This document shows, piece by piece, positions 1 through 64,000 of a stretch of 64,000 nt of DNA. The DNA comes from Octopus vulgaris (Eukaryota): NCBI GenBank assembly GCA_951406725.2, contig OX597817.1, positions 42,904,001-42,968,000 on the forward strand. The letters are read 5' to 3'. Both the position numbers and the translations under genes were made by a program. The notes under the pieces are model-generated. The model was given only the letters and a program-made list of their open reading frames with translations. It was not told the DNA's origin and ran no database searches. Each line of letters starts with the position of its first letter. Positions within the stretch are counted from its first letter, which is position 1.

Positions 1-58
1 AATTTTATTTAAGATCAATTTAACTTTATCTTGAAATTTTAAATCGTCCATTTTTCAG

Positions 59-176
59 GAAATTCCTAGTAAAATGATTCGAGCATTTGATGAGGCAAAA
101 GAATTGAATTCTGACCACTTCAAAAAATACATAGAAAAATTGCGATCAATAAATCCGCCATGTGTCCCTTTCCTTG
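59..176 (+). CDS. SOS: Son of sevenless homolog, internal exon (CDC25 RasGEF domain); gene starts upstream of window
   Basis: ttttcag|GAA...CTT G|gtgagt; translates [40 protein letters not shown], the SOS '[12 protein letters not shown]' motif; phase 1 joins next exon. Confidence 0.93.
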
Positions 177-375
177 GTGAGTATTCCTCCTGTCGTTGTT
201 GTTTTGTGAAAACATGTCATATTGAGTAGACTAGCATTCTTTCAATAAATCATCATTCTGCTTTTAAACATGACAGGCTGGCAACAGATTTTAAAACTTC
301 CAGCATAAGGTTACAGCACTTCACTTTAAATAGGCATTTGATTTGTTGTTATTTAGTTCTAACCAAGCAACCTTA

Positions 376-705
376 AAAAGCACCATCTGAACGTGGCCAA
401 TGCCAATACCCCCTGACTGGCTCCCATGCCTGTGGCATGTTAAAAGCACCATCCGAATGTGGCCAGCACTATCTGAGCACGATCGATGCCAGGCCCACCT
501 GACTGGCCCTTGTGCCGGTGGCATGTATAAAGCACTCACTACACTCTTGGAATGGTTGGCGTTAGGAAGGGCATCAAGCTGTAGAAACATTGATAGATCA
601 GATTTGAGCCTGGTGCAGCTACTGGCTCTCCAAATGTCAGTCAAACCAGCCAACCCATGCCATCATGGAAAACGGATGTTAAATGATGATGACGATGATT
701 ATGAT
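376..705 (+). mobile_element. SINE-like repeat with RTE-type 3' tail (family 'C' here)
   Basis: aagcac..actacactc..ggttggcgttaggaagggcatc..caacccatgc..ggaaaacggatgttaaatgatgatg; recurs many times in the window. Confidence 0.8.
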
Positions 706-860
706 GAAGAACACAACAGCTGTATTATCAGCCCTATTAAGGAAGACAGCTTCAAGATTTTGTTGATTCACTTGAGTTTATGTCAACACTGGAAAAATAC
801 TAATGCTTGCTTGATGATTAAAAGCTATGAATTTTTTTGTTGTTATTTTCTTCTTATCAG

Positions 861-1033
861 GGATGTATCTCACGAACATTTTATTAACTGAGGAAGGTAA
901 TCCTGATTTTCTTCCTAATCGACCTGAGGGTATCATAAACTTCAGTAAAAGGAGAAGAGTGGCAGAAATTACAGGTGAAATTCAGCAGTATCAGAACCAA
1001 CCTTATTGTTTCAAGGTGGAATCTTCAATTAGG
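861..1033 (+). CDS. SOS: SOS exon (CDC25 domain C-terminal part)
   Basis: ttatcag|GG ATG...ATT AGG|gtaagt; [18 protein letters not shown]...[26 protein letters not shown], typical SOS1/2 sequence. Confidence 0.95.
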
Positions 1034-2084
1034 GTAAGTAATTACCGTAAATACTTGAGTGTAATCCACACTTTTTTCCTAAAATTTAATGGTCAAAATC
1101 CCTAGTGCGTACTATATATGAGGTTAAAAATGAAAATTATTTTCTAAGCAATGTCCGAATCTCTATTTGCTGTCCGGCAATGTTTATTCAGACACATTTT
1201 GTGATATCGGATGCGAAAATACCTTAAGCTAAGCCTGAAAGCATTGAAATCATAAAAGAATCATCCATAACTTGCAATAAGCAACATTTATTAAACGTTA
1301 TTACTGTTATTTCTTTATTTTCTGTAAACAAAATGCACAAAAAAGCTACACATTTGCATTATGTTATATATACAATACTAATAAAGGACGTTACCGTATA
1401 CATCTTTACAATAATAACCTCCTTGACTCAAGTTAGAGAAGGGATGTGTATTATACACAAGGTTTAGGTTTTTCAGAGGTACAGCTCCCTAAAAATCCCC
1501 TGCATATTATACTCAAGGGCGGACTATACTAGAGGATTTACGATATTCATCATTACACATTTCTGTTATCAATTATAGATACAATGAATTATAGTATTGG
1601 AGATGATACACTATCTATTTTAATGTCATTCTTAACTAATTAATGACCAAATTAATACATGCACTTGAAACCATCTCAGATTAAAATGCTGATGTGTATA
1701 CACATAATAAACATTATACATGCTGGTGCCACGAAAAAAACACCCAGTACACTCTCGAGTGGTTGGCATTAGGGGAGGGCATCCAACTGTAGAAATCTTA
1801 CCAAGGGAGACATTGTAATTCAATGCAACCCTCTGGCTTGTCAGATCCTGTTGAACCATCCTCTTGATGCCAGCATTTGATTATGACAATGCTGGTATTT
1901 TAATTAGTGGTTGTATTTTTCATTGGGGTTTTTAACTTTAACTAAAAACAACAGCTGATTAGTTTTGTAACATAATATTCACCAAAGTGTTAGTTCGTAT
2001 TAACTTTACATTATATTTTGTATGTGTATTATTTCACATTGAGTAACAGCAATGTTGATGGGTTGATTATTTTCAATCATATCG

Positions 2085-2416
2085 TTGCCAGAGTGGCTAA
2101 CTGGCTTCCATGCCAGTGACATGTAAAAGGCATCATTCGAGCGTGATTGTTACCATCGTTGCCTTACTGGCACGTGTAAAAACATTCGAGCAAGGTCATT
2201 GCCAGTACCGCCTGACTGGCCCCCCATGCCGGTGTCACGTAAAAGCACCCACTACACTCTTGGAGTGGTTGGCGTTAGGAAAGGCATCCAGCTGTAGAAA
2301 CTCTGCCAGATCAAGATTGGAGCCTGGTGCAGACATCTGGTTTGCCAGCCCTCAGTCAAATCATCCAACTCATGCTAGCAGGGAAAGTGGACGTTAAACA
2401 ACGATGATGATGATGA
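2085..2416 (+). mobile_element. SINE family C copy
   Basis: Same body, ending ggacgttaaacaacgatgatgatgatg. Confidence 0.8.
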
Positions 2417-4195
2417 AGGTTGCAGATTTTGCAAGGTTTGGGTAAAGTATTCAGTGATGAGAGGAGTGAGGAGAAATACAGTAAGTGGGTAAATTAGGTG
2501 TGCTTCAGTGAGGGTAGTATACATATTTTTAGTTTACAAGAGTATTTTTGTTAACAGTAAAAGAATTGTGGTAATGGTAGAAGACCCAGAAGGAAAATAT
2601 AATGTGTCACTGAGCTGGAAGGTTGTAGTTTAGTGGTCAGCCTGTTAGCTGTCCTTTTGTTTGGTCATGGTCTAAGACGAATTTGTGAGTGTAGCAACTC
2701 ATCTCTCTGAGATATTTGAGCTATACTCTTGTGCGGGTTTAGGGTTAAGACACATATATGCATTGTATAAGGTCAGTAACTATCCAGAGTTGAGAAACTT
2801 TGTCGGTTTGAATATAGACTAAGGTTTTTGTGATGAAGTAAGTTTTGGCTACTTGATAAATTTGTAATCAGTAGGAGAGGTCAAGAGAAATCATGGTGTC
2901 TGGCATTTATAAAGTCTGGGAAAGTTTTTTGTCTTTGAAACAGCATGTAGATACTCTAGACAATGTTATGAGGCTACATCAAGGCATATCTTATTTTGCT
3001 CATATTTGTCTTTTATATATATATGTTGTAGTGGTCTCCTAATTGGTGGTGGTGGTGGTGGTGGTAAGAAATTGCTTTCAGCTTTTGTAGACAATAGTGT
3101 GACCAACAGCAGCAGTACAACACTGAATAAACCACTTGCAGAATTAGGAATTGAGCACTTTGGCTACGGGTGAGGGGGGGGGGCACAAAAAATAGCATAA
3201 ATCAATGGATAGATTGCAGTTTACTCTTATCACGAGAATCTATTAGGAATTTCATTTATTTCCTCATTTGTAATCTATTTGATCTGGATTTTTTTATATG
3301 AATTTATTTCTCCAATCTTTAAAATGACTATATTTTAATATAAACCTTTAGGTTTATAACAGGTAAAAATGTATTCAAGGTATGCATTCTCTGAGTTTAT
3401 GCAAAAGTAACATTAAGATTTTAATCCACTGGGATTTACTATTAAACAAGAGAACTGTGTTGACCTTTTAAGAATAAATCATTATATTGATGTATGGTTG
3501 TGTAATGTTCCTTCCAGTCTCTGTATACTTATGGTTGTACTGTATTAACCCTTCAAGCACTAACACTTTAGATTTCATTAAAGCGAGTAGCTACATCAAA
3601 GTGGCAGATGAATGTTACTACTAGTTTAATCCCAGGTGGATTCTCTGCCAGCTGGTTTTCAGTGCAAGCTCTGCACCCTTTATATACAGTGTATCACTAG
3701 CAGGGGGAGCGAACCCCTACCAGCTAACAGGATCACAGGACTGGCCCATTTTGAGCTATTTGGCTCACATCAGCCACACACACTTGCACAGTAATAAGCT
3801 AAGAGATTTCATTATAACAGTTTACAGAGTTAGTAGATTATTGATAGATACTGAATTTTTTACATAGTTTTTATATTTGGTATGACTTATTTAATTTGTT
3901 TACATTCATTAATTATAGATTTTCTTATTAATGAACATAGTTAAAGAAGATACCTGGTTATAGTATTTCATTTTTATTAATTGCAATTTGTATCAGTGTG
4001 GAAAATGCTGGTGTTTAATTTAGACTTGTAAAACTGTTTGTTAACATCATCAACAACTTCTTTTTGTAACTTAAGTTTTTGGCATGCAACATTAATGATA
4101 ACTGTAATTTTTTGGTGTTCTAGAGTTAAACTTCATCATTAAACAAGTTTGAGTACATCATTTATGTTAATAGTTTCCATCCTTTTCTTTGTCAG

Positions 4196-4312
4196 GAGTT
4201 CTTTGTAAACCTTAATCCACTTGGTGACCTAAGTGAAAAGGACTTCAATGACTATTTATATAACAAGTCTTTGGATTTGGAGCCTCGTGGAGAAAAACAA
4301 CCACGGAAATAT
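4196..4312 (+). CDS. SOS: SOS exon (end of catalytic domain)
   Basis: tttgtcag|GAG...AAA TAT|gtgagt; [39 protein letters not shown] (SOS-like 'DYL..KSL..EPR'); 117 nt, phase 0/0. Confidence 0.92.
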
Positions 4313-4717
4313 GTGAGTTTTATTTCATTCCAGTACTATAATATTCAATATTGGTTAGTTTCCCAGTAAAATTATAATTGTTACTCTTTCTTAAAGAAAT
4401 ATTAATTAAATATTTTTTATATTTCAGTGAAAATTATTAGTCATTGTAATTCTTACTTAATCAAAAATCCACATCTCAAAGACTATGTTTGTGTTTTAAA
4501 TTATTTACACAAAAGCATGGTAGTTGAAGGATTGTTTAGCTGTTATTAACAGAAAAGCTTTGAGCTTCAACCATGGTGAATATTCAGGTGTTAAATATTT
4601 TCTCTCTACTCATATCTAAAATGTTCAGTGTTTGTTGCCATTGTAGATGAATGTCAATAACGATTAGAAATGTGGTCAACACTTAAATGAAAAATAACAC
4701 AACAAGGTTAAAAAATG

Positions 4718-4928
4718 ACATCATCATTTAATATCCGTTTTCCATGCTAGCATGGATTGGACGGTTCAACTGGGGTCTGGGAAGCCAGGAGGCTGCACCG
4801 GGCTCCAATCTGATCTGGCAGTGTTTCAGACTGGAGCCTGATGCAGCCTCCTGGCTTCCCAGCCCCCAGTTGAACTGTCCAACCCATGCTAGCATGGAAA
4901 ACGGACGTTAAACGATGATGATGATGAT
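4718..4928. repeat. Fold-back of two inverted SINE-C 3' ends
   Basis: catcatcattt..ccatgctagcatgg..ggctccaatctga / tcagactggagcc..ccatgctagcatgg..cgatgatgatg; arms about 95 bp, loop about 12 nt. Confidence 0.85.
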
Positions 4929-5449
4929 TGAAAATAAAAGTAGATCAAAACCATATAACTAAAATTATTTTTATTTAAGCATATGATTTACAATAGCTTT
5001 AGTGCATTCACAACTGCTTTTTTTATTATTATTATTATGTTACCAAAATACAGGCCTTGGAATATTCAACTTTAACTTCAGATATATGTTGAATGACCAT
5101 CTATGAATACCTAGTAAAATTACATATCCATATGTGCCATCAAGTCCATGGACTTAAATCCAAGAATATTATAATTGTTGGTTGGGTGTCTAAAAGTTTG
5201 TTCATGTTCTTTTCTACTCTAAGCACAAGGCCTGAAATTTTGGGGGAAGGGGCCAGTCAATTAGATCAACCCCAGTACACAACTGGTACTTAATTTATCA
5301 ACTCTTACTAATGGGAATGGTATCCTCTGGATTGGAGAAAGAGCATTGTTAGAAGTACATTTGTCATTAATCCACAGAAGGAAGAGTATGAAAGACAAAT
5401 AAACCTTGGAATACATTAGAGTTGGATCATAGACAGCTTCATCGACAAA

Positions 5450-5832
5450 TATTCTTTTCTACTCTAGACACAAGGCCTGAAATTTGGGGAGGGGGCAATC
5501 GATTATATCGACCCAGTATGCAACTGGTACTTAATTTATCGACCCCGAAAGGATGAAAGGCAAAATCGACCTCGGCCAAATTTGAACTCAGAACGTAAAG
5601 ACAGACAAAATACCTATTTCTTTACTACCCACAGAGGGGACAAACAAGGACAGACAAACGAATTAAGTCGATTACATCGACCCTAGTGCGTAACTGGTAC
5701 TTAATTTATCGACCCTGAAAGGATGAAAGGCAAAGTCGACCTCAGCAGAATTTGAACTCAGCATGTAATGGCAGACGAAATACGGCTAAGCATTTCACCA
5801 GACATGCTAACTTTTCTGCCAGCTCACCGCCT
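5450..5832 (-). mobile_element. tRNA-derived SINE (family 'A'), internally duplicated
   Basis: Minus strand ggcggtgagctggcaga head, gagttcaaat B-box-like motif, core gactttgcctttcatcctttc.gggtcgataaattaagtaccag present twice. Confidence 0.85.
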
Positions 5833-5956
5833 AAAGTTTGTTCATATTAAAATATCAATACATCTATATCAACCAGACTACTGATTGTGTGTGTTTGCTA
5901 TAAAAATGTATGTGATACACTTTAATTTAAATGTTGTTTTTTTTTTCATTAACCAG

Positions 5957-6188
5957 CCAAGAAAAACTGATTTTAATTTGAAATCTCCTGGAATCAAACC
6001 GCAGTCTAACCGTCACAACACAACAACCCGCAGTCATACATTCAATTTTGTTCCATTTGGCCACCAGCGAGTCAATGAAGAAGACACTGAATTGATACAA
6101 CATACTCCCCCAGCAACACCAAACACTCCACTCACCCCTACAACTACAGATGGAAGTTACAGCTTTGCAAATTCACTATCTGTCTCAG
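5957..6188 (+). CDS. SOS: SOS exon (start of C-terminal tail)
   Basis: aaccag|CCA AGA AAA...TCA G|gtgtgc; PRKTDFNLKSPGIKP...PPATPNTPLTP (SOS-like 'LKSPG' and 'PxTPxTP'); phase consistent with both neighbours. Confidence 0.85.
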
Positions 6189-6474
6189 GTGTGCATGAAG
6201 TTTTTTTTAATTTCTATGTGATCTTATGTTGGTTTCTTTTTAGCTTCATTTCATAATTTGTTTTATTGGTTAAGACTGTTCGTTGTTATTCTTTTGTAAC
6301 AAATATAATTGAAATGGCTAAAGCAGGCAAAGTGGACCTCAGCGGAATTTGAACTCAGAATGTAGTGGCAGACAAAATACCACTAAGCATTTCGCCCGGC
6401 GTGCTAACGATTCTGCCAGCTCGCCGCCTTTGTGTAAACATACCTGGCATGAGAAAAATATCACCATGCGTGTG

Positions 6475-6810
6475 AAGGCACATGGCTTAATGGTTAGAGT
6501 GTTGGGCTTACAATCATGAGGTTGTGAGTTCAATTCCCAGACTGGGCTGTGTGTTGTATTCCTGAGCAAGACGTTTTATTTCATGTTGCTCCAGTTCACA
6601 TAGTTGGCAAAAATGAGTTGCGATGTCACTGGTGCCAAGATGTATCAGCCCCTTTGCCTTTCCCTTGGACAATATCAGGGCATGGAGAGGGGAGACTAGT
6701 ATGCATGGGTGACCGCTGGTCTTTCAAAAACAAACTTGCCTTGACTTGTGCCTTGAAGGAGAACTTTCTAGGTGCAATCTCATGGTCATTCATGACCAAA
6801 GACGTTCTTT
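6475..6810 (+). mobile_element. tRNA-derived SINE (family 'D')
   Basis: ggcacatggcttaatggttagag (A box), gagttcaattccc (B box), then cctgagcaagac..tttatttca; similar copy at 46718-47045. Confidence 0.75.
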
Positions 6811-7070
6811 ACCCTACTTGGAAACAAGTGAGGGTTTGCAACAGGAAGAGCATCCAGCAATAGAAAGTTTGCCTTAATAAACTCCTTCTGGTTCATGCAA
6901 CCATGGAGAAGTGGATATTAAAATGATGATGATGAGTTAAATCATAATTCTTTTTCTTTATGTTGTGATGTCCAGTTCACATGATCATTTTTTCTTTTTC
7001 TCAGATTTTATAATAAAATTTGTAAATCTGTATCTAACCTTCTACTAATTGTTTGTCTGTTTTTTTGCAG

Positions 7071-7516
7071 GAAATCTCAACCCAGTTTTTAATATAATGT
7101 CTTTGAACTCTCCTCAAGAAGAACCTATTCCACCTATTCTGCCTCCTCCATTGCCTCCAAGAAAGCGAGGCAAAGACTCTGTGTCTTCTATCTTGGACTA
7201 TGTGCCTAATAAGTCAAGTTCATCAATGGCCCTTGAACCACCTTCTCTACCTCCCAGGGACAATCGTGATAGCATACCCCCACCTGTTCCACCTCGCAGG
7301 GATGTGGGCTATGGGACATTAACACTAGCACAGAGCATGCCTTTGTCTCGGCCACACAGCCACCCCCACTACAACACCACCCCTCCAGAGCGGAATTCCG
7401 AGCGGAACTATACCAGTTCAAATGATTTCAATGTTAACGGTGATAATACTATTCCAGAACTGCCTCCTAAGACATACAAACATATACCCAGTTGGCAACA
7501 AATCAGCTCAAATTGA
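7071..7516 (+). CDS. SOS: SOS terminal coding exon, proline-rich GRB2-SH3-binding tail
   Basis: ttttttgcag|GA AAT...; PxxPxR/K motifs PPPLPPRK, PPSLPPRD, PPPVPPRR, PELPPKT; TGA stop ends at 7516. Confidence 0.9.
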
Positions 7517-8019
7517 TACCAGTTCTTTTCCCTCCATTGAGTCAAGAAAGAGCTGGATTGCGAACCAAACCACCTTGGAATGATCCATTAAAAAAAAAAA
7601 AAAAAAATAACAAAACAAAACAAAACAAACAAACAAACAAACAAAAAAAGAAACAGAAATATGCTACTTAAAAGAAACAGTTTTAAAATAATACACAGAC
7701 AGATGAAGAGAGAACAAAATCTTTATGGAAATCTGGAACAAACAATTTGCTGTTTCACAAGCGTACACTTTCAACAGCCCCCATCGTTCCAGTCTTGCTT
7801 GCTTCTCCTGGTTGCTGTCACTGGACAAACTACTGCTGCTGCTGCCGTTACACGAACGGCGCAGCCGAAACTGTTGTCTCTGCTAATTAATACAACTGCT
7901 GACACGATAGCACGGTCGCATCTGCTGCAGTCACTCCTGTTAAATATAACACTGTCATCTTTTACAATAATTACTCTTACTACTTACTGCTGCCCAGACA
8001 GCGGGAGTACCTCACAGCT

Positions 8020-8071
8020 GTAACAACTACTACTACTACTACTACTTTGTTGTTGTTGGTTTTGTTGTTAA

Positions 8072-8108
<37 letters not shown>

Positions 8109-8230
8109 CATCATTACTAATTCTACTACTACTACTACTGCTACTGCCACTAAGACAGCAGTGGTCTCTGTTGCAGCCACTACTACTACTACTGCTATTA
8201 TTACTATTATGACTACTATCGCTGGTATTG
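8020..8230. repeat. Compound (ACT)n/(GTT)n/(ATT)n microsatellites after the SOS stop
   Basis: Directly visible trinucleotide runs. Confidence 0.9.
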
Positions 8231-10415
8231 CAGTGAAATGCTTAAACATACATTGATCTTGCACAACATTTTGATGCAAACAGATAAAAATCCAGGGAAC
8301 AATTTCCAAATAATTTGGCAGTATATAAAGTAGATAAAAAATAATAATAATAATGATAATAATAATAATAATGGTGGTGATAATGATAATGATAGTAAGG
8401 AAAGTTTTGCCTTCACACACTTCGCACATACACACATGTATGTACACATTGTGTGTGTGTTTGTGTGTATGTATATATACATGCATACACACATACACAT
8501 TCATGGTTAAAATAACAACAACAAAAAAGAAAAAACAATTAGCCCCTTCCCACCTCAATCCTCCTTGTAATAGCAGTACAGAACATTTTGAATAGACATG
8601 TGATGTGGTTTGGGACAGTAACACTTAGATAAATCTGGGTGATGGTTGCTGGATGGTGGTGTTATTTCTTGATCCTGTGTTTTTAAAAATGTTCATGACA
8701 ACAAAACAGCTATTCCCAGCATCTAGCCTTTATTTATTATTATCATCATTATTATTTTTATTATTATCATTATTATTATTATTATTACTTCCATTTTTTA
8801 AAAATTATTTTTTTTTCCGACTTTTACCACTGGGTTCAATAGTCCCCTGTGTTCAGTGTCTCTGATCCTTATATCCTACTAACTCTCTCTCTCTCTCTCT
8901 CACTCTCTCTCTATCTATCTATCTATCTACCTTTCTCTCTCTGACTATAATTGTTTCTAAATTTCTACTAATATGCTAATCCTTGAATACCCTGAAGCAA
9001 AATTATTAATCCTGCACTTCCAGATGATTTGTATTTAATTAGGCCAGGACACAGTAAAATACTTAACAAATAATATTAATAAGAATTTCTATCATTTTTC
9101 AAATTCTTAAATGACACACACACATACAATTTAACCCTTTAGCATTCACAACACTAATGGTATAAGCAATGTTGGTCTGTTTATAAGACAATGACGACAG
9201 TAAGACAAAATACATAATTTCTTGTTTGTTAGTGATGGTGGTTGTACTTGGTTCACACAAATATTTGCTGCCATGAACCTGGCAGCTCACTGCATTTGGC
9301 AAATATGAATAATGAAGGGTTAAATTACATATAAATCCTTTTTCATGTATTAGACGCTGAGAATTACATTGAATTTTCAAATTTTCATATTTCCTCAGAT
9401 TAGTATATTGTCATTGGATTGTAAATTAATAATTTCGCTAGTATATTTGAAGTCTTTTTAGATAATCCCCAATGCAAAACTTAATTCTTTGGTGTGGGGT
9501 ATCTCATTTCAATCAATAAAACCATCACCTTAAAAGCATCTTTTCATTTAATTTTGTGTAGATATCTAATTAAGGTTAATCAGAGTTGTAATGTCAAGTT
9601 TTAAAAAAATCATCTATTAGTTTGTTGTTGCCCCCCCACCTTTCATTGAAACTAATTATTTGAAAAAGTCTAACCAAAGATAACGCTGTCCAATGAAAAC
9701 TTAGCTATAAACCGTTAGTTACAATTATCAGATATTAACATACACAAAACTGTTATTCACGCAGTCTCATGTGTGCTATCATCTATGTATGTACAAAAGT
9801 ATGTATTTATGTTTATATATTTCTACATACATTTAAAAAGCACTAAAAAAATTAAAATTTATCTTACAAACTAGAAAAATCATTTGCAGCTGTTAAAACT
9901 CACTAAAATATACAGACCTTATGTAGATATTATTTTGTTTTATTAGTTTATCTTTCTTTATTTTTCAAGATAAAAGACTTGAAAAATTCTTCATAAATAC
10001 CTTTATGCACCACTCATTTTCCCTCTTACCACATACACACACACACTCTCTTTCTCTCTCTCTCTCTGATATTGTGTTTTATTTTCTGCAGGAACTTTTC
10101 ATATGACACTCTCATCAATAACATTTTTATTTTAATCTAAACTTTGTATTAGTTATAATAAAAGTGAAAAGCATGTGTGTGTGCCTGTCTGTGTATATGC
10201 CTGCATTCCTGTATGTGTGTGTGTGTGTAGCAGGGTCCAATTCCTGCATGCTGTAACAAGCTCAAAGAAACTAAACAAAACTGAAGATGTGACTGTCATA
10301 TGAAAATGAAAATTTCTGGTTCAAAAACTGTTGGTTCAAAAGAAAGTGTAAAATTTATTACATACCTACACACATCTACAGAATTCAGATATGGAATATG
10401 GAGCAAGAGTGTCTT

Positions 10416-10471
<56 letters not shown>

Positions 10472-11395
10472 TGTCTGGAACATTAAGTTAGGAATATTAT
10501 TTTATGATGTACTAAAACTATTTAAAAGATGATTCGTCTGTCCTTACATTTTTCTCTTATTTAAACAGAAGCAAAAAACATCTACCAATTCACATATTTT
10601 AAAAAAAAATATTGCAGTGACTTATTTTTAATCCAGTTCAGCAATTGTATGGGGTTTTTTTTTAACCCTTTTCCTCCCCTGAAAAAACAAAAAGACATAC
10701 TACCTATAATTCTTTAGAAATATTTAGGTCAGCAACATTTTAAATAATGCTAACAATAAATTCATTGTCACTAATCAGAATTGTGGAAATAAATCTCGGT
10801 TCTCAAGTAGGGTTAAACTCTGAAATTTTATACTGGAGGAGTACAGCATTGGAGGAATACAACTTCTTTTATTCGAGGAGTACAACTTCTTATAATGGAG
10901 GAACACAACCTTTATTGGAGGAATATGACATCTTATATAAATGGGCATTTCCTAAAGTCAAAACTCTTTCCCCCTGTTATAAGTTGCTTTCAACTTTAAA
11001 GTGTACAAAAGTAAACAAACAAAAGAAAAAATCAAACAAAAATTAATAAAACAAAGGCAAACATTGAAATGTGGTGGTACCAGCTGCAGTAGCAGTAATT
11101 TATAAATTGATAAATTCTGTTCTTCAAGGTGAAAAAGAAAGTAGCCTGATTCATTATGGTTCTTTACTTTGTATAAGAAATAAAACATGCAAAATATAAC
11201 TACAATGATACTCTGTGTGTGTGTGCATATGCATGTATATGCTTGTGTGTGTGCATGTATATGTATGTAGAATTGTGTGTGAATGTATGTATATATATAT
11301 ATATACACACACACACACATGTATATACATATGTATAAAGATTTTATATATATATACACATACATCCATATATATATCTATACGCATATATATTC

Positions 11396-11427
<32 letters not shown>

Positions 11428-11774
11428 GTAGTCTGTTCTCAAGCCTATAGGTTTGTTAAACCGGAGCTTATCCTGGTTTCTGATGCGTTTAAGTGACATA
11501 GAATACAGGATTTCCAACTGAACGGGAGGGATGCCAGTTCATTGAAGGATTACTCTCACCCCCAGCTGCTGTTGGCACTCATTTTCAGCTGAGTGGACTA
11601 AATCAACGTGAAAAGTGCCTTGCTCAAGGTCACAACAAGCCACCCAGTTCAAGAATCAAAGCCAGGCCCTAATGATTGTGAGCCCAACACCCTAACCATA
11701 CACACACACACAGTGTGTATGTATGCATATATATGTGTGCGTGTGTATGTGTGTATATATATATATATCTATAT

Positions 11775-11824
<50 letters not shown>

Positions 11825-12016
11825 CACTGAACATAAGATTGAGAGATCATTCAATACTTTTTTTGTAGAGTATTATATTAATTTCTACCAGAAAATGGTT
11901 GATAGTGACTTCAAAGTTTTAGTTCACTTCCCATCATCAAAACAGTCAGTCTGATAATGGCAAGCCAAAACTTCGAAGACATTATCAACTCTTCCCTTGT
12001 AAAATTTATACATACA

Positions 12017-12074
<58 letters not shown>

Positions 12075-12394
12075 TGTATGTATATATGTATACGCACACA
12101 CATATACATACATATTGCATATATATGTGTATGTGTGTATTCATTTATTTGAAGTTAAAGCTTCATTCCATCACTTCTGTGACCCATTTCTGTTTTTCAT
12201 GGTAACAAAATGGAAACAGGAAAACTGAGAATAGCAACAGAGAGAAGCCTTAGTATCAAATCAATGAATAAACTCTACTATATGCTTTGAGCACATTTTT
12301 CTCCCATTTCTAAATTCAGTATAGGCATATGTATGCGCATATATAATATACATATATGCATATAGGCACATACATATATATATATATATATAAA

Positions 12395-12458
<64 letters not shown>

Positions 12459-13100
12459 TATACATAATCATATACACACACATATATATAATCAAATCAG
12501 AGTTGTTGTTTACACTTGGAACAACATGAAGTTTTAAACAACATTTTGTTTGCTATAAACATGCCCCCATGCACTCTTTGGTATCAATGTAGTTACGGCT
12601 GCAGAAGTTATTTCTGTAATGTTTGTAAAGGGGGTTCAATGAAAACACCACGCTTTGTTTAAAGCTTGGTGGCTTTAATGTATGAACTATTAGTTGATGA
12701 CTTAATCTTCCCTACACAGCAATAGAACATTGCTTGGCTTCTATAAATCTATTTTGACAGCTACCTCTATGTACATGTGTTTGTATGTGTGGTTCTGTGC
12801 GTGTGTCGTTTTGATATGAAAGTGCTGGCACATCTGCTTATTGAGAGTACAAAAAAAAAAAAAACGGTACTGGATCTTTACTAACTTTACAGCCATTTAC
12901 AATCATTTTCTGGTTACAAAAAAAAAAAAAAAGAAAAATACAGATGAAAAAAAAAAAGAAAAACCGTTGTTAAAATTTAAATCTGAATTTTAAATCCTTT
13001 TTAATATTTGTGAAACCATTGCCTTATCTTTGTAGCTGCCTTCTCTGATCTGCAGTACATATGTAGTTTGGATATCTTTTCTAATAGAGAGCTATTTGAG

Positions 13101-13140
<40 letters not shown>

Positions 13141-14903
13141 GTATGTATATATATATATATATATATATATAATAATAACAATAATGATAATGATAATAAT
13201 AATAATGATAATAATAATATGTGACCTATATAGCTTTATATTTTCTCTATGGTTTCAATATTGTAAACACCCAATCAACTCTCTCTCTCTCTCTCTAATA
13301 ATACAAAAATTTTAGAATTATTAACTCTGGTATTCCTGTTCTGTTGATGGTAATTAAACATTTGAATTAAATATCACAAAAGGAAACATAATTTTACAAA
13401 ATATTGCTTTTTTATAGCTGAGAAATAATTCTATAAAATAATAGGATTTTTTTTTCTTTTTGGTTTTGTTTTTAAAGCCACTTTATTTGTCTACAATGCT
13501 GAGGTACATTTGGCTTTGTGTTCTGAGCTGTTCATTTAAATGTTATAATATCAATTTGCAATGCTAAATCAACTTATTTAAATATTTGGTAGAATGTATT
13601 GCAAACCCGTCCAACCCATTGCCAACATGGAAAAAAGAGAAAAATATTAAAATGATGGTTTGTGGTAACTATACAAATATCAATAGTGAAAGCTAAGAGT
13701 AATTTAGTCGATTCTTTAGTTACAAACATTAACGACCAAATGATTTAAAACTACTGATACTACCTTTATTTATTTTTTTTTTAATTATTGCAATTAAAAC
13801 AAATCTCCCACCTCCTGATTATTTTCCATGACTAACAAATTTGCATGTGTGTTGATATTTAGTTAATTTTAAATGAAGTAGCATTGGCTACAAAGTCTAA
13901 TAAAGTAAAAACGAAAATTTAAACAATTAGTTCAAGCCATATCTAAACTATCGTCCCTCTCGTTACATTCAGTTTGATCATTAAACAATAATGTATCAGT
14001 ATTTAAACATGACATGAACTGAATTAATTATCCCTGTTAATTTTGAAAACCCACCCACTGCCTCCAATGTAGTTATATGGACATACAACAGACAATACTG
14101 TTACATTTGTAGTAGGAATGTTGTAAAATAGCAATAAGGGGATTAGTAATATTCTCCAACCAAGTTTCTAAGAAAAACCTTTTCATTAAATGTGGAAGAA
14201 AATGCTTGTTGCAATGTTAGCGAATCTGTGAAAGGAAGGTGAGTGTCTAATGCACAAATACTTTTAAAATATTGCATTTGTTTTATCCAGAGGCCAGTTG
14301 CATTCCAAATATTTCTCTATTATTTTATTAAACTGTTCTTAGTAGATGAACATACCTTGTTATGGTGCGATATTGCATTATATGCACATTGAACTGTTGC
14401 AGTCTTGCTCTGTCCCCCAGTCTGTGTCAATTCCAAGAAATATTTAGAAAGCTATTAACTTTTAACATGGAGATGACAAATGCAAGTATATATATTTTTT
14501 TTTAATAAAAAAAAATTTATTCCATGGACAAAAAAAAAATATTTCATACAATATAATAATCAAAGGTAGGCAACTAACAAGTGGAGAGGGGGGGAAGAGT
14601 AAATGAGAGAAAGAGAACAAAAGAGTGAATATGTGTATAAGAATGGAAGAAGCATTACCTTTCCCTACCTTGACATTTTTCTTTCCCAAATTAGTCTTTC
14701 TTAACAATTTTACTTCATTTTTTTTTCCTGTATTAAGAAGCTCTGTGACTATTGATCTGTCTGCTACCAATTTCCCTTAGGATGCCTTTCAATGGTATAT
14801 GTTCCAGCATATCATGGCTCCACCAACCCTCTTATTGATTTCCCCTCTCCATTATTTTCTCTGTGGGGTTAATTATTTTTTAATGGAAAAAGTAATTGTA
14901 ACC

Positions 14904-14909
14904 AATAAA
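14904..14909 (+). terminator. Candidate distal poly(A) signal of SOS
   Basis: AATAAA with TGTA just upstream and GT/T-rich tract downstream; interspersed repeat density rises sharply after about 15.5 kb. Confidence 0.35.
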
Positions 14910-17761
14910 ACAAAATTGAACTATAAATTGTGTTGTATATTTTGCTATGTTCAATTACACATTTCCAGCTTTTGATTTTATGTATCCATATTCATACTGA
15001 TCTTAGAAATTTATTTCATGCCTTTCATTCAAATAATTAAAACAGCTAGAATCTACCATTGAATTATCCGACATTTTGTAAGGCCTATGAGATATCTCGT
15101 GTTACTGAAGTAATTCATTGAACAAAGTTTTATTGCCTCTACTGTCTTTTATTAATTACAAATCATTGCACTTGAAATTAGCATTGCATTTTATTTGCAA
15201 TGAGAAGAGTGCAAAAAATTACTGTCTCAGTTTATCAGATTCATTTTCACAGACAAATCAAATAGTAGATATAAATATTGGAATCCTACCAACTATTCAC
15301 TTGTATTCTTGTTTTAATCACAGTAAAATAATTACAAATGTTGGTATTACAAATTGCCACCTGTATAAATCCGTAGTTTCTTTCCTAGACATTGAGGTAC
15401 ATAATTTTATACTTTTAATGAAGATGGTATTAACCTTCTGTGAGGACTTTTGCCTTAATTTACTCTTAATAAAATCACAAGTGGCTATTCTACACTCAAG
15501 GCTTAGATACACTGTTCGCTTTCCAGACATTTGTACATTACTGCATATACTTTATACGCACTTTTGACAAGTTGTGGTGCACCTGAGTACTGTATACAAT
15601 AATTTCATTATTATTATTATGTTTTATTATAAATTTCTGCAATACCTGAGATGAGCTAAATACCAGTTTGCTTCTCTACTGATTTCATATAAGTTTATGT
15701 TTCCTGTTTTAAAGAGTCACAGTTAAACACAACATTTCAAGCAAAGTCTTCTGGAATATGTTTCATTTTTCAGAATTGTCTCTTTCTCCATGATACTGCT
15801 GGACAGACATTAGAGGGTTATGGATTAAGAACATAACTTAGAAATTAAGAAACTTCAAGACTGGATTAGTTTAATGGTATATCTGAATTTGGTTTTTTTC
15901 TTCCTTATATCAGTAATTCTTTCTAATTCTGTCACAAGACCAACAATTTTGAAGGTAGTCGGCAAGTTGATTACATTGACCCCAGTGAATGACTCCTACT
16001 TTGTTTTATTAATCCTAAAAGGATGAAAGATAAAGTTGACCTTGGTTCGAGTTGAACTCAGAACATAATGAGCCAGGAGAAATGCCATTAAACATTTTGC
16101 CTGATATGCTAACAATTCTGCCAGCTCGCTGCTTCCTTATATATCAATAACTAAAACATTTGATAAAATACCTGCAACAAAATATTTTCACAGCACGTGT
16201 TTTGAAATACTGAGTAATTTAAATAAATTACTCAGAACAGATTGAACTGAGTCTAACTCAGTTTTCTATTGTAGCTATTCATCTCACATTAAAAGTGTAA
16301 AAGCATGAACATCACATCTACTTCCTCTGAAGTCATTAGGGCTAATTAATGACTCATTGGTAAATATTGCTGATTAGAAATATTAGTCAAAACAAAATAG
16401 AGATGCAATTTTTCCCCTTTTTTCCTTTTTTTTTTTTTCACTGGTGTGTGAAATAATTTATCAAATCTTAACAGTAAGGATATTAACAAACATGAAAAAA
16501 AAAAATGAAATGAAAAATAAATATTTTCTGGTAATTTTTTTTTCCTTATTTGTTTCTTAGCATGAGTTGAATATGTTTGTAAATTTAGTTATTTGCATGG
16601 TTTATTGTTTAAATGCTTAATAACATTTCTTGAAATCAATTATTTAGCCCTAAAATAGATTAAGGCTTATAAAATAGAAATATGTCACTCATCTCTCTCT
16701 CTCCATCCCTATTTCCCCTCCTTGGTCTACATGTCTTAGGTTCCTGAGCACTCTCCACATTTCTTATGCACAATACCCCTGCCTCCCTTGCTGGTGCCCC
16801 AATGAAAGGCTGACAAATCACATTACCTCCAGAGCAAGACAACCTCTCTCGTGCTGGTTCCACATACAATGTACTCACCACACATTTAAAGTGGTTGGTA
16901 AACGCATAGAGAAAGCATAGGGCTTTCAGTTCCTTTAAGTCCTGTCTTACCAAAGTTTGTTTCATCTCTTTAGGATTGGTGTCATGAGAAAATACCCTCT
17001 GTAAAGTGGCTGGTGGTTGGAAAGGCATCCATTCCATAGAAACCAAGCCAAATGATACTCATGAGTGGGAACAGTGGATCTCAATAAGAAATGACTCAGA
17101 CCATGATGGCCTGATGCCAGTATGGGGAATGAACATAAAATGGTGGGTGATGATTCTTGGAAATTTATCCAGGCTGTAAAATTCCACTCATGGATTTCTG
17201 TCTATCTTAACCTAATAACAGCATATTTGGGTGAAATTTGCCAAATAATTTGCTTTAAATAGTCCCCAGCTGGACCCAGAATGCATTGATGATAATCATT
17301 AACTCAAAAGAAAGTCCATCAACTGCTTGTTAACCTCTGTTTTGGAGCATGTAAGGTCCTGTAGCTCATGAGTGTCTTTGCTAAAAGTTGGCTTCTCTAC
17401 CGGCACCAACAGTTCCATCACAATTTACTCACCAAGTACAAAAGCATCTGTAGTTGCTGCTTCAAACTAGCAAAGCCCTCAGCATTGGCAATATCTCATT
17501 TCTTTTTAAACAGTGCAGTGTAGTAGAGCTAGTCTCTATCCTTACCTAACTTTTCAATTTGTCTCATTCTGTAGGATTTATTGCAATCTTTGGGAAATTA
17601 CCACAGTGTGTCTCCAAGAATGACAATCCTTTCAATCTTGTTCATCTATTTCACTTTCCACCCTCCCTCTTTAATGATCAGAAGTATGGCTTCTGTACAA
17701 CCTGATCTATTGCTCTTGAGAATTCCAATAAATTACACTTGATGTCAGTGCTATCTGATGA

Positions 17762-17963
17762 AGCTGGCAGAAACGTGCCAGCTGAAATGCTTAGCGGTAT
17801 TTCGTCTATCTTTACGTTCTGAGTTCAAATTCCACTGAGGTCGATTTTTGCCTTTCATCCTTTCAGGGTTGATAAATTAAGTACCAGTTGCGTACTGAGA
17901 TCGATCTAATTGATTGGCTCTCTCCCCAAATTTCAGGCCTTTAGCCTAGAGTAGAAAAGAATA
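17762..17963 (+). mobile_element. SINE family A
   Basis: agctggcagaaacg..gagttcaaattcc..gcctttcatcc..cctagagtagaaaagaata. Confidence 0.85.
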
Positions 17964-19094
17964 TTTGTTGATGACGCTGCCTGTGATCCAACTCTAATGT
18001 ATTCCAAGGTTTATTTGTCTTTCATAATCTTCCTTCTGTGCATTAATGACAAATGTACTTCTAACAATGCTTGTTCTCTAATCCAGAGGATACCATTCCC
18101 ATTAGTAGGAGTGGTCTCTGCCTGATCTTTGTCCAAACTGGCCAGATCCAGCTTCTCACACCTACCCAACAATGTCAGTCCACACATAAACAATCCCATC
18201 GTTGAATTTTCAAAGCTACAATATAGTGCAGAATGAATTCAAAACAATGTGAATAAATAAGCATTACATTTGACAGAGGATTACTTTAGGGTTAAACTGA
18301 ATGCTAAACTTCTATACACAAAAAAAAACATCTGCCACCATGAACTAACAGTCTGGTATCATTCATCATCATCGTTTAACGTTCGCTTTCCATGCTGGCA
18401 TGGGTTGGACAATTTGACTGAGGACTGGCGAACCAGATGGCTGCACCAGGCTCCATACAAAGACATAATTCCTGCACATATCAAGGAAAACAATTCTGTG
18501 AACCATTCTTTCTTGCTAAAAATATACAAATAAATCCTGAAAGCCTTGCTAAGTCCCACACTATTTCCTGACAACCCCATGTGCTAACTTTTGTTTTTAT
18601 GACTAGAAAGTACTTTATCTCTGATCAGTTCCTGATCTTCTACAAAGCTCAAGTAATACTCGCAATGGTGTACTTCCCCCACACATGGAACACTGTTGTT
18701 TATGTTGGACATACAAACATCCTTAACCTCATCCAAAAGCTGACTAACAAAGACTCATTTACTAACACACATCCTATCTTCTCTCACAAATTCTATAGCT
18801 ACTAGAAGAGTTTCTATGTGTTGCAGAATGAACAATTTAGTCCGAAGGAGGTGGGAGTGGAATGAAAGTTAATGACGATGGTTAGTATTTTGGCCATGCT
18901 ATCAGGGCTTAGGAAGTCTATGCCAACATCTTCAATAGCTGGGTAAACAGAAAATGGGCTCATGGGCAGCAAAGATGAAGAATGAATAATAATGATGTCA
19001 AGGACATGTGGTGAGGATCCTGAAGTATCCAGTTGCGGTAAGAGACCACAGTGTGAGGTTCCTGATCTTCATCCATAAGGATGAGCATATTCTG

Positions 19095-19490
19095 TTACTT
19101 TTTTATTGCTCACAGGGGGATAAACATAGAGGGGACAGACAAAGGGATTAAGTCGATTAGATTGACCCCAGTGCGCAACTGGTACTTAATTTATCGACCC
19201 CGAAAGGATGAAAGGCAAAGTCGACCTCGGCAGAATTTGAACTCAGAACATAACAGCAGACGAAATACCTATTTCTTTACTACCCACAAGGGGCTAAATA
19301 CAGAGAGGACAAACAAGGTCAGGCAAACGGATTAAGTCGATTATATTGACCCCAGTGCGTAACTGGTACTTATTTAATCGACCCCGAAAGGATGAAAGGC
19401 AAAGTCGACCTTGGCAGAATTTGAACTCAGAACATAGCGGCAGACGAAATACCGATGTGTGCTAATGTTTCTGCCAGCTCGCCGCCTTAA
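19095..19490 (-). mobile_element. SINE family A multimer
   Basis: Two copies of the core separated by the gacagac..gattaagtcgat segment; head ends at gctcgccgcc. Confidence 0.85.
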
Positions 19491-20394
19491 TTGGGCATAT
19501 TCTGTTTCTCTGAGGTAAGAGACATTTTAGTATAGCTTGTTTGGCATCACTGAGATTTAACATCAGATGTTTTAATGCTTCTCTCTCTCTCTGAACATCT
19601 ACTTGTGTTTGTATGTATGTGTAAGTTTGCTTCCACTGCCAAGACATGTTGAATGTCCACTCAGACTGTTAGTGTCCAAACAGCTGCACCAAATTGTCTC
19701 ATTTCAATTTCTCAGGACTAGGTAGTTGCATATCAACTTCTTTCTAGGCCCATCAATATTTCCTCTTGCTATCTTTACTGTGTCTCAAACACATTAATCA
19801 CTATACTCAACCTTAACTTCCCAGTCTTAAACCTTGGGAATTCTCTCCTTACAGGCACCGATTTACAGACGTCCTTGATCTCACCAATTTCAAAGAACAT
19901 AGACACAGAGCCTGCCCAGGAGTAAACCATAAAAAAACAGGGGAAGCTGGCTCTGCTTATACTATGTCACACCACATAAGACCTCTCAACCCATTCGAAG
20001 GTGAAGCTAATTGTCTTAGCTTTCTCTGTCTGTTGTACGATGTATCAAATAAAGCCTCATATTTTATTATAACTAATTAATTGTCATCAGCTAATAGCAA
20101 TAAAACTAAAATTTGTAGACATAATTCGAAACTAGTTTTTCAGATCATAATGTATTGGGCTCACATTTTTTCCCATTTAGACACAAGCATAGAAGAAGCA
20201 CAAACATGAATGAGGTACAGACATAACTGTGGAGGCACAGACATTAGCTGTGAAAATAAATTTGCTTTCTCAACCATATGAGCTTCAAGTTCAATCCCAC
20301 TGAAAAGTACTTTGAGCAAGTGTCTTCTGCAACAGCCTTTGGCTGACCAATGTCTTGTGAAGGAATTTGGTTGATGGAAAGTGGAAGAAACCAT

Positions 20395-20594
20395 ATACTC
20401 TTTTACTTGTTTCAGTCATTTGACTGTGGCCATGCTGGAGCACCGCCTTTTTAGTGAAGCAAAACGACCCCAGGACTTATTTTTTGTAAGCCTAGTACTT
20501 ATTCTATTGGTCTCTTATGCTGAACCACTAAGTTACGGGGGACGTAAACACACTAGCATTGGTTGTCAAGCGATGTTGGGGAGGACAAACACAG

Positions 20595-20628
<34 letters not shown>

Positions 20629-20852
20629 GTGTGTAGCGGTGCATCAGCATGGCCACAGCTCTGAGTTGAAACTACAGATAAAAATATATATATACAACGG
20701 GCTTCTTTCAGTTTCCATCTACCAAATCCACTCCCAAGGCTTTGGCCAGCCTGAGGCCACAGTAGAAGACACTTGCCAAAGGTGCCATGCAATGGGACTG
20801 AACCTGGAACCATGTGGTTGGTAATCAAGCTACTTACTACACAGCCACTCCT
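20395..20852 (-). mobile_element. tRNA-derived SINE (family 'B') with central microsatellite
   Basis: Minus strand ggagtggctgtgtagtaag head, ggcaagtgtcttctac core, (TA/TG)n, tail ending gactgaaacaagtaaaagagta; similar copies at about 21985-22390, 48957-49525, 51228-51665, 53530-54460, 54590-55005. Confidence 0.85.
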
Positions 20853-23337
20853 GTATGTATGTTAAAACTTATGCAGTGCTATGGCTTCGAGGGATGATGC
20901 CATTATTTGTCATTGGACTGCATCTGGTGACATTTCTTGTCAATCAATCATCTGCTAGCTCAGCATTTCAAAACCCATGAAATAAAAATCCCTTATTTGA
21001 AAAAAAAAAAAAGGATAGTACAGATTGAGAGAACATCCTCATAGTTACTTGATCTGCTAGCAAAAGTAGCCAAATCACCCCCTGCTGACATGAAAAGGAC
21101 ATCATCACAATTGTTATCTTTTGCTGTCCATGTCCCATGCTGATATAATTAGATTATGTACTCTGAAAAGACAAAATATTTACTGTTAGAATGCCTTTGG
21201 GGATAAAAAAAAAAAAAAAAGCAATAATTCATAGTCACTGCATTTCATTATTCTTCTTCTCTGAGTTGTTTGTCTTCCTGATTCCTTTCCTTAGAATTAC
21301 AAGATCATCATTCTGAGGATTTACATGTAGCTCTTATTTCCATCAATCTTTACAGCAGACAAACTTCAAACTGATCAAGTTTTCTATTAATTGCACCAAT
21401 CTATCAAATTACTCTCTTGTACTTATCATGTTTGCCCTCTTTGAACACTTTCATTGTTGGTCTCCTGTTTCAAAGCAGTCTTTTGCCACTGTTGTATCTG
21501 TCTTTTGACGACGGTTGTTGCTCTGACTGATATCATTATATTCCGAAGTTATATAGAATGTTTCCTTCTGGCACTGTATGACCCCCAGTCGTACAATGTT
21601 ATTATCCTCAAAAGGTCCACTTATAACGTCCACTCAGTCTCACAGCATGATTACTATATCAGCACAGACACGACCATCAACACAGCCTACACAACTCTCA
21701 ACCTTTAATCTTCTGTCAACCAGCTACTGGTCTATTTACAATGGCTGGCTATAACTACTTTTTACCGGGAAGAGTGTACAGTTTCACTATACAACATGCA
21801 AATCCAATTTGCAATATTTATGATCTCAAAGGCAGCGAGTTGGCAGAAACGTTAGCACGCCTGATGAAATGCTAAGCGGTATTTCGTCCGCCGCTACTTT
21901 CTGATTTCAAATTCTGCTGAGGTCAACTTTGCCTTTCATCCTTTTGGGGTCAATTAAATAAGTACAGTAACAGATACTGTATTAATTATCTTTTAATTGT
22001 TTTAATCAATAGACTGCAGACCTGCTGGAGCACTGCCTTGAGTTTTTAGTCAGATGAATCGACCCCAGTACATTTTTTTTTTCAAGACTGGTAATCTATC
22101 AGTTTCATTTGTTGAGCCACTAAGTTAGAGACATAAACACAACACCGATTCTCAAGCAGTGGTTGGGGACAAAGGGACACACACTATATATATATATATA
22201 TACATACATACACACACACATGTACATACATATACATACATGATGGGCTTCTTTCAGTCTACCAAATCCACTCACAAGGTTTTAATTGGTCTGAGACTAT
22301 AATAGAAGACAGTTGCCCAAGATGCCACACTGGGACTGAACCCAGAACCATGTGGTTGGGAAGCAAGCTTCTTACCACACAGCCACATCCTTTCAAGGAG
22401 AATGAAAAATTTTAGGTATGACATAAAAACAGTTGTGGTATCTGTTAAAAATAAAATTAAAGAAAATGTAATGGAATTATATTTATTATTTTTCATTTTT
22501 TACTTTAGAAAAAAAACAAACATTTATACAGTATAAACAAATTTGGAATTTAATATTTCCATTTTCATCTTGTACCAGAAAGACAACAAACGAATAAGAC
22601 CATGTTTTATGAAAAGTTATACTGACTGGCAATCAGAATTGATTGAAGTTGATTTGTAATTAATAGCTGCTTTAATTTAAGAGAAAAAAAAATGTAACCT
22701 CCTTCAATGGGATTTAGGAGAAAATAAAATTGATCACAAATATTATGTCGTTCGTGAATATGAGAGAAAATTATGAACACTCTGAAGATATCTGATATTG
22801 AAATCAAGAGATTGCTATCTTTTGGAGACAATTTCTTGAAATTTTTAAAGAATACAAGATCCAACAGAGCCTAAACATTTAAGTTTACACCAACTAACCA
22901 ATAGACTGCAATATTCCAGAGACCTTAGATATTCAGTAAATGCCATCTGGTGATAAGTTGGAAAGAAAATTCTGTCATTATCAGGGGGTTTTCTTTATTT
23001 AGTTATTTGAAACAAATTACTTAAAATGTTTGCATGTTTATAGACTTATATAGACTTGAAACAAGCCTGCTACTTTGATGAAAATTTAAACATATCTCAT
23101 ATATATATCTCACAATTTGTGAACAATAGCATTGTTGGTTACAGGTTACCAATGAGTCAATCACAAGTTCACAGTATTTCACAAGGCGAGAACGACAAGT
23201 AAGTATCTTTAGCTTGGTGCAGAACAAATATTACAAAGAACTCTTGAAAAGCACCAGTTTAACTCACTGATATTTACAGCTTTCAATGATATAAGTTGGC
23301 AAAAGATCTACACACATGAAATATATGTATGTGTGCG

Positions 23338-23384
<47 letters not shown>

Positions 23385-25838
23385 GTCCAAAAGTTGCTGT
23401 TTGTTGACAAATGTGGAAGAGAGTATTCAATATATAGTGCAAATTATATGGTTTTGCTGTGTCTTAGGAAAGTCATTATGCCATTAATAATAAACACACA
23501 CACAGGTTCAACTCCACTTCTTTGTTAGTCAATTGGTTAACTGTGTGTTTGTTATTATCAATGGCATAATGACTCTCCCAAGACACAGCAACATTTCACA
23601 TCAAGAATCTTGCAAACCAAATACAAAATTATATGGTTTATTTAACTTGAATTCAACCTACCTTGCAACTCAATGATCAAGTCACAGCCAAACAAAGATA
23701 TATAATTATCCTCATAAAGCAAAGTATGTGTGTATATAATATATATATATATACATACACACACACATATGTATACACATAAATTTATGTGTATACACAC
23801 ACACCTATGCCTGTATGCATATATGCACACATACACAGAAATACTTATGATGGTGTACAGGCATGTTGTAAGTCCACTTTGGCATGATGGAGCCCTAGTT
23901 CCTATCAGAACATCTGTCTAAGAGAAGGATATACTGATTGTGAAACTTGAGAACCATTCAATTTCTTGTCATCCCAGCTGATACTAGACCACCAGGAGGG
24001 AAACTTTCCTAGTTAAAAAGTGATAGCAGTTCTGTATTTGCTTCACAATAATTTCCATGCACAGAAACTTGTTGAAAAACACAAATCTCTCACAAAGCCC
24101 TGCTGTGACAGGATGTTGTAGCACAAACAGTCTTGAGAAGCATGAAGTATGTAATTTCAAATATGGGTATTGGCTCCTCCTTTTCTAAATGAGGGAGAGA
24201 TTCGGTGGCACCCAGAATGACTGAGCAACCATTTCTAGGGATAGCAATGCTCACCTGTTACCCATGAAGGGTCAAAAGAAAGGTGATCGAAACAACGGTT
24301 CCCTGATTCTGAAATAAACCAAGAATGCCCAGTGGTTGTCCTGTCTGTGATAGCTTCCAAGAAGTGGTCATGTTAGGACACAACTTGGCATACACACATA
24401 CAAATATATCTATATATATGTGCATACACACACACACATATATATATACACACATGCATGTGTCAACACATGCATATATATACACACACACATATGTGTA
24501 TACAACATCACATCACTTTAATGTCCACTTTCTCTTGTTGGCTTAACTCAGATGTAATTCTTTGAGGCAGACTTTTTATGGCTGGGTCCCCTCCCTATAT
24601 ATGTGTGTGTGTGCTGCATGCTGTGTTTATTAAACTAATGACATTACTTTCTTTAAAACCTATGAAAATATGTAGAACATAAGTCAAACGAAAAAATTCA
24701 TTGTAGCCATAAACACATTTAACCAAGTGCAAATAACTACCAGACATTTGTTGACATCTTACAATTATTTTTTTTTTAAATCTCAGGATTCAAAACTACA
24801 GAATTGTTTTATATAAAATATTCTGCAATTTTGTATGTGAAACATTATCATTCATAGCTTTCTACCATATCAAATACAAAATATTGTTCAGTTTTATTTC
24901 TTCTGGAAACACAATAGTCAATTTCATATTAAGAAGAAAAGGATTACTTTCACCTTTGTTTTTGTAAAAACAAAATCGGAAAAATAATCATGTAGTGAAA
25001 CAAGAAACAAAAGAATTAATGAGGTTTCAACAAAAAAGAGCAAAAATCTTGCATACCATACATCTAAATTTTAAGATCACATTCACATTTATACATGTAA
25101 AAAAAAAAAAAAACCCCTTGACACTAAGAGTCAGAATAAACTCAATATTATTGACTGCAATGAATGGCAGAAACAAAGGATCAAAATAAGTCTTAATTAA
25201 CTGCTTTGGTCAAATTAATTAATTGTACCTCCTACAAAAAAATATGACTGTGCTAAGTCAAAAAAAAAAATCATTATTAATAATTTAATTACTAGTAGTA
25301 TCTAGTGATAGAACCCTCATCTGGTGGTTATATTCAACAATATATATTAATTAAAGTGTTTAACTTGATTATCAGCAGAATAGTTCCATTTTTAAATGGG
25401 AATGAGAACATAATTGAAACAACATGGTTAGAACGAAGAACTTATACAAACGAAAACAAAAATCTGCTTTCAGTTTGAAGTTTTAACATAATACCAACTG
25501 ATCAGCATTCATTCCCAAATATCATAAACAGAAGTACGTCACAAAAGACATTGTATTTCATCTTTAGATGGACTGAAATCCACAAAAGCATTTCAGAAAA
25601 TATCACCACCATGCATCAAATTAGTACATTCAAACACAGCCAAATATTCTACACTACTAAATCATTAATACAAATAAACTACAGAAGTAAAAATAAATAT
25701 AATAGCAGTAAAGCAATCAGCACTAAACTATTTTCCCATATACTATCCTACCTTGAACAAATCCTTTCAATTTGAAAAAAGAAACCATTACTATTTATGG
25801 GTTCAAAATCATAGTGTCCAGCATTCACTTTTAGGCGA

Positions 25839-26714
25839 TCAAGATTTTGGTTTCAAGTAAGTTAACAAAAATTCATAAGAAGCATTAATAATTCCCCATG
25901 ACATAAATGATCTTATGTAATTGATATGCATTCCTCGTAATAAGTTAATCCGTGAATAATTACGTTCGGCAAGCAGTATGCAGTAAGTATTGTAAATACT
26001 GATAAATTTACATCCAAATTCTGACTGCATGCGTGTTTTGATAGCATTTAATGGAAACAAAACAGTACTAATGACAGCACCTAATAAAGCTCCACTTATA
26101 AAGTCTTGCCCAATTATTTGTAATTTATTTTCCGCATCTGGAAGATATCCTTTGATATGGTCCCGCCCCAAAAAGAAACAAACATTGCTCGGTCCATTTC
26201 TCAAAAGAATAGCAGTCAAACCACGGTAGTATTCCCTTAGTCCGTAAGCACTTGTCATTCGAAATGCTTCAAAGGTGTTCTGAAAACGTTTATGGTAAGT
26301 TTGATCTTGCATAAGTGTCTGTATGCGCTCAAAAGGTGTCAAAATAGCTTCTGTAGTTCCAGCAAAAAATGCAGCAGTGCCTTTCCTGACATCTGTTGGC
26401 AGATAAGTTTTCCTCAAGAGTATTTCATTGTAATTCTGGTAAATTCCAAACATAGCTGCAACAGACGTTGACTTTTGTAACAAAGGGGGCAGAAGCCCAC
26501 GGTATAAATGGCGTAGACCTTCATTATAAATTTGTTTATAAGCAGTCACACTACTTACACCATAGAGCTGCTGACGAAATGTCACCTTGTTAATGGGAAA
26601 TGTGACAGTAATGTTGATAAAGGCAGCACCATAACCACACAAAAATTCAGCATAGCTTCTGCATCCTTTCATTAAAATTGGTATTTCAGAATTACTTAAG
26701 TTTGATGGATCCAT
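25839..26714 (-). CDS. SLC25A51: Mitochondrial carrier, SLC25A51/MCART1-like (NAD+ transporter), 291 aa, single coding exon
   Basis: Three carrier repeats with divergent signatures FPINKVTFRQQ, TPFERIQTLMQ, FPLNAIKTRMQ; EFLCGYGAAFINITVTFP, LYRGLLPPLLQK and RSFMSWGIINASYE match the SLC25A51 family; splice acceptor tttcttacag 26 nt upstream of ATG. Confidence 0.9.
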   Translation of the reverse strand: MDPSNLSNSEIPILMKGCRSYAEFLCGYGAAFINITVTFPINKVTFRQQLYGVSSVTAYKQIYNEGLRHLYRGLLPPLLQKSTSVAAMFGIYQNYNEILLRKTYLPTDVRKGTAAFFAGTTEAILTPFERIQTLMQDQTYHKRFQNTFEAFRMTSAYGLREYYRGLTAILLRNGPSNVCFFLGRDHIKGYLPDAENKLQIIGQDFISGALLGAVISTVLFPLNAIKTRMQSEFGCKFISIYNTYCILLAERNYSRINLLRGMHINYIRSFMSWGIINASYEFLLTYLKPKS

Positions 26715-29040
26715 GATACAGCAAAGACTGTTTGATTCCTCTGTAAGAAATAGACAAAAAAGAGAACTGTTAAAACATCTTAGAAGCTAAATTATCCACT
26801 TTATGTATGTTACTCTTAACATCTTTGAAGCAAAAGAACAAGAGGAACATTCCATTCTTTTGCTTTGTATAAATGCTATTACTGGAAAATTCTGTGCCCG
26901 AGTTAGTATTTATAGTTGTGTAACCTTTGTATATGGGGTAGTAAGACCAACTGATACAATACTAAAAAAAGAACTGAGAAACTTAAAAAAATTTTTTTTT
27001 AATCAGAGAACTTAAGAAAAGCAATCTTAAGTGTAATGGCAGAAACTTCAGTTTAAAATGCCTTTTGCATACAAGTTTAACAGTGAAATTAGTCTTATTT
27101 AAAACTGAAATTATTTGAGATCAATAGTATCATATAGTTTTAAAACCATTTAATCCAGATTAAAATTGAAGTATAATTAAGTATTCTGTCTTTGAAGGAA
27201 TTGCTTTTAGTCAAATTCACCTTGCAGTAGATAATTCTATTGACCTTATTTACTCTGATGGATTAACAGGAAAACTACAAAAAATATTTGAAAATTTTGG
27301 TGATGTGTTAAACACCACAACCTGGCTCGTGGGTGAGCTTAGAAGAGCATTCGGATAAGCTCTCCAGAACGATAACTGGTTTTACCATTTCTCCCACCAT
27401 GTCCAGTGAGAGGAAAGGAAAAGGTCGTGCATGTAGACTTCCTCCCCTGGCTAAACCACACTGAAATTTGAAAGTTTTCACTTAAGTATTGATAAATAAT
27501 TCATTATTGTTCAATAACATCGTAACTTCCTAGTACTGGTTTCTGTTGGAAATATTTTCTCCTTGACTTATAAGCATCCAGCTTCATGTGCCTCGGGATG
27601 AGGATTATTTTTTTTTTTATTGCTAAAATTTGATATATGAGACTTTGGAATTTTAGAAATGTGACACTTTAATAAAAGAAATAATAATAATATGAAAATT
27701 ATTTGCTTCTCCAAATGAAAAAAAGTCTTTGCATTATAATGCAATATGTACATGCAATTCACAATTTCAACTCTTTCACATTGACTTATGGACGAACGTT
27801 CGCAATAAACTTGAATTAAATTTTCTTGATAGAAGTAAGATTTAGTTTCTAAAAGATGTTGGGTGATAAACTCAAATATGAGATGCAATTTGCACAATGG
27901 CTGATTTATACAAAATATTTACGGATAATACTATTTATATTTTTGTATTTCATAATCATCTAGATTTCTAACTTGACAGATAGTTACCAATGAGGGGAAA
28001 AAAGATATTTCCAACATCTAAAGTTGGAAATTTATATATATATATTACATAATACAATCACATGAGAAATTAAAAATCTATAAACCACATGTGTACAAAT
28101 AGCCATGAAAAACTGAAGGTTTCCACCTGTACTTCGAAGGATAAACAAAGCGTTTATTCTACGGCATTGAGGCAGGTTAGAAAGAAAACACGCACACACA
28201 AAAAAAGGAGGGTAAATAAGCAAAGTTTTCGTCAGTCAAATGATAGAAAAGATACTGAAAATGTTAGCGGTAATTAACTTGACAACAAAGTACGTCCCGT
28301 GTTTAGTTCCAAACGTGCCCTCATTCAGAATTAAGAAACATATATAACATGCTACTATAATATATTGGCGAAATTTACACAGAATTACGATTTGGTGCTG
28401 TAAATTATTACATAATATGAATTAGTATATTTATTTTTAATCACTCAAGGTTAGTGACTGGAACAAAACAAAACAAGTGGGAACCTGAGCAAACGGTTGA
28501 TACATTCCAGACTTGGATAGTTCTTTAATAACAGTATAATAAAAGAAGGCATTTGGCAGTTATATCTAATTAGTGTCACTTTTTCAGACTTTAACCTTTT
28601 TTTTTTAACAAAGCATAAAAACAAACTAAAAAGAACAAAAACGGGGCGTGAAATTTAATATAAACAAATATTAATGAAGATTATGGGGAATAAAGAATAA
28701 AGTTATAGAATCAACTTGAATTAATTCAACAAATAGAAGCAAGGCCGTGAATAAAAATCGTAATCAATGAGAGGTTATAAACAGAAGAAGAATAAAACAC
28801 GATTCACTTGGTGGAATTTTTTTCTCTCGTAAGAATGAAGTAAAGGTCATACAACGTTGACTTTAATAACACTTAATTACATATAGTTCTTTAGACAAGG
28901 GGTTACAAAACAATTTCAAAGGTGACAATTTTGTAAAAATCCTTACTTTATGCTATTTTCAAATGATAGAAATAAAACTGTAGGTTATCTTTGGTTTGAA
29001 TTATATTTAATTTCCACTGATGCCCCTCCAGCGCCACTCA

Positions 29041-29200
29041 GGCCTGCCATTTTGAGATACATGCAAGGGAGATTACTTAAATGGGTCTTCAATGACTTAC
29101 CTCGCTTTATTAAATTATTCAATCACTTGCAAAGCCTATATAACTTTTGACAATTATTCCGAAAACTCTAGGAGAGTGGATAATTTATAAGAAAATCGTT
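29041..29200 (-). promoter_or_regulatory. Candidate non-coding first exon/promoter of the SLC25A51-like gene
   Basis: Strong minus-strand donor GAG|gtaagt at 29101/29100; YY1-like CAAAATGGC (minus strand) about 50 nt into the putative intron; acceptor at 26741 needs an upstream exon. Confidence 0.35.
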
Positions 29201-29229
29201 ATACGCATAAATTGTTTAAAATTGTATAT

Positions 29230-30003
29230 CTTAGCGGTATTTCGTCTGTCTTTACGTTCTGAGTTCAAATTCCGCCGAGGTCAACTTTGCCTTTCATCCT
29301 TTCGGGGTTGATTAAATAAGTACCAGTTACGCAATGGAGTTGATGTAATCGACTTAATCCGTTTGTCTGTCCTTGTTTGTCCCCTCTGTGTGTAGCCCTT
29401 TGTGGGTAGTAAAGAAATAGGTATTTCGTCTACCTCTACGTTCTGAGTTCAAATTCCGCCGAGGTCGACTTTGCCTTTCATCCTTTCGGGGTCGATTAAA
29501 TAAATACCAGTTACGCAGTGGAGTCGATATAATCGACTTAATCCGTTTGTCTGTCCTTGTTTGTCCCCTCTATGTGTATCCCCTTGTGGGTAGTAAAGAA
29601 ATAGGTATTTCGTCTGTCTTTACGTTCTGAGTTCAAATTCCGCCGAGGTCGACTTTACCATTCATTCTCGGGGAGTCGATAAATTAAGTACCAGTTGCGT
29701 CCTGGAGTTGATGTAATCGACTGGGCCCCCTCCCAAAAATGTTGGGCCTTATGCCTAGAGTAGAAAAGAATATTGCGTAAAGGTCAAGGCGGCGAGCTGG
29801 CAGAGACGTTAGCACACCGGGCGAAATGCTTAGCTGTATTTCGTCTGTCTTTTCGTTCTGAGCTCAAACTCTGCCGATGTCGACTTTGCCTGTCATCCTT
29901 TCAGGGTCAATAAATTAGGTACCAGTTGCGTTCTGGGGTTCATCTAATCGACTGGTCCACTCGCCCAAAATTTCAGGCCTTGTGCCTAGAGTAGAAAAGG
30001 ATA
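29230..30003 (+). mobile_element. SINE family A trimer followed by a monomer
   Basis: Three about 174-bp units ggtatttcgtct..gagttcaaattccgccgaggtc..; then a full head ggcggcgagctggcaga at about 29788. Confidence 0.88.
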
Positions 30004-31449
30004 TTGTGTAAAACCGCAAAAGTAGTTCTGAAGAAACATTTTTGTTATTTAATTTGCTCTCTCTGGACCAGCTCTTGCAGTGTGCATATTCAGAACGCCT
30101 ATGCTGCACACTTGCCACTTCGACTATCTTGAGAGGTGTTATCGATTTTTTTTTTTTTTAATCTTTACTTCTAAAAGTTAATAATCTTAACTACAGAACG
30201 AAATCTTGATACTCTGTACTATCTTTGTTTTCATATCTGAGAAAAATGCATATGGCGGCTCGATTTGAGCCCATGCTCACGGAGAATGAAAGCGTGGTTG
30301 CTCCATTAAACTATGGAGTAAAAAAATATCCATACTGCATATATGACACGAAGTGCTTGGAGATAACAGCCAAATCTCCCACAAATTACATGCTATTAAA
30401 GAAGAAAAATTACATTGGACCATGTTATAATCATCATCGTTGTCATTTAACGTCTGTTTTCCGCGCTGGCATGAGTTGGACGGTTTGACAGGAGCTGGCT
30501 AGCTGGGGAGCTGCCCAGGTTCCAATTCTCTGTTTTGGCATGGTTCCTATGGCTTGATGCCCTTCCTAACGCGAACCATATCATAGAGTGCACTGGGTGC
30601 TTTTTACATGGGACCAATACGGGCGATTTTATGTGGCACCAGCACAGGCGCTTTTACATGGAACCAACATGGGTGCTTTTATGAGCACTCATTTGGGTGC
30701 TTTTATGTGGCACTGGTACAGACGTTTTTATATGGCACTGTCACAGGTATTTTTATGTGGAACTAGCACACCTATAAACTTATTATTGTATTTAAAAATA
30801 AAGTTGAACATGTGGGACAAGGTAGTCCAAGATACAGGGCACTGAAAAGAAAAAAAAAGAAAGACCAGATCTTCTGGACCAAGGACGACCTAGTTAAACT
30901 AGCAGTTCCCAAACTAACAAATATCAACCTTACACCAAACTACAAAAATAAAAAAATAGTAACTATTTTTAGTACCACTCCATATATTAATGAAAAGACA
31001 AAATAATGTTTGCATTCATATAATACTTTCTTCAACATGGTGTTAAGCATGATTGAAAGTGTGACAATTTTTTTGAGCATTAAACAACATTTGAATTCTC
31101 AGCAATATTTGTTGTGACACTCCTTCCAGTCTGTAATAAAGTCCATAAATATCTAGAGTAGTAAAGCTCATTCTTTGGCCATGACAGATGGAATGTCCTC
31201 CTTTTAGACATGTCTGGAAATGAAAGTTTACTTCAGCATACAGGTCATTTGCTGGTAATTGAAGATGTACTGAAGTTGTACAACCCTAGATCAGCCATCC
31301 CTGAGCAAACTGGTGATCAATAGCATATTAGTTTTTCTCCTATATCTCAGTCTATATTGTTTAATGTGTCCTTCCTTTTAAAACGGTAGGTTGTGCTCTG
31401 AAGAAGTTTTGGCTTCTACTTTTAGCACATTGAGTAACAACATAGAGGT

Positions 31450-32215
31450 TCCTTCATTGAATGTGATCTGGACATTATTGTCGACAGCGATTTGCATTGG
31501 ACAAAACACATTGCTAAAATTTCCAAGAAGGCTGAAGGTGTCTTGGCATCACTTACCAAGTCCTTTGTGAGCCGCTCCCGGATATCTATAGTAGGCTTTA
31601 TATAGCTATGGTGCGGCCTCACCTGGAATTTGCATCACTGGTCTGAAACCCCTATCTTACACAGAATATTAATCGTCTGGAAACTGTTCAGCGACATGCA
31701 GCCAAGAGAATACCCTCCATCAGGCATTTGCCATATTCTGAACGCCTTACTTCCCTGGGCATGAATATATTGAAACTCCAACGTCTGGCAGCTGACTTGG
31801 CAGACACACATAAAATTATTAACCATCTTACTAACAATAACTCTGAGCACCTTTTCAAACTCCACCTGTCTAACACCCGTGGACATGTTTACAAAGTAAG
31901 AAAACAGCACAGCTCCCATGACTTTTGGAAACATTTTTTCACGCTAAGAGTTGCTGAAGTATGGAACAAACTGCCGGCATCATTTGTTAGTTGTCAGAGC
32001 ACTGCATCCTTCAAAACTTCCATGCTTCCTGAGATTTGCCAACACTACACCTGATTTTCTCCCCTCCATACACACACAAGCATGTATCTGACTCATACAC
32101 TATTCACTTCCCAGACATTTGTACATTACTGCATATGCTTTATACGCACTTCTGACAAGTTGTGGTGCACCTGAGGTCTGTATACAATAATTTCATCATT
32201 ATTATTATTATTATT
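31450..32215 (+). mobile_element. CR1-type LINE 3' fragment
   Basis: Degenerate RT C-terminus VRPHLEFAS..WNP, YSERLTSLG, NTRGHVYK..FFTLRVAEVWNKLP, then 3' UTR and (ATT)n tail. Confidence 0.85.
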
Positions 32216-32454
32216 ATTGATTTCAGCTGTGTAATTTCTTTCTGTAGCCACAAGAAGAACAATGGCACAGACATTACAATAAAATTTTGGAATACAAAAA
32301 TCATATAGTAAGCATTCATTAAGTATGTTTGTATTCATGGTGACATGTTTAATGAAATTAGGTGGAGGTAGGTGTATGGTTACTTTCCACCTGCTTGCAA
32401 TCTTCTTGCCTAAAGCTTGTTGTTGCTGCTTTTGTTTGTTTGTTTGTTGAGCGA

Positions 32455-32758
32455 AGTGGTCTTCATCCCAGTGGGAGAAGTTCGAAACGTGATCCTTTGC
32501 TATTTGTAAGAATGCGCATCCAGAATGGATGAATGCACATCCAGGCTCAAGAAGTCGGGGACAAGAAACAGGAAGAAAGAGTTAGAGAAAGTTGGAGCAA
32601 AAGAGTACAACAGGGGTCGCCACCACCCCCTGCTGGAGCCTCATGGAGCTTTAGGTGTTTTCGCTCAATAAACACACACAACGCCCAGACTGGGAATCGA
32701 AACTGTGATCCTCTGACCGCGAGTCTGCTGCCCTAACCATTGGGCCATTGCACCTCCT
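32455..32758 (-). mobile_element. tRNA-derived SINE (additional family)
   Basis: Minus strand ggaggtgcaatggcccaatggttaggg (A box) and gtttcgattccc (B box), (AAAC)n-like tail. Confidence 0.65.
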
Positions 32759-34196
32759 GTTGTTGCTGCTACTGATTAATCTCTGTGATGAAATGGAAAG
32801 CTTTCCATACAAATATATAGCTTATCCCTTACTCAACAAAACCTTTTCATAGCAACTTGTATTAACTGATTGCATTGTAGGGCTCTTAAAAGAGAGGAGT
32901 TACCTAAGGCATGAAATGATGAAACCAGGAGTATATACCTCATCACTAGAAAGTTACAAACATTAGCACTATCTATCAAAACAAGGCTTAGTCCAATATT
33001 AGTAGTAAAGTACTTCTATTCATTACTAGGAAAGTCCTGGCTAAGGTTATACTCAAAAGACTAATAAATATAAGATAACATCACGACAGAGGTAAAGTCA
33101 GATTTGTTTTTTGTGACAAGGAAGAAATGCAGGGAGCAACAGCAGAGCCCATTCAATGTTGTAAGTTTGTCAAATGCTTTCAATACTGTCAGCAGTGAAT
33201 TGTGAAGTATTCTCATAAAGTAAAAACAGTATGATGTTGAGCAATATTGAAAAGGGAGTAATTTTTTTGACATCTTTTCAATGTTCCACCCTCTTCCCAC
33301 AAAAGCCACTGCAGTAAACATCTGAGTTCTCAGCAGTATTTGTTGTGACATTTTTCCAAACAGGTTGTAATAAAGTCCATAAATATATAGAGTGGTAAAA
33401 CTTAGGTCCTGACAGATGGAATGCCCACCTGTTAGACATGTCTGGAATTGAAGGCAGACTTAAATACATTTCACTTCAACCCTATTCATTTTATAGTAAA
33501 AACAGTATTAGTCAATAACTAATATTCAGCAGGTATAGTGAAGTTTATGCTTCACTAATGAGGCCATAATAAAACTGAAACATGCTCAGAGTTGTCTTCT
33601 GTAGTCGCCATATTAATCATTGAATAATGTTGCTTTTCTTACCCCTGCAAAATTGTGTGTGGTTAGCTTTTTAATGTTCATTATATTAAACAGATTAGCA
33701 CTAACTTAACTATATGGATGGCATCTCAGAGTCATTATTCTCTAAATAATATCACATGATAGAAGTAGCAGCCAAGTATCCCTGAATTTACATCCTACTG
33801 TCTTAAATCAAGAAGAATACATAAAAGAAATACAATCACTTATATTTCTACTAGCATATTAGTGCTAGTATAAATCTATTAACATATATCTGTCATGCTA
33901 CTGCAGGCAAAGCTTTTCCCTTGAAGTAGACTGTTGCCAAAACAAAGCTTTGCAAGTATTACAATCCTGGATTTGGTCATTCTGTAACATATACTCTTTT
34001 ACTCTTTTACTTGTTTCAGTCATTTGATTGCAGCCATGCTGGAGAACTGCCTTTAGTCAAGCAAATTGACCCCAGGACTTATTCTTTGTAAGCCTAGTAC
34101 TTATTCTATCAGTCTCTTTTGCCAAACTGCTATGTTACAGGGATGCAAACACACCAGCATCGGTTGTCAAGCGAAGTTGAGAGGACAAACATAGAC

Positions 34197-34245
<49 letters not shown>

Positions 34246-34307
34246 TATATACACATATATATATATATACATATATATATACACATATATATATATATAC
34301 ATATATA

Positions 34308-34376
<69 letters not shown>

Positions 34377-34824
34377 TGAGGGCACGTAACAAACACCATC
34401 CGAGCGTGGCCGTTCGCCAGCCTCGTCTGGCACCTGTGTCGGTGACACATAAGAAAACACCATCCGAGCGTGGCCGTCTGCCAGCCTCGTCTGGCACCTG
34501 TGTCGGTGGCACATAAAAAACACCATCCGAGCATGGCCGTCTGCCAGCCCCGTCTGGCACCTGTGTCGGTGGCACATAAAATCACCCACTACACTCTCGG
34601 AGTGGTTGGCGTTAGGAAGGGCATCCAGCTGTAGAAACACTGCCAGATCTGACTGGCCTGGTGCAGCCTTCGGGCTTGCCAGACCCCAGTTGAACCGTCC
34701 AACCCATGCTAGCATGGAAAGCGGACGTTAAACGATGATGATGATGATGATGATATATATATACATATATATATACGACGGGCTTCTTTCAGTTTCTGTC
34801 TACCAAATCCACTCACAAGGCTTT

Positions 34825-35050
34825 GTACCCAACTTCATTATGCAGCAAGACAGGGCCTCAACATATTGGCATAGACAAGTACATGATTACCTCATCCAGC
34901 ATCTTCGAGAATGCTGGATTGGCTGTGCTTGAGGTGAATGATTTTCCATTGATAGTCTGGCACCCCTCCAGGTCCCCTGACCTGACGACTTATGAATTTT
35001 TTCTTTGGAGATATCTGAAAGACATGATGTTCATACCCCTCATTTCCACA
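34825..35050 (+). mobile_element. Tc1/mariner transposase fragment, frameshifted
   Basis: FIMQQDRASTYWHRQVHDYL..WIG and WHPSRSPDLTTYEFFLWRYLKD resemble QQDGAP.H and WPPRSPDLTP.DFFLWGYLK motifs. Confidence 0.75.
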
Positions 35051-35104
35051 GAAGTTGAAGGTAGGTAAAAAGGTAAAGGTTACCTACTCGAGTCATGCTG
35101 ACTC

Positions 35105-35760
35105 ATCACTCACCAAGTCCTTTGTGAGCCGCTCTCCGGCTATCTATCTGAGGCTTTATATAGCTATGGTGCAGCCTCACCTGGAATTTGCATCACCAGT
35201 CTGGAACCCCTATCTTGTCCAGGATATTAATCGTCTGGAAGCCGTTCAGCGATATGCAACCAAGAGAATACCCTCCATCAGGCATTTACCATATTCTGAA
35301 CGCCTTACTTCCCTGGGCATGGATACATTGAAACTCCAACATCTGGCAGCTGACTTGGCAGACACCCATAAAATTATTAACCATCTTACAAACAATAACT
35401 CTGAGCACTTTTTCAAACTCCACCTGTCTAACACCCGTGGACATGTTTACTAAGTCAGAAAACAGCACAGCTTCCGTGGCTTTCAGAAACATTTTTTCAC
35501 GCTAAGAGTTGCTGAAGCATGGAACAAACTACCAGCATCAGTTGTTAGTTGTTGGAGCACTGCATCCTTCAAAACTTCCATGCTTCCTGTGATTCGCCAA
35601 CACTACACCTGATTTTCTCCCCTCCATACACACGCAAGCATGTATCTGACTCATACACTGTTCACTTCCCAGACATTTGTACATTACTGCATATGCTTTA
35701 TGTGCACTTTTGACAAGTTGTGGTGCACCTGAGCACTGTATACAATAATTTCATTATATT
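35105..35760 (+). mobile_element. CR1-type LINE 3' fragment
   Basis: LYIAMVQPHLEFASPVWNPYLVQDINRLEAVQRYATKRI; near-identical to 31450-32215; shorter copies at about 15500-15620 and 50220-50620. Confidence 0.88.
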
Positions 35761-36195
35761 ATGTTATATTATTATATTAAATTATATTATAAGGGCTTGT
35801 TTTCCTGTTTCCATGCTGTATAAATTCTCCACCTGGACCAGATGCTGGTCTGTCACAGGATTACTAAGTTTTGCCAGCTGAGTGCACTGGAGAATGTGAA
35901 ATAAAATGTTTTTGCTCAAGAACACAATGCATTGCCCAGTCCAGGAATCGAAACCACAATCTTACAATCGTAAGTCAAACACCCTATCCACAAAGCCACA
36001 TGCTTCCACTGAGCAGATAGGTGATGCAGTGAATTCAATTAATCATACAATGCTGCCGAGAGTGTGGTAAGAACCAGACCATCATGTAGACAGTTGCTGT
36101 GTTGCAAAGAACACCCACATTGAACATCTCTGAATGTCAGAAGAAACTTGAAGAGTTAACCTTTCATGTTACATCTTTATTTTTGCAACATACTC

Positions 36196-36260
<65 letters not shown>

Positions 36261-36383
36261 CATTACAACATTCACATGTATGTTTTCTTTTTGTACTATT
36301 CATTTAAAAATTACTCTCATGTATGTGTGTATGTGTGTGTGTGTATATACATATATATATATATATTATAATAATATATAATA

Positions 36384-36434
<51 letters not shown>

Positions 36435-36496
36435 GGGTATAATTAATAATTTTACCAAGTAGTTTGGTATGTTAAAAGAACCATTATCGGTAAACT

Positions 36497-36676
36497 TGTA
36501 TAAAAATTTTATAATTATAAGCATAATTATAATTAGGGTTCAGCAAAATTGCTTCACCACATACTGAAATTTAGAAATAGCAGCTAAATATTATTCCACT
36601 ACCATAAGATATCTCCCAGACAGCAATACTCCTGAACCCTAATTATAATTATGCTTATAATTGTAAAATTTTTATA
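36497..36676. repeat. Inverted repeat, about 45-bp arms
   Basis: tataaaaattttataattataagcataattataattagggttcag ... ctgaaccctaattataattatgcttataattgtaaaatttttata. Confidence 0.85.
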
Positions 36677-38145
36677 TATATATATGTATGTATACATGTG
36701 CATGCACACATACACACACACAAACACACACATCAGGTTGAACCGTTAATCCCTACATTTTTCCCCTCAATCCTTTCTGTTGAAAAGCATAGTCTTGAAA
36801 TGTCAAAGACTTTTCCATTCTCCCTGAGTGTCAACCTAGTACACCTGCTTGTTGCTCCTTCACCTGTCTTTGTCTCAAGCTCACTTGAGTATTCAGTTTT
36901 AAGTACTTTGTAATGTTTCAAGTATTACAAAAAATATAAACAGGTGCAGCAACAGGTAAAAGTGCCTATCCGGTGCCATGTACAAAAGCCTGTACACTGC
37001 CATATAAAAGCACCTGTGCGGTGCCGCATGAAGGCACCCAGCACACTTTGTAAAGTGGTTGGTGTTAGGATGGAGATAGGAAAAGATAAGAGGGATAGAG
37101 GCTGAGATAGCGGGCAAGTTTGCAAGGATGTGAGGTAAGTGACAGATGGTTAGATGATGGGAATGTAGGGATGTAGGTGATACAGGGAATGGCAAACAGG
37201 TGGGTGGGGGGAACATGATCAATGGTAAAAATCAGTTTGAGGAAGGTGAAGGAAATGGGAGTGGGCTGGGGAGGAGGAGGTGATAAGTAACTAAAACAGA
37301 GGGGTAGGGGGCAGAGTGAAGGGCATAGATGAGGGAGAGGATGCTCATTGAGAAGGGCAGAGGGCTGAGGTATATAGGAGTGAAGGAAAGGCATCCAGTC
37401 ATAAATATTATGCCAAAGCAGACCTCACTGATGTTGATGCCACATAAAAAGCACCCAGTAAGGCAGCAAGCTGGCAGAAACATTAGCACACCAGATGAAA
37501 TTCTTAGCGATATTTCATCTGTCTTTACATTCTGAGTTCAAATTCCGCCGAAGTCGACTTTGCCTTTCATCCTTTCAGGGTCAATAAATTAAGTACCTGT
37601 TGCAAACTGGAGTCAATTTCAGGCTTTGTGCCTAGAGTAGAATAGACTAGAAAAAGCACCCAGTTTACTCTGTAAAGTGGTTGGCATTAGGAAGGGCATC
37701 TGGCTGTAAAAACCATGCCAAAACAGACAGTGAGATTTGGTGAGGACCTCTGGCTTGCCAGCACCTGTCAAACCATCAAAAATGCAAAAGTGGGCATCCT
37801 TTTAATATAACTTACAAGTCATTCAATCTACCTGTGTCAGTAGAGTAACTGGTTTTTCCTATTCTTCATTGCTGGCAAATAAGGTTCAAAACAGAAACAT
37901 GCTGTCATTCAGTTCTTGATAAAGGAAGTGAACAGGATGTCAGACATTCTTCAGCATACTGGAGTAAGATCATTTCCCAGACAGAAGCAGAGTCCTGTTT
38001 CCTTTCCTACTTACTGATATTGTTTGTCTTTGATAAGGTCATATTGAGGTTTCTTAATTCAAAGTTTTTGCTTTCACATCAAGAATTTCTTTTCTAATTT
38101 TACAACAGATTCAGCAATAACAACTAGGTCATCAGCGTATAGGAG

Positions 38146-38296
38146 CACTAGTGTAGCCAGAGTGTGTGCCACCCAGGGCGGCACTTCCATTTGCTGCCCC
38201 AGACCCCCACAAAAAACACATATTGCCTACAGCAGACCCAAAGTGCCACCCAGGGTGGACTGCCCCTGCCACTCCACCTCCCTAGCTATGCTAGTG
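38146..38296. mobile_element. hAT-like MITE (151 bp)
   Basis: Perfect 8-bp TSD TATAGGAG (38138-38145 and 38297-38304); imperfect TIRs cactagtgtagccag / ctagctatgctagtg. Confidence 0.8.
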
Positions 38297-38840
38297 TATA
38301 GGAGTTACCAGAGGCAGCTGGTCTTAAAGTTTTGTTATGGTCTGGAGGACAATGATAAATAGGAAACTGAGAACTGAATCCTGGTGGATGTGTGTGTGTG
38401 TGTGTATGTGCGTGTGTGTGCATGTCCATCTTCAAAGGGATGTATGGAATACGATATCCTTTACTTGAAAAACATGAAGTAAGTAACAGGAAAAGCATCA
38501 GTCTGTAAAACAATGCTTCAATACTACATTTATCCAATCCATGCTAACATGAAAAAAAAATTAATTTAAAAACAAATGAAATAAAATACTTTTATCTAAG
38601 AGAAAGATCTCTCATTCAATCTCTTCCAAAAATCTCACCTCTTTTCAACTCCAACCTAATCAGATAACTTAGATAACTTAAATATGTTTCAGCCAAAGAC
38701 AGGCCCAGGCCATGTCTAACTTAATAGCACCACCTGATGGAATCTGGTAAGTAATTTTTAAGAAAAGCTTTGTGGTACTATGGCCCATTGAAGTAGGGAA
38801 TTGTTGTTGACTGAGATGTGTCTGGGTATAGACGCTTATC

Positions 38841-39416
38841 CAGCTCCATTGCATGACTTTTAGAGGACCCCTGAAACTTTTTGTTCTGAGGCCTCATCTC
38901 TTCAATCAAAATTTATAATCTATACACCTTTATTCATAGCTATATTTTATTTTATTCTATCTGAAGTTCAATATTTCACATTAACAATTTAAATTTATTT
39001 AGGTCTATTATAAATTTCAATATGTAAAACTTCCAGATATGAATAAAAGACACATTTATAATTCAGGCAACTTTCAAGGACAAACATGGAGCACTTTTCA
39101 TTTTGCAAAATCATTGATCAGTTCAGAATAATGAAGCTGAGAGCTAAGTTTGTGTTCAATAGATATCATTGGCAATCAACAAAGTCTGGTACACGTCTGT
39201 GGTGCAATGTAATATTTTTACAAGAACTTTTGCAGGTACAATGTATTACAATTTTATTTCTTGAAATTTTCAGTTAACATAGTTTAATTCTTGTTCAACA
39301 TCTTAATCAAAGTAAAAACATGACTCCTCTATGTACTTTGATCTTAACATGGGGGCCCCTCGACTGTGGAGGCCCCCTGTGACCGCAGGGGTTGCAGGAG
39401 CTTAGCGACGGCCCTG
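38841..39416. mobile_element. hAT-like non-autonomous DNA transposon inserted in a degenerate LINE fragment
   Basis: 8-bp TSD cgcttatc/tgcttatc; CAG...CTG ends; GC-rich subterminal ggcccc motifs. Confidence 0.6.
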
Positions 39417-40482
39417 TGCTTATCTGGTATCCCTTGAAATTTATCCAGGTTTCATTTGAAGGTAATGGGATCTTTATCTTCTTTGATTTCATTTGGGACA
39501 ATGTTAAATAGATCAGGGCCTGTTGAAGTAAAGAAATTGTGTTGTAGTAAATTTATACGTTGTGAGCCTGAATTGTGTAGGAGACATATGGCATGTGGTC
39601 CTATCCTTGGACAAATTCCAAATCCGATGTCTGGATTGTTGGGGCATTTGTGCAAATGATGTAGCACTGGTGAGAATAAAGATTCAATGTTTTAAAGTAG
39701 TCTCAATAATTGTCATGTCTTTTATTTTTTAATGAAAGCTCTCTGGGGTGACTCAGTTCTAATAATGCTTTGTTTACTGACCCTGTTCATAATCCAATTT
39801 ACTTTTCATTAGAATTTAGTGGTCAATTTTTGTCAACATTCTTTTTAAGTTAAATACTGACTATCGAATGCTCATTTCCCTTATCATTTTTAATTGGATC
39901 CAATATTTAATGAAATCAGATGTTACTAATTAGACCATATCTATCTAATGAGACACCATTATATACATGATAGTACAATGACAGCAAAATCATGTAAATA
40001 TATTCAAAATCGTACATGAACATATGGTGTTAAGTAGGATGGTTGCTGCTTTGGATGAACTAAATTGTAAAATCTCCATATTTTAAGCATAAATTAAAGA
40101 GTGTGTCACACTGCAATAATAAGCAAAACATAAAATCATTGGTGCAATTAATTTATAACACCAGCTGTATTGCTTTCGACTGGCAAAAAAATACATTCAC
40201 TTTCATTTGAGATATTAATTATATAAAAGCTAATTTATTGCCAGCTATTTTGACTATTTCTACTTTGCTGAAACATTAGGACATTCCACATATCATTTCA
40301 GGTGAGCAAATTTTTTCATTTCATTCCTTATAAGAAACTTCTTTTACATATCCTTTTGCCTGTGAATGGTTAATTTTATATATTTCTTAAACATTAGTCA
40401 TAAATAATCTTATAACTGACAATATTTTTTAAAATTTCCTTTATTTTACTATGAATGACTTAAAATTCCAATTTTATATATA

Positions 40483-40873
40483 CTAGAAGTATCGCCCAGC
40501 GTTGCTCAGGTTTGTTTCAACCCTTTAGTATTGGAATTTTTGAAAAGTAAATATTTTGCATGATGTAGCTTGTTATTCTCTTTAAGTGAACATTTTTCTG
40601 GTTGAAATACACTGAAAAATGGCGACACAGCAGTCAAAACATCGTAAAAAATAGGGATTTTAATAGAAAAAAAAGCACCTTTTTGATGTAAATAATTTTT
40701 GGTGTTAACATGGTCCGATTTGAATTTTTTCTTCTACGGAAGGAAGAGCAAGCCTTCTTCTATCATACTCTCAATTTTGGTCAACTTGCACCACAGGGTC
40801 TCGGAGGAGATAGTGTTAGTTGAAGGTTACCAAACGTGACGCACACAGACAACTTCAGCTTTATATATATAGA
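40483..40873 (-). mobile_element. Non-autonomous Helitron
   Basis: Minus strand begins TCtatatatataaagctg and ends with a ctgagcaacgctggg hairpin-like motif followed by CTAG. Confidence 0.7.
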
Positions 40874-40971
40874 AATTAAGATATAACACTGTTTGTAAAA
40901 TATATCATAATGCTTTTGATAGTAACTTGTGTGAGACCTGCACTGGTTCTGTTAAAAACTTTCTGTTTTAA

Positions 40972-41157
40972 CCCTTTAGCATTCAGATTCTGTCAAATGT
41001 AATCACATATTATCTTGTAGCTTTGAGATTTTGATGATGTGGTGGTTTAATTTAGAATGACATAGTAGGGTAGGTGTGAGAGACCCAATATAGCTGGTTT
41101 GAACATAAAACAGATAAGATATCTGGGATTGATATGGCCAGTTTAAAACATAAAGGG
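40972..41157. mobile_element. piggyBac-like MITE
   Basis: TTAA|CCCTTTA ... TAAAGGG|TTAA. Confidence 0.7.
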
Positions 41158-41202
41158 TTAAAGCAATCTTTTTTAAAATCTTTCATCAAAACACAAGATT
41201 AA

Positions 41203-41423
41203 CCCTTTTGTTACTGTATTTACTTTGAGATGCTCTGTATTTCTTTCAATTACTTTAAATATAACAAAGAATTTAGTAAAATAGCTTAGTTATCATTAAG
41301 CTAGTGTTAGGAACGTAAATTGTGACTAAAGTTTGGTGGAAGATTTTAATCCAGAACTTTTGAAAACAAGACATTTGTACTACAGAGCCAGAGGTGGTTT
41401 CAGCCGGGTTGGTAACGAAAGGG
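41203..41423. mobile_element. piggyBac-like MITE (second family)
   Basis: TTAA|CCCTTTTGTTAC ... GTAACGAAAGGG|TTAA. Confidence 0.75.
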
Positions 41424-41800
41424 TTAATAATTCTTTATACAATAGTCACAAGACCTGAAATTTTCAGGAATAGGGACTCACAGAGTACCTCGATCCCAGT
41501 GCTCAACTGGTGCTTATCCTAAAAGGATGAAAGGCAAAGTCAACCGCAATGGTATTAGAACCCAGAACATAAAAGTGGAAGAACTGCTGCCAAGCATTTT
41601 GTCCACGATGCTAATGGCTCTGCCAGTTTGCCACCTTAACACCAGATTAATAACGACAAAATTATTTAACTGAAATCTTCATTATTTTCAAAATTAATAT
41701 AAGAAAAGGCTGTGCATTTTTTACAGAAATATGGTAACAAAACAGTTAATAGCAATTTCATGACAATGCAACTTTGTACTATCAATTATGCTGTGAAAAA

Positions 41801-42576
41801 TCATCATCATCATCATCGTTTAACGTCCGTTTTCCATGCTAGCATGGGTTGGACGGTTTGACTGGGGTCTGGGAAGCCAGGAGGCTGCACCGGGCTCCAG
41901 TCTGATCTGGCAGTGTTTCTACAGCTGGATGTCCTTCCTAACACCAACCACTCTGTGAGTATAGTGGGTACTTTTTACGTGCCACTGGCACAGGGGCCAG
42001 AGGAGGCTGGCAGCAGCCATGATCGGTTGGTGCTTTTTACATGCCACCGGTACGGACGACAGTCAAGGCAACGCTGTCAACGGCCACATTCGGATGGTGC
42101 TTTTTATGTGACACTGGCATGGGTATGACAACTACAATTTCCATTTGATTTTTATTTTGATGTTGATGTAACTTAACTCAATAGGTCTCCTCAAGCACAG
42201 CAGGTCGCCCTACGATCCAAGGTGAGCACAGCAGGCTATCCTGCAAGCCATGAACTCAATTCATTTGTTGGGTCTTTGTAGTCACAGCATATCTCCAGAG
42301 ATCTCAGTCTTTCGTCATTGCCTCTGTGAGGCCCAACGTTTGAAGGTCATGCTTGACCACCTCATCCCATGTCTTCCTGGGTCTACCTCGACCCCGGATT
42401 CCTTCAACTGTTTAGGATGGCACTTCTTCACACATCTCTCCTCATCCATCCATAGTACATGACCATACCAGTGCAAACATCTCTCTTGCACGCCACATCC
42501 GATGCTTCTTATGTCCAACATTTCTCTCAGGATGCTTACACTCGGTCGTGTGTGCACACTGACATTACACATCCAT
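41801..42576 (-). mobile_element. RTE-clade LINE 3' fragment with 3' UTR and (GAT)n tail
   Basis: LREMLDIRSIGCGVQERCLHWYGHVLWMDEERCVKKC, then frameshifted GRPRKTWDEVVKHD; its 3' UTR is the family-C tail sequence. Confidence 0.8.
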
Positions 42577-42790
42577 GCATACTGACGTCAACAAGATATT
42601 ACTTGTCCTTTAGCAGACAGGAGTGAATAAGCCAAAGTTAGAAATCTTGGATCGACCTTCTCACTTTTTGTGATCTATATTAAGTTTACTTGATCTACAT
42701 AGCAAATTATTTTTGCATGCAGCTAAATTCAAATATGTGCATTCACATGCACACACACACACTTAGACATGCACGTACAAAGCAACAGAG

Positions 42791-42833
<43 letters not shown>

Positions 42834-43703
42834 TAAAACACACAAACATATGAATATGCAGAATACATATATACAAACGTACACACATACATACATATAT
42901 ACATATACACACAGATACACATGCATACATGCATACACACACTTACATGCATGCATACCTACCTACATACATACATACATACATGCCTACATACATACAT
43001 ACATGTGTATATGTGCACACATGCACACAAACAAATAACAAAAAGAACACAGCTCAGATAATGGACAGAGTCAACGACTATTGAAAAGGTTGCAAGACGC
43101 AATGAAAATTTTAGAAAAAAAAAAAAGTAAATAAGTGGAAACTTTACTGGTGAGTGTGTTAAATGATAAGGCACTAAAAGAGAATGTCTCTCCCCAGAAA
43201 ACAACAATTTATACATACATATATATATATATATAATAGTAAAAAGTGACAACAAAAGAATGAGACCTCGATATTAGGTAAGTAGTGGATTATTTATATA
43301 TGCATTTGAAACTCTGAGTACTACAATGACAACTTACTGACTGTCCTAAACTATATATAGGAGCATTCCGTCAGTTACAACGACGAGGGTCCCAGCTGAT
43401 ACGATCAACGGAACAGCCTGCTCGTGAAATTAACATGCAAGTGACTGAGCAATTCACAGACACATTTACCACTAATGTAGTTTTCAGGGAGACTCAGCGT
43501 GACATAGACCGTGACAAGACCGGCCCTTTGAAATACAGGTACAACTCATTTTTGCCAGCTGAGTGGACTGGAGCAACATAAAATAAAGTGTCTTGCTCAA
43601 GGGCACAATGCGTCACTGGGAATCGAACTCACGACCTTACGATTGTGAGCCGAATGCCCTAACCACTAAGCCACGCGCCTTCACACACACACACACACAC
43701 ACA

Positions 43704-43745
<42 letters not shown>

Positions 43746-46486
43746 TGAATACATATACACACATAAATGATAAATGTTAAGTGAAGGTTAAGAATAACAA
43801 TACGAGATTTACTGAGAAGGAGACCCAATACTAGTAGCAGAATAAAATTCATTGTAGAATTTGTGTTGACAGGAACTTTAAATTTCTCCTGATGACTTGT
43901 TCAACTGGTGACTGGTTAAATAAGCCATTAGGTGAGACTTGGACTCACATCAGCACAAATTTGACAATACACACAAACACATACATAGATATGCATCCTC
44001 CAGGGCTCAGTTCTATGTTCCCTTCTATTTATCAGTGTCTTCCAAACTGTAACAAGAGTTTAAGACCAGTTATCTTTAGCAACTCCTCTATGCTGATGAC
44101 CTAGTTCTTATTGCCTAATCTGTTGTAAAATTGGAGAAGAAATTCCTGATGTAGAAGCAAAAACTCTACAACTGAGAGACCTCAAAAGTAACCTTGTCAA
44201 AGACAAAAGTATTAGTAAGTAGGAAAGGATGCCCTTCAATGTGGATGAGCAACCAATTCCAACCAGTCAGGATTCACAATGTCCTAACCACGGCTTCTAT
44301 TAGGTAAAGGACCTTGCTTGAAATGCCGAAAAATGAACAGATAGACAATCCATGCATTGTAATCATATAAATTATGGATGCACAAAAGGTTTAGAAACAG
44401 TGAATAGATTTAGTGTGTTCTGTTGGAATTAAAACTATAGTCAAAGACATTATAATCATGGCCATCAGTTCCAATTTTGTTTTAGGCAGTAGACTACTCT
44501 ATATAATGTGTCTTACCTCTTTTGAGACAGTTGAGTTAAATTTGGAAGATATTTGCCAGCTATTTCTAGCAAGTTGAATGACCATGTAGAGGATTTCTTG
44601 GCTTGTCTTGAGACTTGTTGTTGTTGATGTTGTTGTTTCACCCCAGGTTAGTTCTTGTCAAGTAAACCTATGATTGAAGGTGTTCCAACCATGAACAACT
44701 TGTCATATTTTTAACTATGTTGTTTATCCTTTGTTTTCAACAACAACCAAATACTTCATCACAACAATGGAGAATGCAGTCATACAGGTCACAGGAGATT
44801 CATGACTGCTCCTGCCTATATTGCACCTTCTTTGTGAAGAAACCATAGAAGTAGCAGTATTTCATTATCTCAGATACACGTGATACCCCAACAGTTGCAA
44901 AGAAAGGTCTGCTTTCTGTCTGTCATTTAGAGAAGTTTGAGTGCTGACTTGCACTGAACTAGGATTATAGCTGAGGAAGGACTACACTGAATAACCAACT
45001 TCATTCTCCTATCTGACGTCCTAGACTAGTGGTAAGAGGACCAAATTGGTTGGGTGTATATCAGGGAAGGAGTAGAATGACCAGGGTGATTTATATGTCT
45101 CAAGATGCTCTGAGGTACACATCCCACAGTGATGTTACAGGATATTACCTTTGACCATTAATAGTTGGGTTTCCTTCATGCATTTCCACTGAAAATCCAC
45201 ACATCTTATGCGTCTTAAATGTATATAAATACACAATATTTGATGGCTGTTGACTCCTTTGACTTTGTCCATCCATTGATAGGTTTTGTTTTTCCTCATC
45301 AAGTAGGCTTCATGGGTTTATTAGTTTATTCACTGACAATGCAACTGGTTATATTAGAATACATGTTACCTGTAGCACTTATGAGAATGTGATACATTTT
45401 CAAACAAGGTATACCTCACACAACATTGTTCACTGTGTTATTCTCTATAAATATAGTGGATTGTAATTTGAAGAATATTTGGCTGCAAAGTGATAAAACA
45501 TAAAGAGTATTCTTCATTAGCAAATTTTAAAATTTGTTGTTAAATTTAGTGTATACTTCAAATTCTGTCCAAATATTATCTGCTCATGTGAGATATTTCT
45601 GATTGTAGCTTAATAGTTTAAGATCTAGTTTAACAGACAAATGACAGGAAAGATGTGACGGCCAACACTTTTACACCAGCAATGACCTGTGAAATTACCA
45701 TTCTTGGCTGTTATCGAGGCTGTTGATTTTTTTAAAACTTCAGTCTCATTAATAGCACAGTCCTACTTCAGCATTTATATGCAAATAAAATGTGGACTAC
45801 TATAAAGAATGAAGAACAGTGACTGGCTACGACACAGAAGGCCATGGAAAGATTTGTGCTGGGAATGTCATTTCAGGAACTTATCTGAAATAAGACAATT
45901 TGAGAAGAGAAACAAGTGAACAATGTGACAGCATAATACTAAAATTGCAGATTCTACTGGGCCAGACATGCTAAATAAAACTCATAAACAGAAGGTAGTC
46001 CTTTGCAGTAGCTGAGAAATATCCAAGAGACTGGAAAAGACCACTTAGAAGATTTCTAGGATGACAAAAAGATGATTTGTTAAAAAAATTTAGGTGCAAA
46101 TAAAAGAGAAGGGCATAACCAAAAGAAGAATGGAAGTCTGTTGTGAAAAGTGATGAATAAGGATATCTGATAGTCTGGTCGATCAGGTAATATTGCTAAA
46201 AATGTTTTGAGAAATGCATTAACATTGTACATATTTTACCTCCTTTGTTCTAAATTTGTGTTCTTGCATTTAAATAATAAATCGGTGTAATATATCTGTT
46301 GGCAGCCCAGTAGCTTGTCTATTTTAGCTATTAATCTTTTTTTTTTTTTTTACTATACCTTTTAGCAAATAATTAAGTTCTTAGACATTGTTCTGACAAT
46401 TGTACTGTTTTGTTCCATTCCATTTTTGTAACATGTGACAAAATAATAGACAATAAATTTTCTCAGTTTCTCTTTCTAGAACCAAG

Positions 46487-46618
46487 ATGAACAAAACGAC
46501 TGAAGCAGTACCTTCTTACAACAGCAATGATATTGAGACTCACAGACCAAGAAAAAATATTTCCTATTTTCACAATAAATGTTGGTTGTTATTCTCACAA
46601 AGATTAATTAGCATAAAG
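46487..46618 (+). CDS. SLCO/OATP transporter, probable first coding exon
   Basis: Acceptor tctttctag at 46479, ATG in aagATGa context, 44 codons ending AAG|gtaaaa, phase 0 matching next exon; typical cytoplasmic N-tail before TM1. Confidence 0.6.
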
Positions 46619-47757
46619 GTAAAAATAAAGTTGTTAAATTTTTTGATATTCAAATTTTTTTTTTTGGAAGGAATTAAACTACCTTAGATTATTAAAATAT
46701 TAATTACATGAAAAGTGAAGGCACATGGCTCAGTGGTTAGAGCATTGAGCTTATAATCATGAGGTTGTGAATTTGATTCCTGGACTGGGCTACGTGTTGT
46801 GTTCTTAAGGAAGACACTTTATTTCACCTTGCTCAAGTTCACTCAGCTGTAGAAATGAGTTGCGACATCACTGGTGCCATGCTGTATCAGCCTTTGCTTT
46901 TGTTTTGGATAACATCAGTGGTGTGGAGAGGGGATGGGATACTGCTGGTCTTCCATAAACAACCTTGCCTGGACTTGTGCCTTGGAAGGGAACTTTCTGG
47001 GTGTAATCCCATGGTCATTCATGACTGAAGGGGCTCTTTACTCCTTTACCCCTTACATGTCATGGAAGTGTACCAGTGACTAGGTCACACATCTGATGAA
47101 ACCTTTAAAATACTAATTGTTTATCAGTCACTTTTTATTAATATTTTACTGTTTTATCTCACTGAATGAATCTATAACTTTAAACAGGATTAAGAAAGAA
47201 ATGTTTTTTTCTTCCATTTTTTATAAGATTTATATGAAAAGATGAGAAAGGCCAAATAATTCCTCAAAAATCTTTTATATTAACTAAGATTATAATCATG
47301 ATCATATTTATTTTAGACTAAATCCAAAATGAGAGAAACTTCACTGACTGTCAGTATCTTATAACCACTGATCTACCCTTATACTGTATCCTTTCCGTAT
47401 CCCATCTACCACTGTTACAACAGCTCCAACTGCTCCTTTAAAATATCAGAACTGTGTATCAATCAATGCACTCACCTTTCTTTCCCTCATCCTCTTTACT
47501 GTGTTTTACAAAACTAATCCCTGTTCTAATTTCTTATCCAATCCTTTCTAACCATAACTTAACTGCAACCTTCTAAAATTTCTTTGCTACTCACATTTTC
47601 TCAAAAACGTTTAAACTGAACCCCAGTCAGTTACATCATCCTAACAAGTCTGAGAAGAAATGCAAATGTTTTAAATACCTTTCTTCTTAAACCTGAAAAC
47701 TAAACAATAGTGGCTTCTTAACACAATACATATGCATTCACACACACACACGTACAT

Positions 47758-47793
<36 letters not shown>

Positions 47794-50700
47794 ACATGTA
47801 TTTAGAGAATATTAGTTATGACAGGTTCAAAGGGTTACCCAGGGTTTCATGTCCATAAAGCGCTATAAAAATACACACACACACACACACACGTATTTAG
47901 AGAATATTAGTTATGACAGGTTCAAAGGGTTACCCAGGGTTTCATGTCCATAAAGCGCTATATAAATACACACACACACATGATTTACTGACAATATATA
48001 TATATATGTGACCACATGTGAATCGTTGTCGATTTTCTTCCTCCATCTGCCTTTTATTAGACTTTCCTCTGTTCCTGAAGAACAGCGTCTGTTCAAAGCA
48101 TTAAACCATCTTTCTTTCCTTCCCTGAGTATCTGCTAATACTTTACATGTACCACATCCTCGCATTGTTGTTTTTTGGTGTTTGTTTTACTATTTTGGAT
48201 TTACTATATATATATATGATTTAGTTCTTTTTCAAACAGAAACTCTGAGTTCTTGCCTGAAGATCACAGTGGCATGAAACTCAAGTCATGAGAAAAAATC
48301 TGAGTTTCGGTTTCAATAAAAAAAAACATATCCTTTAACACTCTTTTGTCTGACATAGGCCAATGGCATGTAAACACACACACACACACACACACATGCA
48401 CATGCACATGCATGCGCACGCACACACACACTGCACATGCATGCACAAACCACACACACACACACACACACACATATGCAAGTTCATGCACATGTGCACA
48501 CACACATGCACATACATACATGCACACACACACACATTTATAAATATAATACTGTATATTTAGTTGTGGAAGTAGAAAAACGGGATAATCAGAAAGTGAG
48601 TCATACCCATATAGCAAGCTGTTAGATTAGACAGACAAATATAAGGCTAATGTTTCAGAATGTGTTATTAAAATTAATCTGGTGAGTTAAGAAACTTAAG
48701 AATGATGGTAATATCTTCATGCTGTGTATACAGTTGCAAAACACAGCCATTGACAGGGCCACATGCAGAGAGTGATTGGAAGCCATATGTATCCCCTCAA
48801 ATGAAGTGTAAAGATTATGATGATGCAACTGCAGACAAAGATAAAAATGGCAATAAATTACTTTTATTCCTCAAATGTTTGTCACCAGACATAACAGAGC
48901 AAAATACTTTCTTATGTAAGACACAGATGAAATTCTAAGAAAAGATCATGAACATTGCTTACCAACCACATGGTTCTGGGTACAATCCCACTGCGTGGCA
49001 TCTTGGGCAAGTGTCTTCTACTATAGCCTTGGGCTGACCAAAGCCTTGTGAGTGGATTTGGTACATGACGGAAACTGAAAGAAGCCTGCCGTATATATGT
49101 ATGCTGGTGGCACATAAAAAGCACCCACTACACTCACGGAGTGGTTGGCATTAGGAAGGGCATCCAGCTGTAGAAACACTACCTAATCAGACTGGATCCT
49201 GGTGCAACCTCCTGGCTTCCTAGACCCCGGTCAAACTGTTCAACCCATGCTAGCAAGGAAAACAGACGTTAAACAATGATGATGATGATGATGTATGTGT
49301 GTGTGTGTGTGTGTTTGTGTGTCTGTGTTTGTTTCCCCAGCATCGCTTGACAACCGATGCTGGTGTGTTTACGTCCCCGTCACTTAGTGGTTCGGCAAAA
49401 GAGACTGATAGAATAAATACTACGCTTACAAAGAATAAGTCCTGGGGTCGATTTGCTCGACTAAAAGCAGTGCTCCAGCATGGCCACAGTGAAATGACTG
49501 AAACAAATAAAAGAGTAAAAGAGTATAGTTCTTTCTCCTTATAAGTATATACATATAAAGTATCTGTCTGCATACAAATGCAGGGGTGTTTAATAACATC
49601 AGGTTCAGTCAGTCAACACATTAACAGCCCTTTTTAATGTCATTTTTGATGTGTCTGTTTTTGGGGTGGATCGTTTGATAAATTTGTTTGTTTTTTACTC
49701 TATTTGGTAATCCATTGTCATATATTTGAAAATTGATAAAATCTATTCAAATTTCAAAAGTGGTGCAGAGGATGAATAGAACTACAAAAAGCCATAAGAC
49801 ACCATGAAAAAATATTCTCTGTCTTAATTCAAGTAACATAGGGAATTATTAAAATAAATGGGGAAAACAAATGAATGAACTTACCAAACAACCCAATTTT
49901 TTTTTTTTTATTAATTTTCTTTTAGTTATACTTATTATGCTCAAAGCGAGCAGTTCTTTTATTATTACTAGTCATCATATTTTGTCTGCCACTACATTCT
50001 GAGTTCAAATTCTGCAGAGGTCGACTTTGCCTTTCATTCTTTCGGGGTTGATAAATTAAGTACCAGTTATGCACTTGGGTCAATGTAATCGACTAGTCCC
50101 ATCCCCCCAAATTTCAAGCCTTGTGCCTTTAGCAGAAAGGGATATTATTACTAGTCATCCACCTTCCGTTCAGGACTCTATGAGGTTGCCAAACTCTGTA
50201 GTACTTTTAAATTATAAAATTATTAAATTATTAATCATCTTACTAACAATAACTCTGAGCACATTTTCAAACTCCACCTGTCTAACACCCGTGGACATGT
50301 TTACAAAGTCAGAAAACAGCACAGCTACCATGACTTTTGGAAACATTTTTTCACGCTAAGAGTTGCTGAAGCATCAAACAAACTGCCGGCATCAATTGTT
50401 AGTTGTTGGAGCACTGCATCCTTCAAAACTTTCATGCTTCCTGAGTTTCGCCAACACTACACCTGATTTTCTCCTCTCCATACACACACAAGCATGTATC
50501 TGACTCATACACTGTTCACTTCCCAGACATTTGTACATTACTACATATGCTTTATACGCACTTTTGACAAGTTGTGGTGCACCTGAGCACTGTATACAAT
50601 AATTTCATTATTATTATTATTATTTTATCTATGGCAACTCCTATATGCTGATGACCTAGTTCTTATTGCTGAATCTGTTGTAAAATTGGAGAAGAAATTC

Positions 50701-50877
50701 CTGATGTAGAAGCAAAAAACCTACGACTGAGAGACCTCAAAAGTGATCTTATACGCACTTTTGACAAGTTGTGGTGCACCTGAGCACTGTATATATTAAT
50801 TTCATTATTATTTATTTAATTAGCTAATTTGTCAATTCTATAAAGTGATATCAATTTTATCTTATTTTTGTTTTCAG

Positions 50878-51187
50878 GTCTTTGTCATTTATGTCAGCCT
50901 TGCAAATATATTCGTGCACTCTTTGGACCATTATTTAGGATCACAGATAACAGCCATTGAAAAACAGTTTAATTTGCAAAGCAAATCCTCAGGAATTCTC
51001 ATAAGTATAAATGATGTTGGATTTATATGTTCTGTGCTAGTTTTGGGTTATTTACTTAAGAACTGTCATAGACCAAGAGTGTTAGCTATTACCAACGTTA
51101 CAGTTGGTCTTGCGATTCTTATCTGTGCTCTGCCCTACTTTATTACACCACATCCAAAATGGAATACTAACCAAAACAACAATGGAG
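50878..51187 (+). CDS. SLCO/OATP exon (TM1-TM3)
   Basis: ttttcag|GTC; YLGSQITAIEKQFNLQSKSSGILISINDVG..CHRPRVLA..ICALPYF match OATP motifs (IE.RF...S...G.I, HRPR, LPHF); likely GC donor. Confidence 0.88.
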
Positions 51188-51383
51188 GCAAGTATCAGTT
51201 TTACTTCATTTTACTAAATTACTAAAGCAGGTGTGGCTATGTTGTAAGAAGCTTGCTTTTCAACCACATGGTTCTGTGTTCAGCCCCACTGAGTGGCACC
51301 TAGGGCAAGTGTCTTCTACTACAACCTTGGGCTGACCAAAGCCTTGTGAGTGGATTTTGTAGACAGAAACTGAAAGAAGCCCT

Positions 51384-51424
<41 letters not shown>

Positions 51425-52399
51425 TGTGTGTGTGTGTGTATGTGTTTGTGTGTGTGTGTATGTGCGCGTGTGTGTGTGTGTGTCTGTCTGTCTGTCTATT
51501 CTCCATCACCATTTGACACTCAATGTTGTATTTATGTCACTGTAACTTAGCAATTCTGCAAAAGAGACTGATAGAATAAGAACCAGGCTTTTAAAAATAT
51601 ATATTTATAAGCATTGGGGTCAATTCATTTGACTAAAAGATCTTAACTGATTGAAAGGTATAAAAGATGGGCTACAGTAAATATTCTGCTCAATACCACA
51701 GATTTGCTGGCCAGTTGCTTAACCTTAACCAGTTGACCATGTTCCTTAGTGGCTGACGATATCTGCATCTCTGATCACGAGCAGAAGTAGTGGGGGAACA
51801 TCATAGCCGTGTGTTGAAAGGAATTCTTGGAGGTTTGGATAATTCACCTTTGGAAACACGAGTGGTTCATTCAACATCCTTAAACAATCCTTATTCAAGG
51901 ACCTTTTGAGTGGAATGGGCTACTTGACTAGAAGAAAATTCTAGCTGGGCCCCACGTGCAAGGTCATGCACTGTTTATCTTGATATGAGATCACCATGTC
52001 GCGCCCATATGGTTGTGATGCATGTGCCTTATCAGACGGATAGTCATGATGGGTATACTGGGCTTCGTATATTTTACCCCAGTGTCACTTTGATGACATG
52101 CACTGCTCTCTCACTAAAAAAAAAACAAGCTGTAGTTTAGCAATATAAAGTACTTATTTTTAAATGCTTCCTTGTCAGACTGCATTTAACTTTGTGGGAG
52201 CCTTTCAACATAAAATGGTTTCCCACCTCTGTCCTAAACTGATATATTTTGGTCTCATTTTCTTTTTGATTTCCTTTCTTGATACACATACTTTGTATGA
52301 CTTTGCCATACAAATACGATGTTATATTGAACGTTATACATATATATATACACACACACACGCACACGCATAATTAAACGTTACTTAACTGTTGTTTAG

Positions 52400-52630
52400 C
52401 CAATAGAACAATGTGGACTGATTTCAAATCAACACAGGATCCAGCTTTAAATACGAGTATTGAGTGCAATTTGATGGAAGAAGAATCCTTCACTGGTTCC
52501 AGTACAATTGGTTACTTCTTTATTTTTATTGGAATGCTGCTGATTGGTGTTGGAAAAGCTGCAAGATTTCCACTTGCCATTGCATACATTGATGAGAATG
52601 TAGATGAAGCCCACACTGGCGGCTATGTAG
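52400..52630 (+). CDS. SLCO/OATP exon (ECL2-TM4)
   Basis: gttgtttag|CC AAT; FIGMLLIGVGKAARFPLAIAYIDENV..TGGYV-G (OATP 'G.SYIDD.V' region); donor G|gtaagc. Confidence 0.88.
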
Positions 52631-53687
52631 GTAAGCATGAAATATTCTGTCAAATAGTTAAATATTGTATTTTAAGGCGGCAAGCTGGCAGAAACGTTAG
52701 CACACTGGGCGAAATGCTTAACAGTATTTCGTCTGCTGTTATGTTCTGAGTTCAAATTCCACTGAGGTCGACTTTGCCTTTCATCCTTTCGGGGGTCGAT
52801 TAAATAAGTACCAGTTACACACTAGGGTCGATGTAATCGACTTAATCTTTTTGTTTAACCTTTCTATGTTTAGCCCCCTGTGGGCAATAAAGAAACAAAT
52901 ATTGTATTTACTGGCATAAAAGATGCATGAGCATATTAGACAAATCCCAGTTTCAATCGTGCATATTCAGGAAAAAAATGCTTTTAGTGGATTAAAACAG
53001 GTAATATTCTACTCTAGGCACAAGTCCTGAAATTTTGTGGGAGGGGGCCAGTCGATTAGTCAACCCTAGTATGCAGCTGGTACTTAATTTATCGATCTCG
53101 AAAGGCTGAATGGCAAAGTTGACTTTGGTGGAATTTGAACTCAGAACATAAAGACATAGGAAATAATGCTAAGCATTTCGTCCTGCATGCTAATATTTCT
53201 GCCAGCTCACCACCAACTTAAGCAAGTGATATACAAAGCAATCACACATATAGGTCTGGGAACATGGAGATTCTTCCACATTCAGAGAACCAATGTGAAT
53301 AGACTGGTATTTAATAGTAGTCCATCATGTTTTAGAAGTTCCACTGGGATATTGACTGGGCCAGGAGACTTCTGCTGCTTCATGCAGTTGAGGGAAATCC
53401 GATATTCTTTGTCGGATGGTGGCATGTTCATCCAGTGTTGAGTTGGATGCATGGGTATGTGCTTCAAGAACACATGAAGGGTGTATTTTATGTGCCACTG
53501 GCACAGGTGCCAGTTATGTGACAAGGCACAGGTATGGCTGTGTGGTAAGAAGCTTGCTTCCCAATCACGTGGTTCTTTGTTCAGGCCCACTGCATGGCAT
53601 CTTGGGCAAGTGTTGTCTACTATAGGCTCAGGCCGACCAAAGCTTTATGAGAGGGATTTGGTAGACTGAAATTGAAAGAAGCCTGTC

Positions 53688-54250
<563 letters not shown>

Positions 54251-54806
54251 TCTTTGTGTCTCTCTGTCCCTCCACCACCACCACATTACCACTTGACAGC
54301 CAGTGTTGGTGTGCTTACATCCCCATAACTTAGCATTTCGGCAAAAAGAGACTGATAGAATTAAAAAAAGAAATAATATTGGGGTCAATTCATTTGACTA
54401 AAATCCCTTCAAGGCAGTGCTCCAGCATGGCTGCAGTCAAATTATTGAAACAAGTATAGGATTGGTTGGTATTGGGAAGGGCATTCATCCCTAGAAACTA
54501 TGCCAAAACAGATAACTGATTCTTGTTGCAGCTCTCTGACTTGCCAGCCCCTATCAAACCATCCAACCCATGCCAGCATGGAGAACAATTTACTCTTTTA
54601 CTTGTTTCAGTCATTTGACTGCGGCCATGCTGGAGCACCACCTTTAGTCGAGCAAATCAACCCCAGGACTTATTCTTTATAAGCCTAGTACTTATTCTAT
54701 TGGTCTCTTTTGCCGAACTGCTAAGTTATGGAGACGTAAACACACCACCATCGGTTGTCAAGCAATGTTGGGTGGGACAAACACAGACACACAAACATAT
54801 ACACAC

Positions 54807-54847
<41 letters not shown>

Positions 54848-55819
54848 ACGGTCTTCTTTCAGTTTCCGTCTACCAAATCCACTCACAAGGCTTTGGTTGG
54901 CCCAGGGCTATAGTAGAAGACACTTGCCCAAGGTACCATGCAGTGGGACTGAACCTGGAACCATGTTGTTGGTAAGCAAGCTACTTACCACACAGCCACT
55001 CCTACGCAATTGTTAAATATAGATGATGCTGATGATGATGATGATGATGATGACAACGAAGACGACAATGACAATGATGATTATGAACTCACAATTTGAT
55101 CAAATAAAAATTATTATACTCACATTTCTTTTCTGAAGCTATCTTCGTTCATAAAGACTGATATACATGCCTCGTATCCTTATAAATATTTTTTGCATGG
55201 AAAAATCCTCAATTCCCCATCTTCACTAATGGTAATCTCTTGTAATAATGAAGAGCTTTGCAGATTGAGAAACAGAACAGCTTTCTTATTCTGCTATAGT
55301 AAACCATAGCTTAAACACTTAAAATGTCTCTTTTCTTTTCATATCATGACTCATAATATATTTTTTTATGGTACATACCTCAATGTGTTCAATAAAAATA
55401 GATTGAATATCTAGATAACATTAATTTCTAATTTTGTATTGTCTGGCATTGTTCTGCTAATCTTGATGTACATAATGGAATATTAACAATTCAGATAGAT
55501 TTCTGAAACTGTCACTTATTACCAGAGCAACTTGACTGATCAAGCTTAAACTTCAGTGACCTACCAAGATTACAGTTTCCTTTTGACATTTTGCTGAAGT
55601 CTTATTCAGAGTTATTAGGTCACTAACATTTCCCTTCACACACACACACACACACACACACACATGCACACATACACACACACATGCATACACCCAAATA
55701 CATTCATACACATGCACACACACACTCATACACATATTTATATACAAGTATATATATATATATATATATATTTGTAAAAAATGAAGTTCGAAAATGCTGC
55801 TGTATTATACAATTTTTAA

Positions 55820-55890
55820 TTTTTATATATACATTATAACATGTTTCAGTTCCTGAAATGAACCTTATCAAAAAAAGTTATATATAAAAA
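55820..55890 (-). ncRNA. Candidate minimal hammerhead ribozyme (U3-A8 variant) at PLE 3' end
   Basis: Minus strand TTGATAA-GGTTC-atttcag-GAACT-GAAACATGTTA, bracketed by complementary ttttatatata/tatatataaaa. Confidence 0.5.
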
Positions 55891-56224
55891 GAGACAGCTC
55901 ATGCCGTCAAACACAAGAAATTCATTTATAATACACAACGGAGTCAGACATCTTAGAGTTCATGTATAGTTGATATATAGTTCATGTACAGTTGATATAT
56001 AGTTTGAAGTATATGTTCAAAGTGTTCGATGCAGTGGCCCACGGTGGCGATACGTATTCAATACAAAAAACAGATCAAAGTGGTGGAAAGCGGTCAATAC
56101 AGAAGATTGATGTTTCCGAAAGAGCGAGGAATTCATTTTTACCTTAAGCAATTGTGATGACCCATGGTGGAAGTTCGCTGGGTGGTTCTAGTGGGTTTTT
56201 GTGAAATGCTCGGTTTTATAATGC

Positions 56225-56590
56225 CTGTTAGGTGGTCAATCTAGCGTAGCGTGACGTCATCAATGTTTTGACCAATTGTTTCGTTAGGTGGCTTTAATCA
56301 AGTGGAACGGGACGTCATCATTATTTTGACCAATCGCTGCATTATAACTCCCTCTTGTTTGTTTCCTGTCTTGACCAGTCGCTTCGTTAGTCAAGCATAG
56401 CAGGACGTCATCCAGATTCTGCCCAATCACGACTTATAGCTACATTAGATCTGCCCCCTGTCTGTACTTGTTAGGTGACTATTCAAGCAGAAAAGGACGT
56501 CATCAATATTCTGACTAATGACTGTCCCCTGTTTGTATCCTGTCCATTCTAGCAGAGCTAGACGTCATCAACTTGTTGACCAATCAGAAT
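56225..56590. promoter_or_regulatory. Five-copy CRE/ATF-like + CCAAT array in PLE 3' region
   Basis: GACGTCAT at 56253, 56311, 56404, 56496, 56561, each followed 19 nt later (start to start) by CCAAT (CTAAT in copy 4). Confidence 0.6.
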
Positions 56591-56752
56591 CGGGTCTGAC
56601 CCTTAGCTGTATCGTATGTATCAGGGTCAGATTTGCACGAAAGAATTTTTTTCCTTTTTTACTAAGGCATATTTCTGTCAGAGTGAGTGTCTGTTTGAAG
56701 TAGCGGCCGTGGTGAAATTTGGTTCTCCTTTTCGGAGGACTTATCTTTTGTT

Positions 56753-58510
56753 TTAGTATTCCTGGCCCAGGGTGTTTAAACTTGGTCTAAATTTTTTTAT
56801 GAAATATAGTTCTTTATTTTGGCGTTGTGTGAAGGTTGCGTTGTCACTGAATTTATAGAGCGGGTTAGTTGTAAATTTCGGATTTACATTTCCAGCACAT
56901 CTATCTATGTGTCCGCTGACCGGTATTTTGCGGTAATCAGGGTTTCTAATTTGTGATTTATGCACCGCCATCCTGTTACGTAAGCTATTTTTTGTATGGC
57001 CTATATACTGCCTATTGCAGCCTGCGCATGTTATGACGTAAATTAAGTTTTCTGATGCGCAGGTGAAGTTTGTTCTAATGGTGAACTGGTGGCCTTGTTC
57101 CAGTATAAATTCTGATCCTTCTTTCAAGATGACACAGATTCCGCAGTTGGGCCTTCCACATTTTCTAACTGCTGGTTTTGTGGTTGATGTTGAGTGCAGT
57201 GTGGCTTGGGTTAAAATCCTTTTCAAGGATTTTGGTTGCCGTTTACTTTTAATGATGGTGTGTGTTTCGAGGATCCGGTTCATCTTTGGGTCTCCCTTTA
57301 GTAGGGCTGTGCTTTGTAGTATGGTGTTGAAGGCCTCATTGTTGAGTGGGTTGTGTGTAGAGATGTAGGGAAGGGTTTTTAATTGTTCTTTCTTTTTTGG
57401 TTTTGTTTGTCTCAGGTCTTCTATACTTAATTTAAGTACCCGTTGGATTGCACTGTCTATTAGGGGCTGTGGATAGTTTCTATTTGTGAGTGTGGTTCTA
57501 AGTTCCTGGAGACGTGTGTGTCGGGTGTTTGTGTCTGATATTATGGTGCAAATCCTTCTAGCTAAACAAAAAGGGACATTCATTCTAGTGTGTCGTGGGT
57601 GGCATGAATCAAAGGGTAGGTACTGTTTAGAGTCTGTCGGTTTATAGTAGATATCTGTCTCTATTTTGTTGCCGGTTTTCTTAATGAGGATGTCTAAAAA
57701 TGGTAATTCTTTTTCGTTGTGGTCCATCGTGAATTGTATATTGTCATTTATTCCATTTAATAGAATTTTAAATTCCTCAAGTTTCTCTATGCCTTTGTCC
57801 CAGATGATGAAACAGTCATCGAGGTATCTTTTCCAGTTGTTATGGATATAGGTGGCGAAGGTGTTTCCATATTTCTCGAGTGTCATCCGGTATAGTATTT
57901 TCTCGAGGTATCCCATCACTAGGTTGGCAAAAGATGGTGCAGTATGCGTGCCCATCGCTGTTCCCGATCTTTGCCTGTAGAAATCATTGTCAAAAATAAA
58001 ATAATTGTTCTCTAAAATGAATCTAAGTCCTTCTATTATAAGGTCTTTGTTTATGCGAGTTGGGAGTTCAAAGGGGTAGTTATTCAGCCAGAAGGTGATT
58101 GCTTCTATTCCTAGGTTGTGAGGGATGTTAGAATAAAGATTAACTACGTCGAATGATACTAGAAGGGTTTTCTCATTGACTGTTTTAGGGAGGTGGTTGA
58201 GCATATCTATATCGTCTCTTACGTAGCTTTTGATGTGTTTTAGGAAAGGTTTAAGAAGTGTGTCTAAGAAATTGCTGAGGCGGTGAGTTTCACATGCTGG
58301 CCCTGCTATTATCGGTCTTAGTTTAAGATCATTTGGTGAAGGGATTTTGATGAGTGTGTCGGTGGATGTTTTGCACGTTTCTCTAATGGTTTGGCTTTTG
58401 TGTACCTTAGGGATACCATAGAACAAACTCGATTTGCATTTGAAGTTAGTGATGTATTCATACTCCTTGTTCGTGAGTCCTTCTTGGTATGTGTTGATTA
58501 ATGTCCTATA
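56753..58510 (-). CDS. PLE reverse transcriptase-GIY-YIG endonuclease (about 585 uninterrupted codons; true N-terminus missing)
   Basis: FYGIPKVHK, LRPII, SFDVVNLYSNIP, QRSGTAMG..APSFANL, RYLDDCF, LPFLD, YYKPT; linker CGRPNCGIC; endonuclease LIYVITCAGCNRQYIGHT..LRNRMAVH..H. Confidence 0.93.
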   Translation of the reverse strand, partial: YRTLINTYQEGLTNKEYEYITNFKCKSSLFYGIPKVHKSQTIRETCKTSTDTLIKIPSPNDLKLRPIIAGPACETHRLSNFLDTLLKPFLKHIKSYVRDDIDMLNHLPKTVNEKTLLVSFDVVNLYSNIPHNLGIEAITFWLNNYPFELPTRINKDLIIEGLRFILENNYFIFDNDFYRQRSGTAMGTHTAPSFANLVMGYLEKILYRMTLEKYGNTFATYIHNNWKRYLDDCFIIWDKGIEKLEEFKILLNGINDNIQFTMDHNEKELPFLDILIKKTGNKIETDIYYKPTDSKQYLPFDSCHPRHTRMNVPFCLARRICTIISDTNTRHTRLQELRTTLTNRNYPQPLIDSAIQRVLKLSIEDLRQTKPKKKEQLKTLPYISTHNPLNNEAFNTILQSTALLKGDPKMNRILETHTIIKSKRQPKSLKRILTQATLHSTSTTKPAVRKCGRPNCGICVILKEGSEFILEQGHQFTIRTNFTCASENLIYVITCAGCNRQYIGHTKNSLRNRMAVHKSQIRNPDYRKIPVSGHIDRCAGNVNPKFTTNPLYKFSDNATFTQRQNKELYFIKKFRPSLNTLGQEY

Positions 58511-58726
58511 AGTAGCTATATATACACATGTCCTATAAGTAGCTATATATACACATATATATACAAGTAGATTATATACATATATATATATATATACACA
58601 AGTAGATATATATACACATATATATACAAGTAGATATATATATATATACACACACACACATATATATATACATCCATTGTTCTTGTCAAGTGTATAAATT
58701 CAAATATATGTAATTTTATCTTTTAG

Positions 58727-58813
58727 GAATCTTAAATGGAATGAATTGTTTCGGCCCAGTTGTTGTATTCTGTCTTGGTGGATATTTCAGTAAGCAATAT
58801 GTTACTCTGGAAA
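58727..58813 (+). CDS. SLCO/OATP exon (TM5); gene continues beyond the window
   Basis: ttttag|GA ATC...GAA A|gtaagt; GILNGMNCFGPVVVFCLGGYFSKQYVTLE (OATP 'GP..G..LGG....YV'); phase 1/1; not in the ORF track. Confidence 0.85.
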
Positions 58814-58829
58814 GTAAGTAGCACCTTTG

Positions 58830-59177
58830 CCACCATTGTCACCATCAACTCACTGTTCCTGCTACCACCACAGCTGGCCACAACTACCACCTCAACCATA
58901 ACTGCCACAGCAGCCATCATCAGCACCACCACTATCACTTTTACTGCCATTGCCACCATCACCATCACCACCAAAACCAACACCACAATTACCTCTACCA
59001 CCACCACCACCACCACCACCACCAAAACCAACACCACAATTACCTCTACCACCACCACAACCATCACCACCCCCACCACCACCACCTCTACCATCACCAC
59101 AATTACCTCTACCACCACCACAACCACCACAACCACCACCACCATTACTGCTACTGCCATCACCACTGCAACTACCA
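58830..59177. repeat. (ACC)-rich low-complexity tract with internal duplication
   Basis: accaaaaccaacaccacaattacctctaccaccacc occurs twice; intronic. Confidence 0.85.
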
Positions 59178-59716
59178 ATTGGCTTAGAATTAATTTTCTG
59201 AACTACTGAAAATAATTTTTTTCCTTTTATCTTGACAGATAAAATGCAGTGTTTATAGAAGGATTAACAAAGAGAGATTAACTTTAGGTGAATGACTTTG
59301 TCACTAAGTTACATATTTAAAACTTTATCAGATAGTGACATAACAAGTGTGTGAGGTACAGCTTTCCTGTTTATGTATTTTTGTTCAAACTCAGGCAGTT
59401 CTTATTCTGTCAACAATAGCATTATTGATTATAGGTTTCCAATAGATCGATCATAATTTTGCTGCTTTTCCAATGGTAAGTGTGAGAAGGAGATATCTGT
59501 GTAAGATTCGTGGAATAAATAACACAAGATATTTTACTTTGAGGTCTCCAGTTTATCTGTAAAGTGGATGGCATCAGGAAAGGTATAGAAACTACACCAG
59601 TGTCATTACTGGAGATTAGCACTGTCCAATGGCTCATTGGTTCCAATCAAACCATCCAAGCCATACCATTATGGTAAACAGACATTAAACAGCAATGAGG
59701 ATAATGATGATATATA

Positions 59717-59940
59717 TCATCATCATCATCATCATCGTTTAACGTCCGCTTTCCGCGCTAGCACGGGTTGGACGGTTTGACCGGGTCTGGGAAGCCAGGG
59801 GCCGCTCCAGGCTCCAGTCTGAATCTGGCAGAGTTTCTACGGCTGGATGCCCTTCCTAACGCCAACCACTCCGTGAGTGGATTGGGTGCTTTTACGTGCC
59901 ACCTGCACAGGGGCCGGAGGGTCCGGCATCGTCACGATCG
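59717..59940 (-). mobile_element. CpG-intact family-C/RTE-type 3' tail
   Basis: (cat)n cgtttaacgtccgctttccgcgctagcacgggttggacgg..; retains CpGs that read TG/CA in other copies. Confidence 0.85.
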
Positions 59941-60238
59941 ATTCGAGCATTTTAACGTGTCGGAAGGTTGGGGTAAGGAGGAACGATGGCAGGAAGGGTT
60001 GGTGTAGGTTCCTAAGAAATAAAAACGTAGGATATCACGAGGCGGGAGGGTACTAAAAGGGGATGGTCGGATTGAGGCAGTGTCAGGAGGAAGCGTAAGA
60101 TCGGTGGGCAGTTGATGAGCTATGGCGCTAGCAGCTTGTCTTTTCACAGTGAAAGCATATGAGGAGAAGGGGTAGTGGGGGGAGGAGGAGGGAGTAGGGC
60201 GTACCCGGTGTAGATGAGTAGGGCGTATCCGGTGTAGA

Positions 60239-60378
60239 TGGTGAGAACAGGGTATACTGGTATTGGTGGTGGGGGTGAGAACAGTGTCCACCGGTATTGG
60301 TGGTGGCGGTGAGAACAGTGTTCATCGGTATTGGTGGTGGGGGTGAGAACAGTGTTCATCGGTATTGGTGGTGGGGTT
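60239..60378. repeat. 33-bp minisatellite, about 4 copies, preceded by a 24-bp duplication (60192-60239)
   Basis: ggtgagaacagtgttcatcggtattggtggtgg repeated; gagtagggcgta(c/t)ccggtgtagat twice. Confidence 0.9.
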
Positions 60379-60392
60379 GGGGGGCGGGCGCA

Positions 60393-63300
60393 CCGCCAAT
60401 GGCGGAAAGAAGGGAAAAGATGGGATTACGGCTTGAGGTAGCCTAAGGTTAAATTTTGTAGAGAGAGAGATAGGAAAGATAAATCAAGTTATGGCGAAGG
60501 CTTGAAAGTAGCCTAAAAGGTTAAATTTTCGTAAATTTTCGATGGGTAAGACGAATCAAGTTATCAATGTATGAATAAACGTAGTAACAACGAATAAAAA
60601 TAGTAAGATAAATTTTTAAGAACTTGCTGCGGGCATCGACCGGGAGTTGAAGAAGAAAGTAAGTTGAATTGGGAGTTTAAATTGCAGAATCGTAATGGTA
60701 ATGGCAATTTTCAAGTTTTAGCATAAGAAGAAGAGGAGGAGGAAAGAAAGACCGCCAATGGCGGAAAGAAGGGAAAAGATGGGATTACGGCTTGAGGTAG
60801 CCTAAGGTTAAATTTTGTAGAGAGAGAGAGATAGGAAAGATAAATCAAGTTATGGCGAAGGCTTGAAAGTAGCCTAAAAGGTTAAATTTTCGTAAATTTT
60901 CGATGGGTAAGACGAATCAAGTTATCAATGTATGAATAAACGTAGTAACAACGAATAAAAATAGTAAGATAAATTTTTAAGAACTTGCTGCGGGCATCGA
61001 CCGGGAGTTGAAGAAGAAAGTAAGTTGAATTGGGAGTTTAAATTGCAGAATCGTAATGGTAATGGCGATTTTCAAGTTTTAGCATAAGAAGAAGAAGAGG
61101 AGGAAAGAAAGACCGCCAATGGCGGAAAGAAGGGAAGAGATGGGATTACGGCTTGAGGTAGCCTAAGGTTAAATTTTGTAGAGAGAGAGATAGGAAAGAT
61201 AAATCAAGTTATGGCGAAGGCTTGAAAGTAGCCTAAAAGGTTAAATTTTCGTAAATTTTCGATGGGTAAGACGAATCAAGTTATCAATGTATGAATAAAC
61301 GTAGTAACAACGAATAAAAATAGTAAGATAAATTTTTAAGAACTTGCTGCGGGCATCGACCGGGAGTTGAAGAAGAAAGTAAGTTGAATTGGGAGTTTAA
61401 ATTGCAGAATCGTAATGGTAATGGCGATTTTCAAGTTTTAGCATAAGAAGAAGAAGAGGAGGAAAGAAAGACCGCCAATGGCGGAAAGAAGGGAAGAGAT
61501 GGGATTACGGCTTGAGGTAGCCTAAGGTTAAATTTTGTAGAGAGAGAGATAGGAAAGATAAATCAAGTTATGGCGAAGGCTTGAAAGTAGCCTAAAAGGT
61601 TAAATTTTCGTAAATTTTCGATGGGTAAGACGAATCAAGTTATCAATGTATGAATAAACGTAGTAACAACGAATAAAAATAGTAAGATAAATTTTTAAGA
61701 ACTTGCTGCGGGCATCGACCGGGAGTTGAAGAAGAAAGTAAGTTGAATTGGGAGTTTAAATTGCAGAATCGTAATGGTAATGGCGATTTTCAAGTTTTAG
61801 CATAAGAAGAAGAAGAGGAGGAAAGAAAGACCGCCAATGGCGGAAAGAAGGGAAGAGATGGGATTACGGCTTGAGGTAGCCTAAGGTTAAATTTTGTAGA
61901 GAGAGAGATAGGAAAGATAAATCAAGTTATGGCGAAGGCTTGAAAGTAGCCTAAAAGGTTAAATTTTCGTAAATTTTCGATGGGTAAGACGAATCAAGTT
62001 ATCAATGTATGAATAAACGTAGTAACAACGAATAAAAATAGTAAGATAAATTTTTAAGAACTTGCTGCGGGCATCGACCGGGAGTTGAAGAAGAAAGTAA
62101 GTTGAATTGGGAGTTTAAATTGCAGAATCGTAATGGTAATGGCGATTTTCAAGTTTTAGCATAAGAAGAAGAAGAGGAGGAAAGAAAGACCGCCAATGGC
62201 GGAAAGAAGGGAAGAGATGGGATTACGGCTTGAGGTAGCCTAAGGTTAAATTTTGTAGAGAGAGAGATAGGAAAGATAAATCAAGTTATGGCGAAGGCTT
62301 GAAAGTAGCCTAAAAGGTTAAATTTTCGTAAATTTTCGATGGGTAAGACGAATCAAGTTATCAATGTATGAATAAACGTAGTAACAACGAATAAAAATAG
62401 TAAGATAAATTTTTAAGAACTTGCTGCGGGCATCGACCGGGAGTTGAAGAAGAAAGTAAGTTGAATTGGGAGTTTAAATTGCAGAATCGTAATGGTAATG
62501 GCGATTTTCAAGTTTTAGCATAAGAAGAAGAAGAGGAGGAAAGAAAGACCGCCAATGGCGGAAAGAAGGAAGAGATGGGATTACGGCTTGAGGTAGCCTA
62601 AGGTTAAATTTTGTAGAGAGAGAGATAGGAAAGATAAATCAAGTTATGGCGAAGGCTTGAAAGTAGCCTAAAAGGTTAAATTTTCGTAAATTTTCGATGG
62701 GTAAGACGAATCAAGTTATCAATGTATGAATAAACGTAGTAACAACGAATAAAAATAGTAAGATAAATTTTTAAGAACTTGCTGCGGGCATCGACTTGGA
62801 GTTGAAGAAGAAAGTAAGTTGAATTGGGAGTTTAAATTGCAGAATCGTAATGGTAATGGCGATTTTCAAGTTTTAGCATAAGAAGAAGAAGAGGAGGAAA
62901 GAAAGACCGCCAATGGCGGAAAGAAGGGAAGAGATGGGATTACGGCTTGAGGTAGCCTAAGGTTAAATTTTGTAGAGAGAGAGATAGGAAAGATAAATCA
63001 AGTTATGGCGAAGGCTTGAAAGTAGCCTAAAAGGTTAAATTTTCGTAAATTTTCGATGGGTAAGACGAATCAAGTTATCAATGTATGAATAAACGTAGTA
63101 ACAACGAATAAAAATAGTAAGATAAATTTTTAAGAACTTGCTGCGGGCATCGACCGGGAGTTGAAGAAGAAAGTAAGTTGAATTGGGAGTTTAAATTGCA
63201 GAATCGTAATGGTAATGGCGATTTTCAAGTTTTAGCATAAGAAGAAGAAGAGGAGGAAAGAAAGACCGCCAATGGCGGAAAGAAGGGAAGAGATGGGATT

Positions 63301-64000
63301 ACGGCTTGAGGTAGCCTAAGGTTAAATTTTGTAGAGAGAGAGATAGGAAAGATAAATCAAGTTATGGCGAAGGCTTGAAAGTAGCCTAAAAGGTTAAATT
63401 TTCGTAAATTTTCGATGGGTAAGACGAATCAAGTTATCAATGTATGAATAAACGTAGTAACAACGAATAAAAATAGTAAGATAAATTTTTAAGAACTTGC
63501 TGCGGGCATCGACCGGGAGTTGAAGAAGAAAGTAAGTTGAATTGGGAGTTTAAATTGCAGAATCGTAATGGTAATGGCGATTTTCAAGTTTTAGCATAAG
63601 AAGAAGAAGAGGAGGAAAGAAAGACCGCCAATGGCGGAAAGAAGGAAAAGATGGGATTACGGCGTGAGGTAGCCTAAGGTTAAATTTTGTAGAGAGAGAG
63701 ATAGGAAAGATAAATCAAGTTATGGCGAAGGCTTGAAAGTAGCCTAAAAGGTTAAATTTTCGTAAATTTTCGATGGGTAAGACGAATCAAGTTATCAATG
63801 TATGAATAAACGTAGTAACAACGAATAAAAATAGTAAGATAAATTTTTAAGAACTTGCTGCGGGCATCGACCGGGAGTTGAAGAAGAAAGTAAGTTGAAT
63901 TGGGAGTTTAAATTGCAGAATCGTAATGGTAATGGCGATTTTCAAGTTTTAGCATAAGAAGAAGAAGAGGAGGAAAGAAAGACCGCCAATGGCGGAAAGA
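60393..64000. repeat. 359-bp tandem array, 10 full units plus start of an 11th
   Basis: Unit starts (ccgccaatggcgg) at 60393, 60752, 61113, 61472, 61831, 62190, 62549, 62907, 63266, 63625, 63983; only a few differences between units. Confidence 0.98.

Follow-up and report, generated by a model that had tools for sequence, protein, structure and literature searches.

A satellite-like tandem array as part of an apparent ORF-less derivative of a young RTE-like LINE

The tandem array of 359-bp monomers at the right edge of the window (the whole 64,000-nucleotide stretch of DNA analyzed, G000:C4:42904001-42968000) appears to be the 5′ part of an ORF-less copy of a young RTE-like LINE, which would have been copied through RNA by the protein of an intact LINE, with the monomers serving as a repeated internal promoter. 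We assign this reading as a whole a probability of roughly 80%. Its structural component, in which a single young LINE family is the source of the array, the VNTR, the spacer and the tail, is close to certain. The genome searched comprises 2.8 Gb in 227 contigs.

The element lies on the minus strand, and its modules read 5′ to 3′ in the order array, VNTR, 24-bp repeat, spacer, 3′ UTR and microsatellite (Table 1). TRF and the sequence itself agree with the placement of the modules given in a preliminary description of this DNA, with the VNTR unit corrected from 33 to 34 bp. Extension to the right, as had been suggested there, located the end of the array 714 bp past the window, at about G000:C4:42968714, in an (AT)9 run that forms the 5′ flank (L031:714-731). 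The array totals 12.0 units (about 4.32 kb), and the copy in full measures about 5.0 kb, with 12 monomers and the entire ORF lost. The copy number of the VNTR differs from locus to locus. The array is rich in CpG, with an observed/expected ratio of 1.51 vs 0.37 in the rest of the window; across the family the ratio is 1.4-1.5 in monomers vs 0.34 in the LINE ORF.

Table 1. Positions in the window of the modules of the element and of a related LINE fragment
Feature	Position	Strand	Basis and remarks
Array of 359-bp monomers	60392..64000	minus	TRF: 99% matches; 10.1 units inside window
34-bp VNTR x 4.0	60240..60376	minus	TRF; belongs to LINE 5′ UTR
24-bp repeat x 2.0	60192..60240	minus	TRF; belongs to LINE 5′ UTR
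Non-repeated LINE 5′ UTR (spacer, tether-like position)	59962..60191	minus	Comparison with full-length copies
Internal-deletion junction 440|3859	59961..59962	minus	Comparison with reference copy L087
3′ UTR of young LINE	59736..59961	minus	L087 positions 3859 onward; begins inside ORF stop codon
3′ terminal microsatellite (ATG)6 / (GAT)n	59718..59735	minus	Read from sequence
(AT)4 beside element 3′ end	59710..59717	none	Possible short TSD, TA microsatellite target; not diagnostic
5′-truncated copy, older related LINE family	41801..42576	minus	Outside the element

The tail of the element had been taken for a CpG-intact copy of the 3′ tail that also ends the LINE fragment at 41801-42576. The likeness stands, with 85% identity (206/241) and 14 CpG in the tail of the element vs 6 in that of the fragment. 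However, 11 other stretches of the window resemble the element tail as well (74-87%), so that the fragment is an older relative and not the source. The fragment is 88% identical to the young family in nucleotide sequence over the ORF end, and 84% in the 3′ UTR.

The element is a member of a dispersed family. All 39 of the genomic matches scored for the stretch from the spacer through the VNTR into the monomer (out of 668 candidates) were 95-100% identical, and they lie on many contigs. Exact searches across the genome returned 42 matches for a 22-mer over the VNTR/array border, 271 for a 22-mer of the 5′ UTR, 612 for a 26-mer of the young tail and 1471 for a monomer 22-mer, and the reversed control gave none in each case. 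The scored junction matches and those of the border 22-mer, vs none for the control, indicate that the modules are not adjacent by chance. With seven exact matches to the deletion junction (see below), the junctions are clearly multi-copy, which bears out the proposal of the preliminary description that the array is carried by a single retroposon, young and non-autonomous, that has an RTE-type tail, and is not an ordinary satellite.

At several loci the spacer runs on into a long ORF instead of the tail. The order in the reference copy L087 is array, 572-bp 5′ UTR (VNTR and spacer), a stop-to-stop frame of 1095 aa, a 3′ UTR of about 230 bp, and (GAT)n. In Pfam the ORF scored above cut-off for Exo_endo_phos and RVT_1, with a sub-threshold match to a PHD-like finger. 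Full-length copies make up 43 of the 132 elements typed, and begin at the 5′ end with the same monomer array and VNTR. Two of these were without the anchor motif, and 23 of the remaining 41 are open for at least 1000 aa from the endonuclease motif; these 23 are candidate active LINEs in this genome. There is a single APE-RT ORF, with no ORF1 and no RNase H, followed throughout the family by a short 3′ UTR of about 230 bp ending in (ATG)3-14. A single ORF with AP endonuclease and reverse transcriptase, lacking ORF1 and RNase H, is the architecture of the RTE clade, as is a short 3′ UTR that closes with a microsatellite. Homologues matching over the full length, at identities of no more than about 52%, have the same architecture, and no clade name appeared among the 120 matches listed. 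Judged by architecture alone, the parent LINE likely belongs to the RTE clade.

These results bear on the earlier suggestion of an SVA-like composite, in which a borrowed RTE 3′ tail would have acquired a VNTR and a satellite of separate origin in front of it. The modular look of the element would suit such an origin, as would the sharp change in GC content at the border, from 37% in the array to 58% in the VNTR. However, an autonomous element headed by the same array, VNTR and spacer exists, these three being the 5′ UTR of the very LINE that supplies the tail, and free monomer arrays were not found (see below). We regard capture as very improbable. SVA and LAVA elements are non-autonomous, bear VNTRs and are mobilized by LINEs, and the parts of SVA are of unrelated origin; here, by contrast, all the modules are collinear pieces of one LINE.

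The copy in the window corresponds to positions 1-440 of L087 joined to position 3859 onward. The junction removes 3418 bp, comprising the last part of the 5′ UTR together with the complete ORF as far as the midpoint of the stop codon, and is blunt, with no microhomology and no splice signal. The seven exact matches to the junction 22-mer lie on five contigs, and two inexact ones bring the total to nine dispersed copies. The seven copies that span the compared stretch have 0-9 differences per 457 bp. Four with a full monomer fall into one monomer clade (support 100/99), three of the nine are 5′-truncated short of the array, and two have a common monomer-less 5′ end at position 307. The family contains at least nine deletions including that of the window, four of which have been amplified. 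The commonest is 555|3709 with its descendants; the others are 506|3855, about 436|3791-3809, 481|3724, 586|3733, 305|3577, 595|2050 and one join of monomer to position 1315. The monomer-VNTR block is kept in every deletion class except one single copy (L140). Splicing was considered as the cause of the deletions and rejected, as there was no GT-AG at the nine junctions examined.

On the sequence evidence, the window's element is an internally deleted, ORF-less and non-autonomous LINE copy. Its 5′ and 3′ parts come from one LINE, the ORF is absent, and the deleted form has been amplified at unlinked loci, features that define a bipartite LINE. Searches of L001 and L087 for a tRNA, 5S or 7SL head gave no Rfam match at E ≤ 1, and no Pol III A or B box was found with crude patterns.

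The monomers are closely tied to the LINE. In 74 of 74 cases the array lies directly 5′ of a LINE body in the same polarity; a 75th row of the array table, being the inverted part of L095, was left out. Loci picked by monomer similarity alone (38 of 247 candidates scored) provided 16 new examples, and all 16 were also attached to a LINE. The 100 listed matches to the monomer 22-mer all fall inside LINE-attached arrays. Extrapolation from the 84-element sample described below predicts 1583 matches genome-wide in such arrays, against 1471 obtained, so that the assembly cannot accommodate a large free satellite as well. Free monomer arrays without a LINE were not found in the assembled sequence; the preliminary description had named occurrence of the 359-bp unit away from the tail as evidence against its own reading.

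We also examined an unbiased sample, consisting of all 84 elements with the 5′ UTR 22-mer on C1-C5. There were 25 full-length copies, and 75 elements carried monomers while 9 had none; the median was 1.8 units, with more than 10 units in 12 elements. Unit length is specific to the lineage and mostly 247-392 bp, each lineage has constant unit boundaries, and units recur in identical form at different loci.

Could the array be an ordinary satellite with a short RTE derivative inserted in or beside it, or an artefact of assembly? Near-identical long arrays are easily mis-sized, and two of them (L167 and L182) adjoin N gaps. Nevertheless, the VNTR/array border falls at the same base and in the same polarity at dozens of unlinked loci, the LINE-attached arrays account for the 1471 monomer matches, and the 555|3709 deletion is spanned by contigs from an independent run, with 30 letters on the short side. 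No contig bridging the window's own junction was found among the matches listed. Either explanation seems to us hardly credible.

The flanks were analyzed for 100 elements with both ends usable, after exclusion of 16 with mis-called ends, gaps or inversion, and of others with a missing array or an unrecognized tail. The tail is directly followed by (AT)4 in 53 of the 100, and 66 have a TA run on the 5′ side. The mean flank duplication over all 100 was 9.5 bp, vs 8.0 ± 0.4 bp in 300 shuffled pairings (highest shuffle 9.65). For the 40 elements without a 3′ TA run the corresponding values were 5.2 and 3.8 ± 0.3, and none of 500 shuffles was as high. Duplications of 19-26 bp are found in interrupted microsatellites at L023, L088b, L187 and L089. 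Many insertions, including that in the window, are without a diagnostic TSD; at the window's locus, where (AT)n lies on either side, a TSD carries no information. In L095 about two monomers are inverted at the 5′ end. Inversion at the 5′ end is the pattern of twin priming, and on this interpretation the RNA template of L095 would have carried at least four monomers.

The 5′ ends of the copies occur at all phases of the monomer, with a broad bias: the 85 copies that have a full unit give R = 0.29 (p = 0.001). For 51 copies with two units, a set that still contains at least five mis-called ends, R = 0.20 and p = 0.12. A fixed or sharp common 5′ start was not seen across the family copies. Neither L001 nor L087 gave an Rfam match to an HDV-like or hammerhead ribozyme, and no match was obtained with crude patterns for these, which divergent ribozymes would escape. 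Private substitutions amount to 0.39% among the 6 copies of the window's lineage and to 0.10% among the 24 of the 563|3709 lineage. Using a substitution rate of 0.0036 per My, as given in PMC13282606, these correspond to ages of about 1 My and 0.3 My respectively, if the host and the rate apply.

The (ATG)3-14 tails, the spread of 5′ ends over all monomer phases, the inversion in L095 and the flank duplications speak for copying through RNA. In the proposed mechanism RNA polymerase II would start somewhere within the array, and the APE-RT protein of a full-length element would bind the 3′ UTR and (GAT)n tail that the derivative keeps, prime on an AT-rich nick and copy back into the array. Incomplete copying would leave a variable number of monomers, the redundancy preserving a promoter after each truncation, and growth of the array would offset the loss of monomers by truncation. 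The 5′-terminal position of the monomers, their high CpG ratio, the 75 of 84 unbiased copies that reach into the array, and the negative searches for an Rfam RNA, a Pol III box or a ribozyme are compatible with a promoter, and by analogy with mouse L1 the monomers probably act as one. A YY1 motif was rejected as support for this role: although the unit border bears a palindrome similar to the motif presented in PMC5381506, its conservation across 71 monomers is poor, and few parts of the unit are less conserved. Copying without monomers may also occur, in view of the 9 monomer-less copies among the 84 and the 5′ end shared at position 307.

Alternatively, the monomers might be passengers, formed at insertion when the reverse transcriptase arrives at the 5′ end of its RNA, jumps by homology back onto that RNA or onto a second one, and re-copies the terminal few hundred bases, with transcription arising from the spacer/VNTR or from host read-through. 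The lack of a fixed 5′ end would be in keeping with this, as would the existence of monomer-less copies. Units are often identical within a locus (22/22 at L170), sister arrays differ in the order of their units, and the many deletion junctions suggest that cDNA synthesis may switch templates. However, re-copying de novo predicts periods specific to each locus, whereas boundaries and lengths are fixed by lineage and units are shared across loci. Moreover, CpG is retained in the array, and the monomer-VNTR block survives in all the deletion classes bar L140. We think it improbable that the monomers are passengers, and retain the reading in which they serve as the promoter of an RNA-copied LINE derivative.

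The arrays can become very long. The longest, at L178, extends over 39.4 kb, and arrays reach about 124 units. The full-length copy L147 carries 13.6 kb, and other long arrays measure at least 14.6 kb (L167, which ends at a gap), 14.2, 12.6 (with a gap inside), 11.3, 9.2 and 7.5 kb. Long arrays are concentrated in one lineage (8/22 vs 4/62, p = 0.002, where kin are not independent), as would fit inheritance from long-array sources. Private substitutions are about 4-fold fewer in arrays (19 in 57,558 bp) than in bodies (8 in 6,178 bp; p = 0.003). This deficit, and the order of unit variants not being shared between sister arrays, suggest that the long arrays were not simply copied whole. The low count in the arrays may reflect later expansion or homogenization in DNA, or polishing of the assembly. 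We favor a mixture, in which RNA would carry between a few and a dozen units and the largest arrays would owe their size to later expansion; short arrays would move as RNA, and those of 10-39 kb would be lengthened further in DNA after insertion. The sibling copies are very young and range from less than 1 to about 124 units, and so growth through RNA or DNA is directly testable. Satellite-length arrays have here been caught still attached to their source transposon.

Matches to exons of PF03137 (OATP) occur in the window at 50878-51183 and 52435-52635, and beyond it at C4:42971199. The element lies antisense between them, and thus likely within an intron of an SLCO-type gene. Contigs of presumed RNA runs cover the element and its monomers, but they say nothing on expression, as such contigs convey neither strand nor start nor level and the element exists in many copies. 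In one run the loose contig ends look like a template-switch adapter, one of them lying inside a monomer and pointing antisense; this is a single contig, and may result from strand invasion. With regard to insertion polymorphism, a contig with a different organism label (X16) extends over the left flank as far as 59707, where it breaks off at the microsatellite, and is compatible with an empty site as well as with a filled one.

A sister family is represented at L238:2303-4074, where 4.6 copies of a 228-bp unit stand before a related VNTR; its spacer is similar at about 70%, and its tail at 94%. All 25 loci analyzed have the form monomer - spacer - tail with no ORF, and no autonomous partner was found among them. 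Homology between the monomers of the two families gave p values from 0.003 to 0.89 over 18 combinations of scoring and pair, and a profile search did no better than shuffles. The common layout indicates that the architecture predates the present family. A broader proposal, to which we give even odds, is that an RTE-type LINE independently evolved a monomer promoter in the style of mouse L1, swaps or remodels its monomer between sister families, and works as a satellite factory, in which both the LINE and derivatives without an ORF spread kilobase arrays via RNA to new sites, the arrays then growing there to tens of kb within a few hundred thousand years.

We found no description in the literature of an RTE element with a tandem 5′ array like that of mouse L1, though Repbase, Dfam or the library of PMC13282606 may list the family, and on balance we lean towards the family being undescribed in the literature. 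Bipartite non-autonomous RTE LINEs are already known, including Bov-A, RTESINE1/2, MAR4_MD and WALLSI3 (Kojima 2018, PMC5786205), and that account extends the pattern to Ingi, Vingi and R2 as well as RTE. As described there, they resemble the present elements in joining 5′ and 3′ parts of one LINE with the ORF deleted, in the microsatellite tail, in the absence of an RNA-gene head, and in having several independent deletions that were themselves amplified. Unlike the elements described there, the present ones have a tandem array on the kilobase scale as their 5′ part, the derivatives range from less than 1 kb to about 40 kb, and there is no fixed 5′ end; the word 'tandem' is absent from the main text of PMC5786205. 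What appears to be new is a bipartite LINE derivative whose parent has a satellite-scale 5′ array like that of mouse L1.

Within Octopus vulgaris, RTE-2_OV as presented in PMC9115989 is similar in its single RTE-type ORF of about 1100 aa, zinc finger and 5′ UTR of about 600 nt. It differs in that its 3′ UTR is mostly microsatellite, and that account reports no monomers for it. Identity with RTE-2_OV was rejected, since five of its published primers have at best 6-7 mismatches of 20 here.

The comparison with the 5′ monomers of rodent L1 made in the preliminary description was apt, as variable tandem monomers at the 5′ terminus are followed by a tether. Like L1Md A/Tf/Gf, according to the sections available of PMC6454616, PMC9022269 and PMC5381506, the family has CpG-rich 5′-terminal monomers in variable number, a tether without repeats between these and the ORF, truncations that fall within the first monomer, and monomer types specific to subfamilies. 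Unlike the L1Md elements described in those sections, it has one APE-RT ORF and no ORF1, units of 250-390 bp, and a broad bias of 5′ ends in place of a sharp common truncation site. More than 10 monomers are present in 12 of 84 copies here vs 7 of the 5765 mouse L1 loci tabulated in PMC9022269. In PMC6454616 5′-terminal monomer arrays are called special to mouse L1, and the mechanism of monomer duplication is described as unclear. At most the element would work like L1Md; it is not a member of L1. Satellites derived from transposable elements are also known, and PMC9659126 includes a cetacean satellite from the 3′ end of L1, 18HT from HeT-A, and the central repeats of Helitrons; neither a satellite derived from a LINE 5′ UTR nor the word 'RTE' was found in the available text of that source. 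In those examples, as here, a segment of a transposon has been amplified to satellite length. By contrast with those examples, the present arrays stay in register on the 5′ end of a young and likely still mobile LINE, and the monomer layout of mouse L1 is now seen in a LINE of different architecture.

The closest upstream ATG lies in frame with the endonuclease in just 9 of 41 full-length copies of the LINE family. Because C-homopolymers intervene between this ATG and the endonuclease, frameshifting, a non-ATG start or an assembly error are each possible explanations of the out-of-frame ATG. The PHD-like cysteine finger encoded by the full-length reference copy (L087) is also present in many unnamed homologues.

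Within the 5′ UTR spacer, a local (TTAGGG)n-like expansion is seen in the copies L081, L008, L037 and L038, which belong to one sub-lineage, and it coincides with one deletion breakpoint. Two further copies (L151 and L157) carry the internal-deletion junction of the window copy (440|3859 in reference positions) and have an identical monomer-less 5′ end at position 307; their flanks differ.

The longest monomer array adjoins a body that is a short deletion derivative (L178). One unit variant is found close to the body and another distally, each in common with a different locus. The three insertions clustered on C11 comprise one full-length copy, one with the 440|3859 junction and one with a 563|3709 junction.

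A sister bipartite family, of the same layout, is represented by L238 and L240-L268. Its monomer is 222-333 bp in length, and homology to the 359-bp monomer is not clear. Among the 25 loci analysed, no autonomous partner was found.

Around the element itself, PF03137 exon matches fall on both sides, and the element is antisense to them. Older repeats bearing the same 3′ tail next to 61-66-bp tandem units are abundant, and are likely to be short derivatives of older RTE families. The skewed segment of the window reads like a reverse-strand coding fragment from another retroelement.

Features and their locations (L031, sequence continuing past the right end of the window; G000:C4, the same contig)
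Feature	Location	Strand	Remark
PHD-like cysteine finger	L087 ORF residues 796-839		directly after RT core
Array of 39.4 kb, ~124 units of 317 bp	G000:C2:127450017-127489400		L178, L221, L229, L234-L235
Three LINE family insertions	G000:C11:53937500-53955999		single TA-rich microsatellite tract; L088, L148
Sister bipartite family, example	L238:2303-4074 = G000:C12:44076302-44078073
PF03137 (OATP/SLCO transporter) exon	window 50878-51183	+	domain match
PF03137 exon	window 52435-52635	+	domain match
PF03137 exon	L031:3199-3393	+	domain match
PF03137 exons	G000:C4:42987574 and 43001950	+	domain match
61-66-bp tandem units adjoining same 3′ tail	window 34381-34581		older repeats
61-66-bp tandem units adjoining same 3′ tail	window 41990-42120		older repeats
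61-66-bp tandem units adjoining same 3′ tail	L031:4505-5201		older repeats
Strong T and G skew	window 56000-58520
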